A stretch of DNA of 61,033 nt, filler included, from Dimorphilus gyrociliatus (GCA_904063045.1; 4 parts of 4 records of this genome joined end to end with filler, not necessarily neighbours in it); one strand, 5' to 3'; shown: positions 1 to 61,033, numbered from the whole stretch's first letter. Made by a program: numbers and translations. Notes: a model not told the origin generated them from the letters alone.

Positions 1-2
1 AT

Positions 3-1337
3 TGCAATGGTCGTGGAATTTGTAAGAATGAAACAGAGTGCATCTGTGACAATGGATTCAAGGGAAGGAATTGTAGTGTACCAGAGTGTGATCCACCATG
101 CTCATCAAATGGTACATGTATTTCAGCTAATGAGTGCAAGTGTGACCTAGGATTTCAAGGAATGACTTGTTCTGAATTTTCATGTGAATCTTTAAACTTT
201 TGCTCAGGTCGTGGTAGCTGTATTTCATTTGATAATTGCTTATGTGATCCTTTATGGTTTGGATTAAAATGCTCAAAAACATCATGTAAAAATAAATCAG
301 ATTGCTCAGGAAATGGTGTATGTGTGTCACCCAATGTCTGCAAATGTAAAAATGGTTTTACAGGTGATGATTGTTCCCAAATAGCTCTCCCAAATGTAGA
401 GAAACCACAGTTTTTAAGTGATGATTATACAGTTTTTGTTGATGAACTCATTTCAGCCAATGAGTATCTTTTACAAATTCAAGCTAATGACACAGATATA
501 GGATCTAATAAAGGAATCATCTATAGTTTAGGCTACTCAAATATTTCAGTAGCAATTGATGAAATAACAGGAGTGTTACGATCTAATGGAGAATTTAAAC
601 CAGGAAGCTACAATGTAGAAGTACTAGCAATGGAGAATACACTATCAAAGTTGTCTTCTTCAGCTTATGTAACTATAAATGTCAATGATATAAATAAATG
701 TGCCATAATCAAACATCCAATTATAAATGATAAAATTCTCTTAAATTCAAGTGTACTTATTGGATCTATTGTGTCAAGGATAGAAGCAACTGACCTTGAT
801 ACTGGTTTAAAAGGAGAAATGATATACAAACTTGAGAAAACTCAAACAGGATCAAGTTTATTTGAAATTCCAGAAAATTCCTCAAAAATTGTAACATCAA
901 AGTATCCTCTTCCAGTTGGGCGATTTGAATATCACCTTATTGTATTAGATAAATCCGATGATCCTTGTTCAAGTACATCTACATTTGTTGTTTTCATTCA
1001 ACAAGGAGAAGAATTAGAAGTTACAACTGCAAAAACTGAAGATGAAACTTCTACTAAAATAATACAAAGTACATTGAAAAATGAGGAAAGTACTTTGAAG
1101 GAATTTAGTACAGAAGAAGATACAGAGTTTTCAACTACAGTATTTTCGACTGATCTTGCTACATCAGATACAGGAAGTATTGATACAACATCTAGTTTAC
1201 AAGGAATTGCCAATAAAAGTTCTGATATGGAAAATTTAATAATTATTGTTTCCAGTGTAAGTGTAGTGGTGTTTATTGCAGTATTTACATTTTTGTTCTT
1301 GTTCATTCGAGCCAAAAAGGGAAAAGGATATATATAG
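3..1337 (+). CDS. 5'-truncated single-pass membrane protein: tenascin-type EGF repeats + about 2 cadherin repeats + Ser/Thr stalk + TM + short basic tail
   Basis: Frame is open from nt 3 (CNGRGICKNETECICDNGFKGRNC...) into the listed ORF 162..1337. Repeated CxGxGxC..CxCxxGFxGxxC EGF units; cadherin motifs (KPQF, ANDTDIGSN, VNDIN, ATDLDTGLKG, VLDKSD); TM IIIVSSVSVVVFIAVFTFLFLFI followed by RAKKGKGYI*. Confidence 0.85.
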   Translation, partial: CNGRGICKNETECICDNGFKGRNCSVPECDPPCSSNGTCISANECKCDLGFQGMTCSEFSCESLNFCSGRGSCISFDNCLCDPLWFGLKCSKTSCKNKSDCSGNGVCVSPNVCKCKNGFTGDDCSQIALPNVEKPQFLSDDYTVFVDELISANEYLLQIQANDTDIGSNKGIIYSLGYSNISVAIDEITGVLRSNGEFKPGSYNVEVLAMENTLSKLSSSAYVTINVNDINKCAIIKHPIINDKILLNSSVLIGSIVSRIEATDLDTGLKGEMIYKLEKTQTGSSLFEIPENSSKIVTSKYPLPVGRFEYHLIVLDKSDDPCSSTSTFVVFIQQGEELEVTTAKTEDETSTKIIQSTLKNEESTLKEFSTEEDTEFSTTVFSTDLATSDTGSIDTTSSLQGIANKSSDMENLIIIVSSVSVVVFIAVFTFLFLFIRAKKGKGYI

Positions 1338-1841
1338 AATTTTTTCGCTGAAAATATAATAACTTCATCCAAATGACTCTCCAAATGATTCTGAGGATCA
1401 GCCGTCTCCAGACTTTCCATCATTATTAAAGTCGTTTTTAATGTTTTTAAAAGTTTTATATAGCATTACACTTCAATAAAAGTCGAGTCGATGTTTTCAA
1501 CAGGAAATAGTGGGCGTGTATTACAATGTGTGCGAGTCACAAACACAGTTCATTTACATATAGTCATTTTTTCTCATTACTCATGACTAATCAGAAATAA
1601 TCCATTGAAATTGTAACAAGGAGATTTTACAATTTTCTCTAATCATTTATGTTTATAGTAATTGATGAAATGGGTTATTGTTTGGCAGGGGCTATGAATT
1701 CATTCACTGCACTGTTTTCTTTCACATTTTATCACCTATAGAAATAAGCTTACATTATAACCATGCTATAGCAAAATATTTGTGGTTATAAGCGTCATAT
1801 GGCTACAAATTCTATACTTTTGTAAACAAGATTTTAAAATT

Positions 1842-1912
1842 TACTTTCCTGCTGTGGGGTTGTAGGTAAGTACTGGTCGAAATAGAACCGAATTAGGGGT
1901 AAGCCACTTGGA
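1842..1912. repeat. Dispersed ~70-bp repeat, copy 1 (copy 2 at 54937..55012)
   Basis: TACTTTCC(T/C)GC(T/C)GTGGG...GTAAGTACTG..AAATAGAA.C.AATTA...GTAAGCCACTTGGA is shared between contig 1 and contig 4. Confidence 0.7.
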
Positions 1913-2337
1913 AGACAGATGTAGAATTGAGGGAAGATAAATATAGAACTAAAACGTAAGAACATGTGGTGTGGGTGGGATAGCAAATTTCTATTGGCTA
2001 TGTCAGCATTTCCGGTGCACACATGAATCTTTAAATAAAAAAATGTGCTATTTTACTCTAAATGTCAAACAGGTAAGGCTTTCTTTAGATATATTTCCAC
2101 CTTTTATTTTAAACTTACCAGTTTTCTCTATTTCAGTGAAAATAACAATGATAATTTGGATAATTCAGTCAATAGAGAAATAGCTGTTTATCATGAGGTA
2201 AAAACTAGTCTTCAGTGTAAAGTTTGCTTTGAGAAAATGGCAAATATTTTATTATTACCATGTAATCACGTGGTTTCATGTAAACAATGTGTTTTAAGTT
2301 TACAGAAACCAAACTGTCCCCTATGTAGACAAAATAT

Positions 2338-3294
2338 GAATACGACAGAAGTCGCCCAGGGCAGAAGTCGCCCAGGACAGAAGTCGCCCAGACATTGATA
2401 GAAGTCGCCCAGAGCTGTGACAGAAGTCGCCCAGAAGTGTGATAGAAGTCACCCAGGACTATGACAGAAGTCGCCCAGAAGTGTACTAGAAGTTTACAGT
2501 ATGCTTAATAAAATGCAAAATATATGAAAATAATTTATGAAGTAGTTTGTATTTATTATTTGTAATCTCTGAGTGATAATGAAAGAAATTGTTTTACCAG
2601 TTTTTTTTGTAGAGTAATGTTTTACCACTTGATTTGTTGTGAAAATTGAATTGTTAGCTATTCGAATTAAGTGATTTTCTGCATTGTAATCCTTCAAAAG
2701 TAACAATTGTTTTGATAAAAATATTAGTCTCTTTAAAATCATGTATATATCTTACAATTTTTTTTTAATTCTCATGATCTTTGACATAAGAGGTATTTGA
2801 AAGAAATTGATGAACATGGCAAAATTCTGCTTTGAATGTAGAAACAAATTTAATAAATTAAATGAAATGCATAAGATTTTTAGTTTAAAACTCAATACTG
2901 TACTTTGTATTGTGATTGTGGGAATTTTCTGCTGTACTGATCCAAATAGAACCTCAAGTTTGTGCACAAGTTTAAGCAAATAAATGATATTTATGTGAAA
3001 CCTTCAACAGAATGCCAGTATTTTATTATTTAATTCATTCACTATTTAGTTATTATTAAATGATGCATTCTATATTTATTAATACTTATTATATATTTCA
3101 ATTGTCAGAAATCAATAGAAACAAAGAACAAACACATTATGTCTTCTACAGTTCTAGGCGACTTCTGTCATAGTCCTGGGCGACTTCTATCACAGTTCTG
3201 GGCGACTTCTGTCACAGCTCTGGGCGACTTCTATCAATTTCTGGGCGACTTCTGTCCTGGGCGACTTCTGCCCTGGGCGACTTCTGTTGTTCCC
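2338..3294. mobile_element. Non-autonomous MULE/foldback-like element, 957 bp, ~150-bp TIRs built of AGAAGTCGCCCAG sub-repeats, 9-bp TSD
   Basis: Left arm (2338..~2490) has tandem AGAAGTCGCCCAG units; right arm (~3150..3294) has the reverse-complement CTGGGCGACTTCT units. Identical flanking ACAAAATAT at 2329..2337 and 3295..3303. 9-bp TSDs and G-initiated long TIRs are typical of Mutator-like elements. Confidence 0.8.
2752..3000 (-). pseudogene. Fragment of the NLR-associated 'PTITIQ' family inside the MULE
   Basis: Minus-strand IPTITIQST and the AAATACTGG...GAGGTTCTATTTGGATCAGTAC block match fragments at ~23690, ~24460 and ~33570-33660. Confidence 0.45.
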
Positions 3295-4066
3295 ACAAAA
3301 TATTAGGGGCTATGTGGTAATAATGTCAGATTTGGATAATTTAAATTTAAATTTTGAAAAAGATTAATCAAAACAAAGGATAAAATCTTCAGACATCTGC
3401 TGTTCATCAATTTTTAGGAAGAGTTTATGAAATTTTTTAGACAAGTAGGTAATTTTAAAAATAACTGGCTGGCTTTCAAAGATAGAAGTGAATGGAAATA
3501 ATTAATGAAACTACATTTTCCAAAGAAGTTATTTTTTTAAAACTTTAAAAAAATATTGTTTTTCTTTGAGTGATTTTTTAAAATTATCCAATTATTTTGT
3601 TTCCTTCTCTGTCAAACAGAATGAGAAAATAACATTTGCAAATTATATTGTCATTAGTATTATCTAAAATTTAATTCATTAAAATATATACAGTCACAGA
3701 CAAAAATTTTTGTGTGATACCTTGTTTTAATAATATGTACTAAATTTATCATTTTAACCAATCAAAATAGCTTTGTTTTATATATGAAAAGATAAGAACT
3801 TCATTACAGTTTCATTATGAAGAAAAGAAATATTTTTTGATAAAAGAGAGAAGGATTCTGTATATGATAGATTCCAGTTCACAAATAAGCAGGAATTATT
3901 GGAGAGCATTGAAAAAACTGTCAAAATATTTAACAGAAAGAGAAGGGAGGAGATGAAAAAGGTGCATGAATCTCTAGCTGACTGTATAAATAATCGACAT
4001 ATAGATATATTCAGCAAGAAACTACAATATCAATAATTTCTTTCATGAAGAAATTCTGCTCATCTA

Positions 4067-5105
4067 TAAAGTGATCTTCATAAAAATTGGAACACTTCGA
4101 TTTTTGAATAGACCAACATATTAAAAATCTTTTTCACTAAGAAAAAAAGATTTTTTTTCACAATTCATCCTCAGATTCAAATTGTGGACCATCATATATC
4201 AGGTTTTTGGTGAGGTGCCATATATTTCAATTGGGCTGAGATCTGAGTTCTTTGCTGGCCAATCAAGAGGGTGGATACCATTCATCTGAAAGGCTGTTTT
4301 AGTTATTCTGGTAGTATGACACCCAGTGTTATGTTGCCGGAAGATGTACTTCCTCCCCATTTTTTCCTCAATCTCTTCAATAACAGGGAGAACATCTTCC
4401 ACAATAAAATGGCTATAATTTTCACCATTAAGTTTTTTTGTTATCCTTCACAGCTCAAAGATTTCATCTGATGCTATTAGCCCCTAGACCATTACTCCAC
4501 CTCTGCCCATATTTTGTCACCCTGAAGTCTTTTTGGTAACTTTGGTCCAAGTACAAAAATCATCAGGCCCACTCAGTCAGAATCTAGCCATCAGTGAATA
4601 TTACCTTAGACTAGTCTAGATTATCACTGATCATCTCAAGGCACAAATTTTTCTTCTCTTGCAATTGTTGCTTGTGAGATCAGGTCTTTGTCCAACTCGC
4701 TTATACATAACATTTTGTTTTTTCAGCTCCTCTGAATGGTTAACAGGCTAACATCTACATCTAGTTCTTTCAAAATTTTTCTTGCTGTCACCCTCTCTTT
4801 ATTTGTTTTCATTTTCTATATAGCTCTTTTCATCCTGCCTATATCTCTCTGTCAGCTTCTCTGGATGACCCCTATTCTCCTCTTCTGGCGGTTAATACCT
4901 TAGAATATTGCTAACATATTAGCATCTTTTTTGGGTGCCATTCCTAAAGCTCTTGCAGTGGCCCCATAGTTTTCCTATTTCATTGTATTTCTTGAATACA
5001 AGATCCCTAATGTCTTCACTCCAGGTCATATTTAAATAAATACAATAAAAATAAACTAGTATAATTAAAATTAACAGTTTCCTAATTTTTATGAAGTTTA
5101 CTATA
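4067..5105 (-). mobile_element. Decayed, internally deleted Tc1 element (same family as 55708..57386)
   Basis: Transposase remnants EDVLPVIEEIEEKMGRKYIFRQHNTGCH...WPAKNSDLSPIE (4199..4402) and MTWSEDIRDLVFKKYNEIGK (~5025). Left terminus TA|TAAAGTGATCTTCATAAAAATTGGAACAC at 4067; degenerate inverted copy at ~5070..5105. Confidence 0.85.
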
Positions 5106-5563
5106 TTCACTTTTTTAATAAATTGTTACCTTTTTCCAGTATGAGTGTTGTCTTCTCAATGGGACCAACAGCAGTCATCTTGAATAGAAGATAACCAGAA
5201 AAGAGCAGAAGTCAACAACTACCTAGAGCAGAAATTACCCAGAACTGTGATTGTAGTTGCTTAGGATAGAGACAGAGCTCACCTCTGTAGGTTCTCTATT
5301 ATTTTGTAATAACAGAATAACAGAAGTTGAACCAGTTGTTTATTGCTAAGGTTACAACCATACAATTTCAAAGCACATTTTTTAAATAGATAGTTTAACC
5401 AATTACAACAATTTTTGATTAGTTTACAAAATGTGAAGTTTATTCTGAGAAGGCATAGACAAAATAATTTTAAACCTTTGCAGATCGTCCTAAATTCTCC
5501 TCCAAATAAATTAATATGGTTAGAATTAACATTTTCTAGTAGAGTATTGTAATTTACTTGGCT

Positions 5564-6100
5564 TCAGAAGTCACCAAGCCAACAACTCTGCTGTTCACCT
5601 AGATGACATTGAGAAATATTTATATAGACAAGGGAATTTGAAGAGGATTTTAATCTATCATATATTTTCTCACATCCTCTCCCACACAAGTTGTTCTCAA
5701 TCAAATTAATTTCTTGTAATGATGAACAATTATGTAATAAATCGCCCAACTAGGAGTTTGAAGATGACTTCCTAGAGCAGCCAATATCTAATGCACAAAG
5801 TTGTGACCCTGGAGATCAATCTGTTATTCTAATTTAACCAAGATGAAAGGACTCATCAAACCAAAATTCTTTTAAGCTTTGCTGATTGTTGAAGTCCTTC
5901 ACAAATACTGAAAAATCCACTTCCCATCTTGTCATTTGAGCATATTATACCTAGACAAAATAGGACATTTTAAAGATTTCAATGATTGCTGAAGTACTTT
6001 ACAAATAGCAAATGAAGACGAAGGTTTAAGGTATTTAATACCTGAATTTTTCTATAAACTGCTCGAGTCCAATGGAATAAACATCCTCACAGATAAAAAC
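5564..6100 (-). pseudogene. RNI-like LRR family pseudogene (paralog of 59658..60770)
   Basis: LLHNCSSLQEINLIENNLCGRGCEKIYDRLKSSSNSLVYINISQCHLGEQQSCWLG, plus an upstream frameshifted repeat MGSGFFSICEGLQQSAK. Same repeat unit as the contig-4 LRR gene; contains stops and frameshifts. Confidence 0.7.
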
Positions 6101-6149
6101 TTTCCCAATTATTTAATACAGCTTTTCAAGCAGCTTTTTTGGCTTTGGC

Positions 6150-6640
6150 TCCTTAACAATTTTGGAAAGTTCCATCTAAATACCATACTTTTGATACTGT
6201 AAGTAAACTAACTTGTTTTCAAGTAGCAAAAATAATCACTCTTTTATTATTTTCAGGAACATTTTTTTTTCAAGAAAGCAATTATTTAATTAGAAATTTT
6301 TTCCAATTTATCATTTAGTTGCTATTTTCAACTATTACATTATTTCCAATATTTGAGAAGGGAAACTGAACATTCTCAGCAATTCATTCTAATATTTATG
6401 TCTCTCTTTCCTGTTTGTTTTGCGGTCACTTTCATTTTAAAAGTTTGTTTTAAAGTTTTTTTGGAGGGTGAATGTGATATTTAGACCCTAAAGATAAATT
6501 ATTACTTCTTTGAATGACTTTAGCAGGATATTTCATTTTCTTACTTTTAACTACATATTTCCAATTATAGAATTCTCGCCTTTTCTTTTGAAATAGACAT
6601 TCTGAATTTACCATTGCTGTCAAAATTCTCCTCAACTACA
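6150..6640 (-). mobile_element. MULE transposase remnant (FLYWCH-like N-terminus + first catalytic Asp region)
   Basis: Manual minus-strand translation gives KRVIIFAT*KQVSLLTVSKVWYLDGTF (DGTF at 6176..6165), matching the MULE RxxIFxTxxQLxLLxxSxxWYxDGTF motif. Upstream FYNWKYVVKSKKMKYPAKVIQ...HIHPP resembles a decayed FLYWCH domain. Confidence 0.65.
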
Positions 6641-6889
6641 ATTTCAAATGAATCTTCCATATTAATGTTATTTTTACTAAAATTTTTATGTATTTTATGT
6701 TTAAATTAAGTAACAATTTCCTCTTCACAATCAACATTTACTATTATACTTTTCACTGACAAATAATGTTTAAATTAAGGCCACATGGACAATAAGTGTT
6801 ATTACACAACAAGTCTGTATCATCAGCATCTGCTATTAAATAATATCTAACAATTTTGACATGCATATTTTAAATGTTCTTTGTTCCTT

Positions 6890-7240
6890 TCCCAATTCCA
6901 TAGTGGCTCCATCTATCTATTATGGACAAAGAATCTATTTCCTAGAAAATATGATTCTTTCTATAGTTTCTATCATTCTAATTTCTAGAAAATGAAAGTC
7001 TGCCCTTATATTTAGAGTCTAAATATCACAATTTCACTATCTATAATGGTCATTTAATTTGCTAGTAAATGTCCAACAAAGTGTCTATCCTCCATGTATA
7101 ATGCAGGTAACTCAAGCTAATTTATTATGAACATATATTATGGTAGACAATTGAAGTTGTAGATATTTCATAGTCTTTCCAGTATCTGACAAGTTTCAGA
7201 CTATTTATTAAAAAATTGCTCTTTTGTCAGATGTAAGCTA
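6890..7240 (-). pseudogene. Possible 2'-5'-oligoadenylate synthetase (OAS)-like C-terminal relic
   Basis: LKLVRYWKDY, then LEL / LHYTWR across a frameshift, then LSFSRN* and LSIIDR. Order and spacing resemble OAS LIRLVKHW...YALELLTVYAWE...IYWTxxY...PVILDP. Several stops; motif reading only. Confidence 0.3.
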
Positions 7241-7688
7241 GTCCCAAAAATGTAGAGTTACATACTCTTTCTTTAAGTTAGTTTTCTTTCACAATTTGAG
7301 ATTTTTAAAACCTACATAAATAGATAAGGTTCTAGGAAAAATTGTTGACAAGGCTTTTAAATGTCACCCCAACCTACTCTTGAATTTTTTATCATAATTG
7401 GCAATTGTTTGAAATATAAATATTACAAGTTTGCAATTTACAATTAAAGAAGAATGATTTGTTAATATATATTTTCTGTTTTGTGAATTGTCTTTGAAGA
7501 GGAGAAGATTGATTTTCTTAATATATAAAGTAACATAATTAAAACATCACCATTATTAATATTTCAGTCCAAATATCATATAGAAATTTCATGTACATTG
7601 AATGTAATATGAATGTTACTATGAAAACTGTAAGATAAGTAATTGTAAATTTTTTACATAGTATGGAGTAGTCAGTTGCAGTTGAAAC

Positions 7689-8937
7689 ATGCTGTTTAAT
7701 ATTTGTGTTTTGCTACTCTATTTTTCAGTAATACAAAGTGAAAAATGTAACAATGCAACACTTGGTTTCCCGCTCATGCAATTTAATGTTTTACAATTTG
7801 ATCTTCTTACTTTGATAACTGATTTTAATATTTCTTGTAATGGTTATCTGACATCTATAACATATCTGACAACTGGTGAAGATTATCCATTTCATTTGGG
7901 AGTTTGGGAAAAAATCTCTGGTAATAAATATATTAAAAAAGATTTTAGAACAATTACAAAAACTACATCAGTGGAACAAAGAACTGTGCAATTTGAAATT
8001 CCAATGGAAATTTCAACAACTGACTATTTGGCATTTGATTTTCTACAAAATACAAAACATGGTATTGTATCCTATGTAGGAAATTCCTCTGGAAATGTAC
8101 AATTTTACAAGGTGAATACCCGTTCTATCTACATCAATTTACAGAACAATTATTTTACATATACCATTCAGATTATAACATTTCCTCAACAATCTTTGAA
8201 TCTACCAGTTTTTATGCCTGTCACCTTTAATCCACAAATCTATAACAAATATTATGCCTTTAACCTACAATTTATCCCAAAGAATGTCTACAGTAATATA
8301 TAAAACATTCTCTTAATAATGTCCTCTTTCTAAATAGTTAATGCCTTCTTTTGTAGAGAAAAATCCAGTTTGTTCAAACCAACAAAATGTTTACGGACGG
8401 GATCTAATCAGTAGAAATGATGGTGGCGGAGACTTTTCAGTTCTTTTAACTGAACATAAATTTCTCTGTCGTGGAATTTTAAGAAAAATTGAATTTTACA
8501 GAAAGCAAACAGATAAAAGTTATATTGGAATTTGGCGAAGAATGTCAGATTTGGCAGGAATTAAATATAAATTAATTACTCTAATCACATTACCAGATGG
8601 TCCAATCAACTCTGTTCAAACATTGGAATTAAATGATACAGTGTCTGTAGAGGAAAATGACATTCCATTTGTGCTGAATCATTTAAGCAAAAGTAATGCC
8701 ATAGCAAATGCCAGAAATTCATATGGAGATGCTGCAGTAAGTGTAAAAAGTAACTTTTCTCCAAAAACTAATATACAGCAACCAAACTACTAACAAATCT
8801 CCCTCTTTTTTAGGCCATATCTATGAATATTCAAAAGGAAAATATTCAAATTGGACAAATTATTGATTTACAACTATGTCAACATGCTTGTGAAAAAGGT
8901 TTCAGAACTTACTCCATTAAGTTTTATGTTGATTCAA
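7689..8937 (+). CDS. Secreted protein with two tandem similar beta-rich domains (CxGxLxxIxY/F...GxW), multi-exon, family unassigned
   Basis: Signal peptide MLFNICVLLLYFSVIQS. Domain 1 FNISCNGYLTSITY...HLGVWEK; domain 2 HKFLCRGILRKIEFY...YIGIWRR. Short intron near 8290-8337 (donor uncertain); GCA|GTAAGT...TTTTAG|GCC intron to a third exon AISMNIQKEN...YVDS. 3' end unresolved. Confidence 0.6.
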
Positions 8938-9243
8938 GTAATATATATTATATTTTCTCAACTATTATAAAATATTCATCCATCATTCTGTAAAATGACA
9001 AATCAAATGATAGATGACAAAACCATTAAAAACAGCTGCATTCAGAAAACAAAACAGTCAGTACATAGGTAAACAAATTCAAACAATTCAAATGTTAAAA
9101 TTCTAAATTGTTGAACAAGTTTAGAGTATAATTTTCAATCGTGTGAATAAGTTCAATATATTTCATTGATAAAATTTCAGCCATTTTGAATATTTGGAAA
9201 GGAAATTTTTTTTGTTTGATAACTGAGAATTTTATTTTAAAGC

Positions 9244-9852
9244 TTATAGGAAAAAAAAACATATCATATAGATATCATAAAGATGTGGTAACAACCCAGG
9301 CTGCTCTTTTATAAGCTCATAAGAGCATTTTTTGATTTTTTTCCACAATTTGTCATCTGATTTGAATTGTGGACCATGGAAAGGTGTCACATGTTCTTGA
9401 TTGGGCTGAGGTTGGGGCTCTTTGCTGGCCAATCAAGAGGATTGATATCATTCATTTGAAAGGCTCTTTTAGTTGTCCTCCCTGTGTGGCACCCAGCATT
9501 ATCTTGCTGGAAGATGGATTTCCTCCCCATTTTTGCCTCAATCTCTTCAATAACAGGGAGGACATCTGCCACAATAAAACAGCTGTAATTTTCAGCATTA
9601 AGCCTTTTCCTTATCCACCAAATTTTGAAATAAAGAAAAAATTGATGAAAATGACCAACAATATTTTGCTTATAATATTCATAAATATTATCATTTTGTC
9701 AATTTTTTTTCAATATTACATAAATATAACCCGTTTTTTTATAGAAATTTAGACCAAAAAAATAATTTACAGCGAAAAAACAATTTCAACCATTAATTAA
9801 AAACTGGCCTATTAAAATTTACAGTGTCCATTTTTTTATGAAGGTTACTTTA
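9244..9852 (-). mobile_element. Partial Tc1 element (DDE fragment joined to the 5' terminus)
   Basis: DVLPVIEEIEAKMGRKSIFQQDNAGCH...WPAKSPNLSPIKN (9387..9572) and FKSDDKLWKKIKKCSYELI. Terminus GGCCTATTAAAATTTACAGTGTCC...TTATGAAGGTTACTTTA|TA ends at 9852. Confidence 0.85.
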
Positions 9853-10550
9853 TATAGCTCACTTGCAACTGTTTGAAATACTCTTTGTTCAGATACTGTC
9901 TCATCTTTCAATTTAATGTTGCTTTCTAAATAAATTTGATACTTTCTCTAAGAAATATTAGTGGAATAGGGAATATTGCATAAAAATCATCAATGGTGTT
10001 TATTACTAATTAGATTGTGATGTATAAAGTTCTGTTTTTCTGGGTAAACTAGATGAAAAAAGCTTTGATATGGAAAAATATGGTGTGATTGTTTGGCTTT
10101 TTCTAATCATTTTTATTGAATGCAGATGTGAAAAAGTGGATTTAACAAATGGAAATGTTACATTTAAAATTGATATCTATGAGGAAAGTGATGTACATTA
10201 TATGTCAAAGGTTTAGTTTTTATCACAATTTTATCCAGAAATGAAACATTACCAATTCAATATGGAAATATAATGCACCATTCGAGAAAGATATTAATTT
10301 GTTATGGCAGTGGATATAGTAGTTTTTATGCTATTCCATATCCTTGCCAACTAAAGAGATACAATTCTCCTTATGCTACTGTTGAAATTGATATACAATT
10401 GAAAATGTTGGAAAACAGTGGACTGACTGTCTTATCTTTCACTCTGTGCCCATTTTTTCTCACTAATCCGCCTAAATAATTGGCATAAGTTAATTTTAAG
10501 AAAAAAGGGTCACAGTATGGAAATATATGACTAAAAATCTATTAGATTTA

Positions 10551-10621
10551 AAAAGTCATCGTCGTAAAAATGTGGACACCATAAATTTTGACGTGTTCCA
10601 ATTTTTACGACGATAACTTTA
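10551..10621. mobile_element. ~70-bp hairpin micro-MITE made only of Tc1-family termini
   Basis: AAAGTCATCGTCGTAAAAAT (10552..10571) pairs with ATTTTTACGACGATAACTTT (10601..10620), 1 mismatch. Ends in ACTTTA|TA like the Tc1 copies; loop has GGACACCATAAATTTTGA, a match to the TIR core GGACACCGTAAATTTTGA. Confidence 0.65.
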
Positions 10622-11226
10622 TATACTATATAATAATTTATTCCCTCCCTATAGTTACCTGATTGAGAGTTCTACAGTAGAAGGTTTATGTATGAAATGT
10701 TTCAAAAAGTATACACAATGTAAAGTTGCTATTTTCATTTACAAATCTAGGGTTAAAAACAAGTTTATTATCCAATTAGATCTATATGGCAGATTTATAG
10801 AATCAGCCTATATGCCACAAATATATATCTACTTGAGAAAATACGAGAAAGATTACAGTATTTGCGGAGCAAATTTTTATGCTACTGCATTGTGTAAACG
10901 TTTAGCATTTATTAATAGAGCTGATATATTAAAGCCTGCCCGTCTATATATATGGTTGTCTTAGTCCATCTTTGGAAAATTGCAGAGGAACATATATGTT
11001 AATGAATATATTTTATTAGTAGTCAAATTGTTTTTTTTTTTAATTATAAATCCCATTTTCTTGCATATTTTGAAGACTTAAAGAAGAAATTAAACACATA
11101 ACACCATTGATATCTTGTACAAAAGATGCTAATATCAGTTAAGTAAAAAAAACAATTGGGAAAAAATTTGCAATATTTATTCAATTCATCATCATCATCA
11201 TCATCATTGTCATCAATGATATTCGC

Positions 11227-12400
11227 AGAGCCGTGCTACGATTTGGAGTTTAAGTATTATGATATTACAAGCGTAAATCATATTTGCTATTACAAGGAAA
11301 GTAGAATACATTCGCCAAAGAATGTTTGTAAACAATTGGATTTATGGAAGAGGAAACAGTTTGAGAAAAGCAGCCAATTTTTGCAGCAGTAAGAATAAGA
11401 CAATTGCAACTTTCCCTACAAAATACAAATTGGAAGTTTTATATTTTATATATAAGCAACTTAAAGTTTGGAATAACAAATGTAAATATGTTATCCCTTT
11501 TTTTTTGGCTTTTTTGCCAATGTTTTAGCTATCTTCTCAAGAGATATTAGTTTTTATTGAAAGATTGTGAAAAGCTGCAGAAAATGAATATATATTGAAT
11601 TTAAGCCATTAACTTTTTTTTTATTCCATTTGAAATCATAAAGAAAAGCTTTCAAGATAATATTCTTAGTCTTACACTAGACAATTTTCCATTTTCCTAT
11701 GCTATTCATCCAAAAAAGGTAAGCTCCTTGTTGGAAGAAAAACACTCTAATCCTTATGGAAAATACCCCTTGTTTAACCTTGTAGTTCCGCTCCAAAAAT
11801 GATTACGAAAGCTCTACTGAACTAATTACAAATAACATTATTGACAATCTATGCATGGAAGTTTACATTTATGTCAGGGAAAAATTTAAATTCAACCAAG
11901 TATCTCTGTCTTGCAATGCACTTGAGTTCTCTTCATTCATTTGCCAAAAATCGTTGGGTAAACATTACAAGCATAGAACTCTTGTATAAATTTTTCATAT
12001 GACCTTTTTTCTTGGTTTAAGCTTTAAAAAGAATGAATTATTATGGAATTGATTTTCAAAGTCTCCAAACATTTTTATGCCCAAAAAACACTTTCAAATG
12101 TTACAAATCAGATATTTGTATAAATTTTGTATATTTTTGTAATGGTGAAAGAGATTGTCCATTTGGAGAGGCTGAAGATTGTGGAAAAATCTCTTTTTTC
12201 AAATATCAATGTCTAAGTTTAAATCAATCAATAAGTTATTCCCAAATATGTGATCATGTGTTTGATTGTAAAGATAAGTCTGATGAAATATATTGTAGTT
12301 TGTTTTTTTAGTTATTTGTATAGTTAAGTTAGAAAAGTAGCCATACAATATTGAAATTTTCCTTTAGAACAGAAGAATTGCGAAGAGGATGAAAGGTTTG
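11227..12400 (+). pseudogene. Decayed C-type-lectin-like + LDLa receptor fragment (paralog of the GRL101-like gene), cut by the gypsy element
   Basis: HICYYKES...FCSSKNKTIA (frameshifted CTL-like exon); CPKNTFKCYKSDICINFVYFCNGERDCPFGE and QICDHVFDCKDKSDEIYC (LDLa, parallels 51544..51798). Intron 12298..12367, then KQKNCEEDERF, which runs into integrase sequence. Confidence 0.55.
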
Positions 12401-13000
12401 CTGTTTGAGTACATATAAAACTGTGTATCTACTGAAATGATCCACTATCACAAGTATGAATCTGTATGACTTAACCATGGGTAAGGGTCCAATTATATCC
12501 ATGGCCACCAACTCCATTGGTGATGCAGGGTGAAAAGTTTCCACCAAAGGGTATACTCTACTCCTACCATTCATTTGTTCACACAAAGTGCAATCCTTTA
12601 TTGAATTCTCAATCATAATCTTTAATTTTGGGTGCCAAAAGGTCTTTGTAATTATTTGTAACATCATTCTGGGTCCATGGTGATTGTGAATTTTATTTTT
12701 ATGGAATTTAGGGAGCAGAGTTAGCATCAAATGGTCAGGTAAAACCAGAATGTTTCTTTTTTCAAGAATAATCCAGATCATTTCCTTGTGAACAAACATC
12801 TCCATTATGAAAGGTGTAAAAGTTCCAAAATAAGGAATATGTATCTGACCATCCAGTGTTAAATATTCTTTAATTGATTTCAAATTCACATCTTTTTCTT
12901 GCTCTGACTGTAAGTCAACAGAAGACAAATCAATTTTCTCTTCACTGTTATCACTGGTAGCTACAAAAGATAGATCTGGTGTATGTTCATACTGTTCCAT
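12329..13000 (-). pseudogene. Truncated Ty3/gypsy integrase (zinc-binding domain + first catalytic Asp only)
   Basis: H2C2 region and DIIGPLP...VDHFSRY are present. Similarity stops after KQQT (~12400); second Asp and Glu are absent; frameshifted relative to the RNase H tail ORF 12961..13203. Confidence 0.85.
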
Positions 13001-13240
13001 TTTAACTGAAATAGAGGGAGAATTTCCCCCTTGATTCTTCCATAAATTAGCTCTTCAAATGTTACTTTCCTTGGGGGTGTATATTCTTCTAATCTTGTTA
13101 ACACATCTGCTCTATTTTTTTGTCCTGTCACATAGTAAATTGCAAATTTTAAATTCGAGTACATGCTTTCTATTCCAAAATTTTGGGGTTTCTGTAGAAG
13201 CATCTTTTCTGATTACCTGGGTCTTTTTGGTCTCTTTTCT

Positions 13241-14068
13241 TTATTGAGTTTCCAATTTTGACACCATTGTGATCAGTTTTCTTTGAGTTAGTTTTAATGA
13301 AGTTTCTGCTTGCTTAGCAGCCTCATATAGTTCTGCCAATGTTTGACATTTAGGATGTAAGGTGTACACTAAATGTAGAATATCCTGTTGTAATCCTCTT
13401 TGTAAAACTTCCATCAGTTTTATTTCTTTCATAATTGCAAGCAATTGTGGTTCCATTGGTCTAGGTGGAGAAAACCTCTTTATCAATTTCTTTGCTCTAT
13501 TAACAAACTGAACCACACTTTCGCCATTCATTTGCTTTAAGTTAAGCAATTTGTCTTGATACTCCAAAGGATCCAGATCAAATTCATCATGGAGGGCTTT
13601 CCATATTTTCTCTACAGTAGGCTCTCCATCCAGAGCCAACACCAAATTGTTTGCAGGACCAGTTAAATAATCTAAAAGATTTGCTTTCACAACATCTTCA
13701 CCAATCCAACCATAAGCATAACATGCCTGATTAAAGTCTTCCTTGAATTTTGAACACTCCTTGCTTCCATCATACAACTTGAGAATAGTTCTTTGAGGGC
13801 GGTCCCAAGCAGCCCTTAATGCTTGAATTACTGTTGTGATATCAACATTTGGGTTCTGTGGTGGGTGATGTGTTCCATCTCCATGATCTGTGGGAATTGT
13901 GATTTGATTTCTTTTCATTTCAGTCACCAATCTATCATAGTCTTCAATTAGTCTTTGTTGCCTTTCTGACATTCCTGCTGGCTGAATTGTAATTGTTGGA
14001 GTTGCTGGGGTTGAAGGGTTAGAGTCTGTAACTGCCCCAGTCACATTTCCATTTCCTCCTTCTGCCAT
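13241..14068 (-). CDS. Retrotransposon Gag (capsid) protein, 275 aa
   Basis: LKLYDGSKECSKFKEDFNQACYAYGW...LLDYLTGPANNLV...IWKALHDEF...KLLNLKQMNGESVVQFVNRAKKL is a typical Ty3/gypsy capsid pattern; lies directly downstream of a PBS. Confidence 0.85.
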   Translation of the reverse strand: MAEGGNGNVTGAVTDSNPSTPATPTITIQPAGMSERQQRLIEDYDRLVTEMKRNQITIPTDHGDGTHHPPQNPNVDITTVIQALRAAWDRPQRTILKLYDGSKECSKFKEDFNQACYAYGWIGEDVVKANLLDYLTGPANNLVLALDGEPTVEKIWKALHDEFDLDPLEYQDKLLNLKQMNGESVVQFVNRAKKLIKRFSPPRPMEPQLLAIMKEIKLMEVLQRGLQQDILHLVYTLHPKCQTLAELYEAAKQAETSLKLTQRKLITMVSKLETQ

Positions 14069-14106
14069 ATTTACTTTCTCAAAACTTTTGAATAAACCAA
14101 AATATT

Positions 14107-14124
14107 ATCCTGTCGACTGCGCCA
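14107..14124 (-). other. Primer-binding site complementary to the 3' end of tRNA-Ser (TGGCGCAGTCGACAGGAT); second copy at 17005..17022
   Basis: 18-nt minus-strand sequence begins TGG, follows ...TACAAATT and precedes the gag ATG by ~40 nt. It complements the ...ATCCTG(T/C)CGACTGCG-CCA end typical of serine tRNAs. Confidence 0.7.
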
Positions 14125-14321
14125 AATTTGTACTGCTCTTGCTGGCAAAATCTATGCGTTTGCAAGTTATAACAATACTGGTTCTACTCGAACCTTTAAA
14201 CAAATGTTTAAATTAAAACAGTTTATTCGCAATAATAATACTTAAGCAAGTAACAATATGAGAGTTTGATAGCAGAGTAGATAGTTCATAGAAGCAGGTT
14301 GCCAAATTACCAAACTGTCTT

Positions 14322-14990
14322 CTAATGTTGAGGAGTACTATTCATTCTTTGATGCCATCCCTCACAGTCATTATTGGTTCTAATGGATAAATCAAAAACT
14401 GACCAATTATTTACTTTCCATAGTTTGTTTTCCATCCAGTGTGTTTTGAAGTATTCCAAGAGATCTAAAAACTTATTTTTTTCGAGTAGCTCTGTCTTTA
14501 TGCTGTCAAAAGTTGGTTGAATAATATGTGGTGGCAAAAAAAGGGAGTGCCATCAATTTTCTGAAATCTTTCCAATCATCTCTTTTTTCCTTGTATTTCT
14601 TCACATAGCCAAGAGCCTTTTTAATAATTCAAGTTATTCAATATACAACATGTTTTGGATAAAAATAACTTACCTGTATTTTTCTATAAACTGCTTGTGT
14701 GAAATGAAACACACAACCTTGAAATTCAGTCATGGGGTATATTTTTATTAATGCTTTCCATAGTTCTTTTTCAAAATCCATTGTAATTCTTTTGCGATGT
14801 TCATTTATCAGATTGTTGATATGCTGCAAGCAAAATTATATTTCATCATTATTCTTGTACAGAAAAAAAAATTATTCACCTGAAATGCTTGAATATATGC
14901 TTTGGTATGCTTTATCCAAATTTATTTAGGAAATATAGCTTACCTTTGGAAGTATATGCTGTCCAAAGTGAAAGTTATTTCAACCACCTT
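14322..14990 (-). mobile_element. MULE transposase remnant (DDE core, with a short intron)
   Basis: ITMDFEKELWKALIKIYPMTEFQGCVFHFTQAVYRKIQ|GTAAGT...AAAG|ALGYVKKY...FRKLMALPFLP...YFKTHWM...WSVFDLSIRTNNDCEGWH: canonical MULE DFE, CxFH and RTNNxxEGWH motifs. Confidence 0.85.
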
Positions 14991-15150
14991 CACTATTGAA
15001 CTTCCTGCCATTTCACTTTTCAACAATATTTAATATTTTAAATAATACTTCACATTGATAAATATTGCTTTTACAGTCTGAGTATATACATATATATCTA
15101 TTATTAACAAACCATTGGATGAAATTCAATAATAAACAAAAGAGGAAAGA

Positions 15151-15197
15151 GGGTGGGAACTACCTGGGTACATTCACACCCAGGTACGTTCCCACCC
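15151..15197. repeat. GC-rich near-perfect hairpin (19/20-bp stem, 8-nt loop)
   Basis: GGGTGGGAAC-TACCTGGGT acattcac ACCCAGGTACGTTCCCACCC, single-base bulge; lies ~160 bp 5' of the MULE remnant. Confidence 0.8.
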
Positions 15198-15724
15198 GAC
15201 CCCTAAATATACATATGTATTGAATTCATTTGATCAAGATATTTCAATTATAGTCCATTCAAATTTATCTACCCACTAATCAGTAGAAATAATTGGAGAA
15301 ATCTGTTATTTTTTAGCACTTTAAATAGTCAATCAACCACTGAAAATTTCAAATTTTCAACCTACAGAGGTTTATTTGAGCTCTTGTACAGGCTTAGATC
15401 CAATTGATCTGAATCACTGTACAAAATTTCAGCCAAATCAGCCAAATGGTTCTGGAGCTATGGAGTTTTAAAGTTTTGATTATGTCACTATTGTCTGAAC
15501 CTATATTCAACAAGAAGAGCTAGATTTAATTCTATATTCATTACTACATACTAATCAATTTTTTAATTGTATCCATCCTTGCACCTGCAGAATGTTAATT
15601 AACTACTTAATGAGTTTTAAAATGTACCTAACAGAAACACAATTAAACAGTATCAAAAGTTTGGTAAAAAACAGATTTATTAAATGTCAAATTCAAATAC
15701 AAATTCAAGTTAAAAATTACTTTA

Positions 15725-15985
15725 CTAAACTTTTACTGAGTTTCTCTTTAATTCAGCAATTTCATCACCACTATAAGTGTTTTTGTGTATAACAAATAAA
15801 GTTAACCTTGAACAATTTATTATCAGATTGCAGAAAGTAGAAATGTTAACAGGCATATGATAATGATAACCCAATTTTAATTTTTTTAAACTCTTTGCTG
15901 AATTCATTAAACTGTCACATATACTCTGTAATTTACTCTCTGATAAAAGATTATTGTGAAGATACAATTTTTCAATACCAAACAA
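15725..15985 (-). pseudogene. RNI-like LRR family fragment near the contig end
   Basis: IEKLYLHNNLLSESKLQSICDSLMNSAKSLKKLKLG...LIINCSRL matches the ICxGLxxSxxTLxxLx repeat of the 59658..60770 family. Confidence 0.6.
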
Positions 15986-16060
15986 TTTTTCAAAGCTTTT
16001 TCCAAATTTACTACATGATTATCATGCAAACCACACCATTGTAACTTTAAAACATTCAAT

Positions 16061-16160
16061 NNNNNNNNNNNNNNNNNNNNNNNNNNNNNNNNNNNNNNNN
16101 NNNNTTAATTAATTAANNNNNNNNNNNNNNNNNNNNNNNNNNNNNNNNNNNNNNNNNNNN
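16061..16160. other. Artificial contig spacer (44 N + TTAATTAATTAA + 44 N)
   Basis: Identical 100-bp construct occurs three times; TTAATTAATTAA gives stop codons in all six frames. Confidence 0.97.
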
Positions 16161-16660
16161 ATGATCAGATGTAAAGTCCAAGTTGTACTGTTCCTCAAAC
16201 TCATTGATTCTCTTTACTTCTTATTAGGTTTTATGAGATTTGAGCTAGACACTAAGATTTATATTCTGATGAAAGTTGAATAACTTTCACCAAAGTTTCA
16301 GGAGATTCTATAATGAGATGGAATGCTAGAGTAAGAACTTTGTGTACAAATAGAATTATCTACTTTGATTATCAATCAAATTGTGTTGAGTATATGTTTT
16401 AGCCTAGTTTACCAAGTAGATATTGCATACTATCAGCAACAAAGATAAGTTTTGTAAATTTAAAGCAAAAAGTCCTCAGACACATTTTCTATATCTTTTT
16501 ATTTTTATATATGTAATTTAAATAAAGACCAAAATGGAGTTTCTAATAATAAAAAATCAAATTTTAACAAATTATTAACTTATCTAACTTGAATTGTATT
16601 GTATTGGTAAACGTGAATAAAATTTAAACAGATAAATATTGGTGTTGAGTGAATATGGTA

Positions 16661-16787
16661 GAAAACAGCCAGGATTGAAAATGACCAGAGCTCAGTTGAA
16701 AACGGCCAGAGCCCTGATTGAAAATGGCCAAAGACCTAGTTTTACATAAAAGTAATCAATTTTTATGTAAACCCTAACCCTAACCCT
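16661..16787. repeat. Four GAAAAYRRCCA sub-repeats followed by (AACCCT)3; probable terminus of a non-autonomous element
   Basis: GAAAACAGCCA, GAAAATGACCA, GAAAACGGCCA and GAAAATGGCCA between 16661 and 16731; AACCCTAACCCTAACCCT at 16770..16787 abuts the gag fragment. Confidence 0.6.
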
Positions 16788-17022
16788 GTTGGAATTGGGA
16801 TTCGATTTCTTTTCATTTCACTCACCAATCTATCATAGTCTTCAATTAGTCTTTGTTGCCTTTCTGACATTTCTGCTGGTTGTATTGTAATTGTTGAAGT
16901 TGCTGGGGTTGAAGGGTTAGAGTCTGTAACTGCCCCAATTGCATTTCCATTTACTCCTTCTGCCATATTTACTTTCTCCAAACTTTTGAATAAACCAAAA
17001 TAATATCCTGTTGACTGCGCCA
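16788..17022 (-). mobile_element. Second, 3'-truncated copy of the gypsy PBS + gag 5' end
   Basis: MAEGVNGNAIGAVTDSNPSTPATSTITIQPAEMSERQQRLIEDYDRLVSEMKRNRIPIPT closely matches 14068..13890; PBS at 17005..17022; similarity stops at the TTAGGG repeats. Confidence 0.9.
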
Positions 17023-18746
17023 AATTTGTATATCTTCTATATTTTGTGAAACTCTCCTTCCATTTCTTTTTTCCTCTAGTGCATCTGTTAAATTCAGGGC
17101 CGACTGAATTTTTTCTCAGGTCTATTCTGAATTTCTGGTCTTCCAATAGTTTTATTGTTCCTTTTCATTACTTTTGTTATCATAATCAAATAATATTTTG
17201 AAAAAACAGTAATCACACCACATTCATATTGAAAAATACCTGAAAATGTGAACAATAAATGGAAAACATTAGGAAGTAGGGCATATAAAGAAGATGTTGT
17301 CTGACATGTTCTGTGTTGAACATATAGTTTTTTCTATTGAATGTGAGAAATTGGCACTGGGCCAAAAGTGAACAATAGTCAAGTTTGACCTCTGATACTT
17401 TTTAGCTGACTGAGATAATGATTTTGGTAGGCTGCTCGAATCTAATATTCATATGTTGAGAATCAGTTAAGAAAGTAATAAAAGAATGGTATGGAAATAC
17501 AAAGACAATTGATTTATGAGACGGAAAAGCCACATATCAATGATTAACCAGGTAAAAATAATGCTGTTGAATGGGGCACCCCTCAATGTAACCTTCCACA
17601 TGTCATAGGCGTTGTCAGATAATATGTTTAATACAAGTTATACAGTCACGATAAAAGGGATATAAAGTTTTAATCTTGTGAATTTTTTGACAACATAATA
17701 TATTTATGATCTAGATTATTTGACAAGGTATTAAGTAATTTGAAGACAGTTGCTATGACATTACAATATGGAATTGTAGATTAGTTTTTCAACCAAGACT
17801 TCACGTACAGTTTTAATATGATGATAAGGCAAATGAAAATTATATAACACCAAATAATCACCTTGTAAAACCTTTTTTTCTTTGTACTAATTACTTTTTA
17901 TTGTGACTGTATAAAAAGAGAATGTCAGCGAGCATGAAAACAAAATTAGGAATGTAAATTGTGGAAAACAGTGGGGCATTGTGATCAAGAATATACTAGA
18001 GAACAAAAAACTATTTGTAAAATATTGTAAGAAAATTGTACAGACTTACAGAGAGTTTTTGAATGCTGTTTTTGTTTAAATTGAGTTATATTGCTTTTTT
18101 GTGTGGCATTCTTAAAAAAAATTTGTAGTCTACATTTTTTAATTCTCTGGGAAAATATTAAGATTTACTGTCAAGTATGTTAAAGGGGATCAACAGAAAA
18201 TGGCCACAAAATTTTTCAACCTAAAATATATTATAACAAGAAATGAATTAAATTTTGAAAGTGTGTTTATTTGAACAGTTGAATATATTAAAAGACTACA
18301 ACTTAAAAAAAAACATACAATTTAACAACAATTGATTTATTCATAGAGCTTCTAAATAAATTTCAGAATATTTTTCTAGAACTTCTAATGAAGTCATCTC
18401 ATGCCAGGTAATCTTCCCAGGTCCTTGGGCACAGATAGGAATGCTTTGAAGTGAGGATGTAGTTCATGTTTAAGTTTGGTAAGAGGATGTTACAAGGTTC
18501 AACATTTCGGAAGGCTCATTGAATTATAACTTGGCGAAACCTTAACTGGTAATTAAAGATGAGCCTTCAAGCTGACTAATCAGACCTGTGTTTGGCCAAT
18601 GTTATAGCAAACATTTAAATTAACTTATTCTATTAAATTTATTAGTATTATAAATTTTGGGGCATTTTCTGTCCCAATTGGGGCTGTTTTCTGTTGTATT
18701 CATGTTAAAGTAAATTGTAGATAGAATTAGATCAGAAATAATTAGA

Positions 18747-20037
18747 TTATTCGAGATAATTGTTCAATTTTTCCGGGAAAAGGATATCATTTACATCAAA
18801 TAGCCAACAATCATTATTATATCTCTTTACTATCTTTGAATGAACCATTCTATCATTTACTGTGACAGAAGACTGCTTATCATTTTCACTGTCTTGAACA
18901 TTCTCAAAGAAATGAAAATTTTTTTGATGAATGATACCGAGTAATCCTCCATTTTTCTTGTTTGCCAATTGTGTTTGAATGATAATATCTAAAAACTCTC
19001 CAATTACTAGCTTGTTTGATTTTTTTACAGAGAAAAATTCTGGCTTAAACTGGTTCCCTTTCTTTATTCCAACCAAAAATATATTATTCTCAGGTGTTAG
19101 AGTCACAGTAAAATCTCCAATTTGAATTGTTTTTTTTGTAGAATGCCAATCTTGATATTTTTTATCCTCAATGTACACTCCATCTAGAGCAATGGTCAAA
19201 TCATGATTATTTAAAGAAAAGACAATCTGATCCATATACTAGTCATCCTTCAGAACACCAAATACAGTAATATTTTGTTTGAAATCTTTAAAAATTTTCA
19301 ATTTCCTATAATAAGTTGAAGAAACATCAAAGCAAACTTGCTTCATTCCCAAACCATTCTTATCTTTTACAAAAGCAGTAAAATGTGGATCACCACCACC
19401 ACCAGCCTGACCTATAATAGATATGGTACTTGTGAAAGATGGAAAGTGTTGGCTAGGACAATTATATTGTAATATCTTTTCTTCAAGAGGTTCAGTGTTG
19501 CCATCACTTACAATTGATAATGTCAAAGTTACTGTTTGAGTGTGTGATAAATCTGTAAATGATGTTGCACCAGCACCTAAATAATCTGGATCAACTTGTA
19601 GACTGTAAGAGAAATAAGAGTAAATTGATATTTTTTAAAAAGATCAATCATTTCATACCTGCAACTCTGAGGAGGATTCCCTCCCTTGATTTTTATTTCT
19701 ACCTCATCCCCTTCATTAAATTCCATGCCATTATCAAAAATAAATGTTGGTCGAAGTGTCATTGTAGAATATTCTAAAACTTTTAAAAAACTATTACAAT
19801 AATTTAAACATTCAGGTGAAATTACAAAAAAACAAATATTCAAAATTCAAAAAATAACATACAAAATTGACAAAATACAACTGCCTGGTAGATTAACAAA
19901 TTCATAGTTCTTTCTTTAATCTTAACATGCAGAATAAATACTGGAATAGCTTTTATAGGCAAATTTGAACCAGGAAAATATTGAATAAAGGCTATTTTGA
20001 ATAACGAAATGTAGAATATTGAAAAGAATTTATTCAA
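18747..20037 (-). pseudogene. Secreted protein, Calx-beta-like + inter-alpha-trypsin-inhibitor heavy chain C-terminal-like (GDPHF) domain, one in-frame TAG
   Basis: Hydrophobic N-terminus MNKFFSIFYISLFKIAFIQ; short GT-AG introns; FTDLSHTQTVTLTLSIVSDGNTEPLEE (Calx-beta-like); GGGGDPHF...VCFDV...GGLLGII (ITIH C-terminal-like). ORFs 19239..19526 and 18747..19235 are in frame across TAG 19239..19241 (KDD*YMDQ). Confidence 0.55.
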
Positions 20038-20339
20038 ATAGATAAGTCATCAGATAGCTATTCATTAAATTGTCTATTAAATTATAGACAGAAAATATTT
20101 TGTCCTGTTTAAACTTAAAACTGGTTTTTTTAAACTATTAGCATTGAAAACTAGAATTATGGAAAAAAAATGTCGACTATGTGAAGAAAATATTTAAAAA
20201 CACTTTTTAAAATTTAAATTATTATTGATTTTGAGAAATATCCAATACATTCCCATAATGCAATCACTTTAGGATATGCACCAAACACAATGCCTGACAA
20301 TAATTCTATTAAATTTTAGAAGTAAAATTTTGATGGCGC

Positions 20340-20720
20340 CGTAACTCAGGAATTATAAGAGATAATTGAATTTTGTAAAAATATTTGAAATTGGCAAAAG
20401 TTTCTATTTGTATGAGTACTTTGGCTAATTTAGTAAATGATTATAGTTGTGACAAATCAGATTTTCCTACAATTACACAAAAGAAAAGATACTTGGCAGT
20501 AAATCTTACTATTTTCTCACAGCATTGAAAAATGCAGACAATGAATTTTATATTTAAAAATGTGACACAAAAGAAAGGATATGCAATAAAAGAGCAAGCA
20601 TTGTAATGCTCCATTCAAAAAACAATACAACAGATTCAAAAACTGTCTGTAAGTCTATTCAATTCTTTTAACAATATTTGACAAATGGTTTGAGAAATAT
20701 TATTCTTTCTATATGTAATT
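20340..20720 (+). pseudogene. NLR-family fragment (post-NACHT region)
   Basis: VSICMSTLANLVNDYSCDKSDFPTITQ matches DDYSCDKPEIPTITIQQST at ~23670-23720. Confidence 0.5.
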
Positions 20721-22199
20721 CATGCTGTTTGTACTTTGTTGAGAAGTTCCCACAGAACAAGGTAAACCTATCACTAACATCAAAGGTTAACCTGGAGTGT
20801 TTTGTGAGTGGCAAAACCCTAAACCCTAACCCTAGCTCATTTCAATGAAATTTGGAAAGGTTTTTTTTGATTAAATCAAAAAAGAGAAACAGAATTCTCA
20901 CATTTCAAGAGTCATAAATGATTTTGGGAAGCAGTCAAAGAAAAAATACACCAAAATTGACATTTACAACAATTTCCAAAAGAAAATTTTTTTTGAATAT
21001 TTGAGAATGACTAAATATGTCAGCTGACACTTTAAACATTACTCATTCATGTAGTTTTCACAAAGTGTTTTTACAAATACATTTCCTGCTTTTCTGACCG
21101 AAAAGAGTTTTGACTTAAAAGATTTTGATAAAAGTGAGGAAGTGTGTTTTAATACTAATGATGATAATGATTTTCAAGTTAGAGAAAGAGTAATAGGGAA
21201 GAAAAAGCTTTTGTCTACATTCGCAACAAAAGAGTTAATGATTTTCAACTTGCTATTGCGTTTTACATTTATAGTAAAATTTAAGTTGATTTGAAGCTTT
21301 CCCTCTGCAAAGCTCAGAAGAAATTCAACAAAATTTGTTGCCTTAACTGTGAAGCATCCTAAGTTAGCAAGGATTTATACACAGCTCAAAACAAAGAGTC
21401 TGATTATATTTTAATGTTTAAAGTGACGCATAGGGTTAAACAGTGCATTTGGGGACGTTTTCTGTTGTATCCATAATTGGAGATATCTATTTTCCCTTAA
21501 TTGTAAATGTTATTTTTATTTCTCTCTTTCCAACATTCATTTAGAAGGTCCATGAAAAAATAAGTTGAGTTTGGCTAATGAATGGATTGGAAAAAATATC
21601 TATTAGTTGAGATAAGTCAGTTCCTATATGTAAGTTGATGCAAAAAGAATGTGTATATTGAGCTTAAGACAAATACAAAATAAAATGCTACATACATGGC
21701 TTGGATTTTGTTTGTCTAATTGTTTTATGGGATTTAATGAATGGATTGGAAAAGCAAATTATATCATTTAGTGGGAATATGATCATTACCATCTATAAGT
21801 TGGTGATATATAGAATGTGTTTTGTTCTCAATAAGATAAATGCTTTTAATAGTTTTGTTGTATCCTGTAAAATACATAAATTAGGGAGAAAAGTAGAGAG
21901 AGATAGAGAAATATTAGTAAGAAGAAAAGAACAGCAGAGCTGATGGGGGCTGTTGAAAATGCCCACTTCGGAGTTATTATGGTGTGAGATTTTGGGTTGG
22001 GAAAGGCCTAGGAAAAATAATTAAGCAAATTGATTTGTAACTAGATTGATCCAAACCAAAAGGTTTGAAACAATAAAGTGCTTAAAACAGGGTATTATGA
22101 TTAGGGTATGACCACAAAACTGAAAAAAAATTTTTCAACAACATCCCAAAACAGACTGCCAAGAGAAAGATTTTTGTAATAAATTCATAAAGCTAAATA

Positions 22200-22658
22200 T
22201 TAACCTGGAATATGAGGAGGATATATAATTAATTGTCTTATTGTGTATATTTTCACTAAATCTATAGAAATCCATAATTGTGTAGAAACATCAGCAAGTA
22301 TTTGTGTACAACCACCTAAATTTTGATTTGAGTGAACAATGCCATCTGTTAAATGATTTCTATCATAAATATATTCAGGATATGCAATATGATGAATATG
22401 AATTATTTCTTTATTTAGGGCAATGTTATATGTTCCAGAAGATTGAATACCATTGCATAAATCTATTTGAATAGAATTTGATAGATTTAAATGTTTCATT
22501 GCTTGCGGAAAATTTTCAATATATTCTTTAGTCTCTTTAAAAGATTGATAATTAAAAATATTTTCCATTTTCCTATAGTTTCTGTTTAACCAGAATTTAT
22601 CTGAAGAACAGCTTATAGACAGACCTTCTCCATGAACCAATAATACATATATCAACAT
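22200..22658 (-). CDS. Secreted fucolectin/F5-8 type C (FTP-like) domain protein exon, partial
   Basis: MLIYVLLVHGEGLSISC signal-like start; NIALNK...LTDG...GGCTQ...LWISIDLVKIYTIRQLIIY fits the FTP/discoidin pattern; ends at CCAG|GTTAAT, a possible donor. Confidence 0.55.
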   Translation of the reverse strand: MLIYVLLVHGEGLSISCSSDKFWLNRNYRKMENIFNYQSFKETKEYIENFPQAMKHLNLSNSIQIDLCNGIQSSGTYNIALNKEIIHIHHIAYPEYIYDRNHLTDGIVHSNQNLGGCTQILADVSTQLWISIDLVKIYTIRQLIIYPPHIPG

Positions 22659-23232
22659 GTTGGTTTTTCTACAGAAGAATATGTTTCCTGTACGCAAAAA
22701 CTTTTCCATTGGTAAACATAATCTTAAAGTTAAAAAAAAAATAAATCAATCTTTATAGACTAGTTTTGGCTATTGTTCTTTTGAATAGAAAATCCTTTTT
22801 TTAGTTTTTCTGCCCGCTTAAACAAATTTCTCTTCTATTCAATTAGAAATTGAAAGACTGGTAAACATGACCGAAAGTAGTTGAAAAAATGAGTAGAATA
22901 ACGTCCATCTTGGGATACTTTTCTATATATTTTTTATCATATTGTGATTGTAGAAATTATCAAAAGTACTGGCCCAAATAGAACCTCCAGTTCTTGCCCA
23001 ACATTTCCAACAGACTTTATATCCATTTTGCACACTTAAAAAAAGAAAGGAAAGATTTGCTTTATATTTAGTTGAATTTTCCTAGTCATTTAACAAATCC
23101 AAAGTCCCTGAGAAGTGCTACATTACTCTAATTTATCAATTCATCTTTCTTTGACAACTGTGAAAGCTCTCCAAATGGCAGAATAGTAGCCAAGAATTCT
23201 GCATTAAATCAAAGGCAAATTGAGTTCAGAAA

Positions 23233-23900
23233 GAACAAGCTAAAGAATTTCTTGAAAATGTTGTAAAAAAATATCATAATATTTCAAATTTGTGTAAAGT
23301 TCCATTGTTAGTAATGATTCTTTTTTTTGTCTGGAAAGTGAAAGGAGACATTTTCAAGAACTTTTGGCTGCCAAATTTCTATTAGAGAAATTCGAGTCAA
23401 AAAAGGAGAGCAAAACCTTGAAATTAAAATTGAAATCAACTTTTCAAAATAAAACTGAGAAATCATTGGCTGAACAACAACACTACAAAATAAACATTAT
23501 AATTAAATTGACTTTAAAACAGGAATTGTTACTGCTATTTAATGACAATGGAAATACTGCTTTTCATCATAGAAATATTGGTATAGTTTTAAGAACCACA
23601 GATTTCCTTGAACTCAAAGATATTATTAAAAAAAACTTTGGCAAACTGGTGAATGATTGAAAAGGACGATTACAGTTGTGACAAACCAGAAATTCCTACA
23701 ATTACAATACAACAAAGTACATTTAATGATAATAATAAATATCTCTCAAGTTTTGCACACCTTCCTAATTAAAATGAATTAAATATCTTAATCCTCCTAA
23801 CTCAGCCAAAACTCTCATATTCAATAATTTGATGAGAAATTGTTCTATGTTGCAAAAAATAAATCCTTGTAGAAATAAAAATATGGAAATATTTTGAAAT
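23233..23900 (+). pseudogene. NACHT/NLR pseudogene fragment (helical domain, winged helix and downstream region)
   Basis: EQAKEFLENVVKKYHNISNLCKVPLLVMIL (LCxxPLL motif), then in another frame RHFQELLAAKFLL (HxxFQExLAA motif), then DDYSCDKPEIPTITIQQST. Internal deletion and frameshifts. Confidence 0.7.
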
Positions 23901-23999
23901 CTCTCCTATGGATCATAAAGAAAAATTTATTTTCATTAAATTTACATAGAAAACCATATAAGTGTTTAGTGAAAATTTATACTCAAGAATTTTTCTGCT

Positions 24000-24650
24000 T
24001 CTAAGCTTCTCTTCCAAAATGTTTTGAGTTTTTATGCAACTAAGAAAAAGATGAAACCAGTGTCATTGTGTAAAAGAGCAGCTTTCCAAAAAATCTAAGC
24101 CATCTCATAAATTTGTGATGTCTTTGAAATAATTACAAATACTGTTGTATTCATAAACAAATGAAATTTCAAATTGTCATTATTTTTAAGTAATGTTTGA
24201 ATGATGATGTCACACTCTTATCTTGATTTGATAAATGCAGACATTATGAGTTGTTTTGAGTCTATGTTCACTATGCTATAGTTCAAGATCAATTGCTTAG
24301 AGATTTGTCAATCATCAGATGACTTCATCAGAAGTTTTGCAAAAATGTTGTGAACTTTATTCAGAAATGAAATGAATAATTGTAAATAATTCATGAAACT
24401 CTGATAGGAGAATGTATTGTATGATATAACTTTCAACTGTTGTACTTTGTTGTATTGTGATTGTAGGAAATTTGTTCTCATCCCAACCATATTCATCTGT
24501 ACTGCTCATTTAATATTACACCAAAGTACTGGTCCAAATAGACCTCTTTCGTAAGATGTAACAATTTTGGTAACATTCAATTCAACCATTGAATGTGAGA
24601 AATTGGAATTGGTGCAAACGTCAACAATAGCGTACCTAGCACACAATGCT
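24000..24650 (-). pseudogene. NLR-family fragment, inverted relative to 23233..23900
   Basis: RSIWTSTLV...DEYGWDENKFPTITIQQSTT with many stops; the 24590..24650 block also recurs at ~17335..17390. Confidence 0.5.
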
Positions 24651-24742
24651 ATTGTTAAGTATTCATATTAAATAGTATGATAAGACACTAAAAAATTTTT
24701 TAGATTGATGCAATCTTCTTCAAGAGGACAGCAGATGTAATA

Positions 24743-24994
24743 ATGTCTAATTTGTATTCATCTCAAACAAATACTGATTTTCTACCAAACCTGAAATATT
24801 TAAAAGGGATGGCCAATTCAACCAGGCAAAAGAAGAGGCCAATGGAACCAAAAGATTATGACTTTGAATTAAATATGGATTTCATACCAGACAACTTTCT
24901 AAAGATAGACATTTGTGAAAACAATGAAAGGATTCTTATATTTGGAACAGACTATCAGTTTGAATTGTTGAGTAAATCAGGGTATTTTCAATAA
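24743..24994 (+). mobile_element. MULE transposase fragment (region preceding the DGTF motif)
   Basis: RQKKRPMEPKDYDFELNMDFIPDNFLKIDICENNERILIFGTDYQFELLSKS fits MULE RxxxxPxxP...FLxxD...RILIFxTxxQLxLL. Confidence 0.75.
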
Positions 24995-26225
24995 TAATTG
25001 TTGAATAAATCATGATGCTGACAGAAAATGTCCCCAAGTGAGATTTTTGAAAGCAACATTTCAGATTGAATAATGGTTAGGACTAGTGAAGTAGCCATGG
25101 ATTTGTAGTTAGGGGGGTTCCATCTAGGGGTCAGGGGTAATCAAACAGGTTAGGGAGTGACAGGGTTAGATTGCCTTTGCCAAAAATTAATAACTCAGTT
25201 CATAAATGGTGTTCTAAGCTATAATCTAGTTTTGTAAATTTCACTATCATTCTTTCTCTTTTCATCCCTGATTTGAAATGTTTCTAAATGCATATCCGGT
25301 ATATCATTATCTTTTCTTCTGCATTTAAGCATTTCATGTCAATAAGCTAAAAACAATAATAATTACCTCACAAGCAGCTAAGGAACTAATTAATGCTAAT
25401 AACAAAAAAAAAATTGGAAGGTTGAATTAATATTGAAGAAATTAAAACTATAATTAAAATTCTAAGCATATACTCTGAAATATTTCCTTTGTGAGCTAAT
25501 TGGTATTAATAACTTACTGAAATGTTTGTAGACACAATCAACAACTAAATGATTCACCAAGAAAAATCAATAAAAAAATATTTTGTTGTTGTGTAATTTA
25601 TACAATTTACAATTTCCCAGGTATTTTCAGTTTGCGTAATTCATAAAATTATGAAATTTGTTGAAATTGGCAAAAAAAATTTTTAACGACTAAAAATGCA
25701 ATTTTTTTTCAATAGCAAAAATGTTCGTATGAAAAAATTAAATGTGAAAATGTATAGCGTTTTATAATCTGTACGTATTTGTTACAAAGATTTCCAATCA
25801 ACTGTTGATTAATATCTTTTAAACTAATAATAATAGAAAATCTATTTCAATTTTCAAGAACATTACGTAATAGTTTTCAATAATTTCAATACTTTCTAGA
25901 AAACCAATATAAAGCTGCTTTCTCTCGTAACAGTTGCTAAAATATTTATAAACGAAACTGTGGTTATTAAATGGTTATTTAGGAAATATTTTATACAAAA
26001 CACCTCCGTTTTATTTATAAAGAGTTGTATTTTGTAAATTACATTTTATTTTAACCTAACAGAAAGGAAACGACACAGGTAAAAAAAAATTGTCTACCTA
26101 ACATTTAAAATATTAGTGTTTTCATTTTTTTGTTTTAGGAATTTTGTTTGAAAAAGCAAAAGGAATTTTATTTTTAATAAAATTGGAAATATTTATAATT
26201 TGTTTGTCAAAGTTAAAAGAAACAA

Positions 26226-26582
26226 ATGAAGTTGTATTTTTTAAGCAAAGAATCATTGATTTGTGGAATTTGCAAGAAATTATGGATTGATAATTATCCA
26301 AGAATACTGAAATGTAAGCATACTTTCTGCTTGACATGTTTACAGAATTTCAAAGATAATGCAAAATTTATATATTGTCCTCTGTGTAAAAAGAAGACTT
26401 CAATTCCTTATAGAAGGGTAAGAAATTTAAAGAGAAATTCTTTAACATCTATAAGGAAACATCTTTCTCACAACTGTTTGGGTAATGCAATTTTGGAATT
26501 TTTTCAAATCATTGCCTATTGGATAATTTTTACAAATCTACTTGCAACAATACAATATATTATAAATCCAAATTTAAAGTAA
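26226..26582 (+). CDS. Single-exon RING-HC E3 ligase (TRIM-type RING) with a C-terminal hydrophobic segment, 118 aa
   Basis: LICGICKKLWIDNYPRILKCKHTFCLTCLQNF...IYCPLCKKKTSIP; C-terminal AILEFFQIIAYWIIFTNLLATIQYII. Confidence 0.8.
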   Translation: MKLYFLSKESLICGICKKLWIDNYPRILKCKHTFCLTCLQNFKDNAKFIYCPLCKKKTSIPYRRVRNLKRNSLTSIRKHLSHNCLGNAILEFFQIIAYWIIFTNLLATIQYIINPNLK

Positions 26583-26892
26583 ATTTCTAATTTTTGATTG
26601 AATAAATATAAAAAGTCAAAAAAATCAATACAAAAATTTCTGATAAAATAGATAATAAAATAAAAATTGATATAAATTGTAATATTTTAATATACAGTAC
26701 TTTGTTTCCATGATTTAAATATCATTGATAAATCATTAATGCGTAATGGCACCTGCTTGTATTAACTGTACTAAAAGATTTTTGAGTTCTATCATTACCA
26801 ATAGAAATATGTAAAACATTGGAATTTTTTAACAAAAAGTTAAAGTTCTATTGTAATGTGATGATAATTGTGAATCGGAGAAAAATTTGTAC

Positions 26893-29800
26893 TTAAACAA
26901 TATATAAACAGAGTAATAGAAAAATGAAAATATGAAAGTTGATTGGTTGAATTTGACAAGAAGCAGCTTTACCATCAAGTTCCCAGGTGTTACATTTTTC
27001 ACCTTTGCAGCATTTTACACACTCTTTCTTCGAATTTACAGTCTTACAATTTTCATTTAGCGTGTCTGCTGAGCAAGTTTCATTGGAACATCCTCTTGCA
27101 AAGGTAACACTTGCGGATGTTTCCGTTCTATAGGCCCAACAATCTCCAATACCGCAATTGATAATTCTTACTTGATCAGTTCCATTTTGTAAGTTTGAAA
27201 TATCTTTACCACATTCCTCTTTTGTGCCTTTACATTCAAAACATTTCCCTGTTTGTAGACAAATGAAAGAATTTAGGTTCATATAAGAAAATAAATATAA
27301 TAATTACTTGCGCATTCTCTATTAAAATTATTGAGAAAGAATCCATCATTACACTGGGAACAAATGTAACCATGTGCGCATGTATTACAGCCAGCTATTG
27401 AGCATGTTTTACAGCCTAACTTGTCATCTTGTAATGTAAATCCTTGACTACATCTTTCGCAACTAGCTCTTCCAATAGTTGGAGTTGGACCACATATTGC
27501 GCAATTTGCAAAAGCAGCTTCTGAGCATAGTTTGCAAGTACCATCAGGTTGGAGGGAAAACTCATTTGATCTACATTTTGTACATATTACTGTCTTATCT
27601 GAGTTTGCAGTACAAGAAATGCAGTCAGATGGACAAGGAATGCAAGTTCCATCAAAAGCTTTTGCGTATCTATCTCCACATTTTGAGCAAACATATTTGC
27701 CATTGTAAGAGCATTGAGGACAATTGTCAGGACAGTGACCACAATTATTAGTATTCAGGTAAAACTTTGTAGAACAGGTTTTACATACAAGTGAATTTTC
27801 AGAATTTAAACAAGTTTGACATTCATCAATTCCACATGGAATGCAAGATGTTGCCTTTAATCCATAACTGGGAAGACAGGATGAACATTCAACAATACCA
27901 TTGTTGAGAGTACAAGATTTACATCCCTGTGGACATGGAGAACAAATACTATCAAGAGTTCTATAGAATTGATCTAGGCATGAATTGCAAGTGAACTTGC
28001 TATCTTGACTATTGAAAGAGCATCCTGAACAGCCAGAAGGACAAGTTTTACATTCTTCATCAGACAGGACAGATGTAGCTGTATTGCAGGATGCACACAA
28101 TATTTTTCCATTAGATCTTAATGAAGTTAAACATCCCAGTTTGTTTTTATAACATTTCTGATCAGTAACATCCAAGAAATAGTCATCATTACATTGTCCA
28201 GAATCACATTTATCCTTTTTATTAGTATCACAGATTTTGCAGTTTGGATCACATTCTATTAAAAAAAAAAGGTGAAAAAAAATTAATTTTTAAATGATGA
28301 TCTCTGTTGTTTGATTGTCTTAAAATACAAACTATCACAAACTGATGGAGATACATCAGTGTTGAGAGTATAACCAGTCAGACAAATTTCTGGAATAAGT
28401 ACATCTGATGTAGAATTCATATAGGAACATCTTGCAACACCTGTTCCTGTACACTGTAGACATTCTCCATTAGTTCTATGTCTGATAAAGCCTTGTTTAC
28501 AGCCATTTGGTATGCATGTTGAACCATCAATACAGAAACTACATCCATTTACACAAGCTTTACATGTATCATCACTATGTTTGTAGAAACCATCATTACA
28601 TTTCAAGCAGATAAATGTGTCATCAATACTTTTCACACAAATTTCACAATCACTTATAGAGCATGTTACGCAATTAAAATCACTGTCTGTTAGAGCGCCA
28701 GTTGAGCAGCCAAATGAAAGACATATAGCTTCATTCTGATTGTCTGGATTAATTCTGCATTCATTGCAATTGGACGGGCACTTAATACAAGTTTTAACAT
28801 TGTTAAGTACATAGCCAGATTCACATTTTGAGCATTTATTGACAGTTGTTGGAGATACACCTGATGAATCAACTGTACATTCTGTACAAGCAGTTTGACA
28901 TTGTTGACAGGTAGGTGTATCTGGTGATGTTTTTTGCTCTAAACCATATCCTGTAAGACATTGAGTACATTCCTGTACTCCTGATCCACCTGGAGACAAG
29001 GAACATTGTTGACAATTTGAAGTTGCACCACCTCCTCCACTCTGGCAGAAAATGCACTCCGATTCATCATCTTTTAGTTTATAATTTGCTGAGCATTCGG
29101 AACATTTACAAACATCGCTGATCAATTTAAATGATAGGCAATTTGGTTTTTCTGATATTGAGCAAGGAACGCAAGAAGTCTTTGATGAATGCAATAAATG
29201 AGTGTTTGGACATCCACAAATACACTCTGTTTTTGCATCATTCAAAGTGGGTGTGCCTAAAGTGCAAGTTCCACATGATAAACAAGATTGACCATCTCCA
29301 GCAACAATTTTACTTCCCGAACACGAACTGCAAACTCCAACATACACACCATCTCTAAGTTTGAGTTTATAGCTAGTACAATCAGTTATATCTGTTATTT
29401 CAACACAACCCAGTTCAATTGGATGTTTCAAGTAGTGTTTTCCACTTCCGTCAGATGTGCATACACCGCATGTGCATTTTCCATTGTTTGGTACAATTAA
29501 TGAACAATGGGGTATATCTGAAAGAGTACAAGCAACACAATCGTGTTTTTTAAAATCTGATGTATCAAGAATATATCCAGGTTTACAGCCTGTACATCTT
29601 AGAGCTGAAGGAGTTGTTGGACTAAATTTAGGATCATATCCTTCACATTGCGGATTTGCTCTGTATTCCAAAGGGATTTCAAAAACTGCTGGTATACCTG
29701 GACTGGGTGAGTTATTTTTACCATATCCAGGTTTTGTCATTTGACAATTTTGATGTAGAGTACCATATCTATGAGTTCCTGGATAACAATTAGGATCACC

Positions 29801-32800
29801 AAGATAACAATTATTTTGACGTATAGCATAATCTTCAGAACATCTTGAACATCCAACAGCTGGGCCAGCAGCATTTATATGCTGAATGCAGCCTGGAATG
29901 GATGAAGCACCAACAGGATCTCTTGCAACACAATCACCAATAAAATTATTAGTATTTGGATGGGGAGTTCCAAGTGCACTACTTCCATCACATTTTATAC
30001 ATTTACATTCAACTGTTGGAGTTGTTGAAGTTACCCATTTACCATCAGCAGCACAGTTTGGAACTGGTACTAAATCACAAGTTGTTGATGGAGAATTGCA
30101 GTTTACACCAATTTTTCCATTATTACATTTTGTACATACTATAGGATTGGTTGAATCTTTTAAACATTCTGCACACCCAGAAGGACATTCAAAACAATTA
30201 TTATCTGATAAATATGACCCAATCCCACACGTTCTACAGGTTGACACTCCAGGTGTTCCTGATTCAGGATCATTATTCCATGTAACACATAATGGAGAAA
30301 CAGCTATTAATTTTCAAATAATTATTTATCTCCAAAAAAAAATAACATGATTAAACAACTCACGCATGCAGCTTGTTGATGGGTTATCAGAATATCTATA
30401 TTGACAAGAAGCAATTGGCTGAGAAGGTGTACATCCTAAAGCAAATTCATGATTCATTGTGCATGCTGGAAAGAACAGTTATTTTATTAAAATATCAATA
30501 AATTCAATGTAACTAATTACATCGACATTTTTGATATGGTGTTGTTGGACTATTTGCTTCTTGAATGTATGATGCATCATATTGATATACACTTCCAACA
30601 CATTCGTCAGTTTTACACCTACAGGAATATGATGGAGCGGAGCCAAATCTTTCGAATACCTTGCATATAGGTCTTGCTTCAGTACAATCTGATTTTGTAA
30701 GTATAAATTTAGAGATTAGGATTGTTTTTTATTTTAATTAGAAAAAAATTAAATGATTTATTAACCATAACAGCCTTTGACAATTGTATTGCCACCAATA
30801 TCAATATTAACCCATTGAGTATCACCAGTGCAAGTCTTGCATTCAACATCCGTTTTAGCTGCATTTAAACCACAAACTTGACAATTATATCCGCAACTCT
30901 TGCATACTCCAGCATTCGAACCAGATAAGATAACAGCACTACCTGAAGGACATGACCTACAATAGCATAATTTATTTTCATCAGCAATTTGACCAGCTTC
31001 ACATGATGTATCACTTGAACAGGAATCTGAACAAGTTTGACTTGTAAATGAGAATTTCTTATTTGAAGAATTTGGTGTTTTATTGGCACAAGGAGATTTT
31101 AAACATTTCACTTCATTGGAAACAACTTCGCAATATTGGCAATTTTCCAAACATGCCATACATGTTTCAATAGTTGATGTACCACTTTGAAATTTGGGTG
31201 CAAAACCTTCACTACATTTTAGACAGATTGCTGCCGATTGACGATATTTGCAGTAGTCACAACCAGTTGGACATTCAACACAATTCCCCGTTAAATCATC
31301 ATATGTATAATGCTTTTGACATTTTGAAGGGTAACATATTGGAGTTGGTGAATTTGTTTTAAAATAGCATTTATCACAATTACTAGGGCATGCTGTAATT
31401 TAAAATGTTATCAATTGAGTATATAATGTATAAAATGTTAATTTACCAACACATGTACCATCACTGTTTCGTCCCCAAGACTTTCCATTTTGGTTTTCAA
31501 TACAAGAATGACTGGTACTTGTTCCACTACATTCAGTTCTGGAATTTGCTGAATTCCATTGGCAAGCCTTACAATTTGATGGGCATTTAGAGCAAAGATT
31601 ATCAGGTGTTAGAGCATAATTTGGAGAACACCGACCACTTTTGCAAATAACCTTATCACCAGAAACTTGACATTCCTCACAATTATCAGGGCATTTATTG
31701 CAAACTTTCAATTCAATAGTTGCATAATTAACCTTACATTTAGTACATTTTAAAATTCCTCCATTTTGCTCTTCACATGTATCACAGTTCCAGGGACATT
31801 CTGAGCAGGATGAATCTTTCAAATAATAACCAGCTTTGCATTTAGTACATTTATTAAATCCACTTTTAGCATCACATTCCATACACATTGCATGAACAGT
31901 GCTGCATTGTTCGCATTTTTTTGACTTTGTCAAAGTATAGGCCTTTGACAAGCACTCTGTACAAGTGTCTTTATCAGAACATTTTTGGCAGCCAGCCATA
32001 GAACTCGAACACAATTTGCAGGATTTAACATTGTTGCTGTTTTGTATATAAGCATTTGTATCGCAAGAATTGCAATCAATACCTGTATCTTTGTTAAAAG
32101 AGCAAGATTTGCAATAGGCCAAACAAGCTTAAAAAAAAACAGAATAATTATTCATAATGGAGAAATTGATAACTAAATCTTACATGTGCATTTTCTGTCT
32201 TTAATTGTAAATCTACTTTGGCAAATTTCACAAACAGCATCAGAAATAGTACTGTCCCATCTGCATTTTGAGCAAAAGCTCGGACATTTTGCGCATTCTT
32301 TTGGCGAATCTTTTAGAGCGAATTGATTATAACATTCTCTACATTCCATGTCACTTGTACAGTTTCTACATCCTGTTGAGCATTCTGCAAAAAATGATAC
32401 TTTGAAAAAAAAAACGGGGAATGGTAATAAGTATTTGTCTACCTGAACATTTTGAATCTTTGAGATAGTAATGTTCAATACAACCACTGCACAGTGTTGC
32501 ATCAGCTTCATTGGAAATGTCAGATTTTAGTGTACAAGAGTCTTTTAAACAATTGTCAGGACATTCTGAATTGTTAGTGTATTTTCTATATAAAATGAAT
32601 AACATTAAAAAAGAACATCTATACTTACTAAAACATTTCTGTCTATCAGCCGAATGAATTCTTCCATTTCCACAAATTCCGCACGAAACAACCTTTGCAT
32701 CTCCCAATAGATTTTTGCAGTTGTATATAGATTTCTCAGGTACAGTTGCAGCATAACTACCTGGAAAAAATATTGACAAAAGCTAAAACATAGTTAATTA

Positions 32801-32867
32801 TCTAGTTATTATTTCTCCTACCTAAAAAGATGAAACATCCAATTGCTAAAACAAGATATTGCATCAT
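26893..32867 (-). CDS. Very large furin-like (CxxC) cysteine-rich repeat surface protein with a terminal Ly6/uPAR-like domain and GPI signal, multi-exon
   Basis: Exon 1 MMQYLVLAIGCFIFL (ATG 32867), 61-nt intron 32821..32761, then SYAATVPEK. Dozens of CPxxCxxC / CxxCxxGY units across ORFs 32366..32779, 32173..32511, 31400..32122, 30761..31159, 28283..30247 and 27279..28175, linked by short GT-AG introns. Last exon CFEC...CVKCCKGEKCN + DGKAASCQIQPINFHIFIFLLLCLYIV*. Confidence 0.85.
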
Positions 32868-33399
32868 TTTACCAATTCTGTTTTTTGTCTTTAAGAGTTA
32901 GTTGCTGAAAAGAGAGCAGTAAATAAAGTAATATAACAAATGACAGACAGACTATATATATACAGTATAGGCAAAAAGTCCCCAGCCACCATGTAAAATT
33001 TTTTGTTTTGATATTAAGCTATGCTGAATGGCTACTTTTAATTGGTAATAATAATGATTAATATGTATAAACTAATGTCCTATATATAGGTTATCACTGT
33101 AATTTTATTTATACCTGTAAACAATAAATGGATTATAATTTTTGTTATCGTGGGAAAATTGTTTCAATTATTTACCATTACAGTTATGGCTAAGGATATA
33201 TTATTCAAATTATACATTTAAAGATTATTAGAAATGAAAAGAATACTTAAATTGAATAATTTCAATCAATCATAACTTTTCAAGAAAGATTAGTAATGGT
33301 ATAAACTCTGTTATAAAAATTGAATAGGATATATCAGCTTTCTCATGAGAAAATTTAGCAAATGCCATAAATCTATCCAGGGGACATTTATATATAATC

Positions 33400-33800
33400 T
33401 TTTAGAAAACATGACGGTTTGTGAATGATCTTGAAACTACTTGTGCATGCAGATATATTGACATATATATGTTATCATTTCTAAAAGTTGAATTGTAGGC
33501 GCCATATTTGCACTTTGTAGGAATTTTTACTTCTTCACAGCAACATTCACCCTTTCCAATCATCTATCAACTCACCAAAGTACTCAAACAAATAGAACCT
33601 TTCAAGTTTGTCCACAACTAATCTTAACAAATGTAAATTTTGTAGAAATCAATCAACAAAACTCCAGTATTTTGTGCAAATAATTTGTATTGAGTAAACA
33701 CATCGTATTTGTAGAGTTCATTATAAAAAATGTTTATTTACTCTCTATAATGATAAAAAGAATAGTATTATTATTCATTTTCATTCTTTAAGTATGGAAA
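33400..33800 (-). pseudogene. NLR-family fragment
   Basis: AAATACTGGAGTTTTGTTG...GACAAACTTGAAAGGTTCTATTTGTTTGAGTAC matches 2920..3020; downstream EEVKIPT. A further small +strand piece ACAATCACAATACAACAAAG lies at ~34620..34640. Confidence 0.45.
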
Positions 33801-34133
33801 GAGAAAAAATCAAGAAAATATTATCTTTTTGAGCTGTAACAGTGACTAACTGCCTAACTGTATAGCATATTAAAGAAATTAAATAGGATAAATAAGATAT
33901 TGTATAGATAACTTTATTCTAAACTTTAGTGTTAATCCATACTTTTACAAAAGAGAATGAATAGTTCGATTTGGGTTAAAACCCCAGCAGAGAGAGTTTT
34001 TAATCACTTTGGCAAAATGCTTTAAAGATTATAACTTTTTTTGTCTGGAACTAAAAGTTTTCTTTATTGCTACCAGATTCCTTTCATTAAGTTTACAAAA
34101 GTAGATTAAAACTGTAAGGAAATGGTAACTAGC

Positions 34134-34268
34134 TCAATCACACACACTTTTGCTACAAATCACCTAGCAGTTATAGATTTTTTATAACTCTTTGATAAAT
34201 TTATTGGTGGTTGACTTGCTTTACTGACAACCAAGTAGGTGATTTGTAGCAAAATTGTGTGGGATTGA
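34134..34268. mobile_element. MITE-like inverted repeat (33-bp arms, 2 mismatches, 69-bp spacer)
   Basis: TCAATCACACACACTTTTGCTACAAATCACCTA (34134..34166) vs the reverse complement of 34236..34268; weaker pairing extends ~15-20 bp further out. Confidence 0.65.
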
Positions 34269-35071
34269 AACAGTAGCCATCCTAAAGTATAGTGAACCTT
34301 TCCGGAATCAGTCTGGTGCCAATCTATCCAGCAATTTTTCCCCTCTTGCTTGATAAAGGGACAATTAGTCTCAAAATATTGTGAGATTTTAATTTGGTGA
34401 AATTGGTTGAAACAGCTGTATAGATTCTCTTCATTCTTGTTGAGAATTTGTATTTGGTTAGTTGGCGATAGGATCTGCTACTTAAGATAGTAGATTAAAT
34501 GCTTTACTCTATCTTCTAATATAAAAAAACTTTTAAAATATATATTCAATAGAATTAAACAGAAAAAAATAATTTACAAAAATGTATCCAATAAGTTTTT
34601 CAATTGTTAAACAATTTCTACAATCACAATACAACAAAGAGCAGAGAAGTAATAAAATCTAAAATATTCAATATAAATAGGCCTATTTGTTATTGCTTTC
34701 TATGTACTTTTGTAGTTCAAAACATCAGTTTTACTTCCTCCATATATATTTATTCTACATTTGTTAATTCAAGTAATAAGCTATTTACTGTTCAAGTTGA
34801 TTATAAACAAAGTTCAAATATACAATGCATATATTATCTCAATTGTTAGACTTGTATTAAAATTGTTACCTCTTCTGCAACTTTTCCAACTAGCCCCTAA
34901 CCCAGTTTAATCTATAATTTTACAAACATTCATACTAGTCCACTATTGGTTAAGATTTTGATTTTCAAATAAAAAATTCTGATTTCTATGTTTTAGGTTT
35001 GAATTGATAAAAATAATCCAAATATGTTTACATCATACACAACAAAGTAAATAGAAGTGCATGATATTGCT

Positions 35072-35325
35072 TTATAGCAAAGATTTTACAATACACAAAG
35101 ACAAAACAATTAAGAAATACCATGTTGACAATTCCATGTTGGAAGATGTATTTGTTTCTCTAGTTCCTCCATTATCTCCAGTTCCACCACCATCTCCACC
35201 ACTTCCATTTCCACCAATTGATCCACCATTACCACCTACACCACCTCCTTCATTTCCATCAGTTGATCCACTGCTACCACCACCACCACCACTTCCTCCA
35301 CCACCACTACATTTCAAATACTATA
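35072..35325 (-). pseudogene. Gly-rich linker + GPI/TM-like C-terminal exon (orphan)
   Basis: TTTATAG| acceptor-like site, then LKCSGGGGSGGGGG...GGTRETNTSSNMELSTWYFLIVLSLCIVKSLL*; no upstream exons identified. Confidence 0.35.
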
Positions 35326-35352
35326 AAATTAGTATAATCTTGATATTTACTA

Positions 35353-35430
35353 GAGAGTGTGACAATCTACCTCAATCCAATGGTGGAGATGACTGTCCAG
35401 GTGTTCCAATTGAGATAAGGCCATGCATGA
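35353..35430 (+). pseudogene. Thrombospondin type-1 repeat half
   Basis: RECDNLPQSNGGDDCPGVPIEIRPC fits RxCxNPxPxxGGxxCxGxxxExRxC. Confidence 0.55.
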
Positions 35431-35464
35431 ATCTAGCAGAGACTAAATAAAAAACTTAGAGGCT

Positions 35465-35728
35465 TTGTGTTATGTTGATGGGACAATCACAGCTCCTGCT
35501 GGACAATCTGAAGAAAGTTTTATTGAAGTAAAAGAGGTGAAAATGTGTAGATTAGTAAAATTGAGCTCTAATCATCATAGTGGAGAAATAGTTTCTAGAG
35601 GTTATTTAGTAAAATTGAAGGTAAATGACACTTTGAAACTTGTTTTTAAGGGTTGTATAAACCATGAAGATGTTCAACGATCCTTTACAGTTTTTGCTCT
35701 TCTTTTTAGAACTTTAATAACATTTTGA
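35465..35728 (+). pseudogene. C1q-like globular domain fragment
   Basis: DGTITAPAG...GYLVKLKVNDTLKLVFKG...RSFTVFALL resembles C1q GxFTAPxxG...vlxLxxGDxV...sFsGxLL; no clear start. Confidence 0.4.
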
Positions 35729-35929
35729 ACAAGTTGAATTCTCTTTAAAACATGTTAATAAAATTCTTTCATAAATGTACACAAAACTAAACAAACATTC
35801 AAAGAATGTTTTAAAGAGAATTCATCTTGTAAATTGAATGAAAGAGACATTTTTTAATAAATATATATTTCTGCTTTGAAACATTTTTTAAAAATATTTC
35901 TTACTTTTTTGCAGTGTTTACCATTCAAT

Positions 35930-36500
35930 GAACAGTTTTCAAAACTAATAAACTTTAATGTTTGTGATGACTGTTCTCGTTGTGTCATGTCAAATGTTCT
36001 TCCTGGTTTGATCTCCAATGTAGAAACTGCTCATGAAGAATCAAATAATAGTGAAGAATCAGTTTGTATTGAATGTGAGGATAGATTTTATACAATGCGC
36101 AAATGCATTAAATGTCCACCAAATTGTATAAAATATTTGCATAATCATATTGGGAAGTGCACAAAATCCAAGCCAACATATTTCTTGGATGGACCTTGTT
36201 TAAATCTTACATTTAATAATTATCATAGATCAAATATGTAGGCTATCAGAATGTTTGACATGCCAAACCATACTATTCTTTAAAAGGTGATCAGTCATTG
36301 ATGTGACTATTTCACAATAACCAACTCTCAGTTAAATCCATCTTTTAGACCAAATGGATCTTTTTAAAATGCTTTCTTTCAGCTTGAATAAAGTCTTTGT
36401 CAGGTATTTGAAGGTATGAATAAATGTCTGGAATGCTTCAGTAGATTTGCAGTTGACGAATCAGATTTTCCTTTAAATGATCAAAAATGCTACTTCAAAA
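35930..36500 (+). pseudogene. Decayed furin-like Cys-rich repeat paralog
   Basis: CDDCSRC...VCIECEDRFYTMRKCIKCPPNCIK...CTKSKPTYFLDG and, after stops, KCLECFSRFAV; same unit as the 26893..32867 gene with some cysteines lost. Confidence 0.55.
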
Positions 36501-37622
36501 AGAACAGAGCTATCATACTATGAAAAAAATTTTCTCCATAATCCAAAAAAAATTATATAAAAACTGACCAAAATGCTTTTTGAAAGAAATTTATATGAAA
36601 TTCCAAGTTTAACTTTTTATTAAACACTGTAAACCAACATAGTTTAATATAATAAATCATTTTAATATTTGCGAGAGAATTTTTAAGAGAATTTTTGTCA
36701 TTATTTTGGCAATAGCGATCAAGTTATCTTATGAGACAAGGTCGTGTTCCGTCTTTCCTTGGAGAAGTGCTTTCTGAACAGCTTGAGCTTTTATAGCAAA
36801 ATAATTGGCTGTTTGGGAAAAGTTTAGTATCAAAAATGTTTGCTACATTTATCATTAGTGTTTTAAAAGTGCATTGAAGATTTTCAGCTTCACCATCTTT
36901 AAATAATAGATTGAAACTGTTAAGGGAATCTATTCCACTCTCAAGAAGATGTAATTTTAATGGGTTTTTCACCCAAAAACTAGAAGAGCCAACTCTACTG
37001 ACTAACAGCTCAAATACAATAATGAACTTGAACCTAAACAACATTCTTTCAAATGAGGTACAATTTGATCCAAAATTCCAAATGTGCCAGTTAGAACAAC
37101 CAATCATTCTATACTTTAAACTTTAAACTTAAACATTTGAATTATCAGTTAGGACGTTTGCTAAATTATCATTGACAAGGACTATGCAGAATAGTTAATT
37201 AGAAACTTTGAATATTATTTGATTGTTGCTGTTGTAATCAAGTATCTTTTTTTGAATAAATCAATGAATTTATAAGCATTACTCTGTTGTGAATTAATGG
37301 CATTTAATGAACTTTGACATTATCAATGTTCAATTCACATTATAGGATAAATAAATAAGTGAATGTATCGGGTTGAAAAGGAACAGTAATTTCTTTGCAG
37401 AGGCATAATTAATTTTTTAAAACATTTTATATAAAGAAGATATTTAAAAATTGAATATAAACAGTTGAATTATTCAAAACAGTCTGCTTTTTATTGATTG
37501 AATGAAAGCTAATTATTATTTTACTATTATTTTTTATTGAGAAGAATCAATCTATAGTCATTTGGTTTGTAAACTGAAACACTTTAAGATAAGAAAAAAA
37601 GCTCTAGTAGACATTTTTCCCA

Positions 37623-39011
37623 TTGAAAATGAAATTATTAGATTACTTTCTTATAAATATAGTTTACTATCAGGTTTATTCAACAGGTGATTATATGATT
37701 GTTAATCTAGCTCAACCATTTTTTGGTGTGAAATGTGAAGCATCATCAATACTTACAGAAGATAACTCTTGTGAAAAGTTGTTTGATAATATATTGGCTC
37801 CTGATAATTTCTGGATGCCCAAAAATCACAGTACCATAAATTCTTGGATTCATATAATATGGAAGGTGAAATCTAAAGTCATTGCAGTAAATTTATACAG
37901 TAATCAAAATAGTTATGGACAAATGACAATAACTTTCCCAAATGGTAAATTCGAAAGTAAAAGCCTGGTAACTTTACCATTCATCTGGAGACGTTTTAAA
38001 CTTGAAGAACCAGTTGTTTCAAGTAGTTTAACACTTAAATTCAACAAGAGAAGTGTTCTAAGTGGAGAAGGAGAGATAACAGTATTCGGACACCTTAGGT
38101 ATGTTCATGCTAATGATAATGATAAGAGTACTATGAAGCTGAGTGTCATGGACGATGGCAGCGAAGTACTATATTCCCATAACAACACTCTAGAACCTGT
38201 TAATATAGCACACTATCAAAGAGGAATATCTTGCTCTTCCTCACCTATTTACAACAATCACAGGCACTGTAAGTATGCACTCAATAATTTGATTGCCACT
38301 GTAGTTCAACAAGTCAATGGAAGGGAATGGATCTCAAATGGTCATTCTGTTGTAAATTGTTGGATTCAAATTAATTTTGAACAATTTTACAATATTTCCC
38401 ATTTGGAGATAATGTCAAGAATTTATAGTCACCCAAGACCAAAACTATTAGAATTACATTTTTCTAATGATACAGTACCCTATCAATTATTGGATGTTGG
38501 TACTCTGCAAACTATACTATTAGACAGGAGTTATTATTCAAATTACCTTAAAATATATGTTAAATCACTATACTCCCCTTCCGGTCATATTGGATTTATG
38601 ATCATTAGAGTTTTTACCTTAATTAAAGGTTTTAATGGATTAAAATCTCTTAGAAATGATAATTTACCTTGTTCTTTGTCAAGTAAGAACAATTATCCCT
38701 ACGATTCCTTATTGTTTGATGACAATGATGCTACATGTACATCAATAAATCTACAGTTGTTGGGATATTCAAAATATATATCTTCAAAAGTCATTATAAA
38801 AACAAAAGATGGAGGAATAGATTCATGTAAAAATTTATCTGTATTTAAAACTTCCAATGAATGTATATATGAAAAATGTATTCTAGAAGACTACAACTCA
38901 GCTTGTCAATTTGTCTGTAAAGTATGTTTACAAGATCCTGTTTGTAATTTTGTCATTTTTCAAAATTCAAATAATGATAATCAATTGTGTGAAATTAAAT
39001 TTCAATTGTAA
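37623..39011 (+). CDS. Intronless secreted protein with two F5/8 type C (discoidin)-like domains and a C-terminal Cys-rich module, 462 aa
   Basis: Signal-like start; CEASS...CEKLFDN...FW...SWIHIIW and CSSS...CKYALNN...EWISNG...CWIQINFEQFYNISHLEI...YLKIYVKS...HIGFMIIRVF. Confidence 0.75.
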   Translation: MKMKLLDYFLINIVYYQVYSTGDYMIVNLAQPFFGVKCEASSILTEDNSCEKLFDNILAPDNFWMPKNHSTINSWIHIIWKVKSKVIAVNLYSNQNSYGQMTITFPNGKFESKSLVTLPFIWRRFKLEEPVVSSSLTLKFNKRSVLSGEGEITVFGHLRYVHANDNDKSTMKLSVMDDGSEVLYSHNNTLEPVNIAHYQRGISCSSSPIYNNHRHCKYALNNLIATVVQQVNGREWISNGHSVVNCWIQINFEQFYNISHLEIMSRIYSHPRPKLLELHFSNDTVPYQLLDVGTLQTILLDRSYYSNYLKIYVKSLYSPSGHIGFMIIRVFTLIKGFNGLKSLRNDNLPCSLSSKNNYPYDSLLFDDNDATCTSINLQLLGYSKYISSKVIIKTKDGGIDSCKNLSVFKTSNECIYEKCILEDYNSACQFVCKVCLQDPVCNFVIFQNSNNDNQLCEIKFQL

Positions 39012-39460
39012 AATTTTTGAAGATTTTTGAACAGTAATTTTTTGTGTAAAAATAAACTATTATTGCATTGAATATTGCATTCTATTTCAACACTAAACTA
39101 TTACTTAAAAAGTTTTCAAGTTTTTCCTAATAATTTTGGGGAGATTTTCCTGCAAACCACAGAAATTAATTACTATTGATTTCAATACCTTCAATGGAAA
39201 AAATCTTTAATGTAATCTATAAATACTGTATTTAACAATAGAGAGTTTGCCTGATTTTAATTATTTCACATCAATAAATTATGTATATCACACCTGTTTG
39301 ATATTTGAAATCAGTAATCAATATATTTCTGTCTTGCTTGACTGTACAACTATATTTTTTATGGAATTAATTAAACAAATCATAGCTTTTTATCTTAAGG
39401 ATAAAAGTTAGTTTTAATTGATTTTTTACCTTTGAGCTAGATTTTTTCCATTGTACAATT

Positions 39461-39560
39461 NNNNNNNNNNNNNNNNNNNNNNNNNNNNNNNNNNNNNNNN
39501 NNNNTTAATTAATTAANNNNNNNNNNNNNNNNNNNNNNNNNNNNNNNNNNNNNNNNNNNN
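39461..39560. other. Artificial contig spacer
   Basis: 44 N + TTAATTAATTAA + 44 N. Confidence 0.97.
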
Positions 39561-40915
39561 AAAACTGCCTATGATATTTAATTTGATCCAAAAAAGGAAT
39601 TAGAGAATCAACTAAGAACATGTTATTGTTTAGATTTTGAACGTTCTTATACTTCTAGGCTGTATTATGCTTTGGATTATTACATTGATGAAATATAAAG
39701 CATTTTAGTTTTGGAATAGCTAATGGAAACTAATATCTTATTATTCATCATCCATACAAATACCCCTCCTTTCCCTATGTATCAGTATTATTCTACTAAT
39801 TACTTTACTACCCCCTATAACATCATATTTCCCCTTGATATTTATTTCCTTACCATATTATATAAACCAAGTACATATTATCTTACGCATTGTTTTTAAT
39901 AAGTATTAAAAGCATTAAGTGATACTCGATCTAAGAAGCTATTGGGCTTATATGACCATCTTCTCTATATTTCAAATTTTGATTGTATTTATTAATACCT
40001 CAAAAATAATATTTTAGTAAGAGAGTTAATAAAACCTACACTTTTGCGCATATTACGAACTGCTTAAGTATATTTAACTATTTCAGACTTCACTTTCTTG
40101 TGAGAATAAACGGGCGACTTTTTGGCCTTTATCTTAAAAGAATGCTCAGTGTCTTTTTTATAAATAGAGCACAGACCAGCACCTTTCCTTTTTATAAAAA
40201 TTCTTTATTTTTTTATCATTTCATAGACCCTGGCAGGTCTTTTGAGCTTTTAATAACTTTTGTCTGTACTTCCAAGGTCTATAAGCCTTGTTATTTTCCC
40301 CTGAATAAGATAATTATGTTTACGACACATTCGAGGTGTTTTTATATAGACTACATAAATATAATGGATGAAAAAGGATTTTTACCTTTGTATATTTTTT
40401 TTATTCTTATCTTAAAAATGCTGATTAACTGTTGAAAAGGTTTATTTGTATATTAATAAGGATTTAGTAGTCTTTTATTCTACTCTGGTAAAATTTTATC
40501 CATAAACCAAACATTAATAAATTCCCTAAGGTTTTATATGTTATTCTATTCTTGCATAGTATAAATTAAATCACTAACAAGAACCTTTATATATTAAAAG
40601 ATAGTCTCGGGGAAAGACTGGGAATATAAACGAGAATAAACCTTAAATTTCGATGCTTGTATATATAATTATCAGGTTAAACCGTTCTGTGAATTTATTA
40701 ACGGGAGATGTAGTAACCCCTTAATTATCTATTTTCCGGATTAAAATCGTATGTTAAATCCCTTTCAGTATCCTTACCTATTCCTCTAAATGGAATTATT
40801 GTCAAAATATTTGTTTATAAAATATATGGATTTTTTATTGTAGCTATTATAGAAATAGACTTAGTACTAAAAACATTCGCTATATATTAAAATATAAACA
40901 TCAAATGATAATTAT

Positions 40916-42348
40916 TTAAAGGTTTATATTCATTAATATAAAAAAGTTAGTATTATTTGCTTTAATAACAGCACATATATTGTTTGTATGTCGGTTTCTT
41001 AATATCATTAGCAACGTCATCTCTATTAAAAAATCCTTAATTTCTTCAACTAACGAAGGAGGGTATTTTGGCGTAATTTCCAAAATTATACATTTCATTA
41101 AAAACCTTAATATTGTCTGAGTATCTATAGCTTCCGGTGAATTCCACATATTTTTCAAAAAGGATGGGAAGGTACAGTTTAGTAAACTGCCTATCCCCAG
41201 TAAGCTATTATATTTATTTTTGTTTAGTGTAACATACAAATTAAAAATGGTATTTAAAAATCTTCTTCTCTCACCGAAGAGAAAGCCTCTCAAATAATAT
41301 GACATCTTTTTAAGGTCTTTAGAGTCTTTATTCATAAAAAGGTAAAATATTGATTTAGCAGCCTCTTTTGTTAGTAACCCCCTTTAATCTCTTGAAGGTA
41401 ATACTTGAGAGTATTAGACAAATCAAATAAATCATATTTATCGAAATTTACATCCTCTTTTGGAAGCTCTTCTATTTTCTTAGCAAGGGCTTTATAGGCG
41501 CTCTTTCCTCTTTTTCTAGATTTATTCATTACTGTACAGTATTCTTTTATGTACTCTATTAATATATATATTTGTGGGGAAACGTGGAAATAATCGTTTT
41601 TCAAGCTTTGACTGTAAAAAAAATTATTAAATAAAGCTTTAGCTTTCTGTGATAAATTTCGTTTAGGATTATTATCTAGATATTTTTTGAGCTGGTATTG
41701 AGAAAGCTTATATATTTTGGTCTCTCCATAAATATCAAGGCCACTTGATTTTCCATAGTCTTTTTGTTTTAGATTTTCAAAAAGATCGAAATCTGTTTTA
41801 AATTTGTGATGTTTGTTTAATTTTCCAGAATTAACTGCAATTCCCTCATATTTCTTGTTAAAAATATCTTTATCATCAGAAAAGATGATCTCACAATCGA
41901 AAGAATTTTTACTCTTGTGTTTTAAATTATTAGTAATCGATCTATTATATTTTATTTTATCAAGAGGGACATTTAGTTCTTATTTAGCTTCTATTTTCGT
42001 AATTTCAATGTCTTCATCCTTGTTTATGTGAATGGCTGATGTCCAAGAATCTTCATCTTCGTTTATATACATGTTTAAAGACAAGGAGTCTTCATCTTCT
42101 GCTTGTTGATACTTTTTTTTGCCTATGGTAAAGTTCTTATAACTAACTAATAACTTTTTTGATACAGAACATGCTTCATATTTATGTTTAGATGTCTCTA
42201 CTTCTTTTTCCTGTAATGAATGCTTATGACCAATTAGCTCGTTATTCACAAAAAGCTGATTATAATCAGCAGATTCTGATGACTTGTGGCTATTTTTCAT
42301 AGTTAAATTCTCAAAATAACGAATAAGATTTTGTATTTTAGGAGTCAT
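40916..42348 (-). pseudogene. RhoGAP-domain gene (~477 codons) interrupted by one TAA and one homopolymer frameshift
   Basis: ORFs 41980..42348 and 41371..41604 share one frame, open between them except TAA 41980..41982. Adding one G to the G5 run (41378..41382) joins YDLFDLSNTLKYYLQEIKGG to LLTKEAAKSIFYLF...GIGSLLNCTFPSFL (RhoGAP DxxxxxxxLKxYLRELxxPLLT pattern). The catalytic Arg region (MNKSRKRG) is divergent. Confidence 0.6.
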
Positions 42349-42454
42349 TAGGGGATCAATCTTAATTTTTTCTTAACCTTGCACCTGAAACAAGTGTTTC
42401 AAATTTATTTTTTTATTTTAAAAATTAAAGAAAAATGTACTTCAAAAAAGTCAT

Positions 42455-42830
42455 CTTTTTTACCAATTTAGAATTTGATATCACAAATCATAAAAATTTA
42501 TATTTTCTGTAAATTTAACATTAAATTTTATTTATAAGTTTTTTTTTAAAGAATTTGTAAATTTGATATAAAAATTAGAATTTGATATCAAAAATCTATA
42601 TTTTCTATAAATTTAATATTAAATTTTATTTAATCGTTTCTTTAAAGAATTTGTAAATTTGATATAAAAAACCAAAAATCTATATTTTTATTATTTCAAA
42701 AAATTCGTCTTTTAACCAATTTAGAATTTGATATTAAAAATCACAAATCATAAAAATTTATATTTTCTGTAAATTTAACATTAAATTTTATTTTTATTAT
42801 TTCAAAAAATTTGTAAATTTTATTAATTTA
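42455..42830. repeat. AT-rich imperfect direct/mosaic repeats (~60-120-bp units)
   Basis: ACCAATTTAGAATTTGATAT...TCACAAATCATAAAAATTTATATTTTCTGTAAATTTAACATTAAATTTTATTT at ~42462 and ~42716; TTTAAAGAATTTGTAAATTTGATATAAAAA at ~42545 and ~42641. Confidence 0.8.
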
Positions 42831-44445
42831 GAATAGTAATAAAAATAGATGATTAGTTAAACACATTGCTTTTTACTACAAAAACAATAAAAAATTAAAT
42901 TTAAAATACTCATTCGTATAAATTTATTAAATTTCAATGTGTTTTATATCCAAAACGTTACAATTAAAACAAAAGGCTGGTTTCTGAAAAAAACTAATCT
43001 TAATTTTAAAAAACGTGATTTTTAGAGATACTATTATAAAATAATACTATATAATAGTTTTATAATTAAATACGAAGGTGTATAACCAATTATAGGTTCA
43101 TCTACTTCCTTAACAATATTTAAATCAGTTTCTTAATATTAATCTTATTAAATTAGGTTGAAATTATTCCATATACTCTATTTTCATAAAAAAACTTTAT
43201 GATAAATTTTTATGACCTAAATCTAGGTCATAGTAATAATAATAATAATGCCTTTTTACTATTTCTTTTATAATTCTGTATTAGACCTCATCTTGATTAA
43301 ACAGATGAAATTATCTTTCCTATAAGTTTGCTTTCTTTAAAGTAAACATGGATAAGAAAATACCATTTGATCAGCATTATTTTGATATTATAAATTATAT
43401 AAAAGGTTTAAAAACATACAGATTTTGGATTCTGCTATCACGTTCTAAGTCATATATCAGGAACAACAAATGCTTGTGAGGTTGGTATTGAGTGTTAACC
43501 ACTTTCATAAAAACTAGTAAATTAAATAAAAAAAGTTAATTTAATGTTTATAAAAGACGGAGGAGTCAATTTGAGCTTTCTTCTGCTATCTGGAAGAAGA
43601 TCATATTGTAAAATTTTAGTTCAATTTTAAATATGAACCTATTTTATTTTATACTTTAACAGCTACGAGAACTATAGTATAGAATACTGCAAGAAATTTT
43701 TCTAGCGAAGAAGTAGATAAAATCCATGATAATTAGTAAAAATATCAAATCAATTTATTTTAAAGTCATATTCGAACTTAACGGATAATTTTAAGGGGGG
43801 TAATATTAAAATATATTCTAGTGGTATTTAAATAAGGTTTCATTCTTTTTATATTTATAAGAAAAAATAAGAATGTTTTTTATTCCTTTCTAAAAAAAAT
43901 TAATGTCCTAACCATTAAAACTGTCTAAACTACTAAAATCATTAATTATTAATTTGTAGAAATAAAAAGTATTTTCCATTACTAAAGTGGGAGATTGGAA
44001 TATCAGGCCATTTTACTCAAAAGTACATGATAAAATAACAAATTGACATATTTTTTCTAATTAAGAGTTTATATGTTGAAAATAACACTATATGGATTCA
44101 TTCTGAAACGTAATAAATCAGGAATATAATTATCTCAAAGGGAAAAAATAAAAAATCTGCTAATGACCGATAATCACATGTTTAAATTAATATTACCAAA
44201 AATAGTAATTTAATACTTTTTAATTTTTGTAACAAAAAACTAAAACAGTCTATTTTATATTAAAATTTTTATAAAATAAAAATCTCGTAATAAACTATTA
44301 AATAAGATAATTAATTTGTATTTTATTAAATATGATTGATTCTTTATTATGTGTTAAAAGCTGTTTGGTAAATGGAAACATCTGAAACGAAACAATTTCA
44401 GATTAACACCTACAAAACCAATATAAACCACATCTATATCTGGAA

Positions 44446-45558
44446 ATGTATAGTAAAACATTATTAGTACAATCTATCCCTGGTCTATTAATTTCACTAG
44501 TAGGACTATCGATATCTGGCATTTTACTTGAAAGGTCATTAAAAATGGAATATGCTAACAGTTATCCTTTAATAATGATAATAGATTGCGTGTTAGCATT
44601 TAAAGGTAATTTTGAACTTATTTTGGCTCTTTATTTATCATCTTTAAGTCATAACAGTTCTTTTCCTTTTTATAAATATGCTATTAATTCTTCTTGTATA
44701 GTATTTTTTCAATCTATTATTGTAGGAATAAGTGTAGGATTAGCAGCAATTGCTATTAAATTAATAGAAGGTGTAATTTCAATTAACTTAGCTATAAGAC
44801 TGTTGTCTACTTGTTTGGTTTCTTGTGTCTTTTCAACGTTAATAATGATAATTGTTATACTTCTATGTATAAAAATATCTAAAATATTAGCAATAGACCC
44901 CGATAATGTAATTTTACCAACAATATCAGCATTTGCAGAGATGTTCTATATTCTATTCTTAAGGGAGAGTATTAAAATTGTAAACAAAACACCTATTTTT
45001 ACAATAATAATAATATGTTTATTGATAATACTTCTTCTATTTACAGCTGTGCTACTTTGGGAAGATGATACCAGCTCTATTCCAATTCAGCCTGTAGAAT
45101 TACTAATAATAACATATATACTTACAGTTATAAGCAGCTCAATAATTCAATATTTTAGCAAACATTATAACATGATTGGTGCGGTATCGCTTATATTTTG
45201 CAGTTTAAGCGGTGCTATTTCATATATACACTTAAATAAATTGATAACTTCAATCAGAAGTAGAATTACATTTGATAATAGAAAATGTTTAATAACTTTG
45301 TGTATTATTTCATCAATTATAATTACTATGTATATTGCATTTTTGAAGTTTATATCAGATATGAACGTTATTTTTTGTTTTTTAATAGCCTTTTTATTTG
45401 TAATTAATGTAGTTTTATTAATAAAACTGACCGAATTTGCGCTAAATTTTTATAAAAAGGAGGAAAAGGCTGGATCTATCACTTTACCTTTACTTGGGTC
45501 TTTTTCAGATGTTATTGGAACTGCAATGCTATTGTTTATTTATAGAGTTGCAGCTTAG
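44446..45558 (+). CDS. SLC41/MgtE-family divalent cation (Mg2+) transporter
   Basis: QSIPGLLISLVG, LAFKGNFELILALYLSS (SLC41 LGLKGNLEMTLASRLST), IDPDNVILPTISAFAE, ITLPLLGSFSDVIGT; about 10 hydrophobic segments; intronless. Confidence 0.88.
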   Translation: MYSKTLLVQSIPGLLISLVGLSISGILLERSLKMEYANSYPLIMIIDCVLAFKGNFELILALYLSSLSHNSSFPFYKYAINSSCIVFFQSIIVGISVGLAAIAIKLIEGVISINLAIRLLSTCLVSCVFSTLIMIIVILLCIKISKILAIDPDNVILPTISAFAEMFYILFLRESIKIVNKTPIFTIIIICLLIILLLFTAVLLWEDDTSSIPIQPVELLIITYILTVISSSIIQYFSKHYNMIGAVSLIFCSLSGAISYIHLNKLITSIRSRITFDNRKCLITLCIISSIIITMYIAFLKFISDMNVIFCFLIAFLFVINVVLLIKLTEFALNFYKKEEKAGSITLPLLGSFSDVIGTAMLLFIYRVAA

Positions 45559-45640
45559 AAAACCATATTGTAGATTATTACCAAAGTTTATTATTAAATT
45601 TTTAGTATGTATGTAAATTTGCTTTTCAAGGAATAATAAA

Positions 45641-46543
45641 TTACGATGTTTTATAAAGGTTAAATTTCTTTATAATTTGATTAGAAACATCTTCTGCATC
45701 AAGTCTTATGTCATTAATATTACCTCTCCCTAACTTACACCAACCAGAAAAAAATACTGGTTTTTCGGATTTCCATTTCTTTAAATTAGGCTTTTTATAT
45801 CCAATTTCTGATAAAATATCATCACAAACAATCTCTCCTTTGGAATGTGTAACTAATTTTTTGTCATCTCCTATTTCCTCTATTCTAATAGGATATGTAT
45901 CAAAAATAAAATTTACGAAATTCGTTTTTTGTATTAAATTAATTAAGAAGTTTCTTTTTTGTAAAATTTTAAGTTTTAATTCACTTTTGGAACTCCCCTT
46001 TAAAGTAAATAAAGTTTCCTTTTGATGACTTTTAAATTTTCTATTAATATAATTAAAAGTTTTCTTTAATAGAAAATTAGAAAACCTAGCCTTTTCTAGT
46101 GAAGCTCTACACAAAACTTCTATTTTTTTATAATTCTTTTTCAAAGACTCTCTAATTCTATCTAAGGTTACATCTCCACCACCAATAATAACCAATGTCT
46201 TGTTCTCTTCTTCTTTTTTATTATTTTTATTTTTTAATATTTTTTTATCACTAATTAAATTTCCACCTTCAATTTCTAATTTTCTTTTTTTCCCTCCAAT
46301 TGCAACAACACTAGCATCGTAATTTTTAGATAAATTTTTAAAATCACCAGAATTTACTCTTTTTTTATAAACTTGAATATTTTTTGAATTAAAATTAATA
46401 CTTGGTTTTAAAGAGTCTTTAGAAAATTTATTTAATGAATTTAAAGGCTTGTTCTTCTCAAAAACATCAATATTAATAATATTTGGTAGATACTTTGATA
46501 CGTAATAAGCAGATGGTCCACCTCCGATAACACATAATTTCAT
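45641..46543 (-). CDS. ARH1: NADPH:adrenodoxin (ferredoxin) oxidoreductase, reduced ~300-aa form
   Basis: MKLCVIGGGPSAYYVSKYL...IDVFEK (FAD-binding), YDASVVAIG, LVIIGGGDVTLD (NADPH-binding GxGNVAxD variant), C-terminal GWCKLGRGNINDIRLDA (GWxKxGxxGxIxxTxxDA). ATG at 46543 is preceded by CCC. Confidence 0.75.
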   Translation of the reverse strand: MKLCVIGGGPSAYYVSKYLPNIINIDVFEKNKPLNSLNKFSKDSLKPSINFNSKNIQVYKKRVNSGDFKNLSKNYDASVVAIGGKKRKLEIEGGNLISDKKILKNKNNKKEEENKTLVIIGGGDVTLDRIRESLKKNYKKIEVLCRASLEKARFSNFLLKKTFNYINRKFKSHQKETLFTLKGSSKSELKLKILQKRNFLINLIQKTNFVNFIFDTYPIRIEEIGDDKKLVTHSKGEIVCDDILSEIGYKKPNLKKWKSEKPVFFSGWCKLGRGNINDIRLDAEDVSNQIIKKFNLYKTS

Positions 46544-46751
46544 GGGCACATTTTTTATAACATATAGAAAAATTTAAATTCTCTTACATTATATTTGTAT
46601 ATATTTATTATAAAAAAGTAGTAAACAGAAAATCAGTCTTATTTTGTTGATTTAGTATTAAATCATAAATTTATTATTTTTTTTTAAATAAAATTAGAAT
46701 TTCTTCGAACTTTTCTTAAAAAAAACTTTTTTAATTATTTTAACCCCTTTT

Positions 46752-46883
46752 ATGAAAAAAATCAATACTTTTTTAAAATTAAGTGACGATGAAAAACAAA
46801 AAGATATAGAAAATGCAATAAAAGATATGAAATTTGAAGAATTAGACGATATTTATGATTTTTTAAAGTTGTATAAAAAATAA
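46752..46883 (+). CDS. Hypothetical 43-aa protein (MKKINTFLKLSDDEKQKDIENAIKDMKFEELDDIYDFLKLYKK)
   Basis: Below the ORF-track cutoff. ATG preceded by CCCCTTTT; charged helical composition and purine-rich codon pattern like the neighbouring genes. Confidence 0.5.
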   Translation: MKKINTFLKLSDDEKQKDIENAIKDMKFEELDDIYDFLKLYKK

Positions 46884-46984
46884 TTTTTTTTTTGTTTTTT
46901 TAATAAAATTTTAATTTTTTGTAAAAATTTCTACTTTGATAGAATTTATTAAAAAATATACTTAAGTAAAATTTTACCAATAAA

Positions 46985-46988
46985 GGGG
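46985..46988 (+). promoter_or_regulatory. Microsporidian-type CCC/GGG start-proximal motif (also at 46744..46747 +, 46544..46546 -, 42351..42354 -)
   Basis: GGGG-T-ATG (HSF), CCCC-TTTT-ATG (small ORF), CCC-ATG (ARH1) and CCCC-TA-ATG (RhoGAP), in a contig where G/C runs are rare. CCC/GGG-like signals close to start codons are a described feature of microsporidian genes. Confidence 0.65.
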
Positions 46989-46989
46989 T

Positions 46990-47412
46990 ATGGATAATAT
47001 AAATCAGCAAAATCCAAATGTTTCTAAATTTATTAAAAATTTGTACAAAATAGTTAGTGACGACTCTATAAATGAGATAAAATGGAATCAAAATGGTGAT
47101 GGCATTATCATTTTAGACAGAGACAACTTTGTAAAGAATATATTACCGCTATTATCTAAAACAAGAGAATACTCTTCCTTTGTAAGGCAATTGAACTACT
47201 ATGGGTTTAATAAAACCAAAGGACTTTATGAGGAAGGTGATGAATATATCAGTCCCCATTTTAGAATGAATAGAGAAGATTACTTAATTCATATTAAAAG
47301 AGAAAACGGAAAACAAAAAAATACAGAAATAGAAAAATATAAAAACGATAGTGAAAAACTAACACAAGATTTAGACACCCTTAATAACAATAATATAGAG
47401 TTACGCAATCAA
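46990..47412 (+). CDS. HSF1: Heat shock transcription factor (HSF DNA-binding domain + start of coiled coil), truncated by contig end
   Basis: SKFIKNLYKIVSDDSINEIKWNQNGDGIIILDRDNFVKNILPLLSKTREYSSFVRQLNYYGFNK...YISPHFRMNREDYLIHIKR; ATG preceded by GGGGT. Confidence 0.92.
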
Positions 47413-47512
47413 NNNNNNNNNNNNNNNNNNNNNNNNNNNNNNNNNNNNNNNNNNNNTTAATTAATTAANNNNNNNNNNNNNNNNNNNNNNNNNNNNNNNN
47501 NNNNNNNNNNNN
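47413..47512. other. Artificial contig spacer
   Basis: 44 N + TTAATTAATTAA + 44 N. Confidence 0.97.
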
Positions 47513-48909
47513 AAACTGTTAATGTAACTGCTAATTTTCCTACGAAAGGCCGTTTACATTCTGCAAATATTTTACTGTGCCAAAGTGTATGCGATGAAAT
47601 GCAGTCTTGCAGGTGAATTAAATAGTCGATTTTCTTTTATCCGTTCATCATTTAGTGAAAAGATAGTAAAGGATCTTTTCTTTTCTAGTTATTTTGAATT
47701 CGACAGAATGTCAACTTGTACCTTGAAACATTCTACAGCCAACGGGATACATCACATATTTAACAATGAATCTGACATATACGAAAAGGAGTTGAATTGC
47801 GGTAATAAAAGATTATTGTTATGATAATTTATAATTTTCTTTCATTTTTACCTGTAATTATTCCATAGAAGCTAGCCCTCATCCAGGTGAGCTGAAATAG
47901 ATGTTTTTTAGACGGTTTCTTTATTAATTTAAGGCTTTTTATTATAACCTAAATACGTTCCGGAATAGCTTTTGGCTTCCTTAAGAATGCTGGAAAAAAG
48001 TTTGCTCTTTCAAATTTCGGACATATTATATCGCAAAACGTTAATTTATGTAGAAGAGTTTGTTCCAAAATTCCAGATTGCGGGTAAAATTGACGACCTA
48101 ACCCTAACCCTAACGATACAATACATAATAAATACACTTTTAATAGGGGCTTTAATGCTAGAGAAATCTCGAAAATTTGCTATTTTTTTAACAAAACTGG
48201 TAATTTTGAACTTTTAAATTCCGATTCTACATATGCCGCTTATAGAAGACTTAAGGGTAAAATATTAGATAATTGCTTTTAATATCTAATCTCTTAACAA
48301 TCATTATTCATTGAAACGAAATAGACAAACAGTGTTTATTTAAACAAAGCAGTTCTCTGCTGTATTAATCTTTTAAGAAATAGGCCTAACGCTTCAATAT
48401 CATTAGTCTTATTATCATTAGTTAGAATATCCAAATGTTTTGTTGATAGAACGTATCTTTTCCTCTTCCGTCTTGTCTAAAAGAGGTAAAGGAAGAAAAC
48501 TTGAATAAATAGTCGTTTAAAAGAATAGCTATTCACTAGATTCATACAACTTACAAATAGATAGACTGTTTGATAATTTATTATGCCATTAAAAGAATAT
48601 TCGCATTTATTACACAATTCCAACATTTTACAAATATCTCCAACAATTTTCAATATATTTGTAACTTTATAGAAATAATGATGGTTTTTAAATATCTCTA
48701 TTGATTGCGCAATGTCGCTAACTGTTAAGAATTGTTCACTCGATCTTATAAATTGAAAAACTGAAAGGAAAGATATAATAGAAATGTTTGTTTGTTTGTT
48801 TGTTTGTTTGTTTACATTTGGATGATTTTAAATCAACAATATGACTAATTTGATTTTGTCTAAAGAAGGGAAGAAGAAATGAATTTTAATTAGATTCAAA
48901 ACAGTTTCT

Positions 48910-51900
48910 TTACATTTTCCTCTTCTGTCTATCCACTCTTCTTATGTACAATAATCTTAAATCTCTTAGTGTGTATATTAATGGATTAATAACGGAATTA
49001 AGTGGTATTATGGCAACAATTAGAATTACATAGATATCTTTGTTGATGGAAAATTTAAAGAATGCTGAATAGATTCCTTGGAAAGATGAATCGAGTGAGG
49101 AGGAGGAGAAGGAGGAGGAGAAGAAAAAGAGAAAGGTTTCAAAACATGGAGAATATCGGTTTAATTGATATATCAATCGTACTTACCTAATACCGATACT
49201 GGAAACCAACATAGAAAATTGGTTGCAACTATCATAAATGCATTCAATTTGAATTTCTTTTGTTGACTTTGGAATTGTTGTTTATTGATAAGATATTTTG
49301 AACTTAACGTTTCCTTCCATATCATTAAATATAATAGAAATATTATTAAACAGATAATTGATATAAATATTCCAAAAATTATAAATGAAAATTGCCATCC
49401 TTCTGTTTTATCGCTCGTTAGATGTAAGGTAAAACATACTGGACTTTTTGAATAATAAGTCTAATTTTTTTATGTATATACAGTAGTATACTAATAGATT
49501 GTTTACAATATAGACACTTGTTGTTATACTTACAGTATAAGCGAATAGGGGAAAAGATGAAATTACAGCCGAAATAAGAAAATAGAAGGTAACTACAAAA
49601 CACGTGACTAGTGGTGAGAATATCATCTTTAAAGGATTAACTATTATCAAATATCTTTCGATTGTAATCATTAATAAACTGGTGATTGATACTAGAATTG
49701 ACCAACTGCAAAACCATCCAATAAGGTGACAGAATATACTCTTTCGCCAATTATAATCATTCTCAATATAGTTGCCTCTAAAATGCACATCAACGCTTCC
49801 CACCGCAATTAGATAGAGTGATGTACAGAAATCGGCAAGTGATAGGCTTAAATGAAAAAAGTTTTTTCGTCTTTCGTCCACAAAGATTCTATAAAAAAGA
49901 GTTGCGAAATTCTCAACGAATGCGCTTAAAGCCAGAATCCAAAGAACCAATTGTAAAGATTTCGATGATAGAAGATCGGCGCATGAATTGAATATTGATG
50001 TTGACGGATGGCATCTTTCAATACGTTTTGAATATTTCCAAGAGAAACAGCAGAATGAAAAATATTCGCTATATAATCGTTCAAGAGCTTTTAATGGTTT
50101 TATAAGAGAACTCTTATACTCTAACGTTAAAGACGTTCTCCTCAGCGAAAGTTCCCTTAGACCGCTTAACGATTCGAACGTCTCCCTATGAAAATCGTAT
50201 ATATTCGACTCTTCAATAATTAACTTCACTAGAGTTTTTGAATGTTCAAAGAGCCTTTTACTCAAATACGGAATATCTGATGATGAAATATTGATAGATA
50301 TTAACTGGGTGGTATTCAAAAACATCGTTTCCGGTGTAATTTCTAGTTTCGCTTTGAAAATTGTCAAATGTTGTAAATTTTTCAACGGATGAGATAAAAT
50401 TGACGTCATATTCAACAATTTACAATCAATCAATTGAAGATAGACAACGTTAGAGAATTCTTTCGAGATTGAAAAATTCAAGATGTTTGAATTGAAGATT
50501 GATAAGTAAGTGACAGATAATTCCGAACGGATAAGGTCATAATCAATATTTTCCATCATTGATACATTAACGTACTTATATGGATGGAATAGATTTCTAC
50601 GAAGAGAATTCTGATCATTTCCGGTTTTTTTAAATGAACAAAGAATTGTATAGAAATTATGAACTTTGCAGACATCATCAATAGTCAGAGTTCTATTGAA
50701 ATTACAATAATGTTCATCAGTTCCTTTCATACAATCAATTATTCCATTGCATGTGTCATGTAATGGAATATATAAATTCTGTTGTCTACATTTCAAATAT
50801 CCTCTAGGCCTAAAATTATCTGTGCATTCAAGTATTTACTTGTCAAAAAATGTTATTAATAGAATTGACGTTTCTACCGCAATCAAATTCGTCATCGTGA
50901 TAGTTGCAATGAACAATTCCATCGCAAACCTGTTTAATTGATATACAATATCCAACGTATTTACAAAGGTATTGTCCATTTTGGCAAAAAGTTTTATTAC
51001 ACGATTCAACGCTTGAATATGGAAAATGAACTTTTGTTAAAAGATTTCCCATTGATGTATAAACGATAAGGCATTGTTGATTTTTTGAATTTTTCAACTC
51101 TAAACATATTTCCGATTCGGATTTATTGTTTGAATTGCAAAAATTATCATTTTCATCTTTTCCATCTAGACAATTCCATTGTTTATCGCATAGTTTATCT
51201 TTTGGCAAGCATTTATTATCGCATTCGAATTTATTATATTGTTTACATTCTGAAGAAGATGAAGAAGAAGAAGATATATTAAAAACATGTCGACTTGTTA
51301 TCTCCCTTTTATCCTAACCTGTATAATCTTTACCACTAGAGCATTTTTCGTCGCTTTCGTCAAAGCAGTTTTTCTCCTGGTCACAAAAGTACGCTTCATC
51401 AATACATTGCATATTATCGCACCTATATGTTTGTAGAGATAACAAACGGAAGATACGAGATAAGAGATATACCTTTTTCCGTTCGGGCATTCTTTACTTT
51501 CTGAAAGATTAGAGTTAACTTTTCCGACTAAAGAATGTTCTAATTAAAAAGTGTTTGTACCGCAGTAAATCTCATCAAATCTATTTGAACAATCGTAAAC
51601 ATAATCGCAAACGAATTGAACTGGAATTGTTTGAGTCGAATTGCAGTAGAATAATTCAATAATTGTACAATTAATCTCATCTTCTCCGCTAAAACAATCG
51701 TTTCTACCGTCGCAAATATTAATTGAATTAATACATAAATCATTCTCTTTACAATGAAAGAAATGCTTAGGACAAGTTTTAAATTCTTTATTCTCCAAAT
51801 CAGACGTTAGAGAAAACAGGTAATCATCTTTAAATATTAAAATAAGCAGGATTATAGGTATATCTTATCTTATCTCTTAGAAGATTTTGTTTGTAAATAT

Positions 51901-54485
51901 TCTATTAACTTTGTATTTTACAAAAGTTTTCCAAGAAGAAACCTGCTTGACAATTAGTTGGGATAACTGAATAATCCGTGCTCGGATAAATCTTTTTCTC
52001 TTCAAGAAAGAAACATCTTTGACGATTATTCAAATGGAAATTATTTTTAATGTTAAGCGTTCCATGAATATTCAAGCAATCTGGTAAAAATCTATAAACG
52101 TAGTTGAATTTCCCGTTATACCGATTGATTTTGAATTCTACCTCGACTTTGCATTGAATGTAAAACCATAAAATTCGTATGGTTTCCTATCCTCAAATAC
52201 AAGAACACGTCGTCCATTTATGTCTTTAATCACTTTCAATTCTGGAAAAAGAGAGAATTCGACGTCATTTGTAACGTATGTGAAAATATCAAATGCTATA
52301 TACTTCCTGGAGCGCCTCTTAACGATATCGATAAGTTTATTTCATTATCTTGAGTAGCCTTGAGAAAGAAAGCAGCTTCATCTCTCGAATTATAAAATAG
52401 AGATGCATTCCTCAGTTGGCATTCACTGGACGCTTGATTAACCGAAAGTAGACTATTGTGTTTAATTCGTATATAACAAGCATCTTGAAAACTATAAGAA
52501 TTTGGTTGAAGGCAGAGAGTTTCTACGAAAGAATTGAACAGTTTCAAAATTATATATTCAATTAATTTGAATAACTTTGATTATTCTGACACTTTATTAT
52601 AGCATAATAGGCGGTTTGGTAAAACATTACTTGTCTAGTTTGAGAGATAAAATGGATGTACCAGTTTTACTTTACTATATATAGATAGAATGTATAGTTA
52701 CAAACTTATTATTGGCAGGTTTGGTAACTGAAATATTACATTTTGATATATTATATAAAGTTGGACATTGTAAAGAAAATTCATATCCATTTTTAAAAGA
52801 AGAGAACGTTAGATATGCTTTTTCTAATGTACCAGCTTGAAAACCAAAATATCTACACACGGTTACAACTTCAAAGCTTGTCAACTGTTGCAGATCAGTT
52901 TGAAACCAAGCATTTTGATAATAGAGTAGTAGTAATCCTTTATATATTCCTCCGGGGCTTGTAGTTGATCTTGTAAAGTATTCTCTTTCGTTTCTAATCA
53001 ACATGAAATCGTAGTCTAAAGGAGATAGACATCAAAATAGAATAAACATAGAGGACTATTGCATATTGACCAGATATGTTTTTAATGCAGTAGGCAGCTA
53101 AAATGAAACCGCTATAGAATTGACTTTCTTTACATCCGTTTAAAACTCCTTTATTCCATTGGCAATCTGAAAAAGCCGGTACTTTTCGCAATTGCCAAGA
53201 AAAGCTTATTTGAGGACAATCGCTTCCCTTAATGAACATTATTGTTTTTAATAAGAAGAAACTATTTAAAGTGAATGTATTACATCATACATAGAAAGAG
53301 GCAACTGGTTTTATAGGACTATGAATTGGTACTTCCATTTTTCCGTCGGTTCGGCAGGTTAATTCCTTTGCGAGATGATTACTAACAGAACTAAACACTA
53401 GTGGAAAATATCCAAGAGTTTTCGATAGAAACATAAGAGCAGTTGTATTTTCAACATTTCTAAAGAACAAGTGTTGTTTATGAAAATCCGACATTTTAAT
53501 TAGAATAGAATCTACAAATGATTGATTGATTGATTGATTGAATGAATGAATGAATGAATAAACAAACTGTTACCATTAAGACGTTTCTTATCGCAATTTA
53601 TAACTTGAAAATACGAAGAATTACTGTGTTCAATAAAATTCCATTGAATCTTTGTATTTTGAACATTTAATTCAATTTTTCGTTTATCAATTGTACTAGT
53701 ATTGAATATATTTTTATAAAAATGAACTTTATTACAAATATCTTGTTTATTTATAGATTTTTTGATTATTTGATAATTTTTCAATTGAAATCTTAAGAAA
53801 AGAGTAAAAATTTGATTGTTGCGATTTGATAAAGTTTTATTGAAAGCGGCAAAAGTAACTATGAAAAGAAATTTGTAATATTTTATTAAATATTAATCTC
53901 GTTAAAAGAAAAATAAACAATTCCGACTATTTGATTGAATTTTAAAGCATTTCAAACAAAATGAACCGATATAATATGGATTTCTTCGTAAGATTCGCCT
54001 AAAAGTTTCACAAGATAAAATAGGTTGAAAAAAATTTATGAATATTCTTACAAGACGCTTCCTCCAGAACTTCTTACAGGCATTAATGATAAATTATCTA
54101 ATTTTGTTAATTCGTTAATTAGTTAATTAATTAATTAATTAACACCGTCAAAAATACCATTTCTAGGCTGACAAACTTGAGCAATGAAATGATAGTCGTC
54201 GTATCCGAGCATTTTACAAAGTTTTCTATGCTCCTCCATCTTAATATCAACTCCAAAAGCCAGATTATACGTTTGATTAACGTATTTCATTCGAATGAAT
54301 ATTTTACCATAAATAGACGCTTCATCTTCGATTAATGATTTTATATGATAGGTAGCGTTTGTTTCATCCAAATAGGATAAGAAATAGACGTTTTGTCCAA
54401 AGTTACATTGGCAATGCGTGTGTGAAATTGATGAAAATAGATAAAATATTATGAATTTATTAAATGATTTCATTAGTTTTTCCAT
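48910..54485 (-). CDS. GRL101-like (LGR/relaxin-receptor class) GPCR: signal peptide, SRCR-like and C-type-lectin-like modules, several LDLa repeats, LRRs, 7TM; multi-exon
   Basis: Signal MKSFNKFIIFYLFSSISHTHC; SRCR-like LCKMLGY and VCRYFGF; CTL-like DACYIR...ASSECQLRNASL; LDLa exons 51544..51798, ~51340..51440, 50843..51208 and start of 49408..50796; LRRs then CSYFSFCC-like hinge YSEYFSFCC; TM2 LSLADF, TM3 ITIERY, TM6 ATNFLCWFP (unlisted exon ~49190..49460), TM7 NSVINPLIYT. Confidence 0.88.
53518..53560. repeat. Compound microsatellite (ATTG)n(AATG)n in an intron; other SSRs: (TCA)n ~11186..11216, (GTTT)n ~48786..48813, (GA)n ~58572..58588
   Basis: Directly visible tandem units. Confidence 0.9.
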
Positions 54486-54936
54486 TAGAAATGTTTATAT
54501 TTTGTGTTCATATCACATTTCCAAGTGTTAAAAAACACTATAGTTTTCTCTTTTAATGATTATGAAAGAAATACGTATAGGCATCAATGCGATAACGTTA
54601 ATTTATTACTATGACACGTGTTATGATAGTGGTAATTATTCATACCAAGCTTCTTTATCAAAGAAATTTAAGATGTTTGTTGACTCATTACAGAGGGACT
54701 AATACCAGATTTGCTTTCAACACGATTAATTGATCAATTAACTGCTAGTCTCTAAAAATCCAATACCTTTTGTCTCTCAACAGCAAATCAGAGTTCAGTA
54801 ATCTTTTTTGAAAGCTTCAATCTTCTCAATTAAACAGTTACCAATCTTGACTTGAATGGAACAAAAGTTTTAGGCCATGTACGCCTGAATTGAGGGTTGG
54901 GTTAGGGTTAGAGTAAAACTCTAAAAAATGGGACTG

Positions 54937-55012
54937 TACTTTCCCGCCGTGGGAGTTTTCGGTAAGTAAGTACTGATTCAAATAGAATCAAATTATAAGT
55001 AAGCCACTTGGA
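54937..55012. repeat. Dispersed ~70-bp repeat, copy 2, adjacent to GGGTTGGGTTAGGGTTAG (54893..54912)
   Basis: Aligns by eye with 1842..1912. Confidence 0.7.
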
Positions 55013-55707
55013 GGGAATGTTAGGATCAAGGGTTGTTATGTTTTACAATAGCGATGCGAAACAACAACAGGTTTGTGTTGGTAAACCCTTCAGATAGTTC
55101 GGTACCAGTTGATATTCTCAAAAAAGGAAAAAGGGTGGGAAGAATATATTGTATAGGTGTAGCTGGTGGTCACAATGACTAGACTTGGCACGTTGTCATG
55201 ATTTAGAATTTGTTCAACATTACGTCGTACAACCCTAATAAAATCACAAGATGCCGAGAAAGGATAAAGTTCTAATGGCCAACGACGCCAACCGTCCAAA
55301 TCATTATGGACACTACATCTGAAATAGTCACTACGACCGAATCATTAAGCCTTGATGATAAAGAAAAGGTGGAGTAAAGAAATAAATTCGAGGAAAGGTT
55401 AGTTGAAATTAGAACAATGCAATGAAAGCAGAGATGATGAACGACCAGATGGAACGTTCTAACGAAATGAAGCTTACCGATGAATCATGTAATTCATGTG
55501 CATCGATTCAAATACAACAGATGGTACGGTTAAAGAACAAAATGATGGAACTTTGAACATTCAAATTTTTCAAAACAAAGACGATAGAATGAACGTTACC
55601 TGCTATTGACAGACAAATTAATGATGGTTCTTCATCATACAGGACTAGGATTAGCAGTTACTGTTTGAAGCTACCAATTAGGGATGATAGAGTTTTGGGC
55701 AAATGTA

Positions 55708-57386
55708 TAAAATGAAGGTCTAAAATACCCGGACACCGTAAATTTTGATAGGCTGAAGATTAAAAATCTTTTTCTTGATCAAAAAAGATTTTTTTTTCTA
55801 TTTTTTAGCAATGAAATATTAGGCGAAACTTGGATCTACATAGAAATTTCTATCAAATAGTATTTAGATAAGTTTTTACATAATATTTTTCATTTTCATA
55901 TGGTGTATATTTTCATAAGTTTTTTTCTTATTTGGCCGTGAGTCACATTATTCTGGACAATGGTTTGGGGACTAATATTTTTAATACTTCTGTATTTGGT
56001 GACCTTCTTTCTCAATGCATGTACTGATCCTACCCCCCCCCCCCCCCCATTCCAGCGTACAGATTTGGTAGCAAGTCAGGATTTTTGTTTATAAGTTTGT
56101 AGGAGCATTTTTTAATTTTCTCCCATAGTTCATCTTCTGATGTGAATTGTGCCCCATCGTAAACCAAATTTTTGGTCAGGTACCACACATTTTCTATTGG
56201 GCTAAGATCAGGGCTCTTAGCTGGCCAATCAATTGGATGTATGCCGTTCATCCTGAATGCCCTGCTGGTAACTCTTGCAGTATGGCACCCAGCATTATCC
56301 TGCTGGAAGATATAATCTCTCCCCATTTTATCTGAGATTTCTTCTATAACTGGGAGAACATCTTTGACCACAAATGTAGCATAGTTTTCGGCATTCAATC
56401 TTTTGCTTACTCTCCATACCTCAAACACACCATCCGAGGTTATCAGTCCCCAAACCATTACTCCACCTCTGCCCATATTTTTTGTTAATCTCATCTCTTT
56501 TTCCCTGTCATTTGTCCAGGTCCTGAAGTCATCAGGACCACTCAATGAAAACCTTGCCTCATCCATAAATATGACTCTTGACCAATCTAAGTTATCTCGA
56601 ATAGTTTTTAAACAATACTGTTTCCTTCTTTTGCAGTCATTGCTTGTGAGATCAACTCTTTGTCGAATTTGTTTATGACGAAAATTTTGCAATTTCAACT
56701 CTCTCTGAATTGTCTTCAGGCCTACATCTACCTCTAATTCATTTAAAATCTTCCTAGCAGTTACCCTTTCCTTGTTTCTTTTAAGTCTCTTCACAATCCT
56801 ATTCATTCTTGCTACATCTCTTTCTGTGAGTCTCTTTGGACGACCCCTATTCTCTTGTTTGGGTGGCTTATACCTTAAAATGTCGCTAACTGTAGATGAT
56901 GCCATTCCCAAAGCCCTTGCAGTTTCCCTTACTTTCTCCAATTCTTCATATTTCTGGATTACCAGGTTCCTAACCTCTTTTCCCCATGCCATAATGAAAT
57001 AAATGATATAAAAATTAACTTAAGTAGGTAAAATAGATAATAAGTAATCAACTTAACTTGGAAAATTAATTTTGTTGAAAAAAATTTCAGTTTAAGACAT
57101 CTATTTAAACGCAAAACCGGATATAATCCAGATGTACGGTTAATTTGGACTTAATTTTGGCCAAATAAAGAAAAAAACAATAAAAATTAATAAAAAAATT
57201 TTGCTAATAATTTTCACAAATATGATAATTTTCTATAATTTTTTTCAGTATTACATAAATATAACTCTTTCTTCATGGAAATTTAGACAAAAAAACCAAT
57301 TTAAAACAAAGATAACATTTTTGGGGTGTTTTCAAAATTGGCCTATCAAAATTTACAGTGTCCGGGTATTTTAGGCCTTGACTTTA
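55708..57386 (-). mobile_element. Full-length Tc1 (DD34E) element, 1679 bp, 46-bp TIRs
   Basis: TIRs 55708..55753 and 57341..57386 (42/46 identical: TAAA(A/G)T(G/C)AAGG(T/C)CTAAAATACCCGGACAC(C/T)GTAAATTTTGATAGGC). TA at 55706..55707; right flank reads TT. Confidence 0.92.
55981..56992 (-). CDS. Tc1 transposase, DD34E; listed ORF ends early at 56030 because of a C16 run
   Basis: HTH region with GRPK, WSRVIFMDEARF, VMVWG, FQQDNAGCH, WPAKSPDLSPIENVW (34 residues between D and E). Removing one G from 56033..56048 gives the expected end ...GGRISTCIEKEGHQIQKY* (TAA 55983..55981). Confidence 0.88.
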
Positions 57387-59483
57387 TTTTATATAACAAT
57401 ATATAATGTGTCACTTCTCAGCTAATCCCTGTAATCTTGTAAAAGCATATTTTCAGAGTTTCTTCAACTTTTGTAAAAGCTTTAATATAAACAGCTTGAC
57501 AATGATCTGCTTTGGTTGGTCTGAAACGTGATATGCATGAAAAGCTCGCAATATTTCGGGACTTTTGTCCCTTTTTCAAGTGAGTTGGAGAGTGACCGGT
57601 AGATCGCTAGCAAGGTAAAAGAGAGTGAATGTATGAGAACAGTGTGAGAAAGCAACGAAATTTTAGATACAAGCAATAAATAAATCTTGTAAACTTTTTA
57701 ATATTGTTCAATTCTGATAACCACCACTGAGATCTGCGATGAACTTTTCGCAATAGGCCTACTATAATAGTGTAGTATAAAAATATGTACGGATTTTTTT
57801 TGTTATGATAAGTAATATTGATTTGTAAAATAAAATTTTAGGGTTAGGTTATTTTTATTTTTGAAAAATAAAAAAAAATATCATTGAATCTTAGTCATTC
57901 TTGCCATGTTACGAAGGGTTCGTTTTGTATATTTTCTTCTTAACTTGATGGTATATTTTCTCAATGTTATAGTCGGCAGAATAGTCATCCATCACCAAAT
58001 ACTTTAATTTTACATTCTTCATTTCCGAATAAATGTTGTATAGAATAAAGTCGGCCGTTTTTTCTCTTATAATTCTTTTCTCTTCCAATGAATCAAGGAG
58101 CTCACGATTTCTCCACATTGCCATAACGTCCGTCACACGAAACTATGGGCGGCCATAAAAGCTGAAATAGACTGGTTAACGCACACTTGTTTCCTCTTTA
58201 TCAAATTTTCAGTATACAACGGCTATTACAATGGTTATTATTCCTTCCGATTCTTTACATAGAAGAAAGCTATATTTAAAATAAGCATTTCTATTAATTA
58301 TAAAAGACATAATGAATTGTTCATGATTTAGCAATACATTTTGAGCGCCATCTTTAGATAGGTTAAACAGCCATGATTATGCTCAAAAAGGCGCCGTCTA
58401 GCGAATGATTGGAGATCGTATTAGTATGAAAACTAGTCAACTCTGTTAGATCTAGATATTATAAGAGCATTAATATTTCCAAATCAAATGCAAACATTTT
58501 CCTTATGAAAGATCTTGAATATTGATCTTTGATTCTCTTAAGAAACAACTGACTTTGTGAAGAGAAGATTGAGAGAGAGAGAGAGAGAAACAACAAACCA
58601 ATCATCTTATTGAATTATCTTCATTTTATTTGATATAACTAAAAATCTACCAATATCCAACATTTATTAACAATTTAACCTATTTTAATTATGTGCAGTA
58701 AACAGCATTTCTGAATAATATTGGAAACTTTTTGAATAAATAGACTGAACTGTTCAAAGTTATTCAATATACTTGAATATATAGCCTATAGAAAAAAGCA
58801 ATAATATACAATTATATTGTATTTCATCGAATTGCAAAATACCTCTTTGTCTATGTATTAACGATAAAAAGTTTATCTCTTTAAGCTTGTTTGCTAACAT
58901 AGAGTTTATATAAGAAAAAAAAACTAATGTTAACTTTGTCCAATTGGCAGAGTAGACTTTGAAACAAGTTAACGATGGCTTCGTGTGACAATTGGGCGCA
59001 AAAATTCACATAAATATTGAACTGTAACAGATCAACTTATTGTCCGATGTAAACTACAACTTGTATTAGATAAGTAAAATAGATATTTTTAACCCTAACA
59101 CCAACCAACCCGTAGTTACCCTCTTAAATTAACATTTCAAGTCTCTATATATACTGTATATAGGCTAAAAATGCAGAATTTGAACCATCCCATTGTAAAA
59201 TAATGATAGTATTTATAATTATGTAAACGTGTCCAATACTTTTCATAGAATCTTGTTGAATAAACTGAAATATTATCAACTGTAGTGCCACCTAGAAAGT
59301 AATTAAAATATTGAATTTTTCATAATAGAATTGGAAGAAAGTATGAAAATTAATTTTGAAATTACTTTGGGAATAGCATTTTATATTAAATTTAGCCAAA
59401 TGTAGTTAATAGATTATCACGAATAACGGGAATTATACAACATATAGAACTTTTAACGAATCTCTTGTTTTTTCAAAGAATCA

Positions 59484-59630
59484 AGTGGGTTAGTAGTTAG
59501 GGTTAGGGTTAGGTTAAACCCTAAATCATGATTGTAAATTCTATGTATTTCATTAAAACGATGGGCTTTGGTAGAAGGGTTAGAAAGGGTTAAGGATAGA
59601 AAAAAGGGCGTGAACGTTTTTCTCCATCTT
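59484..59630. repeat. TTAGGG-containing sequence at the truncated 3' end of the LRR gene
   Basis: GGGTTAGTAGTTAGGGTTAGGGTTAGGTTAAACCCTA at 59487..59523 and degenerate AGGGTTAG units at ~59577..59593. Confidence 0.6.
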
Positions 59631-59657
59631 CCTTCATATGCATAGTCTTTCGTTTTT

Positions 59658-60770
59658 CTATTGAATAATCTCTTGTAGAGAACTACATTGTTGTAGAAGA
59701 GAAGATAAGGATTTAGTCTGTTTTTTAGTAAGATCACAATGTGAGAAATCTAATTTCAAGAGTGTATTTGACGAAAATTCTAATGCGGAGCATATCTGTT
59801 GAAATCCCTGACCAGACGTATTATTAGATTCAAAATTGAATTCTTGTAATGAACGACATTCTTTTAAGAGCGATGCTAGCCAATAGCATTGTTTTTCATT
59901 CGGGCAACAATTGCCAAATGTCATTTTTAATAGAGTATTACGCGAAGACATTAATCCGTTGCATATAGCTTCGAAACCATTGCCACAGTATCGATTCCAA
60001 TCCAAATTAATCTCCTCCAATAAACAACATTCCCTTAAAAGGGATCCGAGCAGATAGCTACGCTCTTCGGTTAGATAGCAGAATGAAAAGTCAATGCTTA
60101 AGAGTGTATGCGATGAAGATTTTAATCCGTCACATATTCCTTCAAATCCTCTACCAGTTGAGTAATTGATTATCAAATTAATCTCTTGTATTGAACTGCA
60201 TTGTTTTAAGAAGACGCCCATTAAAGAACATTGTTCTTCAGTTAAAGAAAGATTAAAATTGATTTTCGAAAGAGTGCTACAAGACGATTTTAATCCAGAG
60301 ATAATCCTTTTGAATTTATCACCTAAATACGAAACTATATCGATAATTATGAATTTTAGGCAATGGCATCTCAACAGTTGTTGCTCTAAATTGTAAAAAT
60401 CTTCACCGCAAAGCCTACAGATAAGTAATTGAACATTTTCCAGACAATAATTGAATGGTATATTATAAATTGAATTGAAACCATTCAATATCAGACATTT
60501 AATTGGATGATTATTCAAAAATTTGAAATCTTGAACTTGTATAAATTTTTCTTGTTCAATTGAAATGTTTGTTAACTTTGTAATATCGGAAGTGAAAAAT
60601 TCCAGTTCGTTCCTTGAAAATGGCTTATAATCCGTATTAGCAAATTCAAATAGTTCCATACCTAGTTCACTAGGTATAGTCAATGAATTTCGTCTACAAA
60701 TTTTACTAAGAGCATACAAGTTATGCCTGATTATTTCAATTGTTAAATCTTTCAGCTCTTTAACAGTCAT
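59658..60770 (-). CDS. RNI-like leucine-rich repeat protein with a BC-box/VHL-box-like N-terminus, intronless, probably 3'-truncated
   Basis: Likely ATG at 60770 (MTVKELKDLTIEIIRHNL...IPSELGMELFEF). About four 56-57-residue double LRR units (LLxxCxSLQEINL...GxGFxxICxGLxSSxxTLxxIxF); ends mid-repeat at LQEIIQ*. Confidence 0.8.
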   Translation of the reverse strand: MTVKELKDLTIEIIRHNLYALSKICRRNSLTIPSELGMELFEFANTDYKPFSRNELEFFTSDITKLTNISIEQEKFIQVQDFKFLNNHPIKCLILNGFNSIYNIPFNYCLENVQLLICRLCGEDFYNLEQQLLRCHCLKFIIIDIVSYLGDKFKRIISGLKSSCSTLSKINFNLSLTEEQCSLMGVFLKQCSSIQEINLIINYSTGRGFEGICDGLKSSSHTLLSIDFSFCYLTEERSYLLGSLLRECCLLEEINLDWNRYCGNGFEAICNGLMSSRNTLLKMTFGNCCPNEKQCYWLASLLKECRSLQEFNFESNNTSGQGFQQICSALEFSSNTLLKLDFSHCDLTKKQTKSLSSLLQQCSSLQEIIQ

Positions 60771-61033
60771 TGCTGTTCGCAAAGAAACAAATAGATTTAT
60801 ATTACATAGTATTACCAGGCATATGATTAAATTATTCAACTATGGACATCATATTCTCTATACGGAACGTATCTCGATCTACATAGAATAGAATGATGTT
60901 TGTTTAGATTAAGAGAACATTTTACTTTTTATTCAAATGATTATTACTGAAATGACAGCCTATTCTTAGTCTTCCATTTTGATATTAAATATTAATAACG
61001 TTCTATGTTTCTATCTGGAAAATTATTTAATTA

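Follow-up and report, generated by a model that had tools for sequence, protein, structure and literature searches.

The DNA analysed here is a 7.9-kb piece (positions 39561-47412) of a window that measures 61,033 nucleotides in its whole length, and it comes from the Dimorphilus gyrociliatus assembly GCA_904063045.1. The piece carries genes for a predicted magnesium transporter, a short ferredoxin/adrenodoxin reductase and a heat-shock-factor-type (HSF) transcription factor, together with one disrupted open reading frame (ORF) and long spacers. By composition count its GC content is 24.2%, and the GC profile falls to a minimum of 13.5% in the long, AT-rich spacers. Coding sequence makes up about half of the piece and one spacer reaches 2.1 kb, so that, within 8 kb, a “large-genome type” organism is a plausible reading. 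The long AT-rich intergenic tracts, the absence of introns, and the HSF, SLC41/MgtE and approximately 300-aa adrenodoxin reductase genes had all been described in an earlier note made from the sequence alone, and each of these observations was borne out.

The 2.1-kb spacer (42349-44445, 13.5-25% GC) houses AT-rich imperfect direct repeats at 42458..42823, not assigned to a strand (repeat families D1-D4 and D7), whose units measure some 72 and 37 nt and are spaced 96-162 nt apart. Contigs of public run X1, at a depth of 65-107, match only 39 nt in these repeats and then diverge into unlike sequence; copies of the repeats probably lie scattered over other parts of this genome. The left 1.35 kb (39561..40915, no strand assigned, 25-29% GC) is free of recognisable genes: it holds a lone 111-aa ORF with no Pfam match, and gave no tblastx match to microsporidian loci and no tRNA or Rfam match. 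In the entire piece no rRNA, polar-tube gene or nucleotide-transporter (NTT) gene was found, so that gene order and three proteins carry the microsporidian call.

The predicted SLC41/MgtE-type divalent-cation (Mg2+) transporter is encoded by an intact gene of 370 codons at 44446..45558 on the plus strand. Its MgtE integral-membrane domain is duplicated, with two stretches matched by Pfam PF01769 at 29.4 bits, above the cut-off of 27.6, the protein aligns over its full length to proteins named SLC41A/MgtE (phmmer, E 1e-57), and its atlas features gave 0.94 to MgtE clusters. An exhaustive phmmer search of 1.84 billion representatives returned a total of 124 matches. The best of them (E 1e-57 to 1e-41) are all of about 385 aa and each named one is microsporidian; down to approximately E 1e-16 the named matches all belong to Microsporidia (Hamiltosporidium, Spraguea, Gurleya, Pancytospora, Enteropsectra, Nucleospora and Enterospora). 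Proteins from outside this group, namely Mucoromycota, Neocallimastix, the aphelid Paraphelidium and the ichthyosporean Amoebidium, appear only at E 1e-13 and weaker. In a maximum-likelihood tree under the site-heterogeneous LG+C20 model, in which the aphelid, fungi and ichthyosporean were included, the protein forms a clade with 22 others, every named microsporidian among them, at a support of 99/98, and the aphelid, fungi and ichthyosporean fall outside it. Within this clade the protein groups with Spraguea, Hamiltosporidium and Gurleya in a subclade of support 86/81. The branch of the protein is long (1.55), and in the AU test a position as sister to the 22 sampled proteins, as opposed to one nested among them, was not rejected (p 0.155). 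The similarity search and phylogeny proposed for SLC41 in the earlier note thus came out as predicted there, with microsporidian named best matches and a well-supported clade, and the gene is of microsporidian affinity. It is also under purifying selection, with 13 of 15 strain variants synonymous against 22% expected.

The gene converges, with 82 bp between, on Arh1 (45641..46543, minus strand), a predicted ferredoxin/adrenodoxin reductase that has the short microsporidian form with 300 aa; its true ATG, at 46543, comes two codons after the GTG of the listed ORF. The protein was recognised by motifs and by a published alignment (motif definitions and microsporidian rows in Supplementary Fig. 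1a of PMC5216125). The FAD motif [VI]-[VI]-G-x-G-P is present as VIGGGP at residue 5, while a motif scan of the 300-aa protein found neither the second FAD motif, G-L-x-R-x-G-x-A-P-D-H-x(3)-[KR], nor any CxxC. The NADP motif G-x-G-N-V-x(2)-D-x(2)-R reads GGGDVTLDRIR at residue 121, with D for N as in the Encephalitozoon rows (GMGDVSMD). The strict G-W-x(3)-G-x(2)-G is also absent and is replaced at residue 267 by GWCKLGRGN, a form one residue shorter that all five rows from Microsporidia share, GWCKD-AKGN and GWARH-PRGN among them. The resemblance to these rows (T. hominis, E. cuniculi, E. intestinalis, N. ceranae and E. bieneusi; PMC5216125) extends to a direct MK-x-C/A-[VI]-I-G-x-GP start with no presequence, the loss of GLxRxGxAPDH with GxG[ND]VxxD kept, the GN that follows the shortened GW motif, and a protein end about 20-25 residues past that motif with no C-terminal extension. 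The deletions and motif changes are common to Trachipleistophora, Encephalitozoon, Nosema and Enterocytozoon, and the rows of yeast, Neurospora, human and Cryptosporidium lack them; T. hominis is the closest in local strings (VFEKN..PL.SL and GWCK).

What sets the protein apart from the microsporidian rows is a divergence so strong that a search with the whole Arh1 sequence returned no significant database match. The nearest families by sequence are GltD/NfnA/ferredoxin-reductase types (PDB E 0.0017, NCBIfam E 2e-7), the adrenodoxin reductase structure 1cjc reached only E 0.36, and a single-sequence AF2 model (pLDDT 34) was unusable. For these reasons the Arh1 assignment is founded on the motifs and the published alignment. 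A mitosomal pair of ferredoxin and ferredoxin reductase had been proposed; the reductase half of it is present, but no ferredoxin (Yah1) gene lies on the piece.

At the right edge, the 5' part of the HSF-type gene runs on the plus strand from 46990 to 47412, where the end of the piece cuts it and removes the oligomerisation region; contigs of runs X1, X2 and X4 extend about 740 nt past this end. The DNA-binding domain occupies residues 14-104 and covers positions 1-99 of the 100 in the profile (Pfam HSF_DNA-bind, E 1.7e-22). The identity of the HSF of the piece to the SLC41-near HSF of Hamiltosporidium tvaerminnensis amounts to 45% over 130 aa (tblastn) and 48% over 110 (tblastx). Linkage of HSF and SLC41 was found in four other microsporidian loci at 0.2-7 kb apart, as in the piece: H. 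tvaerminnensis, a 24%-GC Logan contig, Enterospora canceri, with the two genes side by side, and Gurleya vavrai, where the HSF-like ORF is uncalled.

The remaining coding region, at 40916..42348 on the minus strand, is an ORF of some 470 codons that is disrupted and bears a weak resemblance to RhoGAP. In three-frame translation it consists of the segments 42348-41983, 41976-41374 in the same frame, and 41383-40916; an in-frame TAA (41980-41982) separates the first two, and the reading frame shifts at the G5 run 41378-41382 before the third. An X1 contig over 41906-42133 retains the TAA, at a depth there of only 2-5, and the ORF is either a pseudogene or the product of assembly errors. Concerning the RhoGAP gene that had been named at this place, some similarity exists (17.8 and 15.1 bits, over profile positions 23-68 of 148 only), but it stays below the Pfam cut-off of 24.5, no PDB sequence match was obtained, and the frame is broken twice; by sequence, the ORF may be a RhoGAP.

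Microsporidia are described as having very short 5' UTRs and a CCC/GGG-like signal just 5' of the start codon (PMC2803860). The earlier note had claimed such signals before four starts in the piece, of which three hold. By sequence reading, a CCC triplet (ggg on the plus strand) stands directly 5' of the Arh1 ATG at 46544..46546 on the minus strand, GGGG lies one base 5' of the HSF ATG at 46985..46988 on the plus strand, and CCCC (gggg on the plus strand) is found two bases 5' of the ATG of a 122-aa ORF at 42351..42354 on the minus strand; upstream of the SLC41 start there is no CCC/GGG signal. In other words, the signal occurs within 6 nt upstream in three of four starts, four being the only genes available. 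As background, 18 of 219 ATGs in the piece (8%) have CCC/GGG within 12 nt, and the chance of three out of four is roughly 0.002. Enrichment at starts was also seen in related microsporidian loci, and a role of these signals in the piece is inferred. Several public-run contigs begin 0-26 nt from ATGs, which fits short 5' UTRs, contigs being unable to define transcript ends.

Public-run contigs are colinear with SLC41, Arh1 and HSF and have no intron-type joints. Among the runs, X4 is a metatranscriptome; a contig from a marine metatranscriptome is colinear with SLC41 over 44509-45595, and an X1 contig spans 44520-46646 with zero differences. The only two joints listed among the public-run contigs have 21-nt sides and skips of 1.1-3.0 kb across genes, and are probably artefacts. 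The same locus is present at 97-100% identity in 13 runs from 7 studies, which comprise three organism labels (these may be mutual close relatives), marine metatranscriptomes and marine sediment; several strains of the organism are thus represented among samples from the sea. The genic contigs with 100% identity in X1 and X2 have depths of 261 and 46 at HSF and of 41 and 21 at SLC41.

The piece is very probably a fragment of the nuclear genome of a microsporidian, a fungal-type parasite living inside cells, whose DNA was co-sequenced and co-assembled with the animal, that is to say a cobiont or contaminant and not animal DNA. The microsporidian origin suggested in the earlier note is supported by the SLC41 matches and tree, the HSF-SLC41 linkage, the microsporidian-type Arh1 and the start-codon signals. 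The best protein identities are 36-48%, hence no close relative has been sequenced. The piece carries ordinary microsporidian housekeeping genes, namely SLC41/MgtE, a mitosomal Arh1 and an HSF-type factor, with a decayed or mis-assembled ORF. The genes are intronless and apparently transcribed from start-codon-adjacent signals, CCC/GGG after an A/T-rich tract. In this group the Arh1 enzyme is taken to pass electrons via the ferredoxin Yah1 to iron-sulfur cluster assembly, as may be concluded for Microsporidia from PMC5216125.

It is unlikely, though worth serious consideration, that the microsporidian DNA belongs to another host and reached the sample as gut content or prey, with an infected epibiont or other parasite, as seawater spores, or by cross-sample contamination. 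The near-identical sequence under three labels, in marine metatranscriptomes and in sediment points to an environmental presence with no tie to a single organism; on the other hand, the sizeable and uneven depth of the identical genic contigs in X1 and X2 looks like active expression and not like a trace of spores, though the host is not identified thereby. Integration of a segment of microsporidian origin into the animal genome by horizontal transfer is very improbable. The contig is admittedly short, its left 1.35 kb is gene-free with slightly higher GC, and one of its genes is broken, but no animal-like sequence, repeat or junction was found in the 7.9 kb, three genes are intact with SLC41 under purifying selection, transcripts appear to begin beside microsporidian-type signals, and, beyond the labelled organisms, marine metatranscriptomes and sediment contain the sequence too. 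The piece would come from a free parasite genome rather than from an insert in that of the host. Hardly credible is an origin in some other AT-rich, intron-poor eukaryote (an amoebozoan, a metamonad, an aphelid or rozellid, an early “short-branch” microsporidian or a nucleomorph) with a likeness due to composition or long branches, for the long SLC41 branch, the sister position permitted by the AU test and the modest identities to known Microsporidia are opposed by the SLC41 tree, in which a site-heterogeneous model keeps the aphelid, fungi and ichthyosporean out of the microsporidian clade, by the HSF-SLC41 linkage common to four microsporidian genomes, and by derived Arh1 deletions and motif changes shared with microsporidian rows and absent from those of yeast, Neurospora, human and Cryptosporidium.

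Among known systems, the nearest SLC41 proteins are those of Hamiltosporidium tvaerminnensis and H. magnivora, Gurleya vavrai and Spraguea lophii, with 33-36% identity by phmmer and 35-37% by tblastn. The loci of these genera have a GC content of 23-25%, similar to the 24.2% of the piece, and their genomes share with it the wide gene spacing, an HSF near SLC41 and the same subclade of the SLC41 tree. They differ in how HSF, SLC41 and the adjoining genes are ordered and oriented, the identity is low, and Arh1 is not a neighbour there. Enterospora canceri has a low-molecular-weight thioredoxin reductase (TrxR) two genes from SLC41, which resembles the Arh1 of the piece in its size (318 aa), flavoprotein superfamily, and position and strand relative to SLC41. 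This protein is unmistakably a TrxR, with PDB TrxR chains matched at E 8e-76 and the active site CAVC, whereas the Arh1 of the piece, with only 30% identity to it over 89 aa, has no CxxC and carries Arh1 motifs instead. A broader parallel is offered by the 40 microsporidian genomes recovered from Darwin Tree of Life arthropods (PMC12558613). In contrast to those, the present case is a single 7.9-kb contig, apparently marine, with neither SSU rRNA nor a genome bin. In both cases, composition and microsporidian best matches reveal parasite contigs in an animal project, and recovering them in this manner is an established practice; such contigs are common in animal assemblies, and the one described here flags an unsequenced marine lineage.

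The piece at 39561-47412 (record CAJFCJ010000299.1) very probably stems from the nuclear genome of a microsporidian, co-assembled with an animal. It comprises 7,852 bases with 0 N, and its GC content of 24.2% falls in the spacers to a minimum of 13.5-15%. The gene map was built from the ORF listing, Pfam and three-frame translation. The SLC41/MgtE gene announced in the earlier note was confirmed at 44446-45558 on the plus strand, where it encodes 370 aa with Pfam MgtE matched in two stretches (29.4 bits). Convergent with it, at a distance of 82 bp, is the gene of a 300-aa flavoprotein (45641-46543, minus strand; Pfam Pyr_redox_2 and NAD_binding_7), whose true ATG is two codons in from the GTG that opens the listed ORF. 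The HSF gene, also confirmed, starts at 46990, 446 bp from the flavoprotein gene, and runs on the plus strand to the edge of the piece (HSF_DNA-bind, E 1.7e-22). Left of SLC41 there is an AT-rich spacer of 2.1 kb containing imperfect direct repeats (42458-42823), then a RhoGAP-like frame of ~470 codons (42348-40916, minus strand), and the left end of 1.35 kb has no recognisable gene. Neither a tRNA nor an Rfam family was found across the piece. Contigs of X1, one of the public sequencing runs compared with the piece, match the AT-rich repeat units (42458-42823, ~43213-43412) at a depth of 65-107 over only ~39 nt and then diverge, which suggests either that a short repeat is scattered through the parasite genome or that the contigs stem from an abundant transcript of unrelated origin.

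An exhaustive phmmer search with the window SLC41 against 1.84 billion representatives returned 124 proteins in all, with a highest identity of ~37% to any protein. The top set consists of ~385-aa proteins (E 1e-57 to ~1e-16), and all its named members are microsporidian: Hamiltosporidium magnivora, H. tvaerminnensis, Spraguea lophii, Gurleya vavrai, Pancytospora epiphaga, Enteropsectra breve, Nucleospora cyclopteri and Enterospora canceri. A second tier, at E 1e-13 and weaker, includes Parasitella, Neocallimastix, Mortierella, the aphelid Paraphelidium and the ichthyosporean Amoebidium. In a maximum likelihood tree of 32 proteins (LG+C20+F+G4) the window SLC41 forms a clade with 22 others, all named Microsporidia included (support 99/98), inside which it groups with Spraguea, Hamiltosporidium and Gurleya (86/81). 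Its branch is long (1.55) and the AU test did not reject a position as sister to the other 22 (p 0.155), so that the grouping with Microsporidia is solid and the exact placement is not. The related microsporidian loci have a GC content of 23-25%, equal to that of the piece. Exact-protein look-ups with SLC41 and Arh1 (the flavoprotein) gave no record, and no relative was met among JGI metagenome contigs scanned with SLC41 and then with HSF. The source of one SLC41 relative, P0023 (KAL6122692.1, Nucleospora cyclopteri, 384 aa), calls it a 'ribosomal protein', which looks like a mis-annotation given its full-length alignment with the SLC41/MgtE family (E 8e-20 against the window SLC41).

The neighbourhood of HSF and SLC41 was found to recur in other genomes. 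The two genes lie 0.2-7 kb apart in Hamiltosporidium, a Logan contig, Enterospora canceri and Gurleya vavrai, with varying order and orientation. In H. tvaerminnensis HSF (L003:2155-3156) is located 4.8 kb upstream of SLC41 (8001-9167), in the Logan contig (24% GC) 6.7 kb separate them (L005:451-1323 and 8045-9244), in E. canceri they are adjacent and divergent (L008:9144-9842 and 10001-11161), and in G. vavrai (GCA_052575965.1) 3.2 kb lie between an HSF-like ORF on the minus strand (L007:6415-6768) and SLC41 (10001-11155). No gene is called at this Gurleya frame, which has 37% identity to the window HSF over 118 aa. The gene order counts as independent support for the microsporidian origin, and the pair is a possible marker for microsporidian contigs where similarity is too low for ordinary searches. 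The word-indexed search with HSF returned one match, a 216-aa protein of 40% identity on a 39%-GC contig; the window HSF is closer to the HSF neighbouring SLC41 in Hamiltosporidium (45% over 130 aa by tblastn, 48% over 110 by tblastx). This HSF of 216 aa is encoded at 6576-7226 of L001/L002 (Logan SRR22198269, SRR23617271), a compact contig where a 1,857-aa gene and a LITAF-like one adjoin it; the organism behind this contig has no obvious relation to the window.

For the flavoprotein, described in the earlier note as a ~300-aa adrenodoxin reductase, sequence searches reach only the broad GltD/NfnA/ferredoxin-reductase group. The PDB search gave NfnA (E 0.0017) and adrenodoxin reductase 1cjc (E 0.36), NCBIfam gave GltD-like models (lowest E 2e-7), and the Atlas clusters are 'putative ferredoxin-NADP reductase' (0.94). 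The word-indexed search gave no match at E 0.001 and just one of 26 bits at E 10; this and the corresponding HSF search were almost blank, which shows the high divergence of these proteins. The C-terminus alone gave a chance match only in PDB, Atlas features of the C-terminal half were non-specific, and the single-sequence AlphaFold model was unusable (pLDDT 34). Four Arh1 motifs have been defined, and five microsporidian Arh1 proteins aligned, by Freibert et al. 2017 (Supplementary Fig. 1a, PMC5216125). VIGGGP is present in the window protein at residue 5, right after 'MKLC', much as E. cuniculi Arh1 has MKVCVIGGGP; GGGDVTLDRIR at residue 121 carries D in place of N, the same replacement as in Encephalitozoon; and GWCKLGRGN at residue 267, counterpart of GWCKD-AKGN in T. 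hominis, is the microsporidian form, one residue below yeast and human (PMC5216125). The motif GLxRxGxAPDH, stated not to be conserved in Microsporidia (PMC5216125), was not found in the window protein, and neither was a presequence or a C-terminal extension. On this motif comparison the identification as Arh1 (ferredoxin/adrenodoxin reductase), and specifically as the microsporidian type, appears well founded, and the earlier description was right. The motif pattern of the short Arh1 is a handy marker of microsporidian contigs when ordinary searches fail. As to the ferredoxin/ferredoxin-reductase pair claimed before, the reductase is on the piece, but no ferredoxin gene was found there.

Residues 100-115 of Arh1 (45644-46543, minus strand), directly before the NADP motif, form a lysine/asparagine/glutamate-rich stretch (KNKNNKKEEENK); the published alignment (PMC5216125) shows a comparable low-complexity insert (…KNKNNEENEN…) in T. 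hominis Arh1 at the corresponding position. In E. canceri the second gene downstream of SLC41, on the other strand, encodes a well-conserved thioredoxin reductase (L008:11859-12815, minus strand; E 8e-76 against PDB TrxR chains). Arh1 has the same relative position in the piece; the two are different flavoproteins and the shared position is probably a coincidence. Thioredoxin reductase was rejected as the identity of the 300-aa protein, since the latter has no CxxC, has 30% identity over 89 aa to the E. canceri enzyme and carries the Arh1 motifs.

According to Peyretaillade et al. 2009 (PMC2803860), several Microsporidia have 5' UTRs of <7 nt and, following an A/T-rich tract, a CCC-like or GGG-like motif. 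It had been claimed that CCC or GGG precedes four start codons of the piece; this holds for three of them (HSF, Arh1 and a 122-aa ORF, each with the triplet ≤6 nt upstream), but not for SLC41. Such a triplet occurs within 12 nt of 18 of the 219 ATGs in the piece (8%), so its presence at three of four starts is unlikely by chance (~0.002 by our own arithmetic, on four genes only). At called starts the triplet is enriched in related microsporidian loci as well, for instance with 8 of 12 cases in L009 against a background of 9%, and two of three in Spraguea against 4%. Public-run contigs starting 0-26 nt from ATGs (44447, 46992, 46993, 46975, 44420) fit short 5' UTRs.

The RhoGAP reported earlier was not confirmed. 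Its Pfam scores (17.8 and 15.1 bits) are below the cut-off of 24.5 and cover one third of the domain only, the ORF pieces have no PDB sequence match, and two breaks interrupt the frame, an in-frame TAA (41980-41982) and a frameshift. The shift falls exactly at a G5 homopolymer (41378-41382), then TTACTAAC (41370-41390, minus strand), and a wrong homopolymer length in the assembly is just as likely as real decay of the gene. An intron at the frame change, where a TACTAAC string stands, was rejected, since it would measure only ~14 nt and since the other break is simply a stop codon (TAA) in frame.

The locus is present in 13 public runs of seven studies, comprising three organism labels, marine metatranscriptomes and one marine sediment metagenome. 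Four runs (X1, X2, X5 and the marine metatranscriptome X4) were compared over 41413-47412: contigs of X1 and X2 show no difference from the piece, those of X4 differ at ~1% of positions and those of X5 at ~2%. Colinear contigs cover SLC41 (1,087 nt, X4), SLC41 with Arh1 (2,127 nt, X1) and HSF (~1,120-1,180 nt, extending ~740 nt beyond the end of the piece). They contain no intron-type joint, and the lack of introns remarked before thus stands for these three genes; two listed joints are regarded as artefacts on account of their 21-nt sides and their skips of 1.1 and 3.0 kb across genes. The depth of X1 differs sharply between neighbouring parts (HSF 261, SLC41/Arh1 41, left part 2-5), so X1 looks like RNA, not genomic DNA. 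Among the distinct strain variants of SLC41, 13 of 15 are synonymous, where random changes would give 22%, which places SLC41 under purifying selection in a living population.

Possibly the sequenced animal is not the host, and the microsporidian DNA entered with its prey or gut content, with an epibiont or by contamination. Integration into the host genome is unlikely, since nothing host-like is present in the piece, its genes are intact, under selection and expressed, and the locus occurs in environmental RNA. The microsporidian origin proposed in the earlier note, together with the best-match and phylogenetic check it named, was upheld by the SLC41 matches and clade, the HSF-SLC41 gene order and the Arh1 motifs. 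Recovery of microsporidian contigs from host assemblies is already established practice (PMC12558613) and the genes on the piece are ordinary for Microsporidia; what seems new is the lineage, whose best identities to known proteins are ~37% (SLC41) and 45-48% (HSF). Slightly more probably than not, this is a deeply divergent branch of canonical Microsporidia without a sequenced genome so far, which is widespread in marine samples and transcribed there, with at least three strains met under three organism labels, in plankton metatranscriptomes and in sediment, and whose genome may be largely recoverable from the assembly and public runs and could reveal a new host-parasite association. The main value is this lead to an unsampled marine microsporidian genome, together with a decontamination flag: the animal assembly should be cleared of the contig, or the contig marked in it, since its genes would otherwise be credited to the animal. 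Mining of the same assemblies could give the genome of a poorly sampled marine microsporidian branch and its host range.

As to genome type, coding sequence makes up about half of the piece and one spacer reaches 2.1 kb, which makes the 'large-genome type' suggested before reasonable, although 8 kb is too little to settle it. The Hamiltosporidium and Gurleya loci have wide spacing like the piece, whereas the known spacing of Encephalitozoon is unlike it.
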